The notes under the pieces were generated by a model that saw only the letters and a program-made list of their open reading frames with translations, was not told where the DNA came from and searched no databases. A stretch of DNA of 62,944 nucleotides, the filler included, from Lenisia limosa (taxonomy: Eukaryota; Protista; Breviatea), in assembly GCA_001655205.1 (NCBI GenBank). It is 11 parts of 11 records of this genome, joined end to end, with 100 filler letters (N's around TTAATTAATTAA, not from the genome) between each part and the next. Parts side by side here need not be neighbours in the genome. Positions count along the whole stretch, not along the records: positions 7,078 to 27,087 come from LPNZ01006231.1; 10 more parts are not named here. One strand, written 5' to 3'. The position numbers were made by a program, and so were the translations under genes. Of this stretch, positions 1 to 62,944 are shown in pieces. How positions within the stretch are numbered: the stretch's first letter is position 1; every line of letters starts with the position of its first letter.

Positions 1-1363
1 TCACGCTTATAAGAGATATTGGATTGTAGTATAATATTAATTCACCCAATCATTTGCCTTACAACTAGTGTATGATAAGAACTCAACTGACATCACAAAC
101 CCCCATATTCATTTCTATTACAATAATATGATATGATACGCTACAAATTATTATTGCCAAAACACTCTAATGAAAAAACAAAAATCCCAAAACAGTTCCA
201 TAAACAAAAGCCCAATATTTTGAGAACAAAAACATCCCAAAATACAAGTATCAGAGGTGGCGGGGATTTGAACTTGGTGGACTTTCTGAGAGTGTTAAAG
301 TGCAGTCCATACTATGATGAAAGTGATATAATAATCAAGTTTTTGGTGAACTTTGGCAAACAAATTTCTAGTGTTTTAAGGCTATTGAACATGGATTGTG
401 AACAATGAAGGTGAATCAATAAATCATACTTAGAACCTGATCGTACATATTATTTCATATGTACACTACAGAAACAATGAATGATAAACCACTACCGTTT
501 CAGTCTTTTGAACGAGGTGCTTGAACTGCATGACTCTCTGCGAGGGTTAATGTTACACTCACTTCGGTTCCAAGTAGCCAAGGTAAACATCGTTATTTAT
601 CGTGTATTTGTAGGATCCATTCAGAAAAGATCGGTAAACTATCGAAATAAATCGATTTCTCGAGAAGTTCAGTCATTTTCTAAATCGGAATGAAGCCCTA
701 TGTTTATCATGGGGTACTCGCTTTGGTATGAAAAAGACCAGTAAAATATCTAAATGTATCCGAAGTGGAACATTTCCAAGCCCTAAATACCTGGGGGAGT
801 TGAAGCGCATATTCGTGTCTCTTTTTACAGCATTGGCTGTTACTGCTTGTACCACCTAGGGACTTGTCAAAAAAATTGCATCAAAAACAAAACAAAACCA
901 AAAACCCGGGCTGGATGCAAAATATCGAGAAATTAATTTCAATTTTATTTTTTCGGACATTGAAATTTCAAATTTTGTTAATTAACTGTCTCAAGAAGTG
1001 ACTAAGAATAGAGGACTAGATTCCAAATATCAGTGAGATCTCTTCAAATCTTAAACTCACAAAAAGAAACTATTTGCAAGCATGGCGGGGACACAACAAA
1101 TCAAATTATCGGATTATATCATACAATTGCATATCTATAATTTACATGTATATAATGATACATATACTATACAGCAATCGCTTTACGTTGTTATATTTAT
1201 CTATATAATTGAAAAAAAAAATAATAAAGAATTAGCTGGGAATAACTTTTTAAGGCTGAACAAAAAATAATGACCACAACTTCATTACTATTGACAGCAT
1301 GTAGTTTTATTTATTTGTCTCAGAGCAGCCCAGTAATATATTAAGCTCAATAATAAATCATAC

Positions 1364-4300
1364 CTGGGGGTCCACGTAGAGGAACACAACCTGTTTGGTA
1401 AGAGTTGCAAAAAATTCCGACAAAGTCTCTCTAGATGGATACAGTTCATTAAATAAGAGTCTCCTCCCTCCCTGATTAGAACCAATTTCATTGCATTAAT
1501 TCCCCTCCGTCCCTCTCACAGCGACTTCGGGGAAAGTATCCACGAAATTAAAGTCTCCCTAAAACAGTAAATCTGAAATAATAGATAATGATTACAAAGA
1601 TTACTTCATAAAAGGTACCCCATGCAGAAAATAGCCTATAATAACTAAATGATACAAGTGAAAAATATTGATATTTATTGAAGATTTTTCGAGAAATTTA
1701 GTCTTTTTTGAACCGAAGTGAAAGCCCCTGTAGTAATCAACCCCCACCCACAAAAGCCATTCTCTCCAGGGCCTGAGGTGGTAACATGCGCTGTACAATT
1801 GCGGTCACGCGATCGCTCTGAGCCGATACGTCACGCTTACGCCACCAGCCGACAGTCTGAGAATGCCGCCGGACGTTACACACCATAAGCCCGCCGACAC
1901 TCATCGTCAGAAACTAGATCTGTGAGATCTTGGTCCAGTATCTTGGGTGCAATACCCCCCCCCNNNNNNNNNNNNNNNNNNNNNNNNNNNNNNNNNNNNN
2001 NNNNNNNNNNNNNNNNNNNNNNNNNNNNNNNNNNNNNNNNNNNNNNNNNNNNNNNNNNNNNNNNNNNNNNNNNNNNNNNNNNNNNNNNNNNNNNAAATCG
2101 ATATTTATCGAGGATTTATCGAGAGATTCAGTTTTTTTGGGACCGTACATACATAAGTCCCCTACCCTTGTCATGCAATAAAAGAGGGTGCTGGCAATGT
2201 GATCACTTTCTGCAAAGTAGGCCAGGAAAGCCATGTAGAACAACGAGACCGGCTGCGAAGTAATAGAGTGGGGTAAGCGTAATGGTGTGGAAGGCCAGAT
2301 AAAGCCTTATTATTTATTGCTTATTTTTATATACAATAGGGCAGGGTATAGTGCAGTGTGTTTGGGGATGGTTGATAAATACAGTGATGGGATAAGTCTT
2401 GACCTATTATCCTTGGGAAATCACATAACAAATCGGTCAAGACTTATACCAGTAACTGTATAAAATCTTGAAATAACTGGAGGTGATATGAAGAAGTGAT
2501 TGTAAATGATTGAATTTTATAAATAAATAGGGCTTCCCCCTACGGTTCCCAAAGAGACTGAATTTCTCGATAAATCCTCGATAAATATCGATGTTTTACC
2601 GATCTTTTTGGGACCGTAGGAAACCACAAGTAACACATAATGGGTGATGCTGTGGATGCAGGGATGAGGTAGTGTTTAGCAATGACTGAAAATAAATCTC
2701 AATAGAAGTTGGAGAATGCTGGAAAATGATAATTATAATGGGTCAATAAATTCTATAATTTTCTTTTGACGGTATAATGATAATTTTGAGTATTTTGAGG
2801 CTTGTACATTATAACAAGAGTGGATATGACGTGTCATGTGCATCATTGAGCGTGAAATGAAGACATGAAAATGATTTAAGGATAATGTATAATATAGTTC
2901 CTCCCCCGCCCACAATCAGCCCCACGAAGACAAGCGGAGTGGGTAAGCCGGGATTGGTCAGGATGATGAAGAAGTGCAAAAAAGTGACAGTGAGGACATA
3001 GGGACTGTCCGGTTCTCCCATGGGTGTTTTGACTGCCCAATAAAGAGTGGACATAGTCTATGGAGTGAGGGAGAATTGGGGAATCCTAAAAACTATTTTG
3101 AAAGAACATGAAATGTTCAATGGCTTCGATAAGTCCTGACACGATTGACAAAAGATACATCTCAATTTCCGTGTCAGGGCTCGGGGGCAGTTTATGTCAC
3201 CCCATACTACAATAAACCACCATCGTCACCAACAACAATTCATAACATCACCACCACCACCACCACCATCATCACCAACACTATCATCACCATCATCATT
3301 ACTAACATCATCATTATCACCAACACTATCACCAACATCATCATCATCACCACCACCGCCACCTACCGCAATAAACCAAGAGAGAAAGATGCCGATCCAT
3401 GAGAAGTTTCGTCGAAACATTGAGAATCCCGCTAAGTCCATCCGCGACTGTAGCTCGTCTTCTTCTGAGAGCGCGGATCTGCATGGTGGTAAAATTGGAA
3501 CATTTATNNNNNNNNNNNNNNNNNNNNNNNNNNNNNNNNNNNNNNNNNNNNNNNNNNNNNNNNNNNNNNNNNNNNNNNNNNNNNNNNNNNNNNNNNNNNN
3601 NNNNNNNNNNNNNNNNNNNNNNNNNNNNNNTGAGAACAAAACAAACAAAGCCCATGCCAGTCTCTTCTGCAACATCCTAGGTCTGTATGGGTAGAAAATG
3701 GGTGTAAAGAAGGGAAATGTTTTCATAGAATACTATTCTCCCTTAAAAGGCAAGTCAAACTCAAACCTTCCAAAAAAGGTAAGCCAAACACCACCCACCT
3801 TCCATAATTTACGACATAAAAACCGCAGAGGATGATGAGAGCAATCGGGGTCAATACCTGTGATGTAAGAATTGTTCCATCAAGTATAATTAGGACTTCC
3901 TTGCGGTCCGAAAAATACCGTTAAAATATCGATAATTTTCGAGGATTTATAGATTTATCGAGAAATTCAGTCTGTTTTCGAACCGAATTGAAGCCCTAAC
4001 CCTCATCAATTCTTTTCACCCGCCCCTCTGCTCACTTTGACGCTTTCCTGAGGAGTCAACTCCCCAAAAAACAAGTCGGAGAAGAATACTGCTGTCCTAG
4101 AAAGTCAGTGAAGGGATGATAACAAGATGTATCTCGCCGAAGCCGTCCACATCATCATGCTTATAAAAAAATATTGGATTATAGTATCTGGCCCAACCCT
4201 TCCTAATAAGAGATATTGAATGTACCTGGCCGAAGCCGTCCACNNNNNNNNNNNNNNNNNNNNNNNNNNNNNNNNNNNNNNNNNNNNNNNNNNNNNNNNN

Positions 4301-5664
4301 NNNNNNAATACTCTCTAGAACTGCTGAAAAATAATTTTAAAACTTGAAAAACTGAAATATCCACAAAATTTCAACGATTTTGGTCTAATAACGTTACTGT
4401 TCTAAGTGACATACTTGCTTTAAAAGGTAAGTCCCCCAGCCCACCATCCCAGAACAGCTAGCCATCCGGAGGTTATAGCCTCGCGCCGGTACCAAACCGC
4501 CCGTGCGGCNNNNNNNNNNNNNNNNNNNNNNNNNNNNNNNNNNNNNNNNNNNNNNNNNNNNNNNNNNNNNNNNNNNNNNNNNNNNNNNNNNNNNNTTTAT
4601 TTTGGAGCTTTTGGCTGACAACACACAAGGTTAGAGCCCTGGGGGAGGGGTTGAAAACGAAAAAAAATTATCAAGAATATTGGGCGTAAAGGTAAATCGA
4701 ATAATATGAAACTCCAAATAACATACAAAAATACAGCCCGAACCAGGCTTTGAAGAGTCCCACCACCACAGTACAGCATCTCATCACTCCAGCGTACGTA
4801 AATTGAAAATTTTTATGAAACAAAACACAATTCAACTCGGTTCAATTTGCGAAAAACGCGAGTGAAAACAACAAAACAAACAAAGCCCTGGGGGAGGGGG
4901 TGAAATTGAAGAAAAAAAAAGACCTAAGTAAGAGGGGGTAAATATGCAAAATTCTACAAAGAAAAAAAAAAACCCATTCATCTCTGTTGGCTTAACATTT
5001 GCGAAACACACAAGGGTTAAAATCAGCAAAATAAACAAACCGTTTCATGGGGCATTATAGTATGTGGCAAAATGAGAAGTGTCATGAGGTGAAATTGTGT
5101 TGGATGTTAACTGAGACAATCAGAGAGGATGAAGTAGTATCGTAATCATGATATTCGCATCAGATCATCTTTTTCAAATCTAATATCCTCATAATCATTT
5201 GAAAACTCTCAATACTCTCATCATTGTTTTCATGAATTTCATCATTTTCATAAACATCATAACGTTCAAATCCCCCTTCAACGACACGGACACCAACATC
5301 AACGTCATAAACATATAATTATCATCATACTGTCATCATGTCATAAATACCCATCATCTCCTTTTGTTCCCGTTTCAACTTTCAACACAAAATAACTGGA
5401 AAGGGGACTTCTTAGCAGGCCGATTTTCTAGACAATATTTAAACAACTTCCAGGGTTCCTGGATACATGTTACCATGCGGAAACGGATATCAGTGAACAC
5501 CTGCATGAGACAGTAAAGAAAAACAAGCCGCTCAAACCGATGGAATCAGCATCTTTGAAGGCCTTAGTGACGTTGACGCTCTGGTGGTAGGTAGAGAGAT
5601 CTACAGAAGTCAAAGCTGAAGGATGCTGAGAAGGGCGGCTTCGGCCCCTTCTTTTCCCAACCAT
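1364..5664 (-). CDS. Multi-exon, multi-pass membrane protein, probable class III adenylyl/guanylyl cyclase (partial; may continue below 1364)
   Basis: Hand-parsed GT-AG exons give hydrophobic helices (VLTPIALIILCGFYVVKLWK; PVSLFYMAFLAYFAESDHIASTLFYCMTR; FLTMSVGGLMVC). These are followed by DRVTAIVQRMLPPQALERMAF-GDFNFVDTFPEVA, which resembles the LLxxILPxxIAxxL helix and the start of a cyclase domain. Catalytic motifs were not clearly seen. Confidence 0.4.
2382..2458. mobile_element. Family D MITE (Tc1/mariner-like ends)
   Basis: TA-CAGTGATGGGATAAGTCTTGACC...GGTCAAGACTTATACCAGTAACTG-TA. Related copies at 43562-43639 and about 57049-57110. Confidence 0.65.
2530..2625. mobile_element. Family A MITE, TIR subtype 2 (GGGCTTCCCTACGGTCC)
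   Basis: Inverted ends around the GACTGAATTTCTCGATAAATCCTCGATAAATATCGAT core. Confidence 0.75.
3226..3360. repeat. Degenerate (CAC/CAT/AAC)n triplet repeat, intronic
   Basis: Seen directly; it produces the low-complexity T/I, H and P/S ORFs in the track. Confidence 0.85.
3893..3996. mobile_element. Family A MITE (left arm subtype 2, right arm subtype 1)
   Basis: TA-GGACTTCCTTGCGGTCCG...CGAACCGAATTGAAGCCC-TA. Confidence 0.7.
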
Positions 5665-6447
5665 TTTCGTTTTTAGTTACTGAGATGTCCATGAAACGAA
5701 GGTCGGAAGCCCATACAACGGGCTTTGTTTCTGCGTACTTCCGTCTAGGTCATTTTGAGGGCTTGACTTCTTGCAATTTAGTTTATAGCTTCAATAAAAC
5801 AATATAACTGTCGTTAGATTGCTCTTATAACCATTCCGAAGACCTTCCGAAAGGTTCCGAAGTCTCAGGCTTGCATTATTTACAGTGTTAGCATTCCTTA
5901 ATAAGCTTTCTTAAACCATTTTTGAGCGGTACGAATATTCACGAATAGAACAGATATTAATATATGTGATTATGCAATGGTTATACAATAAAACTATGAC
6001 ATTATGACAATATACTAAGGGCTTCACTACGGTTCGAAAAAGACCAGTAAAATATCGATAGTTTTCGAAGATTTATTGATAAAATCAGTCTTTTTTCGAA
6101 CCAAAGTGAAGCACTAAATTTAACCTTAATAATACACGATAACTGCTACATTGAAACATTGGAAAGAGTAAAAAATAATAATAAATAAGCTTCTTCAGCT
6201 GAGCGTTGGGGGCTTGGGGTACATATGCGCCGCTTAGAGGTTTTCAAACCACTCAATCTGCAAGATTAACGCTTTTGTTCATGTGGATTATCGAATATGT
6301 GCAGACTATGATCTTATAAATTAGTGCAGAAAAAGATGTATTGATGCATGTGTAACAAATTGGCTACAGTCTTTTAACGAGCTCTATGCTAGATATACAT
6401 AATAAGTGCGTAATTTTGAAAAAATAGCAGACTATTTGACCTGAGTA

Positions 6448-6825
6448 TTAGCTCCTCCCCAGCACCCCCATTACTTCTTCACTAATTTGCTTCTCCTCCT
6501 CAGGGGTGAAGTCGTTTTTGATATTAAACTCCTTCCTGATTCCGGCAACATCAAGATCTAGAGGGGTGATAAAGAGGTTCGTGGTAAACATATGACATTG
6601 GAAATACACTCGGGTCTCAAAAAAAAAAAAGAGCGAATTTCTCGATAAATCCTCGAATTCTATCGATATTTTACCGGGGTTTAGTCGAACCGAAGTGAGG
6701 CCCTACTTGTGCCCCTTCCAACCCTGCAAAATCTCAGCGAGTGCCTGTGCTCCGCGACTCAAAAGAGGATCGCAATCAAGGAAGTTGGCTGCCTGGATTA
6801 TTGCACACAGTGTGGCTTTGTCAAC
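6448..6825 (-). CDS. SKP1: SKP1-family protein, last two exons (6825-6723, 6557-6448)
   Basis: VDKATLCAIIQAANFLDCDPLLSRGAQALAEILQ-DLDVAGIRKEFNIKNDFTPEEEKQ matches Skp1 LxxAANYLDI...IRKxFNIKNDFTxEEE. The GT-AG intron is phase-consistent. Confidence 0.85.
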
Positions 6826-6962
6826 CTGGGGGGATGGGGTAAAATTGGAAGATATAACACAAAAAAGCCCAAAATCAACTCTGTTGGCTGATAGCACGAG
6901 GGTTGATAACAACAAAGCAAACAAAGCCCAGGTCAGTCGCTTCTGCAGCATCACATCCCATC
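6826..6962 (-). repeat. Family B intron-3'-end repeat, abutting the SKP1 acceptor
   Basis: Sense strand: GATGCTGCAGAAGCGACTGACCTGGGCTTTG...CAGCCAACAGAGTTGATTTTGGGC...TTCCAATTTTACCCCATCCCCCAG|exon. Confidence 0.8.
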
Positions 6963-6977
6963 ATGGGGGGGGGGGGG

Positions 6978-7077
6978 NNNNNNNNNNNNNNNNNNNNNNN
7001 NNNNNNNNNNNNNNNNNNNNNTTAATTAATTAANNNNNNNNNNNNNNNNNNNNNNNNNNNNNNNNNNNNNNNNNNNN
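6978..7077. other. Artificial scaffold spacer (44N-TTAATTAATTAA-44N)
   Basis: The same all-frame-stop 12-mer lies inside N runs at 7022, 27132, 32662, 34976, 41094, 42831, 47895, 56721, 59473 and 61440. Confidence 0.97.
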
Positions 7078-7573
7078 ATCAATACAATGCTGCATGTGAA
7101 GATAATGTCATGCAAAAATCCACCCCCAGCATACAGTTCAGTCGGACAGCTTATAGTCAACAAAGACCGTTCCTTTGACTGTGAAGTCAACAAAGATTGA
7201 AGACAAATGTTGACTTCTACTGGCAACATGCATCTGCCATTCAAGCTGAAGTGCATATGTGGGAGTTGGGAGAAGCGCGAGATTGCGCTGTGTGGGACAT
7301 TTACACTCCATGATGAAGAAATTATTATTATCCAAGAAAAACGCGTCAGGGGACATGCACATAACCTTGTCAGTGTCCCAACTGGCCAGAGCTGTCGTCA
7401 CAAGACCACATCTGATAACCTATGTAGGTTAATTCGTGGTAAGATTCCCAAAAGAAAAAAACAATCAATGAGCGGAGGAAATACTTAATAATAATAACAC
7501 AACAAACATAATAACACCAGTCCTACCTTTATTGAGGGGGAGAATGCCGTCTTGATAAACTTTTCAACACAAG

Positions 7574-9760
7574 TTATAGCGTTTGCTTCATTTTCAATGC
7601 CATGTTGCATGGAGTTTTAGTCTTCTCAATGGGAGTTTTCGTCTTCTCGTTCCCGCTTTTGTTTTCACCACGTATCTCAGTTCGTTCTTTCATAAATTTG
7701 TTGTAGTCAGCTTTGACACTATTAACAACATGACACTGTCCAAGCCCACTATTTGGCTTAATATGACGATGTTAGATTAAGTACGTGCTGATACTCTTTT
7801 GAATGAGTCGGTGCTCAGCCACTTTAGTGTAGTGGGTGATACGGAAGAGATAAGAAAGCCAAGACGCACCAATTCGTCCAAATTTTCCCCAAAACCAAGC
7901 ATCAGTACCTTTATGCACCGAAAAGAGATCATTGGGAGAGCTTTTGAACAGGGTACTAGATCAAGCATTTCTTCGGTTCATAAGCAACAGGCCTTTTGAC
8001 CTTGGTAACTTCGGTGAGAGGATGATTGGTAATTGTGACAGGTGTAAAATTTCGACCTTTCAGTATAATTGGTCCATTATGTAAAGGTAGTGGCGCTGCT
8101 GAAGGTAACTGCTTCTTAGGGTGCTTGGATGGTGGTTGTTCGACAGTTGGTGGAGGTTGGGGAGGGTCAAGGTCAAGTGTGGTTGATGGGTGGAGGGATG
8201 CAAGGAGTGTACGTGAGTGCGATGGTTCAAGTTTCGACGGAAATGTCACATAACGAGGGGAAATCCAAGGCATCGTTTGTTGATTATATGAACTAGTAGA
8301 TAAGGAAACTATCTCAAATAAGAGGCTCACTAAATAGAGGAGCAGTGAAGAAAGATGAAATGATCCAATCACACAGGTTGCTAGGTTCTTTTGGAGCTGA
8401 CTAATAGAGGTGACAAAAAAGTAAATATAATTTTGAGAATAAAGTAAATATAATTTTGAGAACAAAGCGTCTGTTATTTTTTGTTACTTACGTTTTCAGG
8501 CGGACTCCATGACCATTGAGGACATATGCAATTGAGAGAGCTTTTGTGTCTGCTTCTTTTCGGAGATTAATGGCATCTTTCATGATTCGATCAATTGCTG
8601 AAAGGGAATAAGTTCTTCGCTGCAGCAACGGGATACATTTCCAACAAATCATAAAAGATATTTTGGTAGTGAACTAATCCTATTTTAGTGCAGCACCCAC
8701 TGCTCGACATCGCTGCCTCTCCAATAATACAAGTCAAACCCGTCAAGGATTTCGTGTTGAGAGCCGTGAGTATGGCAGTGATGTTAAGGCTTTTTCATAC
8801 TATCTAATCAGGACGAAAAACAGCCCTAGTTGAGTTGACAGTAGTTGGGAAACTGTGGTTCCCCGGGAATCGGGAGAATTTGCTGAAAGATAAGCGGGAG
8901 GTTGTGAGGTGGTTATAGCGCCATTAGGGTGATTGTATACCTATTTGGTCTTTATTTACTCTGTTCGAGAACAGGCAAGGCAGCCTGTCGGTTTATGCGT
9001 CCAGTATTGTTTTAAACACCTCAAACTAACACAAGCTACAAGTAATAATCTGTCAGTCTCTAAATCTCTGCCCAAAAAGCTAAATTTATATAAACAAAAC
9101 AAAACACTATCTTGGTTGAAAGAGGGTAGCTTTGGTCAGAGCGCACATTCAAGCACGTAATAATTTTCTATTCCAGTCTGATTTAACAACAAACCACTGA
9201 GAACGTCTGTGTCGTCGAAAACAAACTCGTCTCAGAAGCTGTGTTGAAGGTGCCTTGGGCTTTGCAACCGCATGTGAGGACATGGTGAAGACGCCTTTGG
9301 TGCTGAGGAAAGCACATGAGGAAGCGCAGCAACCGGGGTAGGTGTGCACGAACAAACGGGGCAAGGTATCTGATCAACTTAAATGGTAGGAGGAAGCTCA
9401 AAACGCAATTTTTTTTCTCAATAAGAACTGTGGTAAATAAAGCAGTGTAAGTACAGGGAGGAGTAAGGGTATGGTCTAGGGTGTTCAAAAAACTCCGAAA
9501 ATAGACCATGAAAGAGTAATCAGGATTCTCGTTTTATACAACGTTTAACTTAAAATAAACCCAATTTCAGGCCCAACTTACCACAGGGAACTGTTAGAAG
9601 AAACGTGGTTTGGGAAGTCCTTCAACGAGGTCGAGGCTGAAGGGGCATTTGACCCGGGAGCTCCTTGAAGATAGCGTTGTCATTGACGAAATCGTCCACG
9701 ACAAGGCCGAGCTTGTCACTGAAGTCATCGGCGATATCAGGAAGGTATGTTGAACTGTGA
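7574..9760 (-). pseudogene. Decayed intron-containing gene of unknown (probably transposon-associated) type
   Basis: A phase-2 GT-AG intron (8491-8401) joins ...GHGVRLKT|QLQKNLATC.... Flanking frames continue through scattered TGA/TAA/TAG stops. No family recognised. Confidence 0.35.
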
Positions 9761-11060
9761 TAATATGCTGAATGTATTGACTCATCTTGTGGGAGGGGGC
9801 AGTGTAACAATACACTAAAACATTGATATATTTTATAATGATTTTATCCCCGTTCACAAAACCCGGTGCTTTTTTTGGATAAATCGGTGTTTTTTTGGAA
9901 TATCGGTGCTATTAGGTTTTTACAGGTAAAAATAGCAAACAATAAATGACCANNNNNNNNNNNNNNNNNNNNNNNNNNNNNNNNNNNNNNNNNNNNNNNN
10001 NNNNNNNNNNNNNNNNNNNNNNNNNNNNNNNNNNNNNNNNNNNNNNNNNNNNNNNNNNNNNNNNNNNNNNNNNNNNNNNNNNNNNNNNNNNNNNNNNNNN
10101 NNNNNNNNNNNNNNNNNNNNNNNNNNNNNNTCATATAGCTCTATATGTATATTATATGTATCTATATAAGCCACTGACAATAAACCCGATGATTATTGTT
10201 TTCAGGAATAATTTTCCCACAGCACAGTCTATAAAATGCTAAGTTTTGGTGTGGTTTCGACATAAGATACAAGGGAATATATTGCACAATAAAGAATCGG
10301 GTAAAGTCGGGTTAACTGAGGGTGGTTGTCAAATATATATAGATATCATATATAGTATACATATATCATATCTATAGTATATAAGTTTTGACCCTTGACA
10401 CCATTCATTTTGAAGATGGACTGACAGAACAGGAATATAGTTAGCGCTACTCCTACCAAAGGTGAAAATGGCCACTTACTCAAAAGTAGAGATTTGGGGA
10501 TTTTGGGCTGACTCTAGTTTAGTATATTTCTAGTTCCGTGTATTTTTGTTCTTAAAATACACTAAACTCAAAACCCCCCTATTTTTAGGAATGTTCCAGA
10601 AACACTGGACTGAAGGCCCATCAATGTAGGAGTCAACCATTGTCTCAATTACAAAAAACACATTTAAAGACAGTGAGAGGCGTACAGAACATACAACTCT
10701 GGTTTAAATATATACCGTACGCCATAAACCATCTTTAGTCCCCATCTTTAAGATATATATGCCTCTAGGAGACACTGGTCAAAATCGGAAATCCCTCCAC
10801 CGAAAAATTCATATATCCGAGCCTAAAATGTTGCCGATAGGGAAGAAAAATCACCAGCCAGCAGAGGTTCCTGAGTGGACCAAAACACGTTGCATAAGCC
10901 GCCTCCGCACAGCACCCGATTTATGTATTATTGTACACTCAAAGGTATTCAACTTGAGAATGAACTATCTAGCTATAAGAGAATTTGGAAGAGAGTCAAT
11001 CGGATATCGGAACATTAGAGGAGTTGTCCAGGTCATTTCTCGCTCACAAAAAAATTGACA

Positions 11061-11698
11061 TCACCAAGCATTTCTTCTTCTGTCATTATCAATTCTGGGT
11101 TTGGCTCATCCCAATCGATGATAGGAGTTGAAACTCTTGGCTTATTAACACAAATATTTCAAATCAGATTATAAGAATAACCTTATTAATGACTGTTCAG
11201 AAGAAATATCAATATTGGAGGTCCTTTCATTTTTTACCCAATATCCTACTCGAAAAAATTCAAAAAGTCATTTAAGTCAAATACCTCTTTCCTTATACGT
11301 GCCAATTAAAAGCATTACAGTAACTTCCAACGGATCTCTGAGTTGACACAAACTCGGCGGATCACACTCATAAGCAAATACAATCCACTGGTAATTGGAA
11401 TCCATGGTTTCCTACAATGACTGGACCTATAGCAACATCTGCTAAAACCAATTCGGGTAAGATTGGGAATTTAGAGTCCTACTTGATCATTCTCAGAATT
11501 CTCAGCTGAGCCAACATAGATTAATTTCCAGTCCAAATCTTCTAACAAAAAACGGTAAATACCCTCTTCTAAAGCTTGTGAACACTCTAATTTAATTTGG
11601 AAGTATATTCTTTCAGAAAATAGAGAAACAGGGTTCTCTATCTAAGGAAATAAATGAAAATGAACTTTAACATCAGTTATTTTGATTGGTGGGCTCAT
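11061..11698 (-). CDS. ASF1: Histone chaperone ASF1, 7 exons; introns 11665-11642 (24 nt, AG), 11562-11539 (24, AG), 11482-11449 (34, TG), 11388-11367 (22, AG), 11284-11261 (24, TG), 11181-11160 (22, TG)
   Basis: Spliced product MSPPIKITDVKIENPVSLFSERIYFQIKLECSQALEEDLDWKLIYVGSAENSENDQVLADVAIGPVIVGNHGFQLPCDPPSLCQLRDPLEVTVMLLIGTYKEREFFRVGYWVKNER...LIRNICVNKPRVSTPIIDWDE matches ASF1 motifs DLEWKIIYVGSA, DQVLDSVLVGP, TYRGQEFIRVGY and RNIL..PRVT...W. The gene is absent from the ORF track. Confidence 0.92.
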
Positions 11699-12229
11699 GA
11701 GTACTCTTGACACAAACTAAAAACTTTAAAAAGAAGAAAACTTGACAAAGTATTAACTGGATTAACTTGAGATTTACCCAAGGGCTGACCAATGCAAGGG
11801 GCCGCTGAGGTGGGGTAACAGGCCTGATGTCTGATTTCCTGATCTGTTTGATCTGTCCTTGATCTGGCTGATGTGCCTGAAGAGCTAAAAAACTGTAATG
11901 GTGTACAGAGAAAAATAAAACTTCGTACTCACCTTATTGTCACCAACAGTTTGCGTGTTCTCAAAATCGCAGTCGGACACAACCATCAGATTGGTGGTGG
12001 AGATTTTGACAGGAGCACTCAGTAGGTCATGAGGCTCAAGATGGAGGAACGAAAATGATGTTGGCTGCCATGTAAAGAATGGAATGGGTCTGAAGACCAA
12101 AGAGAAAAGTTAAGAAAAAGGCAAAATACTGTGTTAATTAACCCCCAACGAACTTCGGGGAAAGGCAGGGCCTCAGGTATATTGTTGACGACAATCTCGG
12201 GGATTTTAGCCATGTTATTTAAAGCCATT

Positions 12230-13070
12230 GTTCTCGCCATTTTAACAAGGTCTCTGGCGCTAACCTTCAGGGATTCTTCGTCAGTTGTATCCACCTGGGG
12301 CACCTCATCGATTACTTTCGGAAGTTTATCCTTCAGAAGTTCGGCCTGGGAGGAACTGCAAGACGTACACTGGTCATGGTTAGGTTGTGCAATCCTTGGG
12401 CAACAAGTTGCTCTGGGTACCGAATCTGGTGATTTAGAAACAGTGATGCCTTTTCAAATCCGGCCATTTGACCAGTTAAGGAAGGACAGCCTCTCATCTT
12501 TCACTCCAACACATGGATGGGGGGGCACACCACGGTTATTTGATGTGATGGTGAAGGGAAGGCCAAGTTTGGGGATAGGATTACACTCGCAGTTGTCGCT
12601 GTCGGGGGAAAGTTGATAGGTTGCAACAACGCTTGGCGGGTTTGAAGCGNNNNNNNNNNTTGTAGAGATGGGCAGTGATGGTACAGGATGGTTGGTTTCA
12701 TGATGACAGAGTTCTCGCCATTTTAACAAGGTCTCTGGCGCTAACCTTCAGGGATTCTTCGTCAGTTGTATCCACGCACCTCGTCGATTACTTTCGGAAG
12801 TTTATCCTTTAGAAGTTCGGCCTGGGAGGAACTGCAAGATGTACACTGGTCATGGTTAGGTTGTGCTATCCTTGGGCAGCAAGTTGCTCTGGGTACCGAA
12901 TCTGGTGATTTAGAAACAGTGATGCCTTTTCGAATCCGGTCATTTGACCAGTTAAGGAAGGACAGCCTCTCATCTTTCACTCCAACACATGGATGGGGGG
13001 GCACACCACAGTTATTTGATGGGATGGTGAAGGGAAGGCCAAGTTTGGGGATAGGATTACACTCCCAGTT
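12230..13070. repeat. Direct duplication of ~360 bp (12230-12594 and 12711-13070) in a decayed minus-strand ORF
   Basis: Manual alignment: 10 substitutions plus a 5-nt indel. Copy 1 has an in-frame TGA where copy 2 has CGA. A small N gap lies between the copies. Confidence 0.85.
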
Positions 13071-13289
13071 NNNNNNNNNNNNNNNNNNNNNNNNNNNNNN
13101 NNNNNNNNNNNNNNNNNNNNNNNNNNNNNNNNNNNNNNNNNNNNNNNNNNNNNNNNNNNNNNNNNNNNNNNNNNNNNNNNNNNNNNNNNNNNNNNNNNNN
13201 NNNNNNNNNNNNNNNNNNNNNNNNNNNNNNNNNNNNNNNNNNNNNNNNNNNNNNNNNNNNNNNNNNNNNNNNNNNNNNNNNNNNTAACT

Positions 13290-13586
13290 ATGTACACAGT
13301 ATATATGATATTGCACCAGACCTCAAAAAGTAAAATCAAGTCTGCTTTTGCAAGGGGAGGAATTTGCGTTAATGAAGGTAAATTGGTACTGGATCTGTCT
13401 AAATTGGCATTGAATGACCCCGACAATGCTTTCAAGGCCCCTATTGAGCTTCCTGAAAGAAGTGCTATTTACTCATGTCTTCTGAACACTCCTGATATGA
13501 TGGAACAAATTGAAATAGCAATGAACCCAAGCAATGATAAGGACGTCGTCAAGGATGCGTGGGGCCCCATTCTATACACCTCCTAG
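13290..13586 (+). CDS. 3' part of an unidentified protein (5' end in gap)
   Basis: 98-codon open frame with protein-like composition; no family recognised. Confidence 0.35.
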   Translation: MYTVYMILHQTSKSKIKSAFARGGICVNEGKLVLDLSKLALNDPDNAFKAPIELPERSAIYSCLLNTPDMMEQIEIAMNPSNDKDVVKDAWGPILYTS

Positions 13587-13650
13587 TCCTGCAATTGTAA
13601 AAAAATAACTACTAAAACTACTTTTTGACCAAAACAAATAAACAATAACT

Positions 13651-14490
13651 ATGAACAAAGTAAATGTTGTGTCGCTACTTGGGTCTGGTAGTTTTGGTGA
13701 GGTGTATCTAGCGAAGTGGAGGGGAATTGAAGTTGCGGCTAAAGTTGCAAAACTAAATTCAGAAAAACTTGACTTCTCTTCTTTTGAGAACGAAGCGGCG
13801 ATACTTGCCAGAGTTCGGCATCCTAATTGTGTCCTTTTTTTGAAGGCATCTTTAAAACCAAAGCCAATGATTTTAACTGAGTTTGTGAATGGGGTTACTT
13901 TGTTTGAATTTCTACATTCCCAGATTGCGATTAAATACAAAGAGAGAATTAAAATTGCTCAAGACATTGCTTCAGCTCTATTCTATCTGCACTCTTGTTC
14001 CCCTCCAATTCTTCATAGAGATATTAAGTCTTCAAATGTTTTAGTGTATATAATTTAAGGTAACCAGATTGAACAGCAAAGCAATGAAATATGCGCCAAA
14101 ATTTGTGACTTTGGTTTATCTGTTTTTGCCCATATAAACAAAGGTGTTGTCTTTTTTTTTTATCAAGGTTGTGTTGGAACGATCCCTTGGACAGCGCCGG
14201 AGGTTGTTTTTAAAAATGAGTGTACAAGTGCAAGTGATATCTACTCCTTTGGTGTCATTCTATGGGAACTTCTAAGTAGAAAATGTCCTTATGAAGGACT
14301 CCAAGTTTCTCAGATTTTGGCTTCAATGAGGCAGGGGATGCAACCTGGTGATATTGAAGAAAGCTGGCCCACTTCTCTTCAAAATTTAATCATGTCGTGT
14401 TGGAAGGAAAATATCTCTGAAAGGCCATCATTAGGTTTTATTATTTCTGTTCTCTATAAGTCTTCAGATCTTGAAGTTTTTGAGGAATAG
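13651..14490 (+). CDS. TKL-group protein kinase (kinase domain only); two 24-nt GT-AG introns (14044-14067, 14144-14167)
   Basis: LGSGSFGEVY, VAAK, HRDIKSSNVL, KICDFG, GTIPWTAPE, SDIYSFGVILWEL, CW...RP; TAG stop ends at 14490. Confidence 0.92.
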
Positions 14491-14783
14491 ATATTATGTG
14501 ATGATGTATATTATTAAAGGCGGAGTTATCTTAAAGCGGGGTGAAAGTTAATGGACGTTTTTTTTGATTATATTGAATTTTTAATATCGCCTTACTGAAT
14601 AATGTTTCACTAATTTATGTGTTGCTGCCGCAACGATCAATAATACTACTCTACATCACGATCTGAGTGTATATAAGTGCATAATCCCCACCTTGAAACC
14701 ACGCTTGGTGGGATTGGTCGGAGTGCACAATCCCCAGGCCTGTGGCCACTTGAAAAACCCCAATTATTCATCGAAATATAAAT

Positions 14784-15787
14784 TTATTTTTGAAAGTGTT
14801 CCTCAAAAAAAGCGATGAGGTATTGGGCAACAGTAAATGAAAAAACAAGTTTTGGGCCAACAGTCAATAATTTTGGTGTTAGTCCTTTTGTAAACGCTGA
14901 GAGTCCTTCGTTAGAAAGAATATCTTTGACAATTTTTAAACCAGAAGTAGAATCACCAAATCCTTTGTTTTGAATTCTTGTCTTAACAACATCCAGGGGA
15001 GAGGCCACTGAAATTGAAAACAAAGCACCAACAGTACTAGCACAGAAAGTCTGAAGAAATGTTGCCTTTTGGCCATCTTCAATTTTTAAAATTACATTCT
15101 TGATAAGAGACAAGAAAACACACTTTGACAAAAGCATTACCTCCAAAAAGTGCAAAGGAGCCAGGAGCGTTCCTCATGATTGTGAACCCAGTTCCTTTAT
15201 AAAGAGATTTTCCTTCAGTTTTAATAATATCAAAAAATCCACGACCAGCTAATGACAAGAAGTTAAAATAATAACGAACCTCAGGATTAGTTTGGGCCTT
15301 AATCTTCAAAACATCTAATGGAAGTAGGGCCACTTCTCCAATTCCAATTAAACATCCAGCAGTAGCCTCCGTCATTGCGCGACCAGCTTTCTCTCCAAGA
15401 TGGGACTTGAAGAAAGGACCGACAGGAGTTTTGGCAACAAATTCACGAGCAAAAGGCTGTCCACCAAATTTATACACTCTTTGAAGAACTTTGTAGGCAA
15501 CAGCAAATGAAAGACCAGGGAACAATGAAGCATAACGCTTCATAAATGATGCATTGTATGAATCTTTAAAAACAATCTGTGAAACGTGATCTGCTCTCAT
15601 TGCAAAAGACACATTTGGAAGAACAATCTTTGATTGACATGACATTAAGCGCTTTTAGGAATTCCTAGCAAACCTTTGCAATGGTGTCAATTGGATGGAA
15701 TCCCATTAACTCCACAATTCCTGCAGTACCTGATCCCAATACTTTGGCTAAAACGCTACCTCCACCACCATTATTAACCGGCGACAT
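14784..15787 (-). CDS. GGC1: Mitochondrial GTP/GDP carrier; introns 15673-15652 (22 nt, AG), 15279-15256 (24, TG), 15123-15099 (25, AG)
   Basis: LGSGTAGIVELMGFHPIDTIAKRLMS, LFPGL..A..YKVLQRVYKFGGQP, IGIGEVALLPLDVLKIK, RNAPGSFALFGGNAF and KGLTPKLLTVGPKLVFSF are near-identical to yeast Ggc1 motifs. Confidence 0.95.
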
Positions 15788-16494
15788 ATCTGCAACAAAT
15801 ATCTTTGATATAATCGCTTGTACTTTCGAATCTACCCCTTTCAAGTGTGTTCATTGACAACATTTTTGCTAAAATGTTCGTACCATTAATATGCATTTAG
15901 AATAATCACTTCTCTTGCATTAAACTCCTTTTTTTGTTTACTGTTTTATATTTTGTTCCTCACTGCTTATTGTGTAGGCTGTTCCATATGCGCGGCGTGC
16001 TACATAAAGCTCTTCCACAGGAGGCACAGATCAGAGTTAGTGGTCTTTTAGTTGCATTGGTCCACAAATAACCAAATTAAATATGAGTTTTGACTATTCT
16101 TGGAAAAGTACCCTGTTAATGAGATTGCAGAAGCGGTGCTGCTTTTCCATTGCCCTGATTTCATGTTTTCTTATTATTTTTAAGAGTTTAAACTAACCCT
16201 TCTTTAGCTTGACAGATCGGTATATGATGCCTTCTGTCGTGAGGAAATTGATGAAAACTTCAATTCCAAAACCTTCATGGTAAGAAGAAATATGTTTCAC
16301 TTTTTTGAGGTGGAAGATGGGGTGAGGTGAGGGATGGGGTGAGGTGAGGGGTTGGAGGATCGTATAAATTTTTTTTATTAGTGAAGTGTATTGAATATTT
16401 ACTTTCTAGAATGCACTTCATTCGGTCAAAGAGTGTGTTTAAAATGAAATTGCTAGACTACAGCAGTCCACATCACCAGATTTTAATTTTGTAG

Positions 16495-16790
16495 CTTTGC
16501 GAAAGAAACACAACGATATGGAAACCTCCCTTGCTAAGTCAGCTGTCAACCTTTTTTTTTTGCTTCACGTTGGTGGTTTGGATTGATTATTTATCTGCTT
16601 ATTCTGTTACATTTGTTTCATTTTGCTCAACCTGAAGCTAAGTATAATTTATTTGTATACTTTTCGTTGTTGTTGGTGTATGGGCTATGCTTGTGGTATA
16701 CTTTTTTTGCAATCTAATTATAAAGAAGATGAGCAAGCATCAGACAAGGAAGAAGAGGAGGACACAGAAGAGGAGGAAGAAGGAAGATGA
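16495..16790 (+). CDS. Small membrane protein with acidic tail (5' end unresolved); predicted introns 16538-16562 (25 nt, TG), 16642-16669 (28, TG), 16696-16725 (30, AG)
   Basis: Spliced: LCERNTTIWKPPLL-TSRWWFGLIIYLLILLHLFHFAQPEA-NCWCMGYAC-EDEQASDKEEEEDTEEEEEGR*. The unspliced frames stop early. No homolog recognised. Confidence 0.45.
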
Positions 16791-17328
16791 AAAACACGCT
16801 GAAATTGAAGCTGACATAGACATTCACATCCCCAATGTACACTGGTTCAAGTAGGCAAATTAAAATGTTTCGTCTATTTCTTGGTGTAATGTTGTTTTTT
16901 TGGGGTTTTTTTTTGAAGAAAAACATACTTTTCCCATGTAGATATTCCACATTGCCTCAAGAAATGCCATAATTTAGTATACTATGTGTTTTTGCAACAT
17001 TGGCCAAGCAATTCGAAATCATCTCTTTCATTCATTAGACAAGACAGAATTAGCACATGTATCAACCAGTTCAAGAGTATTTTTGTAAGTAATAGCTGAC
17101 TTGTGGTTGTGAGCCAAAATTGTTTGAAATGCATGGTTCACGAAAGTCTGACAGCTTTAAAGTGAAATGTCCAAGTAAAGGGGGGGACCTTTGCTTGTTT
17201 ATTGGTCATCAATATACGGTATACTATATGTATGAGTATATATGATACATATCATATTTATCAAAAGGTCTTACCAATTATATGAGAAAGGATACGTCAC
17301 AATTAAAGAAACTCGTTTATCATTTCAG

Positions 17329-17443
17329 AATGCGAGTGTAAGACAGACATTGAATTTGACCCCAATGTCCCAACAAGTTCAATTAAAATGGGTACATTGC
17401 TGGAGGCTTCAGCATCAATTGTCGCAGGAGAGTCTTACACAAG
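17329..17443 (+). pseudogene. Possible decayed DNA-transposase exon (Mutator-like)
   Basis: ECECKTDIEFDPNVPTSSIKMGTLLEASASIVAGESYT resembles, from memory, the LxSAAILFxGxxYTK segment of Mutator-like transposases. Downstream frames contain stops. Confidence 0.25.
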
Positions 17444-20400
17444 GTTGGTGTGTTATCTTTACTCTTGAATAATAGGTAGTAAATTATCAGTGGAATATGT
17501 TACATACTAGGCAAATAATTATCTTTTATAATAGGTTATTTATGCTTATTTACACCTAGGAGTTGAAAGAATCTGCTATTAAGCTTGCACACTTATAATC
17601 ATGCATACTATAAGTTGTTATCCAGCCTTAATATTTCTCTATCTGATTTAATGCACTCTTGGCTCCCTCACTGACAACACAATTATCGCCGCCGGCAGAT
17701 TCTTTGCCAACGCCGTCCAATTTCCGCCAGAGCCTAGCGTAACTTTGACTGGTGTTTTGGGCAATCTACAGGCACTAAAGGAGCTGTCTACCAAGTGGAT
17801 AATCAAAATTGTTAAGGCTCACCCTTCAAAGTGTGTAATACTGGATTATTGAGAAACCTAATAATACAGAACTTTCAGATCAGACACTACGTTCGCTAAG
17901 AGACGGAGATCAACAAGTACCCTTGTCTCTCTTGTCCACCTCTCGTCCAAATTCTTTAAGGCTTTTGCTGTTCTGTGTTCCGCTATGCATGTATATTGTA
18001 TTTCGCTATTATTGTCTAATAATCACACTTATAACAATAATTTAGATATCTACTACATCAAAGATGACACCTTGTCTTATCCTAAGTTGGAGGAAAGAGG
18101 GACTCGTTGCCAAGAACAACGGGGTTCACATTGGTGCCATCTGTCGTCCAAAATGAGATTGATAGATTATTTTTGTTCTGGGTGGTGTTCATGAAATGTA
18201 TGAAAATATATTCAAAATCAGTACGGGTAAACTAATTACTGTTTTATTTAAGGCATCTTTTTGTTAGTTGGACGGCATTCTTTGTTTTTCAAATCTTGTT
18301 CGGCCTGTTATAAATATAAACATAGTGCATACATTCATATGATATAACTACATGCGATATATGAAATAGACAAGCTGTGGTAAGGGGGTTGGGCGGGGGT
18401 GCAGATTCACCATGGTTATAAAGCAGGTTCCTAAACCAGAATATTGTCAGGGATATCCAAACGAAAGTTTCAGTTATTAAGAAACAAATGGAGAAATGAA
18501 GAGGGTGTCCGTCACACTGGGTTACATCGGTAAACTGTCGTCGAAATTCGCGGCTTTTTGATGAATTTTCTACATCAACAGCGCCTTGACACCTATGAGA
18601 GTGTCACGTATTGAAAGATTTGAGTATTAGAAAATGACACTTTGATCAGTGATGAATAGTTCGTAAAAATTATCATAAATGAGGGGAGAATCTGACGCCA
18701 GATCAGCGTGAGGATATTATGTTATAATATTATACAAGTAAAAATGATATTGATAAGCCCAAATCCTAAGTCATACAACTCATTGTCGTGCAGAAACAAG
18801 TCATTGGGAGATATTACTATCTAGAAGCTTGTCCACAACAAAATGTGTTCATCAAACAGAATTGCTTCCTTTGACCTTCTTGGAACATCAAACGTAGCTG
18901 TGTCTCAAGCCACCTCTTCAAATCTTTTTTAGTTTCTTTACTTAAAGGAATTTAAGTTCAGTCAATTAGAATTGTGTACAAAAAACCCAAAATACGTGGG
19001 AAATCCTGCCGAAAAGCAAACTTTAATTCCTTCAACTAAAATGTTAACATAAGGGTGAACTTTCCACCAAATATTCTCAGCCATTGTTTGAAATAGAGTT
19101 GGTCTACTCCCGAGCCTAATACAATCCCAAGAGAGGACTCTGCGAACTGTTCGCTCACCTCTAGAAGCAACTTTATTAATTAAATAAAACACAATGACAC
19201 GTCACTTTTTGCCTAAAGCAGGTTGGTAAACATTACAAGCCAGCCCATGTCTTTGAAGATTATCTCCCCAGGCGCTTAAGTACCGTAGTTTCGTCAGGCC
19301 TGAGAACATCCTTATACATCATATGTGCCAAATAAAACATCAACCGTGGCCCAGCAGTTCGTCGACCCAACCAATATTGGTAATAAAACCATGAAACCAC
19401 AAAAAACGGAGATTCGATAATGCAGTTAAAGGTTAGTGTGTTTAAAGTATGCTAGAGATAATGCTTTATATTGACCAAAACTACCTATTGTAAATGTTTA
19501 TGTTGGATCTTGGTATTTAGTGGACTTTTTGGATATCCAATTTGCCCAAAAACAACCACATCACTTTTTGGATCATTTTCAAAGGTGTTTACTATCATTT
19601 TCCACGAAGTGATCCTGCATATCCACTCGTATGATAATTAACCGAAAGTTCTATGATACTCTGATACACTCATGTTATCGGCCATATGATCAAATCACTA
19701 GTGTATATATGGGTTAACCTATCACTTTTGGGTCATTTTCACACATGTAATCTACCATTTTCCACGCAGTGATATAATACATCAGATCCACTTGTATGAT
19801 AATTGACCGACAAGGCTCAATGATACTCTGATACACTAGGAATTAAACCTCGTGTTATCGTCGTTCATCATTTCGACTCGAATGTCGGTCACATGCTCAC
19901 ATCTGGTGGATATGGGACAACATGCTTATTTTTGCTAAATTGCCATCGACATGAAAAGAACAATTAACAATCATGATATACTTTCAGATAAAGAAGAATT
20001 TTGAGTCATGATACCGCAATTTGATAGATATGAAGAAAACCAGTCATTTTTTGCACTTTCGAAATGACGAATATCGTACTTTCACAGAGAGAGTCATTAC
20101 CACGTTTGTTATTGAAAAATTGTCACTGACAGTTCATACTTGTGAAAATGAGACAAAAAGTGATATTATTACTCATTGTTCTTTTCATAACTTTGAAAGT
20201 GTAGCAGGATTACTAATTGTTCATTTCTATGAAAGGATTGTCTGAAGATTCTTTGCTCTTTTTCGATGAAACAGCCTTTTTTCAAATAAAAATGGCATGG
20301 TATCCAATATATTACTACCTTTCGAGTCGAAATGGGAAACTGGTAAATAAGCTAACACCCAGCTTTTGATTATTCTTACCTTTATCTGTGGTGATGGAGA

Positions 20401-21108
20401 TAAAGTGGGGGAGATACTTCAAAAACAGTTTTCACTTCTTCATCTAATACACGGCAAATTGTGAAAGAAGATTTTACAACAAAATTTATAACATCCAGAC
20501 CCCACATTTCAGTTTTTGGCTTCACCGGAGTAATTCCTCCATACCCGGAGGGATCATTCCCCTGCTTGGATTGTCTTGTTTGAAAGGTGTCCGACAATTA
20601 TCCAAGCTATCTTTTCATATACTTGTCCAATTCTCAAAAATAGAACATATTTCAGTACGTTATTGAATTGTAACATCAATAGTCATCCAGCCAGCACAAG
20701 TCCTTGGTGACTCGGACAGAACTCGTTTTTACTGGACTTTTGCCTGTTTCAAACCATATTTCTTGTCATTTAATCCATAATAAATGCCAAGGCCAAAGAA
20801 AGGTGAGCCAAGCCTCGAATACTTCTTTATTTTCAACCTTCTCGCTATTCCTTGACTATATTATTGTTATGCACCTTACCGCCATAAATCAATTTGGCCA
20901 ACACACAACCATCCCTGATCTATTTTACCACAATCGTGTATGTGATGAACATGAGTCCAAATGCCTCTGCCTAAATGGGCTAACCCGTAATTCAGCCACA
21001 ATGCCACAATTCCCTGCCTCTATAGAAGAAGCATAGAAACTCCAGTCACAAACTTGAAGGATTTCATCTTGACTCCATACTTTTGTTTATTCTCCTCCAA
21101 GGATAAAC

Positions 21109-22166
21109 TCATGAAATCCCCCTCAAAAAATCAGGAAGTTGCTGCTGTGGAAACCCATACTCAGCAAAAATACAAAATAAAAGCGAAAAAAACAACTTAG
21201 AATTTGGCTGTGGTTCTTCTAAAAAAAAAGGGTGCTTCAAGGCTTCTCTGGCTGTAATACGCTTGAGAGGAGAATAACAAAGAAGTTTTAAAAGTAGATC
21301 TTGTCCACTTGACGATATTCCTGATGGTAGAGAAGTGTTGAAAAACTTCCAATCAGACACAAGCTCAAAGTGTGGAAAACACATCAAGTCATTATCAGCA
21401 GGTGTGCCCAAAACTGAAAATATTTTTTTTAGTTGCTCAAGGTGAATGTTCCCACACTCTTTCCCTTGAAAGAGAGGCTTCAATGTTAAAAGCTCTCCAA
21501 AAATACAACCTACTGCCCAAATATCGACAGCAGAAGAGTAATGACGACATCCAAGTAATAACTCAGGTGCCCTGTACCAAAGCGTTACCACAACTCCATT
21601 TTCATGAAATGATCTTAAAGGCTCTTTAAAGCAGCGAGCTAAGCCAAAGTCCGCTGATAAACTATTTGAAACAAACCGATCTTAACAATTCCATAGAACC
21701 TGTTAAGCAAAATTAAAACATTTGAGGGCTTTATATCACGATGAACAACCCAATTACGATGTAAAAACTCAATGCCTTTGAGAATCTGCCATAACAATGT
21801 TTTTGATACAGAGAGAGGAAGCCAAGTTGTTAGAATAACTGGGTACCTTTTTCTTGATTGACCATAAGCCCGCAACATTTGAAACAAATCAAAAGTTGCA
21901 TATTCAAATATAAGTATCACATTACTGGAATCATAATCTGTATCTACTTCAACTAAAGATATAATATTAGGATGTTGAAGTTCCTTCAAAAGACATAATT
22001 CTCTTACAGTTGAGAGAGAAATCCCTTCAATGCTGATTGATGATTTAAAAAATTTTACTGCAACAAATTTGCCCTCCAAAACTCCTTTAAAGACTTTCCC
22101 ATAGGTTCCTTCTCCAATCTTTGCTATAATTTGAAAGGATGATGATTTTCCGTCTTTTCTTATCAT
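21109..22166 (-). CDS. CDK8: CDK8-like cyclin-dependent kinase; introns 21846-21823 (24 nt, TG), 21676-21654 (23, AG), 21196-21173 (24, TG)
   Basis: IGEGTYGKVFKG, GISLSTVRELCLLKELQHPNII, FLHRNWVVHRDIKPSN, ADFGLARCFKEPLRSFHENGVVVTLWYRAPELLLGCRHY and EEPQPNSNIFA are CDK8/19-type features. Confidence 0.88.
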
Positions 22167-23585
22167 ACTAGCACACCCAAACCCTGCTGCAGACCAACTG
22201 ATGAAGAGATGACTGCCTGACTTTGGGCTGACGACACGGAGCTGACCAAACCCACCCTGGGTACAGGGGCTCCAAGCGACGCTTGCTGTACCCTCCAGGG
22301 GCTCCAAGTGACGTGCCCCCGGCCACTTGTAATAATTCGTTGCTAAATGTCGAAAAATGACTGGAAAAAAAATGCTGCAAAACAGTCTCACTGAAATTAG
22401 AAACTCGTGCTAAATTAATATTGTTAATATACCCAGCAGTGATATGTTGCCATTAGGTTGAAGAAGGTGATTTGTAGAAGAAACTCGAAATTGAAACAAA
22501 ACCTGGCTCAATATACGTTTGTTGCCTTTTTTATTGATAATAGAACAAGAGAAATTAGAGAAGCGGAGGTTTTGGAGGATGAAAAGAAGGGCTCAAGCCT
22601 GGTTAGTGTTTTATGTTTGATTATAGTCCGTGTTATTCTTTTAAAATATTTTTATCTCCCTAGGGCAAAAAATACACTAATTTTGCTGTTGAGATTGATT
22701 GCAAATCAAGTTCCATTTTAAGTCATCGAATTGTGGTAACAAGCCAGGACGAAAAGGTAGGTCTACATGGTGCACTTGAGAGATAACCTTTTGCTGTAGA
22801 GAGCGCCAAGTCCAAGCGCAAGGTCCTTCGCAAGAAGCGCCTCACACACAAGGACATCAATTCACGACTATCGTGGGAACTCAGGTTTTCTTCCTGTTCG
22901 TGTTTGTGGGGTTTATGAGCATGTTTACCAACTGTTGTGTTTTTCTTCATTGCAGTTTTTTTTTGCTACAGTGGGAGTATTTATTGAGTTTTTAGAGAAT
23001 ACAGTTTTTGTCAACCCCATCTTACAATAGAGCCTCCATCACCAAATTATCCTCTTTTGTGACTACAGTCCTCAACCAACTCAGATTCGCTGAGTTATCA
23101 TTCTTTTCTTGCTGCCTCTCCGATTATGTCAAATATACCTGGGTCCCATCCATAGCTAAGCGGATCACGTCCAACTTTCAGTTCCCCGACAGAGTGTCTC
23201 AGAAGTCCGAACGTTTGGGTCATTCTCATCTGTATGTGATTGTATTCTGTTGTCATTGTTTAGCTTCTCCAATTTATCGGGCTTCGAAACCAGGCAGCGC
23301 AATATTTTGTACACTCTGAGTCCTTTCGTAAATCTTTTCCTATTTCATCCTCCCAAGTATGTGGGTGCGGTGAGTATGTATTATATATAGCTATATATAT
23401 AAATCTCTCATTGAACAGTCACCTCACACTGATGACTCTGCCTTCGCAGAATTTGTTCAGATACGTATCTGGGTGATTAATAACAGTTTAGCAATGCCCA
23501 GAAATTCAAATCGTGATGAAGTCTATTGACGACTATAAAATGAAAATTCCCAAGCAAGATGTCGAGCACCCCATTTTCAAATTAT

Positions 23586-24907
23586 TTATTCATTTGAAGG
23601 CCTTTCAGTTGTTCTTGTCAGAGGGATTCCAGAAACTTGCAACATGGAGTCAAACCACTGGAACACACGGGGACGACACATCTCACTTGACTCAGTGTGA
23701 ACGGTTGTACCTAAAAGTCAACAAACAGCAATGCCAAACCAGCCGACTCTTGCTTCATAGAAGAATTTACAAGTAATTCCCCGAGTGGCTTTGAACTGCA
23801 TTTCCCTGATTCAATTATGATTACTATTATTCCCACAGTTGCAAATTTTATTCCTCACGAAACTTCGAATGACTGGATTTTCATGAGGCATATAGGAGTG
23901 AGAGCAGTCAGTTAGAGCTACACATCGCAAACGCTTTAAACAAGGTCCTGAAATGGTTACAGGACAGATCCTACCATAATAGTTCAACAAATGCGCAATA
24001 GCAGCACCCCCATAAGAATGAGCAACAAACACAATGTCCTTTGCTTCTGCTCTTTCAACAATATTCTTATACACATACACCTAATTTGTCAAGTTTTGTT
24101 TGATAGCATACAATATGGTCCAAAGGTTGTAAAGGACTTCTTAAAGATGAAGTAGATCTACGTGTAAAAAGGCAAAAATAACCTTTCCACTTTTTGCTTC
24201 TTGTTTCTAGGCTCTTTATGTCCACGTATGTCATTTGGGTTTAAAATCTAAAAAAAAATCAATTCTAAAATCTAAGCCAACCAAAGTACCCCAACCACGG
24301 TTATTGGCCTCCTACAACTATTAAATGAAGTTCAACCTGGTAACAGACTTTAATATAAGGTCCAACTGTTCCCATATCAAGAGAGTTATTTATACACAAA
24401 GCTCGAGCCCATTGACCACATCTCACAGCTCTAAGAGGTTCAACACGACGCAAGCAAGACCAACCCCATGCCTTGACAAATTACCATCAGCTTTTCTGAT
24501 TCCAAGCAATTTTTTGTTCCTAAAACAAAGGAACATTCTTCTTCTGCTTCTGCATCAACAGGACAGGATACATAATCTAGATCATATTTATCTTGAAGGT
24601 AAGCCTAAAATCAATAAATTCCTGATAAATTCAAGCCAAACCTGGACATACTGCTCAACAGTATCGCCCAATTTCTCATAGTGGTCTTGGTCTTCAAACT
24701 AAAATATAATACTTTTGAAAAGAGTCCGTCCAACTAGAACCAAGAACCCACCCATACCTCAAAACCATTGCCAGTTTTCAGACTAATCATTTTACCATTT
24801 TTGTTAAACTTGTATCCCAGCTCCCCTAGCTTGATTTTTCCAGTATTTAAAGAAAAGAATGGCTGAGATGGGGGTGTGGAAGCAGTTGAGAGAGAAGGAA
24901 GCTTCAT
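23586..24907 (-). CDS. FAM172A: FAM172A/Arb2-domain protein, 11 exons, ten GT-AG introns of 25-59 nt
   Basis: [71 protein letters not shown], CNW...S.KPL and SAGTTVH match FAM172A motifs; all phases are consistent. Confidence 0.92.
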
Positions 24908-25139
24908 AATGTGAGCAAGTGAGCACTGTTGTTTTTTTCAGGGTGGTTTAGGGGTCGGCAGACCGGGCCAAAATTTCCATTTAGGTAGCTACCCGAAGAA
25001 AAGCTTTCATACGGCGCCGTAAAGGCTTAAATCCGAGCCAACATACACCTTTATTCCCAATAGAGCCTGGAAGAAGCACTATTTTGAAGAATATTAGGTA
25101 TGAATTTGACAGTGAAACCTCTTGTTGCTCCTTTAGCTA

Positions 25140-26640
25140 AATTATACACCAATAATGATTCTACATCGTTTTCGAGGGTCTTTGGAAGACGACAATACTC
25201 TTTCACGCTCCCCATTTTTGTCAACAAAATCAGAGATCATGGCATATCTCAAAAAATCACTGATCAATGACATGCCTTTTTTTGCTCCACTCTTTGCTCC
25301 TGGGTTTGAGATTATGTTGGTTTATAATACAGAACAGTCGACTGATGGNNNNNNNNNNCATATCATGAATGTTTCATTACGTTTCTTAATTTTGTTTTAG
25401 CATTGGCCTTTATTACTGAAAAAATATTTCCTTGATCAGGTGTAACTTCCATCTAATGTGTTTAGCTTTGCTTGACTACAGACACTTCAAACCTCTCAAC
25501 CTCGGCTTCCGACGGCGGACGTTTACAATCTCTTACGGGAGAACATTGTCACCTCTAATGGTACGGCTTTTGATGATGAAGAAAGCTCAATTTGTGCATT
25601 TGTGATACTCCATGCAATCCCTTCTGTAATAATAAAACTAAATTCCAATATTGTTATCGGTTTTTGCTTTGTCTCATCATGAATATTGTTTCCTTCTCTT
25701 CTTCCCAGATTGATACTTTTTTTCAAAATCCCAGGGCATACAACCACCATCGTGGGAGAATTTACAAGGAAACAAAGTCGTATTCGATGCCACCTTTGTT
25801 GAAAATACAAAGCAGAAAAAATTGACAAGTATTGAGATTTCTAGACTTGATAAGGCCAAAAAAAATCAATCACAGACTGGAAAAAATATGCAGCCAAGAG
25901 AAGCACAAAGAACGCTGCCAACTACAACGTTTGATTTTTTTTTTTTTATCAAATGGGGATGTACTTGTTGTAACTCCTACCAAAGTAGTTTCTACCACCT
26001 CTATTAAAAATGGGATTTATTGTAACACTTTTCTTGACAAATCACTTTCCCCAAAAACAGATGTTATTTTCCCACCACAACCTCTGTGTCTTGGTGTTGG
26101 GATTGATGATGAGGAATTTTCTAGACTAAGCAACTGTGATTTTGAATCAGAGACCAGTGAAGTAGCGGCATTTTTTTTCTATTTTCAGAATTTTGACCGA
26201 TCAAATTTTTTTGCTTTTCCAGGTTTGAGTTCGATTAATAAGCTAAACGGTCTTTGAAAGCAGGTGAAAGAAAAATTGGCCCCCAAGAAGAACATAGTGA
26301 CCTTTATATTAAAAATACATGTAAGCCAGCTTTGGAACTGCATGACAGACTTGAGGCGGAGGAGTGCGTGAGACTCTGTGAAATAGTTGATATTCTTTTC
26401 GCTTTTAACAACACATTGCTTTTTGAGTGACGAAATGTTTCTTTCTTAGAGTCCTGATAATTGCAAAAGAAGTGCTTTGAAAAATGTTAACGGGCTTGAG
26501 GATCCAGAGAAGCCAACACCAGTGGAGATTTGTGATTTTCATACACAATTTGTTGATGAGCTAATGAAAATTCAGAAGATCAGTGAAATTAAAAACCCTC
26601 TTGAAATTTATAAAAAACTTATCTCACAATTTATTTGAAC
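25140..26640 (+). CDS. Multi-exon gene of unknown product with mini-introns (structure unresolved)
   Basis: Protein-like segments (AYLKKSLINDMPFFAPLFAPGFEIM; DVLVVTPTKVV; ALELHDRLEAEECVRLCEI; DFHTQFVDELMKIQK) are separated by 23-28-nt GT-starting stretches, some ending in TG. No single consistent model was obtained. Confidence 0.4.
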
Positions 26641-28140
26641 TGTCACTTTCTTTATCAAAAAAAGCTCACTGGAGAACGAGTCAAGAATGTCAATAGCATG
26701 TCAATTCAAATTAATCAGTGTAATGAGGCCGCATCGCTTTTAATAAGTTTTATGAGACTACTTGAACTTTCATCAGAAGTAATCGAAAAAACCGCTTTAT
26801 CCATATTAGTAAACCATGAGACAGTACAGCCCTTTTTTGTTCCAACCCCATCAAGGTGGTCAAAGATCGCTGATCACAAAAATTTTGAGATCTGATTATC
26901 AAACTTTTTTTAAAAAAATAAGTCCCCTGTTTGGCCCATTTCCTCATATTTGCCCATTATTTTTCTTCTTTAACGCAATTTTACGATATTTAGAACCATG
27001 TTAACATCATATTTGGCAATTTCCGAAAGAATAAAAAAAAATTACGAGTACGATAAATGTTGGACTTAAGTCATTTTTCAGTCTTATNNNNNNNNNNNNN
27101 NNNNNNNNNNNNNNNNNNNNNNNNNNNNNNNTTAATTAATTAANNNNNNNNNNNNNNNNNNNNNNNNNNNNNNNNNNNNNNNNNNNNTGTAGCCATAATC
27201 AGCAGAAGAGGATGGGAGATTGAAGTTCACCTATAAGGGTCAGAAACAATTAATGCGAGGTCAAAATAACAGTGTTTTAAAGGAACAGACATGGCACTGT
27301 TATATTTCATCACTTCCAGGGCTTTAATTTGGTCCGAAAAAGAATGGTAAAATATCGATATTATTTCTGGTTTTTTCGAGAAATTCAGTATATTTTGGGA
27401 CCGAAGGCAATCCCAAATCATAATCTATATAACGACTGTAGCCCCTCAAACCGTGCAGTTGAACGTCTGTCCTGGAAGAAGAACAGGAACAGTACAAGAG
27501 ACGGGAGAGGTCAGCGGTTTTGCGAGGTAATTTCCCATGAAGATTTCCATCGTAGTGGAGTCGGAGGTGAGGAGGGATCCCACATTTGACACGGAGAGAG
27601 TGGCCGTGTTATCTGAGAGGAAATAAGTATGACCACGTGAAAGGCAAATGATTGGTACTTATTATCTACAATTTAATATCTCTGATAAGCGTGATGGTGT
27701 AGACGGCACCTTTTTTTTATTTATATATATATATATTTCTATTGCTTTATGTACTACAACTTAAACTGAAATGAGAAATAATTGATAACAAAATTTGAAA
27801 CTGAAGTGTATAATTTTTCAAATGAATACCAAGACCACTAAAAATAAAACTGCGAAAAAAATCGGAAAAGTTCCCAAATTATTGAGGTTAAAATTTAGGT
27901 CTCCGAACTACAAACAATATAGCCCCACTCCCTAACCATCAGTCCTACCCCTCCTCTCACCATCATTGATAATGGGCTTGTTCATGGCCAAGTCAGCAAT
28001 GAGACATGTCTAAATGGTGAGATATGATACGTATGATAAGTATAATTTACACACTGGAATAACATTTTATGTATATATGATCGCAAATTTACACTGCATC
28101 ACACCAATCCAATCAACAACCAATTCGCCCCGTTGCTTAC

Positions 28141-31100
28141 CTCGAAATACATGATGGCCGACAACGGAGTGCCACCATCAGGAAGAATGGAGGTCTGAAC
28201 TGAGGTCATCGAGACCACTCCTAAGGGCATGGTTAAAGCAGGAAAATGGTCTCAGATTTTATCGTCTATTTTTACTTTCAAAATAGAATAAGTCCCAGCC
28301 CCCATCATTATCATAATAATACTATCACCTCCCCCCCCCCCCCCNNNNNNNNNNNNNNNNNNNNNNNNNNNNNNNNNNNNNNNNNNNNNNNNNNNNNNNN
28401 NNNNNNNNNNNNNNNNNNNNNNNNNNNNNNNNNNNNNNNNNNNNNNNNNNNNNNNNNNNNNNNNNNNNNNNNNNNNNTGGGCGTGATATCCGTCGGCCTG
28501 ATAAATAGTCCAAATTGCCGTCAAGCAGGATGTAGAACTGGATCTGATCGTAGATCAAAACGTCGCCGACGGTCTCTCCGAAGACATCTTGCGCACTCGT
28601 TCCAGGTGAGCCACTGGGACCGCCTAAAATAAAGGTGAAATATTGGAGAACGTAGGTTTTTGGAAGTTAAGATTTTTTTTTGATAATATGGAGGGGGGAT
28701 CGTTGAAATTACTATTCAGGTTAGCGTATAAATTCTACTCTAGTATACAGTATAATATATCGCAATGAGGAATATAACAAGGATGCCGCCGAAGCCGTCC
28801 ACATCATCACGATTATCAGAGATAATAGATTCTAGTAATATAAATTCACCTCATAATGTGCCTTACAACTCTGTACTAATATGCTTACTTGGTGAGGTAT
28901 AGTTGGGTTTGGCCATAGGCTCGGCTTCAATGAAGGACTTGACTTGGTTCTAAGCGATTAGTATAGCAAGATTTTCTTTCACTTCCTGTCATGTCCCTCC
29001 CAAATTAACCCCCCCCCCCNNNNNNNNNNNNNNNNNNNNNNNNNNNNNNNNNNNNNNNNNNNNNNNNNNNNNNNNNNNNNNNNNNNNNNNNNNNNNNNNN
29101 NNNNNNNNNNNNNNNNNNNNNNNNNNNNNNNNNNNNNCCAGAGCCGTCCATTTCGAGGACGTTGACATAGACATCCTCGGGGTCCGAGGGGTCCACGAAG
29201 CGCCAACGCAGCTGAAGGAGTTATAAGTGAGAAGATTGTGTGTTTTTGAAGTTGAGAGACTTAAAGGAGATATTAATTTGAGTTATATTATGTACGGCTT
29301 CCCTACGGTCCGAAACAGATAGGTAAAACATCGATATTTATCGAGGATTTATCGAGAAATTCAGTCTTTTTTGGGACCGTAGTAGCTATTCATCTACAAG
29401 ATGTCATTTGTTACTTCGTAGCTGAGTACAGTTTCCAAGCTTAATGAATAAACCGTTATACCTGGCTCCTGTGATCCACCCAGTGAAGAACGAATTTGCC
29501 GTTGGAGTGGCTGACAATAGGGGTTCGCTGGGAAATTCCGTCCATTTGGAAGACAACCTTCAATTGTGAGTATCGAAATATATCGATGATTAATCAAGAA
29601 ATTTAGAAAAGATAAGCCTGTTATCACAACCCCTCACGTCCTCCTCGCTTGCCCCTGCTCTTGGAAGTGGCCTGCCGTCTGCACGTCTCGCGGTACTGCG
29701 TGATCCGGTAACACGGTTGATTACCATGAACATTATGACGTCGTAGGTTGACAGCGCGTTGGACTGGGGGTGTAAATATGGAAAATAACTTGGGTGCGGG
29801 GTGCGGTAGAAGGCAAATAGACAAAAAACAACAACAACAAAAAAAAAAAACCAACAAAAAAAAAAAANNNNNNNNNNNNNNNNNNNNNNNNNNNNNNNNN
29901 NNNNNNNNNNNNNNNNNNNNNNNNNCTGGGAAGTGGTATATGGAAATTTATGAAACAAATATTCCTCCCCATGATGGAAAATAATATATTTCTATCATCC
30001 CCCCTCCCCCCAGAATATAAATAATCAAATAATAAGCTCAGAAAATAAATAATCAAATAATAAGCCCAGAAAATAATCAAATAATAAGCCCAGAAAATAA
30101 ATATCAAATATTAAGCCCAGAAAATAGTAACATAATATCACCAACCTCAGCCCAGGAAATGATGGTGTAGTCGCCCATAGTATCAACGGAAAGATCGTCG
30201 TTACTTACGGGGCCTCTGTAAACCAGGCCCGGAGTGCTGAACTCTCCGTCAAGATGGCTCTGGGGGGGTAAAATTGGAAAATATATGAAACATCATATCA
30301 AATGTGTACCAGGATTGGAATGATAGAATACCCCCTCTCACGTAGGTAGAAATGTAGATTTTCCTGTTTTCGAACGTGACGACAGAACCATCAGGGTCAG
30401 TGACATAGGCATGGCTGGCTACTTCACCGCTGGGATGTGAAAGGGGGAAAGAATTCGAATCTGAAGTCCATTTCTGAAGAAAATACAGTACCAATAAAAT
30501 GTAAAGTGATGAGGACAGGTTAGAAATGAGTAATTATACGATATAAGCAATATCTACGATACGAAACAAAAAATCAATTAAATCAATGGGGAAGGGTGTA
30601 GAACGTGAATTGATGGGAGAAGTTTAGGTGTAATAGATACTATTATGTACATCATATGGTATCAGATAATTGCAAATGATGAGGTAAAAAAGAATGTCTG
30701 ATAAACGTAGCCGTTTAGTCAGCCCTCACACCCCTTGGCAACAACGTGCTTGACGATCATCACGGGGGTGTTGGTGTGCTGAATTGGAGCTTCGAACTCG
30801 CCAAGGGTTGGGTTGAACACAGAGTACCTGGTCGGTAAGAAACGTTTAACAATATAAATCACTCTGGAATATCTGCATTTTAAATTATAAAGTAGAAACT
30901 TACATCTTTGCAATAAAACCAAAACTTGACTCATTGTAATTTGACAAATATCTAAACTTGCCAACCATATGTGGAATGTGGGGGGTTGGAGAAATTTGCC
31001 ATTTCTTGTAAAAAGCTTACCAAATATTTGAAAGGAACATTTTATCCGCCCAATTAGACTCGTCAACACCCTCTGAAGGAAGGCGTGTAAAGAAGAGAAC

Positions 31101-32423
31101 CGATTTTCCCTCGGGATGACCTGGCAGCCTGAAATGGTTAAACACAGCAACCTGTATGGTTGATTAAGAATTAGGGCTTTGAAAAAGATAGGTAACTCGA
31201 AATACATATAATTAGCTATATCATATATCATATTGATATGTCGGGCTTCCCTAGGGTCCGAAAAAGACCGGTAGAATATCGATATTTATCGAGGATTTTC
31301 GATAAATGCAGTCTTTTTGGGATCATAGGGAAGCCCTATTGATATGTGTTGAAAAAGGGGTTTTCATCTTAGTTGGTTGAAAAATGTACGGAAAGCTCAA
31401 AATGATGATGAAGAAAATAAATATGGTAAATCTGGTAAATATAATAAATATGGTAAATATGAATACAGCCGACAGCGAGGGTCGAGGGTCGGAAATATGA
31501 ATCTGGTGTAGATGATGAATATGATTAAGGTAGCGCTCCCTAAAAATAATTGAAAATTAATTGCAATATTTGAAGTGTGAGGCCTATTGTCATGGAAATT
31601 CCATTCAGAAACTTTAATTTAAAATTTTTTTAATCTCTTCAAAAAATTAATTACACGGAGCCCTAGATTAAGGATATGAATCTGGTGTTTGCCTACGGCG
31701 AGGGTCGAGGGTCGGAAATGACATCATTGGAATCGAACACGTCCTTGGGAGTTGTCCATTGGTCTTGAGTGTCATTGCGGTATTATGTCAATCACATTTC
31801 TATTGGAACAAGTGATAAAGACTTCCCACTTCCAATGTAGTAATATATGTTATAATAAATAATTACTGACCGCGAGGATATTATGCCTTATCACTTATCC
31901 AATTTACATGTTTATGTTCCGTTTTCTGTGGGTATTTAATGTTTGCAGTTTTACTGCCGGATCTTTATAATTTCCTGACGATCAGCCTACTTGCGTAATC
32001 CAGGGTGCTGTAGACGAGGGAAATGGCCTGAGGGAGGGACTTGGTCTGAATGGGTGAGGGAAGATTGAAAAAAAGGAGCATGAAAACATGGAGATTTAAT
32101 CCATTGGAGGATTAATCTACGGAGGATGGAATAAAGAGGCATGGGCAGCGGGGAGAGATATGATGATGAGGGGGAGACTTGGTCAAACAGCGGATTGAAA
32201 AATGAAGAGAAACAAGAAGCAGCAGAGGGAGGAAAAGCTGGTAGAAAGAGCATAAAACGGTGTAAATACGGTGAAACTGTGATAACGACTACGGAAACGC
32301 ACAAGCAGCAACAATCAAAGATATATAATATGTATAACTGAGATAAAAACGAGAAATAGCCAAAGCCCCAACCTCACCTCATCAATCATAGTCCAGGTAG
32401 CAATAGCCTTGAATGGACCTGAC
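28141..32423 (-). CDS. Large multi-exon, probably extracellular beta-rich protein (partial)
   Basis: A run of open GT-AG exons, e.g. QWTTPKDVFDSND, KWTSDSNSFPLSHPSGEVASHAYVTDPDGSVVTFENRKIYISTY, SHLDGEFSTPGLVYRGPVSNDDLSVDTMGDYTIISWAE, LRWRFVDPSDPEDVYVNVLEMDG. No family recognised. Confidence 0.4.
29295..29386. mobile_element. Family A MITE, subtype 2
   Basis: CGGCTTCCCTACGGTCCGAAACAG...CTTTTTTGGGACCGTAGTAGC-TA. Confidence 0.75.
30020..30122. repeat. Minisatellite of ~24-28-nt units (AAATAATCAAATAATAAGCCCAGA), about 4 copies
   Basis: Seen directly. Confidence 0.8.
31243..31336. mobile_element. Family A MITE, subtype 2
   Basis: GGGCTTCCCTAGGGTCCG...GGGATCATAGGGAAGCCC-TA. Confidence 0.78.
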
Positions 32424-32900
32424 CTGGGGGCGTGAGTATGAAATGAATTACAATAAGAAAATAACAAAGACATAATCAACTCTATTTGCGAGTATGTTTC
32501 CCGAGCATTTATGATTGCACAGTACTACACAAAAATACACACACATATATCGATATATAGTATAAACATCAAATATACTGTATATAGAAATAAGAAATAA
32601 AAAAATAAGGTTGTATCNNNNNNNNNNNNNNNNNNNNNNNNNNNNNNNNNNNNNNNNNNNNTTAATTAATTAANNNNNNNNNNNNNNNNNNNNNNNNNNN
32701 NNNNNNNNNNNNNNNNNAAACACCCCCCCCCCCCACAGCTAGTTTACTGTTCAAGACGTGGATGCTACGACGGCCTGATGACACCAAAAGATACTCACTC
32801 AGTCGGATCCGTTTCGTTGTCCTTGGGGGGTGAGGTTACAGTGGTGAGGGGAAAAAAGGTGTTGAGAATAAATGGTGGGGGTGGGGGTACGAATTTAGAC

Positions 32901-34931
32901 TAGATATTGACAAATCAATCATGAATGCCAACTTTGAAGGCTGCTTTGGCGCTGGAGGGAAGGGAGCTTCAGTTTTTGGGGCATCTGACACTGTTGAGAC
33001 CGAGTGCGACCGTTTTAGAGAGCTGAGGGTGCGGCAGAAGGCTTCTTGTCCGGTCTGGTCCGTGATCGGCCAAATGACCTTTTCAGAGTCGGAATCGGAG
33101 ACAAGGTCTGGGAAACTGTCTTGATCTAATGATCAGTAAAAACTTCATCTTTGGCAAATTTCATTGAGTGCAGTGACAATTTCAAAAATGAAGCTGAGAC
33201 AAGGTGATCTAATACTAATATATTTTATTTACAACACTTTGCCAAATTACAAACCTGAGTCATCTTCACTCGAAGTAACCAAAGGAGGAGAAGATAGTTC
33301 TAAATTGTAAAGACCAATTGAGACCAAGATTTGCCAAAAGAAGTAGATTAAAAATGATTCATACAGTCAGGTCAGTATCTAATTGCCGAAAATCGTTTGA
33401 GATATCCATTATGTTCATCATAAAATACCCTATTTGAAGCCTTTTATATTCATCAGTTCAAGCAATACCTATTAAAATACCCTATTTGAATGCAAGCCTT
33501 TTTCAGATCATAACCCCCTCCCACCTGAATCGTCATCTTCCATTGTCATAGATCCGGCTTCTGACTCTGTGACTAGGCTCGGAGGATACAGATCATCATG
33601 CTCACTGCTGGGCACTTGCATGTTCACGCCATCTGGTGTGACTTTGTGTCCATGCTCATCATAATCTACATGGCCATCCGGATCGGTTTCATAATCGGTG
33701 AGGTCGGGGAGGCTGTCAAAATCATTGTCAACATGCTCTTCTCTTTCTTCTCTTCGTTCTTCTCTTATTGTCGTCTCCATTTCGCCATCTTCAAGATCAG
33801 TCAGTTCAAAGAGTTCTGTATTGTCCTCATCATCTGCCTCGAAATCGCTGTAGTTCATCGTCTCAGCTTCTGCAAGGCCGTCTTCTGGAATAGAGTGTTC
33901 CATTCTTCCCTTCAGACTTCTACTAACTTCTTCTTCTTTAACGCTATCCTCCTCCTCTTTATTCTCTTCTTCCTCTTCTGCTACTGTTTCTATATTTTCT
34001 GCTTGCTTTTCTTCTTTATTGTCTCCCTCCACATCACATTTACTGTCTTTTGTACTTGCTTCTTCTTGAGCATCCCCACATTCTTCAAGACACACTTCTT
34101 TCTTGTCTTCCTCCATATTGGTCTCAGCATTATCCACTTGCTGGGTTATACTTGGTAACAGCGGTGGTGATAAGGGTGGTAAAGGTGTGGATGGAAGGGA
34201 AGAAGGTGGTGATGGAAGTGATGGGGGAACTAGTAAAGAATCTGGTGTTGAAGCGGGTAATGACGCAGTTTCTACAAGCGAGGGTTGAGGAAGCGGTTCA
34301 TCTGAAGGTGCATATGGCACTGGTGAAGTAGATTCCTCAGAGGTGAGAACACTGGAAGGGGTTTTGTCAGTCACTTCAACTGGGGGATCGGGCAAAGACG
34401 GTGCGCTCGGGTTTGACGGTGGAAGCGGATGACTCAATACGGACACATCGTGTTCGGGGCGGGCACCGTCGGAATCGGAATCAGCAAGGCTCGGAAGACC
34501 AGACTCGATTTCAGACCCGATAACGTCATCTCCCAGGCTGGACGAATAGAAGAGCGAGGGGGATGGAGGGTGTGAGTGTCGGTTCGGAACTTCGGAAGCG
34601 TCTAAGGCTCGGGACTGAGCCATTCGGTTCTCAATATCAACCATTGCCGCCGTGGTCTCCATGTCATTCTGCGGCTCTGGATACTCGGTTATGGGATCGT
34701 AGATAACAGGTGGAGGGCTGCCGTCCATGCTTGAGTCGCGGATAATGTCCTGAATTACATTGGAAGAGTCAAAAACCGGGAACCCGGGGATTCCAGATTC
34801 CAGTTCCTCTCTGGAAAGACCCTCGAACGGTGCAAACGGCCGGCGGGTAGAGGCACGCGGTGAGACATTGGCAGAAACCCAGGTATCTGGAGGCTCGGGT
34901 AGGGAGGGTGGGAGGTTTGTTTGGAGTTCAG
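32901..34931 (-). CDS. Long acidic/Pro-Ser-rich disordered protein (5' end in gap); exons 34931-~33525, 33299-33255, 33125-32901
   Basis: The frame is open from the scaffold edge for more than 460 codons. Phase-1 GT-AG junctions join it to ELSSPPLVTSSEDDS and DQDSFPDLVSDSDSEK.... Confidence 0.75.
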
Positions 34932-35100
34932 NNNNNNNNNNNNNNNNNNNNNNNNNNNNNNNNNNNNNNNNNNNNTTAATTAATTAANNNNNNNNNNNNN
35001 NNNNNNNNNNNNNNNNNNNNNNNNNNNNNNNTAAAACAAAAACTAGAAATACAATCAGAGCCAACATATTATCCACAATTTATGCACCTGTGAACAACTA

Positions 35101-35194
35101 GGGCTTCACTTCGGTTCTCAAAAAGACTAACTTCTCGATAAATCTTCGACAACTGTCGATATTTTGACGGTCTCTTTCGAACCAAAGTGAAGCC
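35101..35194. mobile_element. Family A MITE, subtype 1
   Basis: TA-GGGCTTCACTTCGGTTCTCAAAAAGAC...GTCTCTTTCGAACCAAAGTGAAGCC-TA. Confidence 0.8.
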
Positions 35195-35274
35195 TATGAG
35201 TAACAAACGATTTTGCTCCTAAATGAAAAACAAACAAAACCCCTCTGTGTCCCAAGACCCGTCCTCCACCTTAC

Positions 35275-38179
35275 TTGGGAAAGAGAAACGTAGGNNNNNN
35301 NNNNNNNNNNNNNNNNNNNNNNNNNNNNNNNNNNNNNNNNNNNNNNNNNNNNNNNNNNNNNNNNNNNNNNNNNNNNNNNNNNNNNNNNNNNNNNCCCGCC
35401 TATTTCCATTAGAATCAGCAGTTGATAATATATTATATTATGGTGATTAAGTGATGGCAAGAATTCAATTCAGACGAAACGTTGGTGATTGGATGAAAAT
35501 AATAGGGGAGGAGTATAAAAAAATTGCATTTACAGCACAAGTTGTCAATCATATCCCCTCAGGTACCTGATGGAGGCGTCAAATGATTCAATCGCACCAC
35601 AGAGAGATCCAACGGTCACACGCGCGCCTATTGTGGCGTAAATATTGTAATATCATAGGTGGGTGGGTGGGGGAATTAGTTTTTCTTGTGACTGTTTTAT
35701 ACCGGTCTCATATCAATACCTTATATTCTAGATACCCACCCCCTCACCATCGTTCTTCCAGGCCAATGCAGTGACAGAGTACATGTTATCAATGTCCTTG
35801 GTACTGCCCTCCTCCCACCCCCCTCTCCGTGGAATGTAATTGAAGATACGCAGTCTAGAGTGGTTAGTCGTGGATGTGACCTGGTAAATTGCAGTCAAAG
35901 TAATCATATGGTGAAGGCGTTTATTTTTATGGATGAGAAATAAAACTATTGTGTTACTTTTGAAAAATACAAAATGAATACCCGCCCAGGCTTACTTGTT
36001 ATAAGATCCCACGATCACACTCTGTCCAGCTGGGTTGACACACATACAGGAGAACTCCTTATCCCGCGAATCATGCATGTATTCTGGGGAGGGGGTAACG
36101 TCAGCAATATTAGCAAAACATTGTTGAAAGAGGTGCTAATGGCAATAACAACTGTATTTTTTAATGAATTTTGAGAATATTAATGGGGTGCAAACTGGTT
36201 TAAATTTTTGTAAAAAAAGAACCAAAGTATTGTAGTGTGGTTTGAATAAATACAAAAAAAATGATATTTAAAAACAATTGGTAAAAGCTGGAAATATATT
36301 CGTACTATGATGAAGAATAATACTGTCGTACTCTGATCTGATTTCCGTGCTAATGAGTGAGTACTTTTGAGAGATGTCCCGGGAATTCTATAACAGTTGT
36401 CTTTGTCTTCTCACCAAATCTCTGTTTCATTGCGCCATCCTCGCCATAAAAGGCGACCNNNNNNNNNNNNNNNNNNNNNNNNNNNNNNNNNNNNNNNNGC
36501 TCCGGCCACTGCGATGCTCTCGCCCCAAGCCACTCCGACTACTGATGACGAGTGTACACACACCTGGTCCTGGGGGGGAGGGGGGGTTACACTCTGGAGG
36601 TAGAGATGAATAATGGAAACTTATGAAGCACAATGATAATATACACTCTGAGTAAATTGAAGGAAACATTAAGATTATTCATTAGCACATTCAAAAACTA
36701 CATAATCTCTATAGATCAAGAGACCAGTAATTGAGGAATGGTGGGGAAGCAGTGAACCTACCTGAGCTGGGGGGAGAACCCCATCAGAGAAGATGTACTT
36801 TTGAACTCCACCGCCTCTGTGTCCTAATACCGTAAACCGAGTTAATATGCTTCTGGTGCTCAATAGTGGAATTCATTATACCTTGTATCGCCTTGCAGTG
36901 TGTCACCCTTACCCCTCCCCCCACCGGACACGATGCCATTGCCGTCCGGGGAGACAGCCATTGAAGTGACCATCCCGGTGGCCTGGTAGAGAGTGCTGAG
37001 TTTGTTGGTGGCAATGTTGCCGACTTTGACCTGATGTTGTCAGGGCGGCGGGTAATCAGCGAAATACACACCCAAAATAATTTCGGCTGGCTGACTATCA
37101 TAGGGCGTGGGTGTTGATATCATAACCACTGAAGTATATTCACTTTGCTTTCAATTTCCACCAAGAAGTACTGGGTACGCGGATACCTTTCCATCGGCGA
37201 GGCCGAAAACGACCTCGTTGGGCCTGGAATGGGGCCACACGACACATGTCACGGGGGACTGCTGGAGGTATTTGTGGCGAATTGCTTTCTTTTCACCCCA
37301 CTCCGTACCTGGGAGGGGGGGGGGGNNNNNNNNNNNNNNNNNNNNNNNNNNNNNNNNNNNNNNNNNNNNNNNNNNNNNTGCGGAAAATTTGAAAAAAAAC
37401 TTCACCCAAGACTTTCACATAAGTTTAACAAAACAAAACAAGGGAATAGCTTTCACAGTACCACATATTCCAAAAAAAAAGACAAGGAAACCTGACACAC
37501 CGGCCAATCATGGAACACAAGCAAAAAACCTCAGCGATCAGCAACCTTGAGGGAATATCGCAAATGCAATTCCACCAACATTTCGCAGTATGAGAGAAAG
37601 AAATGAATTCTTGGTTGACCAGGGCTAAAGAATAGAGTGCACCCTTATTACAGATTAACCCTTATAATAGAAACCCGCACGTTCTCACGAATTAAGAAGA
37701 TAAAAAAACTTAAGAACCTTTGATTCCTCCAATATTTGAGAACGCAACAAGATCATTAAGCCAACAATAACAACACCCCTCAAACCAAGCTTGTAGACAA
37801 AGACGATGTTATCTGATTGTGCGACCGCGAGACGCTGACCATCCGGCGAGAAGGCCAGGCCAGTGACTCGGTAGGTTTTAGGGCCCTGTTGGCGGTAAGA
37901 GAGGAAGCATATAATGGCATTTCCGAGGTCAAAACATCCTTTTCTCACTTTGTCTGCGGGTTTGGTGTAGAATTTGTCCTTGGGCTCTCCGTTCTCATCA
38001 AAGAGTCTGATCACTCTGTCAACTGTGCACGCTGCAAACCTCAGATTATTCGGTGCCCATGCCATTGCAGTGACCTAAGAGGTGAAGAAAGACACCAAAG
38101 GCCTTGGTTTAGTCAGAGCAGTTACCTTATTGGGCCCATCTGAGGGACTGTGCATCGTTTTAAGATGTTGTATATGCAT
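35275..38179 (-). CDS. IFT172: Intraflagellar transport protein 172, N-terminal WD40 region (about 11 exons; 3' part beyond the scaffold end)
   Basis: Collinear exons [119 protein letters not shown]...VFGLADGK-...[28 protein letters not shown]...TYVSLSQ all match IFT172. Confidence 0.95.
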
Positions 38180-38869
38180 ACTACTACTTGACATACCGCC
38201 AATCATGCGGCTTAGAGTATTTGATTTGCTGGCGAAAAACCAACTATTTGTTTTGTTCTAGGATCCCCGAGAAATTTGTCTGTGGACTGTCACTGTGTGG
38301 GCTGTGTGTTAGATCCACAGATCTCTGCCCTGTGTTTTCGCATTCATTCATGTTCATTCTCCCTTGATTCTCCCCTCAGTTCTCCCTCTTCTTCTCTTAT
38401 AAACCCAGTGGTCTATTTTAAGCTAGAAACATTATCATTCAACACCAGTCTCCCCTTGCTAGATAGTTGTTGACCCCCCCCCCCCANNNNNNNNNNNNNN
38501 NNNNNNNNNNNNNNNNNNNNNNNNNNNNNNNNNNNNNNNNNNNNNNNNNNNNNNNNNNNNNNNNNNNNNNNNNNNNNNNNNNNNNNNNNNNNNNNNNNAC
38601 TTAGCTTAAATAATTGTGAGAATGGGAATGGGTATCTGTTTTTATTTTGATGAACAACCCCTTGGTCACATGATTATCTAACGTGAGGACTGTATGGCAA
38701 AAGGGGGTGCTTCCAGTTATCATTGTTGTTGGAAAATTCCAAAAATCTAAAGACCGTAAAGAGGTAGGATTACATTGTTTTAAAAAACACACATGAAATA
38801 TACATTGTACGGCGTCAGAAACAGATATTCTATTCAAGACCTCCTTTACCAAACTCAATGACCTCCAAG

Positions 38870-40840
38870 ATGGCCGACCCCACCGCTATTCTCAAACTCT
38901 CGGCGGCAGGGTCTTCGGAGTCTCTTTTGCTGTCATCGCTCACACCGAATCGCCTGAGGTCGCGAAGCCTCTCGTAAGTTCCTGGGCTTGTTAATGCTCA
39001 GTACCATTGGATTACTTCTGAAGTCTAAAGCCTCTCGAAATTTCCATCTAAACCTGGGGCTGTATTAGGCTTTTGTGATTTCAGTTTTGCACAAGGGCAA
39101 GGTTTCTCTATTACTTAGCGATTTTTATTGGAACCAAAGAACTCTTTACCATCACTGTCATATTTTTTAAGTTCAGTTCTTGATGTATGATAGCTATCAT
39201 CTGTATCAACTGACAGAAGAAGGCATGCCGTATATACAATATTCACCAATTGCTTGCTTCAGTGATGTTTTATTGATTCAGTTACCACCGTTCAACCCCT
39301 GCCCTCCTAGCCTCCAATCATGCTGCGCCTATTCCTAAAGTATGATTCTTGGGCAGTTTATGATAAAGGCTTTCTTTTTTATTTTTGAGATTGCCTTTAA
39401 TTATTGCTTACCACCTAGCTCAAAGACACCCCATCACCTTACCGGTATGGTTCGCCAAGATGTTGCATCATTCTTCCGGTGAAAATATCTGTTTCCGTGC
39501 TGGAGTACAGTATCCCATCTACTCGTTATCATTGACTGAAAAGTCTCAATGACAATCATTAACTCTGGATAAATCGTTGTGTTTTCTTGTTTATCAGACA
39601 AATACTAGAGCATAAATGTATTAGGATGTTGGGATATATTGGCTTTACTGCTTATAATGTTAACAATAATCTGATTGTGGATATGACTCTTCCAATATCA
39701 TTTAAATTTGTTTACCTGTAGATAGTCGTATACCCGATATTAATGTGATATTATCAACTTAATTTGATTTGAGTCAATGTGGTGATAAGCCATAATCACA
39801 ATAATCACCGTGTATAGTTTCCAAGACACTCCAACAAATCACTCCTCCTCTATCCAAAGGTAAAAGGGTGCAATATTTCCTTGATTTTAAATCATTTCCA
39901 ATCAATATAATATGATGTAGCATACTACCATCTGTTGTATCCCTGAAACTTATTTTGTCGTTGTTTACCAAAAAATCAATTGCCTCTACATTGTCACAGT
40001 TTTCTCATTCAGGGAATAACTGATGTAGCTGAGAATTAACCTAATTCCACTGTTCATACCTTCCTGTGTCTCCAATCTTGCAAAAGAGTTGCTTTTGGGA
40101 GTGGATGATATACTACTTATTTTTCCTTATCCCCCAGTCCGCGCAGCTCCAACCATCCCGCCTCCNNNNNNNNNNNNNNNNNNNNNNNNNNNNNNNNNNN
40201 NNNNNNNNNNNNNNNNNNNNNNNNNNNNNNNNCCCAACGCCTCTTCTCAACACCCCCACACTCGCCCCGTGACATACCGGCCTACTCATCTGAGCCTCTT
40301 GTCTCGCCGGGCCGGCTTAATGGCCCACAGTCGCCGCAGAGGGACTGGCTCAAAACACAGCAGTTGGTTTCCGAGGTGAATGGGTATTATTTGGAGGGGT
40401 GTTAGTGAATTTTTCGAAAGCAATCGATATTTTACCGGGTTTTGTCGAACCGAAGTGAAGCCCTAGGTGTTGGAGGTACATGGTTGTTTAGCCGGAGGGA
40501 AACGGAGAAGATATAAGCAACCGAATTGAAACAAATAATACAAAAAATGAAGTTACCACGCCGGGCAAATGTTAACATTGCGTGAATTTCTATTTTGTTG
40601 AAGTGTGGAAGTAGGGCTTCACTTCGGTTCAAAAAAAAGACTGAATGTGTCGATAATCCTCAAAAACTATCGATATTTTCCCGAGTTTTGTGAATTGTAG
40701 CCCTATGTGGAAGATATGAGCTAATAATGCAGTTAAAACGAGAGCTACAACTGTCAATCAGCCGGAACCAGGCAACAGAGGCTGAAGCATATCGACTCAG
40801 CTGTGACTTAAAGACTGCCCAGAATGAGCTGGCTGAAAAG
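38870..40840 (+). CDS. Multi-exon gene with a coiled-coil exon, divergent from IFT172 (partial)
   Basis: ATG in CAAGATGG context, first exon ending at GTAAGT; later exons DIPAYSSEPLVSPGRLNGPQSPQRDWLKTQQLVSE and LKRELQLSISRNQATEAEAYRLSCDLKTAQNELAEK. Confidence 0.5.
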
Positions 40841-43561
40841 GTGTGATGACAATACTTGACTCTGTTCTAGTTTTTGCGAGTGTCGAACCCTATAATCTCT
40901 TATGCATCTGTATTCGGCTCACTTAAACAGCGTATGCTGTAATATGTAAACCATTTTCAAAACTCTGCTGTGAGCAAAAAACAATTATGTTTTTTTTTCT
41001 TTGCCTTTGTTTTCACTGTCAATTTAGAACGACCTTATTAATGAATCAANNNNNNNNNNNNNNNNNNNNNNNNNNNNNNNNNNNNNNNNNNNNTTAATTA
41101 ATTAANNNNNNNNNNNNNNNNNNNNNNNNNNNNNNNNNNNNNNNNNNNNGTCTGTTTCTCCGGCCAGTACTTAAAAAGAGAATCATGAGGACAGCGCTAA
41201 CCTGGGCAAGCAGCTTGATGAGCACGATCATACATATATATATAGTATATTTATTGTTATTTTTTGATTTCTATTCTATCAGCGTGATGGCGTGGACGGC
41301 TTCGGCCGGATACAACCTGGTTTTATTTCTCCTCTCACTCTCTATATTTATACCAGTGTGTGTGAAAATTCACAATACAGGGTTAGTTATGTAGTTTCAG
41401 GTTCTGAATGTTGTCCAGCACTATGACTGTCTCATAATAATCATCTATTAATTTTGTTTGGTTGGTTTTTTTGTTTTATTAATTTCCAATTTTACTCCCC
41501 CAGGCCGCCCAGCCCCACGCAGACGTAAAACAGCCACGTCATCACGCCCCCCCGCCGTTGTCAATGCTCGCAGGGATACTGGTGGGTTAATCTTCACTCC
41601 AGCCATAACCGGGAAGAACCGGTCAATTTTCCGGTTTTTGGTTCTCAGTTTGTGTAATTAGACGTGGATTTGGGAGTGGAGAGATTGTATTGATTGGAGT
41701 TGTATCACTAAATACTATATTAATATCGATAAATCCTCTATAAATACTCATAAATCTTCGATCAAGCTCGAATAATCCTTGTCAATTGAAACTTCGGTAA
41801 GCATCAATAAATCATTTAACGGGTCCCAGGTACCCCGGAGCCCCGTCAAAAACCAGGCCAACCAGGGCCTTCAATGATGTCCGAGCTGAGTATGGTATGT
41901 TGGATTGTTCTAAATATGGTAGCTAACATAGTTGAATTTGGATTTAGTTTCATATATTTTTCATTGGACTTTTTTTGGTTTATTTTGTTTTTAATCTATC
42001 TTCGTCTGTTCTGTCAACAGAGTTGATTTTAGGCTTTATTGTTTATTTCATAAATAGTTTTCCCATTTTCCTCCAGTGTTTTGTTTCTCTCTTTTGTGTT
42101 ACATAAAAAGTTTACCCCCCCCCCCCAACAGGTATTTGCGCGTAGAGAAGAAAACCAATCGATTAGAAACGAAAAAACCGCCAAACGACAAAACTCGTAC
42201 AAACACCTTAAAGAAGCTCAGGATAGGGTTGCTGTGGGGGGGATGGTTAAAAATGGAAATGTTGGGAGAGAGGGTGAAATCTTCGGATATTTAAAAGAGA
42301 CTTTATCTTAATGATCCTAGTTTCAATAGAGACTTTACTGTTAATTCAACTGCCGAACTACCCTTGTTTTTCTTACCCCATTTTATTCAGACCTTTTTTA
42401 TACTTTTTGGTTTAGACCTTATATTTTCTGATCTTTTAGGCTCGGAAAGAGGCAATTGAATACGGACCGGGTCCTTCGGAAGACGATTTATCCGAGCCGG
42501 ACTCTATCGGAACCAATTCGGAAATTGATCGGCTCGATAATCCGAACCTTGATGAGGGCGGGCTGAGTGACGTGTCAAGTGGTGAGCCGACTTGCCTTAT
42601 ATGGAGGTTTTATATTTGTTATTTCCTACCTTTGGAAGTTGTCTCTTTGTCATTTCAACATATTTATTAGACGTTCTATGACATAATATCTCTAGTTTTC
42701 CCCTTTTTCTTACCTTTTATAGAAATGTCCCCTTCTGATGAGCCTCTGGTTAAACCTTCAAGTAATCTTGGGATCACACTCCCCTCNNNNNNNNNNNNNN
42801 NNNNNNNNNNNNNNNNNNNNNNNNNNNNNNTTAATTAATTAANNNNNNNNNNNNNNNNNNNNNNNNNNNNNNNNNNNNNNNNNNNNAGAGCATTGCTACA
42901 CATTCTGCAAATCATTGGACTGAAGTATTGTTGGAAAATCGGAAGAGAAATGGCAAGAATCAAGAAATCTAATGTCGAAGAAAAGAAGAGAAACATGCAG
43001 AAGCAAGAAAAGGTTTTTAAATATTGTGCAAAATTGGAATGACTTTTCCAGGAAAGGGGAAGGCCAAGACTTCGAAAAAGCGCCCTGTGAAGAAAAATAG
43101 GAAATAGAAGTTTGTCATTTAGTTTTATGTCTTACTTTTAGAAGAAAATCTCATTCTGAGTGTCTACATTTTTCGATTGCTTTTATGAGCTTTGATGTTT
43201 GTAATATTAGAACCTTTCTGAAAAATACAGCTTGTGATGTTTTATACACTGAGAGTTACTGCTTTCCCCTTCGCAACATTTTTTATTGAATTAGTGTTTT
43301 TTTGAAGAAAATAAAAAAAAGTGGACACGGTCATGTCCCCCCACCTAGTATTATTTAAACATGAAAATTTACTTATCAGGTGGAACAAGGAGTTGGAGTG
43401 TTTGTAGACTGGGAAGCCTATATATCCAACCCAGCAGTCATCATCACACTCTTCCAGGTGTGTGTCGTTATTTAATATCTATAAACTACAGTGACCGTGA
43501 TAAGTTCTGATACCGATAGGAATATTGTCAATCATGTCAGGTCTTATCGTTGATTTTTGTA

Positions 43562-43639
43562 CAGTGACCGCGAGAAGTCTTCATAGATTTCACTTGGAAA
43601 ATAACATATCAAATCGGTCAAGACTTATCCCAGTCACTG
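43562..43639. mobile_element. Family D MITE
   Basis: TA-CAGTGACCGCGAGAAGTCTT...GGTCAAGACTTATCCCAGTCACTG-TA, with a second left arm at 43489. Confidence 0.7.
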
Positions 43640-44403
43640 TATATCATATCATATTGAAATTACAACAACATAAATTGGTGTATATCTTGCTCTTAGAAAT
43701 CATTTTTATAGCTTGTATTTGTGATCTTGTTTGTCATTATTGTGGTCTACATTCTATTCAAAACCGGACGACAAGGACCGATGATTGTCTACCACCTTCA
43801 GGTCTGGGGTTGCGAGTGTCCATTAGAAGTCAAATTCAATCTTCATTTTGGGTGATAGATTTTCATATTTTTTAACTGTTACCTTTCATTCTTATTGACT
43901 GACAACAGTTTTTACACACTTGCATGTGCATTGATATCTTTACGATTATGATATAACCTCCTCAATTGTACCATTTCACTATTATCTCAAAATATTTTCG
44001 ATGGGCATTTCTACTTTTTCACATTACTAACAATATTTATATTGTCAATATTCACAACATTATCCCTACTCGTACACACACTCACACATTTTAACGTTAT
44101 AATCTTGTCACATGGTAACAACACTACATTATCCATTCTGCAATTAACGTCTTCCGAAACCACCTCCTCAATTTTGAAATTTTACATTTCTTAATTTTGA
44201 GGTCACCATTACGAATTTTTAATTACTCTTAGGACACTGTGCAATTAATAATTGACAAAATTTGAAATTAAAGTGGCTGAAATGGGGTTCACATGACAAT
44301 ACGTCTTACTTCAAATTCGGCAATTAATTTTTCAATTAATTGCACGGAGCCATAATTACTCCACTTAGCAAATATATACAAAACATTAACACCAATCACC
44401 CTT

Positions 44404-46006
44404 CACTACGGCGCATCGAGTTGGGATTCTTATGAAAAGGTTGGAATTCTCATATTTTTCAAGGAAATTCTTTGAAATTTTATGTTTATGGTAATATCGA
44501 AGAAAATTATGGGATTCCTAAATAATACAACGAAATTCCAAGTCGATGCGCCGCAGTGTAGTTATGAGGCTGAATAATTTCAGACGATTTATTTTAATAT
44601 ATTAAAAGAAAAGCACGGAATCGTCGGTTCGTGAAATATATAAGGGAATCCCCACTCGATGCGCCGCAGTGTATTGTCAGAGGATAATTCACACATTCCC
44701 CCAGATATACCCATTCACACTATCACAATAGTGCATGATTGAAAGTCTTCTAAAATTCTTGATTTTGAAATGTTTAATATCTCAATCTCATTTCCTTAAT
44801 ATTTTTAATTTTGACCTTTTCAGAGAAGACGCTTTGTCTTCACCAAACTCGGAATGTTTCGAGCAAACAGCCTTTGGATCTGCATTGTTGTCATCGCCCT
44901 GACTTACATCGTGTTGCTCATCCCCATTTCAAGCACATTGACCGCCGAGGGCTGTGCCGGGAGAGAGGTGGGAATATGACTGACACCATTTTTGATTCGG
45001 ATTTAAAAGAACTGTCCACTACATCGCATCGAATTGGGGTTTTGAATTCCCGTATTTTTAAATGAAATCCCATGAAATTGTATGGTGATTCAAAGAAATT
45101 TATGGGGATCCCAAATAAATCTCAAGTCGATGCGCAGCAGTTTCCGAAATACATACTATGTACAAGATGTAAGTGACGATATTCAGGTAAAGTACACTGT
45201 TCAGCATAGGCTGGTTCTTTCTGTCGCCCAAGGTCTGATTTGGGCTTTTTGAAGATAAACCAAAAATAAGTTATTCACAGAAGTCTCACAAGAATAACAC
45301 CCTCAGACTCATATTCAGCACTTGTTAAACTCAACACTTCTTTTAAACTTTTAACAAACAGGTACCATGATAATCTTTGCTTTTTAACTAACACAAGGCA
45401 CCATCATTATCCTTGCTTTGATTGCGATCAAAGTTCAACCAATGGAAACACACCACTTCAGCTTCTTCGATATCCACAAGTACGTGAACATCTTCTCAAT
45501 CGCAAGAGTATTTATAATCGATATGTGTCATTATTTATACACCCCTCTCCTCAACCAGGGCTTCACTTAGGTCCGAAAAAGACTGGTAAAATAGCGATAT
45601 TTTTCAAGGATAAATGGAGACATTCAGTTTTTTTCGAACCTAAGTGAAGCATTAACAGTAGTACATAAACTTCACAACCCCAGAAGCATAGTCAATGACG
45701 CAAGCTGAGCGAAATCATTCGAAAATAATTTCGGATATTTACACTCAAGGTACGCGGTTGCAAGAGACACTATCAGTTACGCTGAAATGGTGGAGTTTGA
45801 GCCAATTCTTGTTGATGATGGTTTGCGGGTGGATAAAAGGAACGACCTTTCTAATACCCCATCACGGCGCATCAACTTGGAATTCCCTTGTATCATCAGA
45901 GGAATCTCATAATTTCTTCAAATTACTAGAACTTTTCATGGAATTTCCATTCAAAATTGGGATCTCCAACGTTTTTACAAGACTCCCTAGTCGATGCGCC
46001 ATAGTG
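44404..46006. mobile_element. Cluster of family C MITEs (125-155 bp): 44404-44558, right arm ending 44671, 45017-45142, 45860-46006
   Basis: TIRs CACTACGGCGCATCGA...TCGATGCGCCGCAGTG/ATAGTG with AT-rich interiors. Confidence 0.75.
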
Positions 46007-46690
46007 CCATAATGTTCCTCAGAATAGCTCTCCACATCAAAACAATTACTCATATCCATAACATTAGTCATAACATATGTAATAGTAAATATTTCGTCCA
46101 ATTATTGTGTTAAACCATATCTATGAGTGATATGATCATCTGACAAATTTTTGAATCGAAATGAGAAACATATCACTGAGTGGATAATGGTAGTGTAGTG
46201 TGTAAAAATGAACCAAAAAATTGATATGACAGTTCACACGTGTGTACATTAACCAAAAAGTGATAATATCTAGAGCTTCACTTTGTTTCTATAAAGACTG
46301 GTGAAATATCGATATTTAATGATAATTCAGTCTTTTTTTCAAACCGAAGTGAAGCCATAATGATATCCATAACATTCCAGCGATTGAGCAGTTTGACAAA
46401 TTCATCCTGGGGCTGGAGGAGGGTTCAACAGTTGAACAGCTGTCACCAATTACAACGGGAGAGCAGAGTGAAGACAGAGTTGAAAGCGTCAAGGCTGAGG
46501 TTCGTTCAGTATTCGGCAAGTTCCATATTAGGCATATTAGGAGACTGTATTACCATGTTAGGAAGGTGATGCGCCAAAACAAGCCACTCCAATGCCCACA
46601 CCAACTACTCCCGCTCAAACCGTTTTCTATTCCCCAGTTGTATGATGGATATTCGATAGTACTTTATATGATGATATGATGTACCATGAA

Positions 46691-46787
46691 GGCTTAACTT
46701 CAGTTCGAAAAAGACCAGTACAATATCGATAGTTTTCGAGGATTTATAGAGAAATTTTCACTCTGTTTTCGAACCGTAGTGAAGCCC
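46691..46787. mobile_element. Family A MITE, subtype 1
   Basis: GGCTTAACTTCAGTTCGAAAAAGAC...TTTTCGAACCGTAGTGAAGCCC-TA. Confidence 0.75.
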
Positions 46788-47590
46788 TATGTACAATATA
46801 TACGAGTGATGTCATTTTACAACCATATCCACTCCTCGAGTGACACGATTAGAAAACCAACTTTTGAGAAACGGATTAATTTTGAGTATCAGAGAGTTTC
46901 AAGACCCCATTCTTCACCCTTTCACTACCACATTCTTCACCCTTCTAGCCGGATCGTAAGACTCCCGACTCCGACAAATCCAAACCTGACAAAAAGAAGA
47001 AAACTTAGTTGTGTACTACCCTTGATGTTGTGTTTTAGAGATAGTGAACTTAGCCCTGTTTGATTCAATTACTCATCCAATATGTTTTTTTTACAGAAAT
47101 CTAGAAATTAGTTCAATTGTTTAAAGCTGGTAAATTCAAATTTGATTGAAATAGAAAAATCAACTCATTTCTTGGGAAATGATCACGAATGTACTTTGGG
47201 ATTTTCAAGGGGTTAAACAATCCGAATAGTTGTTCAAATCAAGAACACCTGATTAGTGATCTTGACTAAATTGGGAATTCACTACAGTCCCAAAAAGACT
47301 GAATTTCTTGATAAATCCTCGTTAAATATCGATATACTGGTCTTTTTCGAATCCAATATCTCATCCAACTCATACAACCGGCTTCGGTCAGATACTATCT
47401 TGTATTATTTCTCATCTCTCTAATATGCATGTATGATCTCACTGTATACATGTATATAATACGCATGTAAAGATATATTATACCTCCCCCCTCCAACTCA
47501 CAAGAAATCTATAAAAAAAAAAATCCATAAAACTAGAGAAAGTATAATACAAAAGCACACCCATTGTCGAAGCAAGAAGGCGATCAGAGA

Positions 47591-47712
47591 TCACTGGACA
47601 AGGTGCGAGAATTCCTCAGGCTTGGAGGCGCCGGTACTGAGAGAAGAGTGTTGGAGAGTCCAGTCCTTCGCCTCCTTCCAGGCACGGTAGATGAGAAGAC
47701 GACGCACGACTC
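47591..47712 (-). CDS. Terminal exon of an unidentified gene, preceded by a family B repeat
   Basis: CCCCCTCAG|GVVRRLLIYRAWKEAKDWTLQHSSLSTGASKPEEFSHLVQ*. Confidence 0.5.
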
Positions 47713-50700
47713 CTGAGGGGGGAGGGAGTAAAATTGAGAAATTCATGCCCAAATCAACCCTATTGTTAAAATTAGATGAAACGAAACAAAAGCCCAGAAT
47801 CAACTCTGTTGGCTAACAACAAACCTCAAGCCAGGGGGGGGGGGGGAATGNNNNNNNNNNNNNNNNNNNNNNNNNNNNNNNNNNNNNNNNNNNNTTAATT
47901 AATTAANNNNNNNNNNNNNNNNNNNNNNNNNNNNNNNNNNNNNNNNNNNNATGAATAGCCCTATTCTGGCCAGCCTGTCAACTAGTCTCGATGCTGCCTT
48001 CCCGCCCCCCCAGGTACTTGGCGAAATATGGCTAACCGGAATAGTCATAAATGATAGCGATATTTTCTCTCCATTTCTTCTTCTTCCTTCTCTCTCTCCC
48101 CTGGTCTCATTTCTTCCTTTCATGCTCCAGAGTGACGAAGTAATTGTACCGCAATCGCAGAGGTATGAGGCGTCTTGGGTGTTCTTTAGGACTTCACTTC
48201 GGTTCAAAAAGACTGATAAAATGTCAAGGATTTATCGAGGATTTATCGAGAAGGTCCGTCTTTTTTCGAACCGAAGTGAAGTCATAGTGTTCTTGGATTG
48301 TTTTTCTTGATTATTAAAGGGGGTGGGGGGGGGGGNNNNNNNNNNNNNNNNNNNNNNNNNNNNNNNNNNNNNNNNNNNNNNNNNNNNNNNNNNNNNNNNN
48401 NNNNNNNNNNNNNNNNNNNNNNNNNNNNNNNNNNNNNNNNNNNNNNNNNNNNNACCCCCCCCTTTTTTTTTTTCTTCCTCGCAAAAGCGAGACTGGCCTG
48501 TCTGGGCTTTTTGTGTTGTTTTTCAACCCTTGCACATACATACATATGCTTCTCAAATGCGTAGCCAACAGAGTTGATTCTGGGTTATTCTTTTGTGTTG
48601 AATTAATCTCCATTGTTAAAGGGAAGTGTGTACCAGTACCAACAATTGGAACTCTGTACACTCGCCTCGGCTCGGAGTAGTATTGAGAAGAGACGAGTGT
48701 ACAGAGTGAGGGGTGAGGAGTGAGGGATAAAGGCGTAAGTATAAGAGGGGGGGGGGGNNNNNNNNNNNNNNNNNNNNNNNNNNNNNNNNNNNNNNNNNNN
48801 NNNNNNNNNNNNNNNNNNNNNNNNNNNNNNNNNNNNNNNNNNNNNNNNNNNNNNNNNNNNNNNNNNNNNNNNNNNNNNNNNNNNNNNNNNNNNNNNNNNN
48901 NNNNNNNNNNNNNNNNNNNNNNNNNNNNNNNNNNNNNNNNNNNNNNNNNNNNNNNNNNNNNCCCTTCGTTCATGGGCGGCCCTCCTCGCGACTAGGCGCT
49001 TTCGGTCATATGGTAGTGGAATCTTGTACATTGTAATTTCTCTAGTTCTTTTTGTAGGTTTTTTTTGTGTTTCTGTGTGACCCTGTATATTAATATTTGC
49101 TGATGACAAAGGGGGTTGTGTTTTGGACTATCACTGCTAAAACGGGTGCTTCTATTTCCTAAATTCATAAATTTCCTTCATATTTTACCCCNNNNNNNNN
49201 NNNNNNNNNNNNNNNNNNNNNNNNNNNNNNNNNNNNNNNNNNNNNNNNNNNNNNNNNNNNNNNNNNNNNNNNNNNNNNNNNNNNNNNNNNNNNNNNNNNN
49301 NNNNNNNNNNNNNNNNNNNNNNNNNNNNNNNNNNNNNNTTTCATGATATGTCCTCAAAATGCGAGCTTAATTTGCCACATTTTAGCCATCTATCCATACT
49401 CTGTGCCTAAAAAAACAAGAGGGCTGGCTGGCCCAGTCGTAATACAAACAAATCAAAACAAAACTCTTGTGCCCAGGAGAAAAAATGTATTCAACAAAAC
49501 AAAGAAGGATGAAAAAATGCACGTTACTTTGAATATTAATGGAAACTATCTCAATGTAGGCAGTAAAAAACAACGACAAATAAGTTTATAAAAAGACAAA
49601 GACGATAGAAACAAAAAGGAGGCTTAAGTGACTAACAGAAGGCTCTAACCCTCGACCCACGTTCTGCAATCCATTTCAGTTCTATATTTGGTAAGTGTGA
49701 CCTTCATGAGCAAAGGTTCAACAATCCTCATTTTAGAGCACCTTTCGAGAATATAGTTGATCTTAACTTATTAATTAATATTACATAAGCTTGTATCTTA
49801 TCTCCCCCCCCCCCCTAATTCTCATCAGCAAATCCCCAAATAATACCACAACNNNNNNNNNNNNNNNNNNNNNNNNNNNNNNNNNNNNNNNNTCTAAAGC
49901 CTTTGATAAGTTGTCACAATCTACAAGTACTAAATAATTGCAGTTTTTTTAGTAGTTTCCCCTCATAAAACGTGATACAGGTTCCTGTTGTCACCATTTC
50001 GGTTTCAACATTTCCAACTCCCTATTTCCAACTCCCTGTGGCCAAGGTTGTCATTTCAACCCCCAGCGACCATGACAACACAAGAGGGATTTATTGTTGC
50101 GCTTCACCTGCAGTCCGACAATTCCGCAAATACAGCCATTTTGAAATTCGACAAGCGTCCTGATTCAGCAACAAGTGAGCTATGCTTTTTGAGGAAAGGG
50201 GAGAGTGGGACTCCACAGCGCATCGATTTGAGTCGATGTTGTATTTGGGACTCCATACATTTCTTCGGATTGCCAGATAAAAATTACTTGATAGAACTAC
50301 AATATTTTCGTAACAATCTCAAGGTAATAGTGGGGAAAATTACTAGACTCTGTGCAGTGCAGTTCATTGTTATCAAGAAATTATTTGATAAATTTGAAAC
50401 TAAAGAATGTGAAGTAGATTTCTCGGGATCTCGATAAGTCGACCGGTTTTTCTTGGGGAAATCAAATCGGCGACTGTAATTGCAAAAAAAACTTATTTTT
50501 GTTTGGTAGCAGCTGCAGATGTATGCAAAGAAAAGCAATCCATACAAACTGGAGCTCAAACTCTTATCCAGCCACAGGCATTATTGACGCCGCTTTCACC
50601 CAGGCGGCCAAATGTAATGCCAGCCTCTTTGAATACCCCTTGTGTTTTCAGGAGCCGAATTCGAACAGAACATATCAATTTGGTTAGAGGGGATTTGGGT

Positions 50701-53700
50701 AGCAAGGATGTTGGGAGTATGGCAAGGATGTTGGGAGATGATGGAGAGAATGTGATGTTCCAACAACTTCTTTGATAACTATAAGTAACTCCTAATTGTT
50801 GGCCCATAATAAGTCATTATCTCGTCCGCAAAATGATGTGAACGGCTTCGGCCATACTTTCATTTTAGGTCTACAGTAGTTTTACCTACTCATGCTCAAA
50901 ATCTCTTTATAATGAAATTAACATTAATTTGAACTTTGAAGACATGAGAATGATGACAATCCCATTTCAAATTTAATTTCAAAATTTTACAAAAATTTCT
51001 TGACTAAATAATGTGAAAAGTGTCTATTTTTCATCTTTGCCCACTAAATAACCTCAGATGGGAAGATTGACAATGAAACGCTCAATTCCATTTACTTGCT
51101 TTGCGCAGTAAGTTTGGTCAACAGTAAACAAAGGTTCCTGGGTAGCACTGAGGTACCCTAGTAGGACTAAGGTTCATGGTAGTACCCGTAGGGGGGTAGT
51201 GCACAATACATCCTTATTTGTTCATGTAACCTTAAAACCAACTGAGCTCTGCCAATGGAGTCTTACCCCCGCCCCTGCCCCTTCATACTTTAGAACTCCA
51301 GAATGGATTTGGTTTTTGATGAACCCAACAGTACCATTGTGCCAAACGTGTTACCCAAAAACGAAAACGTTTGTGGGTATTTACTCCAAATGGAATGGGG
51401 CTCATTAAATGCATATTACTCCTTTTCGAGAAAGACCATGAAAATATCGATATTGATCAACGATTTATCCTGTAAAGCAATCATTTTTCACAATCAGTTT
51501 GTAATTTTAATTTTCCAATAACTTCTGTTGATTGAAAATTGAAATTTATAATTTCACACCCGCTGAAAATGAGAATGGAATTACTTATCATTTCAATTTT
51601 GTTTGCTGTTTTTGCAATAAACAAACGGTTGGTCATGTTTAATTAAGCTTTTAATAACAATCGATAAATTCAGTATTACGAAATTTGACAAAACAGGAAA
51701 TCCTCAATGACCTTATACTGACTATTGACGGAAGCGTTGATAGCCTGAAGAAGGAAGAGCGGTGGTATGTTCTAAATGTATGCTGGGGTATGTGTTAATG
51801 TATGCTGGGTAGGAGGGGCGGTGACGGCTCCAAAAAAGACAATAATATATAGAGAAACAACCATATTCCACTTCAAATTTCAATAGTATTTTCATTCATA
51901 TGATGTAATAAACAATTCTCCTTCTGTCCACTCATTCTCTTTTTCAGAATTTGATGAAACACCTGCAGGCAACACTCCATCATGGTCTTGTGGGAATTGC
52001 TACCGGTAGAGTATTACCATATTCTTTCCCAAAGAGTTACAGCATCAAAGCTTTTATTCAAATTCTTAATAATCCAAATTCAAATCCTTGTTTTTGTTCA
52101 AAATCATCATTGACCCGTCTTTAGATACGCCATGTGTTGGAACCGATCCCCTCCAAACAAGTAGGTCACAGTACATTAAGAAGAGCCTGGGTATATTTTG
52201 TTTATGTATTCTCCCTTGACCAATATAGTCTCCCTGTCTATATTTCTTTGCATGATATTTCATTATAGTTTAGGTCGAAAATCATCAAGACGCCGAAGAA
52301 TGATAGCACGGCTGAAACCCTTAAAACGGCGCACTTATGAAGCTACGTTCACTCAGGAGGTAAAAAGGTGGTGTTTTTGGGCATTAAGCCAACTTGATAC
52401 ACTACCCCATGTGTATGGGATTGATATGGCTATACCCATGCTACAAGTTGGGTTGGTGATATTAATTCACTTTAGAGAGGGGAAAAGCGAATGAATTAGG
52501 AGGGGAGTTGGGGGGAATGCGTCGTAAACTGGGGGTACTATTTTACCCGCCTTGATTGAAACTGGTGTATTGAATAGATATGAAATTGGAGAGGGAATTT
52601 TCGTCAAATCTTCATTATAACTTTAGTGTAACATTCCCAATGGATGTGTCGTACCACTTAGCACCACTCTTGACAAGGTCGGTGAGATTTCGGAAGAAGG
52701 AGATTTGGGGGTACCATTATGGACTTATTACAATTCAACCTGACCGTTTTTGTTATTGTTTGATATTTTCAGTCAGTGCGTTTGAAGAATTCAGGATGCA
52801 GACAGTGGCCTAAAGGAACTGTTCTGGTACAAATTGACAGGGAAAGTTGGCTGGTAAAATGAAACGTTTCAATTAATCCCCGGCAATTATGATCGGATAC
52901 TTTTTGGGGGACCTGAGTATTTATAACTAGGGCTTTTATTTGGTTCGAAATAGACCGGCAAAATATCGAAAGTTTTCGAGGATTTATCTATTAATTCAGT
53001 CTTTTTTGAACCGAAGTGAATCCCTTCACCCCACTGGATTCATCCCAGAATTCTAACCGACCAGCTTTTAAAATTGAAAGTTCTGTTCCTCTCGCAAAGC
53101 CTGGAGAAGAAGTGGTATGAGTGGGGCTTTTCCTGTAGACTGTGTGTACCAACAGCAATAAGTTTATACGGATATTGAGATTTATCATTCGTGTCAGGCA
53201 GGAATGGGTCAAACAGCAGCGGGTGATGATTTTTTAAAATGGACGCAGGCGCAGCGCTCCGCAAAATTTAGTTGGAAATAATGAAAATAATATTTGATAT
53301 GAAAACTAAAAATACTGGATTCCCAAATTTTGCCGCGCGGCCGCGTAATTTTGAAATCGGCGCTCTGCTGCTTTGACCCATCAGGACCTATCAAGGTCAT
53401 TGTATGTATTATAGAGAGCCATAGTTGTAACTCTTTAGACAGTTACCCTCAGATTCAGTACGCCCGCAAAGCCAGGGAAACTGAAAGCCACATTCTCGCT
53501 CTTTAACAGCAAGGTGGGTTGAAAAGGCGTTTAAGGGAATAAAACAAAACATGATACTTCCTCTGGTTTACTACAATACATTAGGAGAAATACATTAGGA
53601 GAAACAGTGACTAAGTTCTAACATAGAATCGGATTTTTGTTTTGAAATATCTGTCATAATTACTCAGTCAATAAAACTTACCAATTTCACTCCTTCATTG

Positions 53701-54657
53701 CTGAAAGTCCTTTCCCATAAACAAACCTCTATTGACCAAATTTTTGGCCGAAACTCCGACTTGAGATCCAAAATCCAACTTAGGATTCTGGCCTGGTCCT
53801 ACCCCTATCAAATCAATTATATCCCTATCTTACGTATTTAGAACAAGTCTTCTTTTGGCCAAACATTTTCATTGGAGGTGGGTGAATTCACCCAAAAATA
53901 ATGCGAAGAAACATCTCTCCCACACAGCATATAATTTTAATGATCATATTGTGGGTTTTGTGATTTTGGGTGTTGGGTCCACTGTACTACTGTTGCAATT
54001 TCGAATGGAATGGTTGATATATTCACATAGTGTTTTCACTTATGTATCTTTTTTACCAATTAAACGTGTCACATTTACTGCACTAATTAGAAAGGTGAAC
54101 TGCATGGACACGGTAGTGGATCACAAAGAAAAGGTACGATGTTTTAAAAGCAAGACAATTCAGTAAATATTGCATATCCTGACCTTTACTGTTCATAAAT
54201 ATGATGTTATATGTTTAACTTCAGATGCTAAACTTTTCCTTTAGATCACAAAGCGAATACCAACAACACCCCTTCGTCAACATTTACCTTTGACACCTCT
54301 GTATTCCCCTGTCCGCAGAGAAAGTTCAACTTTATACAGTAAGCTGTTGAGGTTAGAGTACATTTTCTTCTACGTCCTTGTAGACTTGTTTTTGTAGAAA
54401 TGGAAGGAAATACACTATATATCATATCACATCCAAGATAAGAAACTTTAATTAAAACGTCGCCCCCCCTCCTCCCCGGAATTTCTTATCGCTTCAGGTT
54501 CGGAGGATCAAATATGCTATTTAACAATGGGCGAATCATCCCCTAATGCGGAAGACTAACGTGATTTTTGGGTATTATTTAAATATTTTCATGGGGTTTC
54601 ATCAAAGCTGGGCAATGGGTTTGAACCAAGGTCGTCGCATTAGAAATCCTCAACTCG

Positions 54658-56663
54658 CTAGTGGACACTCTGGACCCCCTCCAAATCTCCCCTTGAGTTC
54701 CCTTCGGCGCTCCAGGGGCTCCGCTTGTTCGGAGCCTCTGGAGGGTACAAGGTGGCTAGCGGACTCGATTCAGAGACCTTTTCAAGTAAACAAAGGTTAA
54801 TAGTTGATAGGAGAGGATGTGTGGAGGAAAATAGATGGCATGACAAAATTATGAAAATAATAATAGTAGTGTATGTGGTATCGTGTAGTCACCATCAACA
54901 TAGTGTACACTTCATAATACAGCAAAAACAACCAAGAAAAAACTAGCAATCTGTCAAAACAATCAAAATACGACCTTCTAACCCCGGGCTATTTCTTTGC
55001 ACAACTTGAACAGTTCCCGATACTTCGCTTTGGCCTCGGGCGAAAAGTCTGTCAGCCGCGACCGTAAGCTGTTGAGCTGTGTAACTAGGGCCTGGGGGGG
55101 GGGNNNNNNNNNNNNNNNNNNNNNNNNNNNNNNNNNNNNNNNNNNNNNNNNNNNNNNNNNNNNNNNNNNNNNNNNNNNNNNNNNNNNNNNNNNNNNNNNN
55201 NNNNNNNNNNNNNNNNNNNNNNNNNNNNNNNNNNNNNNNNNNNNNNNNNNNNNNNNNNNNNNNNNNNNNNNNNNNNNNNNNNNNNNNNNNNNNNNNNNNN
55301 NNNNNNNNNNNNNNNNNNNNNNNNNNNNNNNNNNNNNNNNNNNNNNNNNNNNNNNNNNNNNNNGGAGGGCATTGAGAGCAGATATAAGTTGATCCGACTG
55401 AACAGTAATTCGAATTTCAACATAAAGGACAGCAATAAGAATAGCCCCCACCCTCACCTGAACCTGAAGGACTGCATGCTGCAACTCATTCGTTAACTGA
55501 ACCACCAGCTTGTCTGAAAGGATAACAAAAAAAAAAACATATGTTTCATCGAAACCACCCCTCTCCCTCCAGTTGGGTCTCACTAAAGAAAAGAATTCCT
55601 CGATAAATCATGATAAATATCGATATTTAACCGGTCTTTACGGACAGTAAGGAAGCCCCAATCTTCAGAGATCCAATGTTAAAAAGCAAACAATGCACAG
55701 GGGTACAAGGTCATACCCGGGTTATCGCCACTTTTCGGGGAAATCTGAGGGGCGGTCCGGGCAGGGCTTTTCGGGGCATTTTGACTGTGGCTTTGTGGGG
55801 GGGACAAGGGAGCGGTTTTGATGGGGGATGGATCTATGGAAAAATCAGTTTCCAGCTTTTTCGGAGTATCCGTTTGAACCGGATGTTTCAAAGTTTCAGC
55901 TGGTTTTGTTTCGCTGGAGGGATGCGAAGACAAAGGAATACTGGGGGGTTTTGTCACTGTCGTGCATTGTGCTAGATGGCTTGAGGGAGGGGAAATAACT
56001 GAAAAGGGTTTCTGCATTTCTAAAGGTACAGGGAGGGATTGGGCTGGAATGGATGATGCAGCGAGGCCTTCTTTTTTGAGCATAGTTACCTGGGAAATTG
56101 GAGGGACGGTTGGGAGAAGAGAGGGAAATGAAGGGGGAGGGGCAATTNNNNNNNNNNNNNNNNNNNNNNNNNNNNNNNNNNNNNNNNNNNNNNNNNNNNN
56201 NNNNNNNNNNNNNNNNNNNNNNNNNNNNNNNNNNNNNNNNNNNNNNNNNNNNNNNNNNNNNNNNNNNNNNNNNNNNNNNNNNNNNNNNNNNNNNNNNNNN
56301 NNNNNNNNNNNNNNNNNNNNNNNNNNNNNNNNNNNNNNNNNNNNNNNNNNNNNNNNNNNNNNNNNNNNNNNNNNNNNNNNNNNNNNNNNNNNNNNNNNNN
56401 NNNNNNNNNNNNGACAAGCTGAACTCCGAGGTACCCGGGGGGCCCATTTTCACGACTAGCGTCTGGAACATTCGCTTGGCGATGTTCGGACTTGGCACTG
56501 GCGCAAGTGGCGTGGTTTTGGCGTCAATTTTCACAGCAGTCGGAGTGTCCACTTTCCTTATCGGGAAGTCGGGTTCCGCTTTTGGAAGGGCACGGGCTTC
56601 GGCCGGCTTTTGGCGTGAAGATAAGTTTTCTTGGGGTTTCGTGGGTTGTTTTTGGGGGAACAT
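54658..56663 (-). CDS. Proline-rich protein with a C-terminal helical region (partial, gapped)
   Basis: P/S/K-rich exons followed by DKLVVQLTNELQHAVLQVQ, SDQLISALNAL and ALVTQLNSLRSRLTDFSPEAKAKYRELFKLCKEIAR. Confidence 0.55.
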
Positions 56664-58264
56664 TTGGCTTGATGTGNNNNNNNNNNNNNNNNNNNNNNNN
56701 NNNNNNNNNNNNNNNNNNNNTTAATTAATTAANNNNNNNNNNNNNNNNNNNNNNNNNNNNNNNNNNNNNNNNNNNNTTAGGCGTCGTCATATACTATATA
56801 TAATTATATATATTGGAAAAATAACAAACATACATTTGGCTTTGACATGCCCCCATGGGGAATGGACATATACATTATATCATATTTTGAAATTATGCAC
56901 TGATATACCATACATACCCAATACAGCGTATAGTATATCAGACATACACACATATAATTATATATAGTATATTTCTAATACGTAATATATAATACATATA
57001 ATTATACATATATTTATATATTCCTGATATTATATGTAATCCTTATGCTGACCGGGATAAGTTTTGACCGGTTTTCTTTGGGAATAACAAATCGGTCAAG
57101 ACTTCTGTATAATTCTGATAATCCTTTCGTATCATCCTTATATACCCCCTGCACGTGTACCTCTGACCAGACAGGCCGCAGAGCCTGACCATCACCAACT
57201 TCGCCACAAGGGCTGTTCTANNNNNNNNNNNNNNNNNNNNNNNNNNNNNNNNNNNNNNNNNNNNNNNNNNNNNNNNNNNNNNNNNNNNNNNNNNNNNNNN
57301 NNNNNNNNNNNNNNNNNNNNTTTCGGGTATGTAAGGGGTCCCTCTCAACGCTCAACCTAAAATTAAGGCTTCATTTCCCGATAAACCCTCGATAAATATC
57401 GAAATTTTTACGGTCTTTTTCGGACCGTTGGGAAGTCCTACTTATAATACAGATCAGTAAATGGAGGCTTTCACAATCCCTATCATCCCTATATCCTCTG
57501 TGGTGCTTCAGAAGCGACTGACTTGGGCTTTGTTTTTTTTTTTGTTGTTACTCGTGTATTGTCAGACAACAGAGTTGATTTTAGGCTCTTTTTGTTCATA
57601 ATTTTCCCAATTTTACTCCCCCCCCCCCNNNNNNNNNNNNNNNNNNNNNNNNNNNNNNNNNNNNNNNNNNNNNNNNNNNNNNNNNNNNNNNNNNNNNNNN
57701 NNNNNNNNNNNNNNNNNNNNNNNNNNNNNNNNNNNNNNNNNNNNNNNNNNNNNNNNNNNNNNNNNNNNNNNNNNNNNNNNNNNNNNNNNNNNNGAAGGAA
57801 ATTTCGATGAAGAATATTGGCGTAAAGGTACTCATCACTAACCGAATAATCTGAAACTCCAAACAAAAAAAACAAGCAATAACAAACACGCAACCAACGC
57901 TAGAACTTGAGAAAAGCCAGATGACAAAAACAGAGGGGAGGGGGGACATAGCCCCAAGTGAAATGGTTAGATGATGGACTTGTGAGTCGAAATGATGAAC
58001 CAAGATAACACGAAGGTTCACCCTGAGTATATTAAACGTATAGTATGATCTTTTGGAGTAAAGAGATTAATGTGGGATTTATGAAACCATATTGAATCAT
58101 ACGAGTGGATATGAGGTATCATACCACTGCGTGGAAAATGATAACACACGTGTATGATACCACTCGGCATGGCGGATGGCGATGATGGGAGGGGATTATT
58201 GGAGTTACAATCATTTCTAGTTCAATTCTATGTCCCTGTGTCGATCCATTATGTATTACAATTA

Positions 58265-58360
58265 GGGCTTCACTTCGGTTCGAAAACAGACTAATTTCCT
58301 CGATAAATCCTCGAAAACTATCGATATTTTGCTGGTCTTTTTCGAACCGAAGTGAAGTCC
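58265..58360. mobile_element. Family A MITE, subtype 1
   Basis: TA-GGGCTTCACTTCGGTTCGAAAACAGAC...GTCTTTTTCGAACCGAAGTGAAGTCC. Confidence 0.82.
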
Positions 58361-58444
58361 TTATTTGATTGCGATTAGTTTGTTCTAAGTTCGCCTCTGA
58401 TCGCATATTTTTCTGTTCCTACACCATACCCATTGACCCTACAG

Positions 58445-59374
58445 ACCTCTCAAGGAGCGATGCTGGTACATATTCAGGATTCCTCCGGACTGGGTCACGT
58501 GCTCTTCAACAAAGCTGAGGATAGCTTGTGGGGGATTTAATCTAATAGAAAGATAAGAACAGAATTTATCCTGAATTTATTTCTGAAATATAATGGATTT
58601 GAAGTATAGGGGGGGGGGGGCACCGAACATNNNNNNNNNNNNNNNNNNNNNNNNNNNNNNNNNNNNNNNNNNNNNNNNNNNNNNNNNNNNNNNNNNNTCA
58701 CTTTTCTCTCACCTCTTAGGCCGATTCATGACGTTGCGTGGTCCCTGTCTGAGCCTTTTACCATGATTACATCAGGGTTGGTTGATGCACTTTGCCACAA
58801 ACAAGTGATACAAGAATTTTGCATGTATTATGTGATCATATACAATGTAATGATATTGTAGCAATTAAAAAATGCCATAAATTAATATATGAAGGTTCTT
58901 GTTCATTGCTTGCTTCTTGTTCATTGCTTGCTTCTTGTTCATTGCTTGCTTCTTGTTCATTGCTTGCAGGGATTCAGGGAGTGCGTTTGTGTGGGATATT
59001 CGGTCGACCAACAACTACACCTCGGTGATGAGGTTTGCAGGGTAGTGGGCAAAGTAGACTCAAGCTAGATATATGATGTACATTATAATATATTATCGAT
59101 ATAGTATGTATGCTACTTATTATTTATACAGCTATATATAATATGTAGTAGTTTATATCAAATCAAATGTAATACTGCATATCGATATGCAATATTTTTT
59201 TTTTTTGAAGATATAATACTAGTAGTATATCATATGATATGATGTATATATTTTATCAACATAACCGCTCATAGGACGTACTGTCGCGGAAGGAGTTTAG
59301 TCTCATGGAGTAAGAAGAACCCGCGAGTTGTGGCCTTCGGTCACGGCAATCAACTCACCACTTGGGATATGAGG
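58445..59374 (+). CDS. WDR59: WD40 protein, WDR59/Sea3 (GATOR2)-like N-terminal repeats (partial; further exons likely upstream to ~57165)
   Basis: PIHDVAWSLSEPFTMITSG-DSGSAFVWDIRSTNNYTSVM-RTYCRGRSLVSWSKKNPRVVAFGHGNQLTTWDMR parallels WDR59 VISDLDW..EPDLLVTSSVD..IYIWDI...VKWNKKN..LATSHDG.VRIWD.R. Confidence 0.65.
58893..58946. repeat. 18-nt tandem repeat (TTCTTGTTCATTGCTTGC) x3 just before an acceptor
   Basis: Seen directly. Confidence 0.9.
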
Positions 59375-59528
59375 GTGTGGCAGGGAGTATTTTGCAACAT
59401 CTTCTGGTCACGATATTTGCAGAAGAAANNNNNNNNNNNNNNNNNNNNNNNNNNNNNNNNNNNNNNNNNNNNTTAATTAATTAANNNNNNNNNNNNNNNN
59501 NNNNNNNNNNNNNNNNNNNNNNNNNNNN

Positions 59529-61352
59529 GAGGATGGCACCCCAGCCAAGGGATGTCTGGAAGAGACCTGTGGGGATCTGTCTTGGATCAGCCCATGCAAC
59601 ATCTGTGTCGAGGGCCTCTCCGGTGCGTCTCCATATTTAAAGCGATATATCAGCAAACATCAGTGAAAATATCAGGATTAATCAAGCAATTCGGTCTTAT
59701 TCGTGTATCTCAGTGACAATATTATGAATTATTTGAGAAATTCTGTCTTTTTCGTGGGGGTAGCGGGGGAAAGTATGGGTGTTTGTGTATTGGGCAATAT
59801 TTCATAAATTGTAATCAATATTTGGTGAATTAATATGCTGGGAGGCACGCATCTGTGTGCACAGAGTTGAAAGGCAACTGATTTGATAATTCTGGGGTTT
59901 TTTGTTTTAAAATAATCCAATTTTTACCCCCCCCCCCCNNNNNNNNNNNNNNNNNNNNNNNNNNNNNNNNNNNNNNNNNNNNNNNNNNNNNNNNNNNNNC
60001 CTGCTACGGATCCGCTGTTGAAGACACCTGTGGAAACTGCTTCAGCAGCGGCGACTCTGGCATTTCCATTCTCCAGGGCGGGCAGGTTGGACAAATATCG
60101 ATGGTTTTCGAGGGTTTTTTTGAGTTTTTTTTTGAGAATTTATCGAGGAATTATCGAGGGTTTATCGAGGATTTATCAAGGATTTATCGAGGGTTTATCG
60201 AGTGGTTTATCGAGGGTTTATCGGGGGTTTATTGAGATTTTATCGAAGATTAATCCTTACCCTACCTCCTCTCTTACCCTCATTTTTGCGGTGCTGCAGA
60301 AGCGACAGGCCTGGGCTTTGTTTTGTTGTTATCAACCCTCGTGTGTTGTCAGCCGACAGAGTTGATTTGAGCTTTTTTTTGTTTCATTTATTTTCTAATT
60401 TTACCCCCCCCCCCTCCTCCCAGGTGTGTATGACAGATGCAGTGGAGTGTCCGACCTGCGAGTCTGAATCAAGCTCTTTTGTGCACTCCACGCTTGGTGG
60501 GTGTACCAATGTTCTATTAGGGCTTCACTTCGGTTCGAAAAAAGACTGAATTTCTAGATAATATTCGAAAATTATCAATATTTTACAGATATTTTTCGAA
60601 CCGAAGTGAGCCCTAATTACATGTAATAATAATTATATGTACTATATAAATATCACATAGCCATAAACAAAGCGTCCTTTTTCACTAAATTTATTGTAGG
60701 CTAAGCCATTGTAACGTCCCCAGGAATTGTAGTCATTGCAGTAGTGAGCAGCATTATCACAGGGATTGCATTTGTCCTTCATAACCACCATCAATGGGCA
60801 GTGCTTCAGAAGGAATGGTTTGAATTTAATCGCTTATAGGGAAAGTTTTGCTTACATCGGGAGTAATGATTTCCTTACACTTTAGGGGAACAATGTTAAG
60901 GCCGGCACAAAAAGACTTCATCATTCACCACACAACTGCTTGGAGGAAAGGTGAGCGGATTGAAGAGTCTTTCCTGGGATAGAATCTCTCCCCCTCTCTC
61001 TTCATCCTATCACCCCCCCCCCATATTCATGATTTTGGGCCATTTTTTGTTTCATAAATTTTCCAATTAACTGGCCCCGGTTTGGGATGCGGTGCTGCAT
61101 AAGTGACTGGCCTGGGCTTTGNNNNNNNNNNNNNNNNNNNNNNNNNNNNNNNNNNNNNNNNNNNNNNNNNNNNNNNNNNNNNNNNNNNNNNNNNNNNNNN
61201 NNNNNNNNNNNNNNNNNNNNNNNNNNNNNNNNNNNNCTCTCCCAGGAAAGATTCTGGGAAAGGGCCAGGCCGGGAACGTCTACATGGCTCTTCTGTCTAA
61301 CGGCTTCTTTCTGGCAGCCAAGGAAATATACTGTCCTGTGGGGCGTGATGAG
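59529..61352 (+). CDS. Single-pass receptor-type kinase: Cys-rich ectodomain, TM helix, start of a MAP3K/STE11-like kinase domain (both ends missing)
   Basis: Exons 59529-59622, ~60000-60085, 60424-60496, 60706-60817, 60886-60950, 61246-61352; the last four junctions are phase-consistent. They encode CLEETCGDLSWISPCNICVEG / CYGSAVEDTCGNC / CPTCE / GIVVIAVVSSIITGIAFVL / WRKGKILGKGQAGNVYMALLSNGFFLAAKEI. Confidence 0.8.
60288..60423 (+). repeat. Family B repeat, best full-length copy, ending at a splice acceptor
   Basis: GCGGTGCTGCAGAAGCGACAGGCCTGGGCTTTGTTTTGTTGTTATCAACCCTCGTGTGTTGTCAGCCGACAGAGTTGATTTGAGC...TTCTAATTTTACCCCCCCCCCTCCTCCCAG|GTG. Confidence 0.85.
60520..60613. mobile_element. Family A MITE, subtype 1
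   Basis: TA-GGGCTTCACTTCGGTTCGAAAAAAGAC...TTTTTCGAACCGAAGTGAGCCC-TA. Confidence 0.82.
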
Positions 61353-62944
61353 GTGGGTGGATTGTTTTTTATTTTGGTTATTTGATCACCTTTTCNNNNN
61401 NNNNNNNNNNNNNNNNNNNNNNNNNNNNNNNNNNNNNNNTTAATTAATTAANNNNNNNNNNNNNNNNNNNNNNNNNNNNNNNNNNNNNNNNNNNNCTCTC
61501 ATGTGTTGTCAGCCAACAGAGTTGATTTTGGGCATTTCGTGTTACGTAAATTTTCAAATTTTACCCCCCCCCCCTCCTCGAATCTTAATGCCCATACTCG
61601 CTTTACCCCTCCAGCCAAGAAGTCTACATTCAGTGAAGAGGCAGGCAAAGTAGCAACCCAGCAGGTGAACACTTCCCATTGTATCTATCAGGAAAAAAAA
61701 AACACATATTCACCATCATTTCGAATTCTCTCACAACGATAGATTGTTGCTGTCAGAGAAGCACTTTCACAGGTGGTAGACAGGTCACAGCTGGCACTCT
61801 CCGATGTTGCTGTTCTCTTTGGCCCAGAAATATCACAGGTCAGCACCACAGATCATGCGAAAATTTCTCGGAAATCGAGAGGAATCAAAGAATTCAATGA
61901 AATAGTTGTTATATTTAAATAATTGAACGGGTCCCTGACTCGGGGTGCATGAAACCCTGTGTTCATTTGTTTATAATATTGTGCCTTACCCTCCTTCCCC
62001 CCCCCCCCCNNNNNNNNNNNNNNNNNNNNNNNNNNNNNNNNNNNNNNNNNNNNNNNNNNNNTTAAATATAAGTTTGGTGTATTATTTTTCAAGGAATCTT
62101 CTCTTGCACCTCAATCTCAGTCACCTGTACATCGCTCAACTAGAGTGCTCAGTCGGTTTTTATCAACCTTATAGAGTGTGCTTTCAGCCTTCAGTGACGC
62201 CCCATCCCTTCGCCTGGACACTGAGGCTGGTTTAGGCGAAGCCCGTCCAAATGAATCGTCTCCAGTGGGGGAGGGGGGGTGGACTTACGTGTGTTTTTGT
62301 TTTCTTAAGATTTCCATATCATTTTATTCTCTTTTAGTCGTTCTTAGCTGCGACATCCATGCATAACTTGGCCATTATCGTTGCACTCACCACCACGGGA
62401 GTGGCACGGGTCAGGAGCGAACACTCAGATTTGGTCAAGGTTGCTAATATTGAGCGTACTGGCTGTGGGTGGCTGTGACTCTTTTCTATTGTCCCCCTTC
62501 TCCATTTCATTTATTTTTTCACTTAGTTTGATGATTCCTTTTGTTTGTTTTGACATTTTAGTGGAAGATAAACTCAGAAAAGCAGAGTCCCAGGTTATCA
62601 AACTGACCAGAAAGGTGGGTTAAATATCATATTGCTTTTTCGTCGTTTCCACTTACACACCGAAACTTATGTATCTCAGAGCTTTGATCTTCAACGGTCA
62701 AACCAAAGAGACCAGCTCAAAAATGAAACCAAGTGAGTAACTGTTGTTTATCTTTTCTTGTTTTTCCCATTTCTCTATGTATTCTCAGCCACATCTTTAA
62801 AATATTGTTCGCCTGTTTCATGCAACATTATTCACCTTCCCAGACTAGCTGAAGTCACAAGAAAGGCCCTTGATGAATCCGAAATGGCTACCAGCCAAAT
62901 CCAGGTGATTGGATGATGTACCCAAAATGAAACATATCCAAAAA

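Follow-up and report, generated by a model that had tools for sequence, protein, structure and literature searches.

No signal of nuclear introns is more invariant than the AG dinucleotide at their 3' end, which is read twice, early by U2AF35 and again by the catalytic core at exon ligation. In structures of the second-step spliceosome, G(-1) pairs with the G(+1) of the 5' splice site and A(-2) contacts the branch adenosine, while U2AF35 reads the 3' AG at an earlier stage. Abundant non-canonical introns are present in Oikopleura, Fritillaria, euglenids, Amoebophrya and dinoflagellates, and they are still processed. The departures in these organisms lie mainly at the 5' end (G*-AG, GC/GA-AG) or at both ends (AG-AC), or they belong to structure-dependent non-conventional introns. 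We know of none of these lineages that has GT-TG introns with a plain A-to-U change at position -2.

The closest described systems are found in human and in a yeast mutant. Human U2-dependent TG-AG tandem 3' splice sites occur in 36 introns genome-wide (Szafranski et al. 2007, Genome Biol 8:R154, PMC2374985). The TG is an alternative to an AG at most 28 nt away, which led to the proposal that AG is used for step 1 and TG at step 2, and the human data led to the conclusion that a constitutive TG is impossible (PMC2374985). In yeast without Prp18, UUG, AUG, ACG and UGG 3' sites are activated and need a strong poly(U) tract, which shows that relaxed second-step fidelity lets the catalytic core accept U at -2 (Roy et al. 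2023, bioRxiv 10.1101/2023.01.12.523824).

Ultra-short introns have been described in Paramecium, Stentor, chlorarachniophyte nucleomorphs, dicyemids and myxobolid myxozoans (PMC13644364, PMC6543705, PMC2222250), the dicyemids and myxobolids being animals with introns shorter than 30 nt (PMC13644364, PMC6736024). Non-AG acceptors are not mentioned for these lineages in PMC13644364, PMC6543705 and PMC2222250, and the logos of PMC13644364 were derived from annotated introns. A full-text literature search, which had the original Lenisia paper outside its scope, found no report of intron size in breviates or of their use of non-AG acceptors.

The window analysed here, 62,944 nucleotides in its full length with filler, consists of 11 parts joined end to end. 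The present analysis concerns positions 7078-27087, a piece of about 20 kb of Lenisia limosa to which all intron counts are confined. This piece is AT-rich (GC about 0.30-0.47, mostly 0.35-0.41) and belongs to a gapped draft, with runs of N at 9953-10130, 12650-12659, 13071-13284 and 25349-25358. Its genes terminate with all three standard stop codons. The window almost certainly represents nuclear DNA of Lenisia limosa, a breviate, or of a near-identical strain. This assignment comes from the 171/171 ASF1 protein match given below, and it agrees with the source of the sequencing runs and with an ENA metagenome-assembly contig bearing the same genes. Tiny introns, a GC of 37% and the N gaps are also reminiscent of a dicyemid or a myxobolid myxozoan, but the best relatives of the carrier gene described below (fungi, stramenopiles, Pygsuia) and the ASF1 match speak against both, and the use of all three stop codons excludes most ciliates.

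The ASF1 gene and its introns

The gene model for the histone chaperone ASF1 and its introns is as follows.

11033..11698, minus strand: ASF1 histone-chaperone gene, 7 exons, 6 introns, 171 aa; ATG at 11698, TGA ending at 11033
11642..11665, minus strand: intron 1, 24 nt, GT..TTAG, canonical
11539..11562, minus strand: intron 2, 24 nt, GT..GAAG, canonical
11449..11482, minus strand: intron 3, 34 nt, GTAGGA...GAATTG, frame-shifting; next AG at +7 nt
11367..11388, minus strand: intron 4, 22 nt, GT..TGAG, canonical
11261..11284, minus strand: intron 5, 24 nt, GTATTT...TTTTTG, in frame with two TGA; next AG at +12 nt
11160..11181, minus strand: intron 6, 22 nt, GTTATT...GATTTG, frame-shifting; next AG at +19 nt

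The six introns are 22-34 nt long and the exons 33-127 nt. The identical 171-aa transcript ORF described below, which served as query in place of the spliced genomic product, matched the Pfam family PF04729 (ASF1_hist_chap) with E 1e-40 across positions 4-154 of the 154-position profile. In a search of solved structures its top matches were ASF1 chains, with human ASF1B first (E 2.2e-29). The stop-free frame of exons 2-3 (56 residues) matched human ASF1B with E 2.9e-06, and the unspliced intron 2 appeared as a gap in the alignment. Single ASF1 exons, which are too short as queries, gave no ASF1 match in Pfam or among the solved structures. Positions 11033-11698 encode a full-length ASF1.

The first-pass annotation had proposed that three of the six introns run from GT to TTG, and its borders at 11482-11449, 11284-11261 and 11181-11160 are correct to the base. 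It is also right that the ORF cannot be read through these segments: leaving in either the 34-nt or the 22-nt segment changes the frame, and the 24-nt segment has two in-frame TGAs, the unspliced intron 5 reading TYKERGI*LK*LFEFFRVGY in frame 1. Removal of exactly GT...TTG restores the ASF1 protein, as had been proposed, with ungapped alignment to human ASF1B at all three junctions (marked by a slash): NDQ/VLADVAIGPV versus FDQ/ILDSVLVGPV for intron 3, TYKER/EFFRVGYW versus TYHGQ/EFIRVGYY for intron 5, and SLIR/NICVNKPRV versus QLQR/NILASNPRV for intron 6. The nearby AGs, judged unusable in the first pass, proved to be so when read from the sequence. The AG at +7 after intron 3 leads to a stop, that at +12 after intron 5 removes the conserved EFFR, and that at +19 after intron 6 shifts the frame.

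Transcript evidence came from the last ASF1 exon (41 residues), which was searched against 1.84 billion representative proteins. The search returned one 171-residue protein with a 100% match over residues 131-171. This protein is EukProt EP01086_Lenisia_limosa_P014881, from TRINITY_DN464_c0_g1_i4.p1, with the ORF type given as complete. The EukProt Lenisia limosa ORF was derived from a de novo Trinity assembly in which no splice-site model or genome was used. The genome spliced at the GT..TG borders and the Trinity ORF are identical at 171 of 171 residues, and all three TG-intron junctions are present in the transcript ORF. A de novo transcript made without splice rules thus lacks exactly the three GT..TTG segments, and the proposal that these segments are spliced out is borne out by their absence from an assembled complete ORF. 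The Trinity gene TRINITY_DN464_c0_g1 has at least four isoforms, the matching transcript being i4.

A DNA run and a polyA metatranscriptome are paired in one 2016 study. The polyA RNA run contains 0.38 of the sampled 31-mers of ASF1; the computed ceiling is 0.48 with all six introns out and 0.75 with the TG introns kept. When contigs of the RNA run were aligned to the piece, none was placed on ASF1 despite 38% of its words being in the run, and contigs built of exons of 33-127 nt probably escape contig placement. A 38-mer of the last exon had no exact match among JGI metagenome contigs. From the transcript, it is very probable that the three ASF1 segments are introns at the RNA level, with GT-TG ends that are productively used.

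The borders of the TG introns are exact except for a slide of one base, GT..TG or GG..TT giving the same product, and no border compatible with the transcript yields a terminal AG. The 5' GT is present in the three ASF1 TG introns and in an intron of a mitochondrial carrier gene described below, and is followed by A or T. The U12-type consensus (5' RTATCCTT, branch TCCTTAAC) is missing, the 5' ends being GTAGGA, GTATTT, GTTATT and GTTCGT. At the 3' ends we found ATTG, TTTG, TTTG and CTTG, and TTTG in a further candidate in a CDK8-like gene, so that UUG is present every time. The TG introns are similar to their AG neighbours in length, in GT followed by A or T, and in the U-rich body. They contain no AG beyond the first five bases. 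Each TG is preceded, at a distance of 8-10 nt, by an A that is a candidate branch point, although the introns are few and no conserved motif surrounds it.

The introns ending in AG also contain TTGs. Intron 2 of ASF1 has an unused TTTTTTG at intron position 17 and is spliced at position 24, and other AG introns have internal TTGs between positions 5 and 14. The use of TTG is selective, and the pattern fits a minimum-length or distance rule. Intron 2 also has a tandem acceptor (TTAG, then AAG). The transcript takes the distal AAG (24 nt), and the proximal TAG, 3 nt upstream (21 nt), would add one Glu.

Predicted GT..TG introns in other genes and their local frequency

The other gene models of the piece that bear on intron ends are listed below.

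14784..15787, minus strand: GGC1/YHM1-like mitochondrial carrier gene, three introns, Pfam Mito_carr
15673-15652 (GT..AG), 15279-15256 (GT..TG) and 15123-15099 (GT..AG), minus strand: carrier introns of the gene model
15256..15279, minus strand: carrier TG intron, 24 nt, GT...CTTG, in frame, no stop; next AG at +7 nt
13651-14490, plus strand: small kinase gene (Pkinase / PK_Tyr_Ser-Thr), with 24-nt GT..AG introns at 14044-14067 and 14144-14167
21112-22391, minus strand: CDK8-like kinase gene, human CDK8 top among solved structures (E about 5e-36), with a 23-nt GT..AG intron at 21676-21654
21173..21196, minus strand: candidate fifth TG intron, 24 nt, GT...TTTTG, in the C-terminal tail of the CDK8-like gene (22391-21112)
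23590-24907, minus strand: Arb2/FAM172A-like gene, one exon with Pfam Arb2 (E 6.9e-05), modelled from frames and the human protein

Among named relatives, Ggc1 GTP/GDP carriers stand closest to the carrier, and the best matches reach 57-58% identity. Its best relatives come from fungi, from stramenopiles and from Pygsuia, another breviate; the top 120 include no animal protein. Lenisia lives anaerobically and has reduced mitochondrion-related organelles, and for this reason the presence of a carrier gene is worth noting. The translated TG intron of the carrier, VRYYFNFL, is an insertion of eight residues that is missing in 38 of 38 aligned homologs, and without it the junction QTNPE/SLAGRG is the exact sequence of one homolog over this stretch. 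No Lenisia transcript ORF was among the matches of the homolog search with the carrier. By homology, 15279-15256 reads as a fourth GT..TTG intron, and places the same pattern in a second gene.

The candidate at 21196-21173 could be a fifth TG intron, and we regard this assignment as weak. With it removed, the CDK8-like protein reads PNSNIFAE against PTSDVFAG of human CDK8; the unspliced SKLFFS also aligns, and the frame imposes neither reading. A homolog search with the C-terminal exon of this gene, over a length range below that of the full-length kinase, gave no Lenisia transcript ORF.

The same 20 kb contains 18 GT..AG introns, between 22 and 89 nt in length. ASF1 has three of them, the carrier and the small kinase two each, the CDK8-like gene one and the Arb2/FAM172A-like gene nine, and one was seen directly in an RNA contig. 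The nine of the Arb2/FAM172A-like model are 59, 37, 34, 68, 25, 31, 27, 31 and 29 nt long, and none has a TG acceptor. All TG introns are among the short ones (22-34 nt), most introns of the piece being about 21-37 nt. The share ending in TG is roughly one in five, or about 4-5 among the 22-23 introns of this 20-kb piece, a figure in which the intron models come mostly from frame and homology, some from human orthologs, and RNA support for TG ends comes from ASF1. A sizeable share of the Lenisia introns in the piece departs from GT-AG, as in the lineages with abundant non-canonical introns. The first-pass annotation had stated that the spliceosome of this organism routinely uses TTG as a sole acceptor. 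The word routinely holds within the piece, by the carrier intron and the local count, and we limit the claim to that extent.

Several other features of the piece were observed. DNA word depth, about 44 elsewhere, rises to about 220-380 in the stretches 12230-12649 and 10551-10718, which are matched by diverged contigs with about 2-7% differences (9/410 and 8/118 letters in the two contigs listed). These stretches look like a repeated element family upstream of ASF1, where the GC is raised (0.47). At 11932-12228 (minus strand) a 359-nt RNA contig aligns with few mismatches and shows an 89-nt GT..AG intron at 12153-12065, in the gene upstream of ASF1. It departs from the genome at 11932, just before GTGAGT, and its next 149 nt lie outside the window; the departing part may reflect an exon further away, a paralogous gene or a chimera in the contig. 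An ORF at 7141-7419 (minus strand) has a weak YqaJ-like recombinase match (E 0.0033) and is possibly a transposon remnant. Rfam and tRNA scans of 7078-27087 gave no matches.

The AGs that follow the TG introns raise the question whether TG is the sole acceptor. If TG were used only in tandem with a nearby AG, the AG would serve the first step through U2AF35 and the TG would be taken at exon ligation, so that TG would not truly act alone. AGs lie at +7, +12, +19 and +7 nt after the four TG sites, within the 28-nt limit of the human tandems, and human layouts of TTG,N(5)AG and TTG,N(7)AG exist (PMC2374985). The Lenisia introns are like these tandems in the GT...TG ends, in a YTG (often TTG) behind a pyrimidine stretch, and in the AG within 28 nt downstream. 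However, AGs at such distances are expected by chance; after the 18 GT-AG introns the next AG is mostly at +2 to +24, with none within 25 nt in four of them. The human TG is never constitutive, nor the sole or productive site, and is found in long introns in which the nearby AG is functional and both products are usually viable. In contrast, the Lenisia TG gives the only intact ORF of the essential ASF1, in introns of 22-34 nt, and use of the AGs would break the frame or remove conserved residues such as EFFR. The TG share of about one fifth here also differs from 36 introns across the human genome. We consider a dependence on the downstream AG possible but rather unlikely. Of the claim that TTG is the sole acceptor, the part that stands is that only TG yields a functional mRNA; the AGs 7-19 nt downstream allow an AG-dependent first step.

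DNA evidence at the TG sites

An independent contig of the DNA run covers 10669-11907 with 0 differences from the genome, has no joint at the TG segments, and has a depth of 43.5, equal to that of the adjacent flanks. The contig being continuous with flank-like depth, the TG segments are present in DNA. The three ASF1 segments are therefore found in DNA and are absent from the mature mRNA. The T at -2, which the first pass had left to be confirmed in genomic reads, is the base in this contig. The ENA metaSPAdes assembly has identical DNA at the carrier TG site and at the CDK8-like candidate. No other near-identical ASF1 was found in a collection of 5.8 billion proteins, the next best being 44% identical, and no second placement of the ASF1 locus was seen in the DNA-run contigs.

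These data bear on whether the mRNA may come from another ASF1 copy in which all introns end in AG, 11033-11698 being an untranscribed pseudogene with mutated acceptors. Protein identity cannot separate copies with identical exons. However, the locus is intact in start, stop, all frames and 171/171 identity, and three independent A-to-T changes at -2 without other damage are implausible. The RNA run carries exact 31-mers of the 11033-11698 locus, the DNA depth equals that of the flanks with no second placement, and the next-best ASF1 protein in the collection is only 44% identical. The unrelated carrier gene shows GT..TTG too. A second copy as the source of the mRNA is very improbable on these grounds, and an intact all-AG ASF1 elsewhere, which the first pass had named as refuting its proposal, did not emerge from the search of the 5.8 billion proteins.

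Removal by a route other than the spliceosome, either a DNA elimination like that of ciliate IESs or another RNA-processing pathway, would fit the short size of the segments and the border repeats of 1-2 bases that permit the one-base slide. But the segments are retained in the DNA contigs with no joint, no TA or pointer-type border of the ciliate type was found (the borders share at most 1-2 bases), and in their GT start, U-rich body and length the segments cannot be told from the flanking GT-AG introns of ASF1. We know of no nuclear dualism in breviates. The chance of such a route appears very slim.

Even in a gapped draft with N runs, it is scarcely credible that an error of sequencing or assembly put a T at -2 in what are really TAG acceptors. 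The identical A-to-T error would be needed at the same intron position in four or five sites, the Logan contig of the DNA run has 0 differences over ASF1, and the ENA metaSPAdes contig agrees at the carrier and CDK8-like sites. The depth is about 44-47x.

Proposed use of a UUG acceptor

Our preferred reading is that the 3' site is defined by distance and by the U tract, with relaxed fidelity at -2. The ASF1 TG segments would be ordinary U2-type spliceosomal introns except for the last dinucleotide, with exon ligation taking place after UUG and not after YAG. In introns as short as these, the 3' site may be set mainly by how far it lies from the 5' site and the branch point, together with the U-run before it. 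The strict demand would be at G(-1) alone, with U tolerated in place of A at -2. Second-step fidelity at -2 may be relaxed through Prp18, Slu7, Prp8 or Prp22, and the reading by U2AF35 at the first step may be relaxed as well. We infer the spliceosomal route, the relaxed specificity at -2 and the genome-wide frequency from the features described above.

Two of the known systems resemble Lenisia in part. As in yeast lacking Prp18, exons are ligated at BG sites including UUG, and the Lenisia UUG lies behind a U-rich stretch. In the yeast mutant, UUG use is low-level and mostly unproductive, whereas in Lenisia it is found in the wild type and is productive. As in the lineages with ultra-short introns, the Lenisia introns are about 20-30 nt long, the 5' signal is reduced to GT followed by A, T or G, and the polypyrimidine tract is short or absent. 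What we rate as new are spliceosomal introns whose UG 3' end is frequent, constitutive and productive; in the literature searched, breviates are not listed among the lineages with tiny introns.

A wider reading is that in Lenisia limosa, and perhaps in breviates generally, A(-2) is no longer required. About a fifth of the tiny introns would then end in UUG, constitutively and productively, with the site chosen by distance, U-run and G(-1), possibly after loss or change of a second-step fidelity factor (the Prp18/Slu7/Prp8 interface, Prp22) or of the AG reading by U2AF35. Lenisia would be the first known organism with a naturally degenerate 3' dinucleotide. We give this reading an even chance.

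Essential genes that depend on UUG acceptors offer a natural experiment in how splice fidelity is built and relaxed, and the question becomes testable through a comparison of Prp18, Slu7, Prp8, Prp22 and U2AF35 between Lenisia and its relatives. Software for gene finding or spliced alignment that accepts GT/GC-AG ends only would break or miss a large share of the genes, as three of the six introns of ASF1 illustrate. The missed TG introns would lower completeness scores and skew the inference of gene content for early opisthokont and Obazoa evolution. With the tiny introns of this breviate, extreme intron shortening gains a further independent origin.
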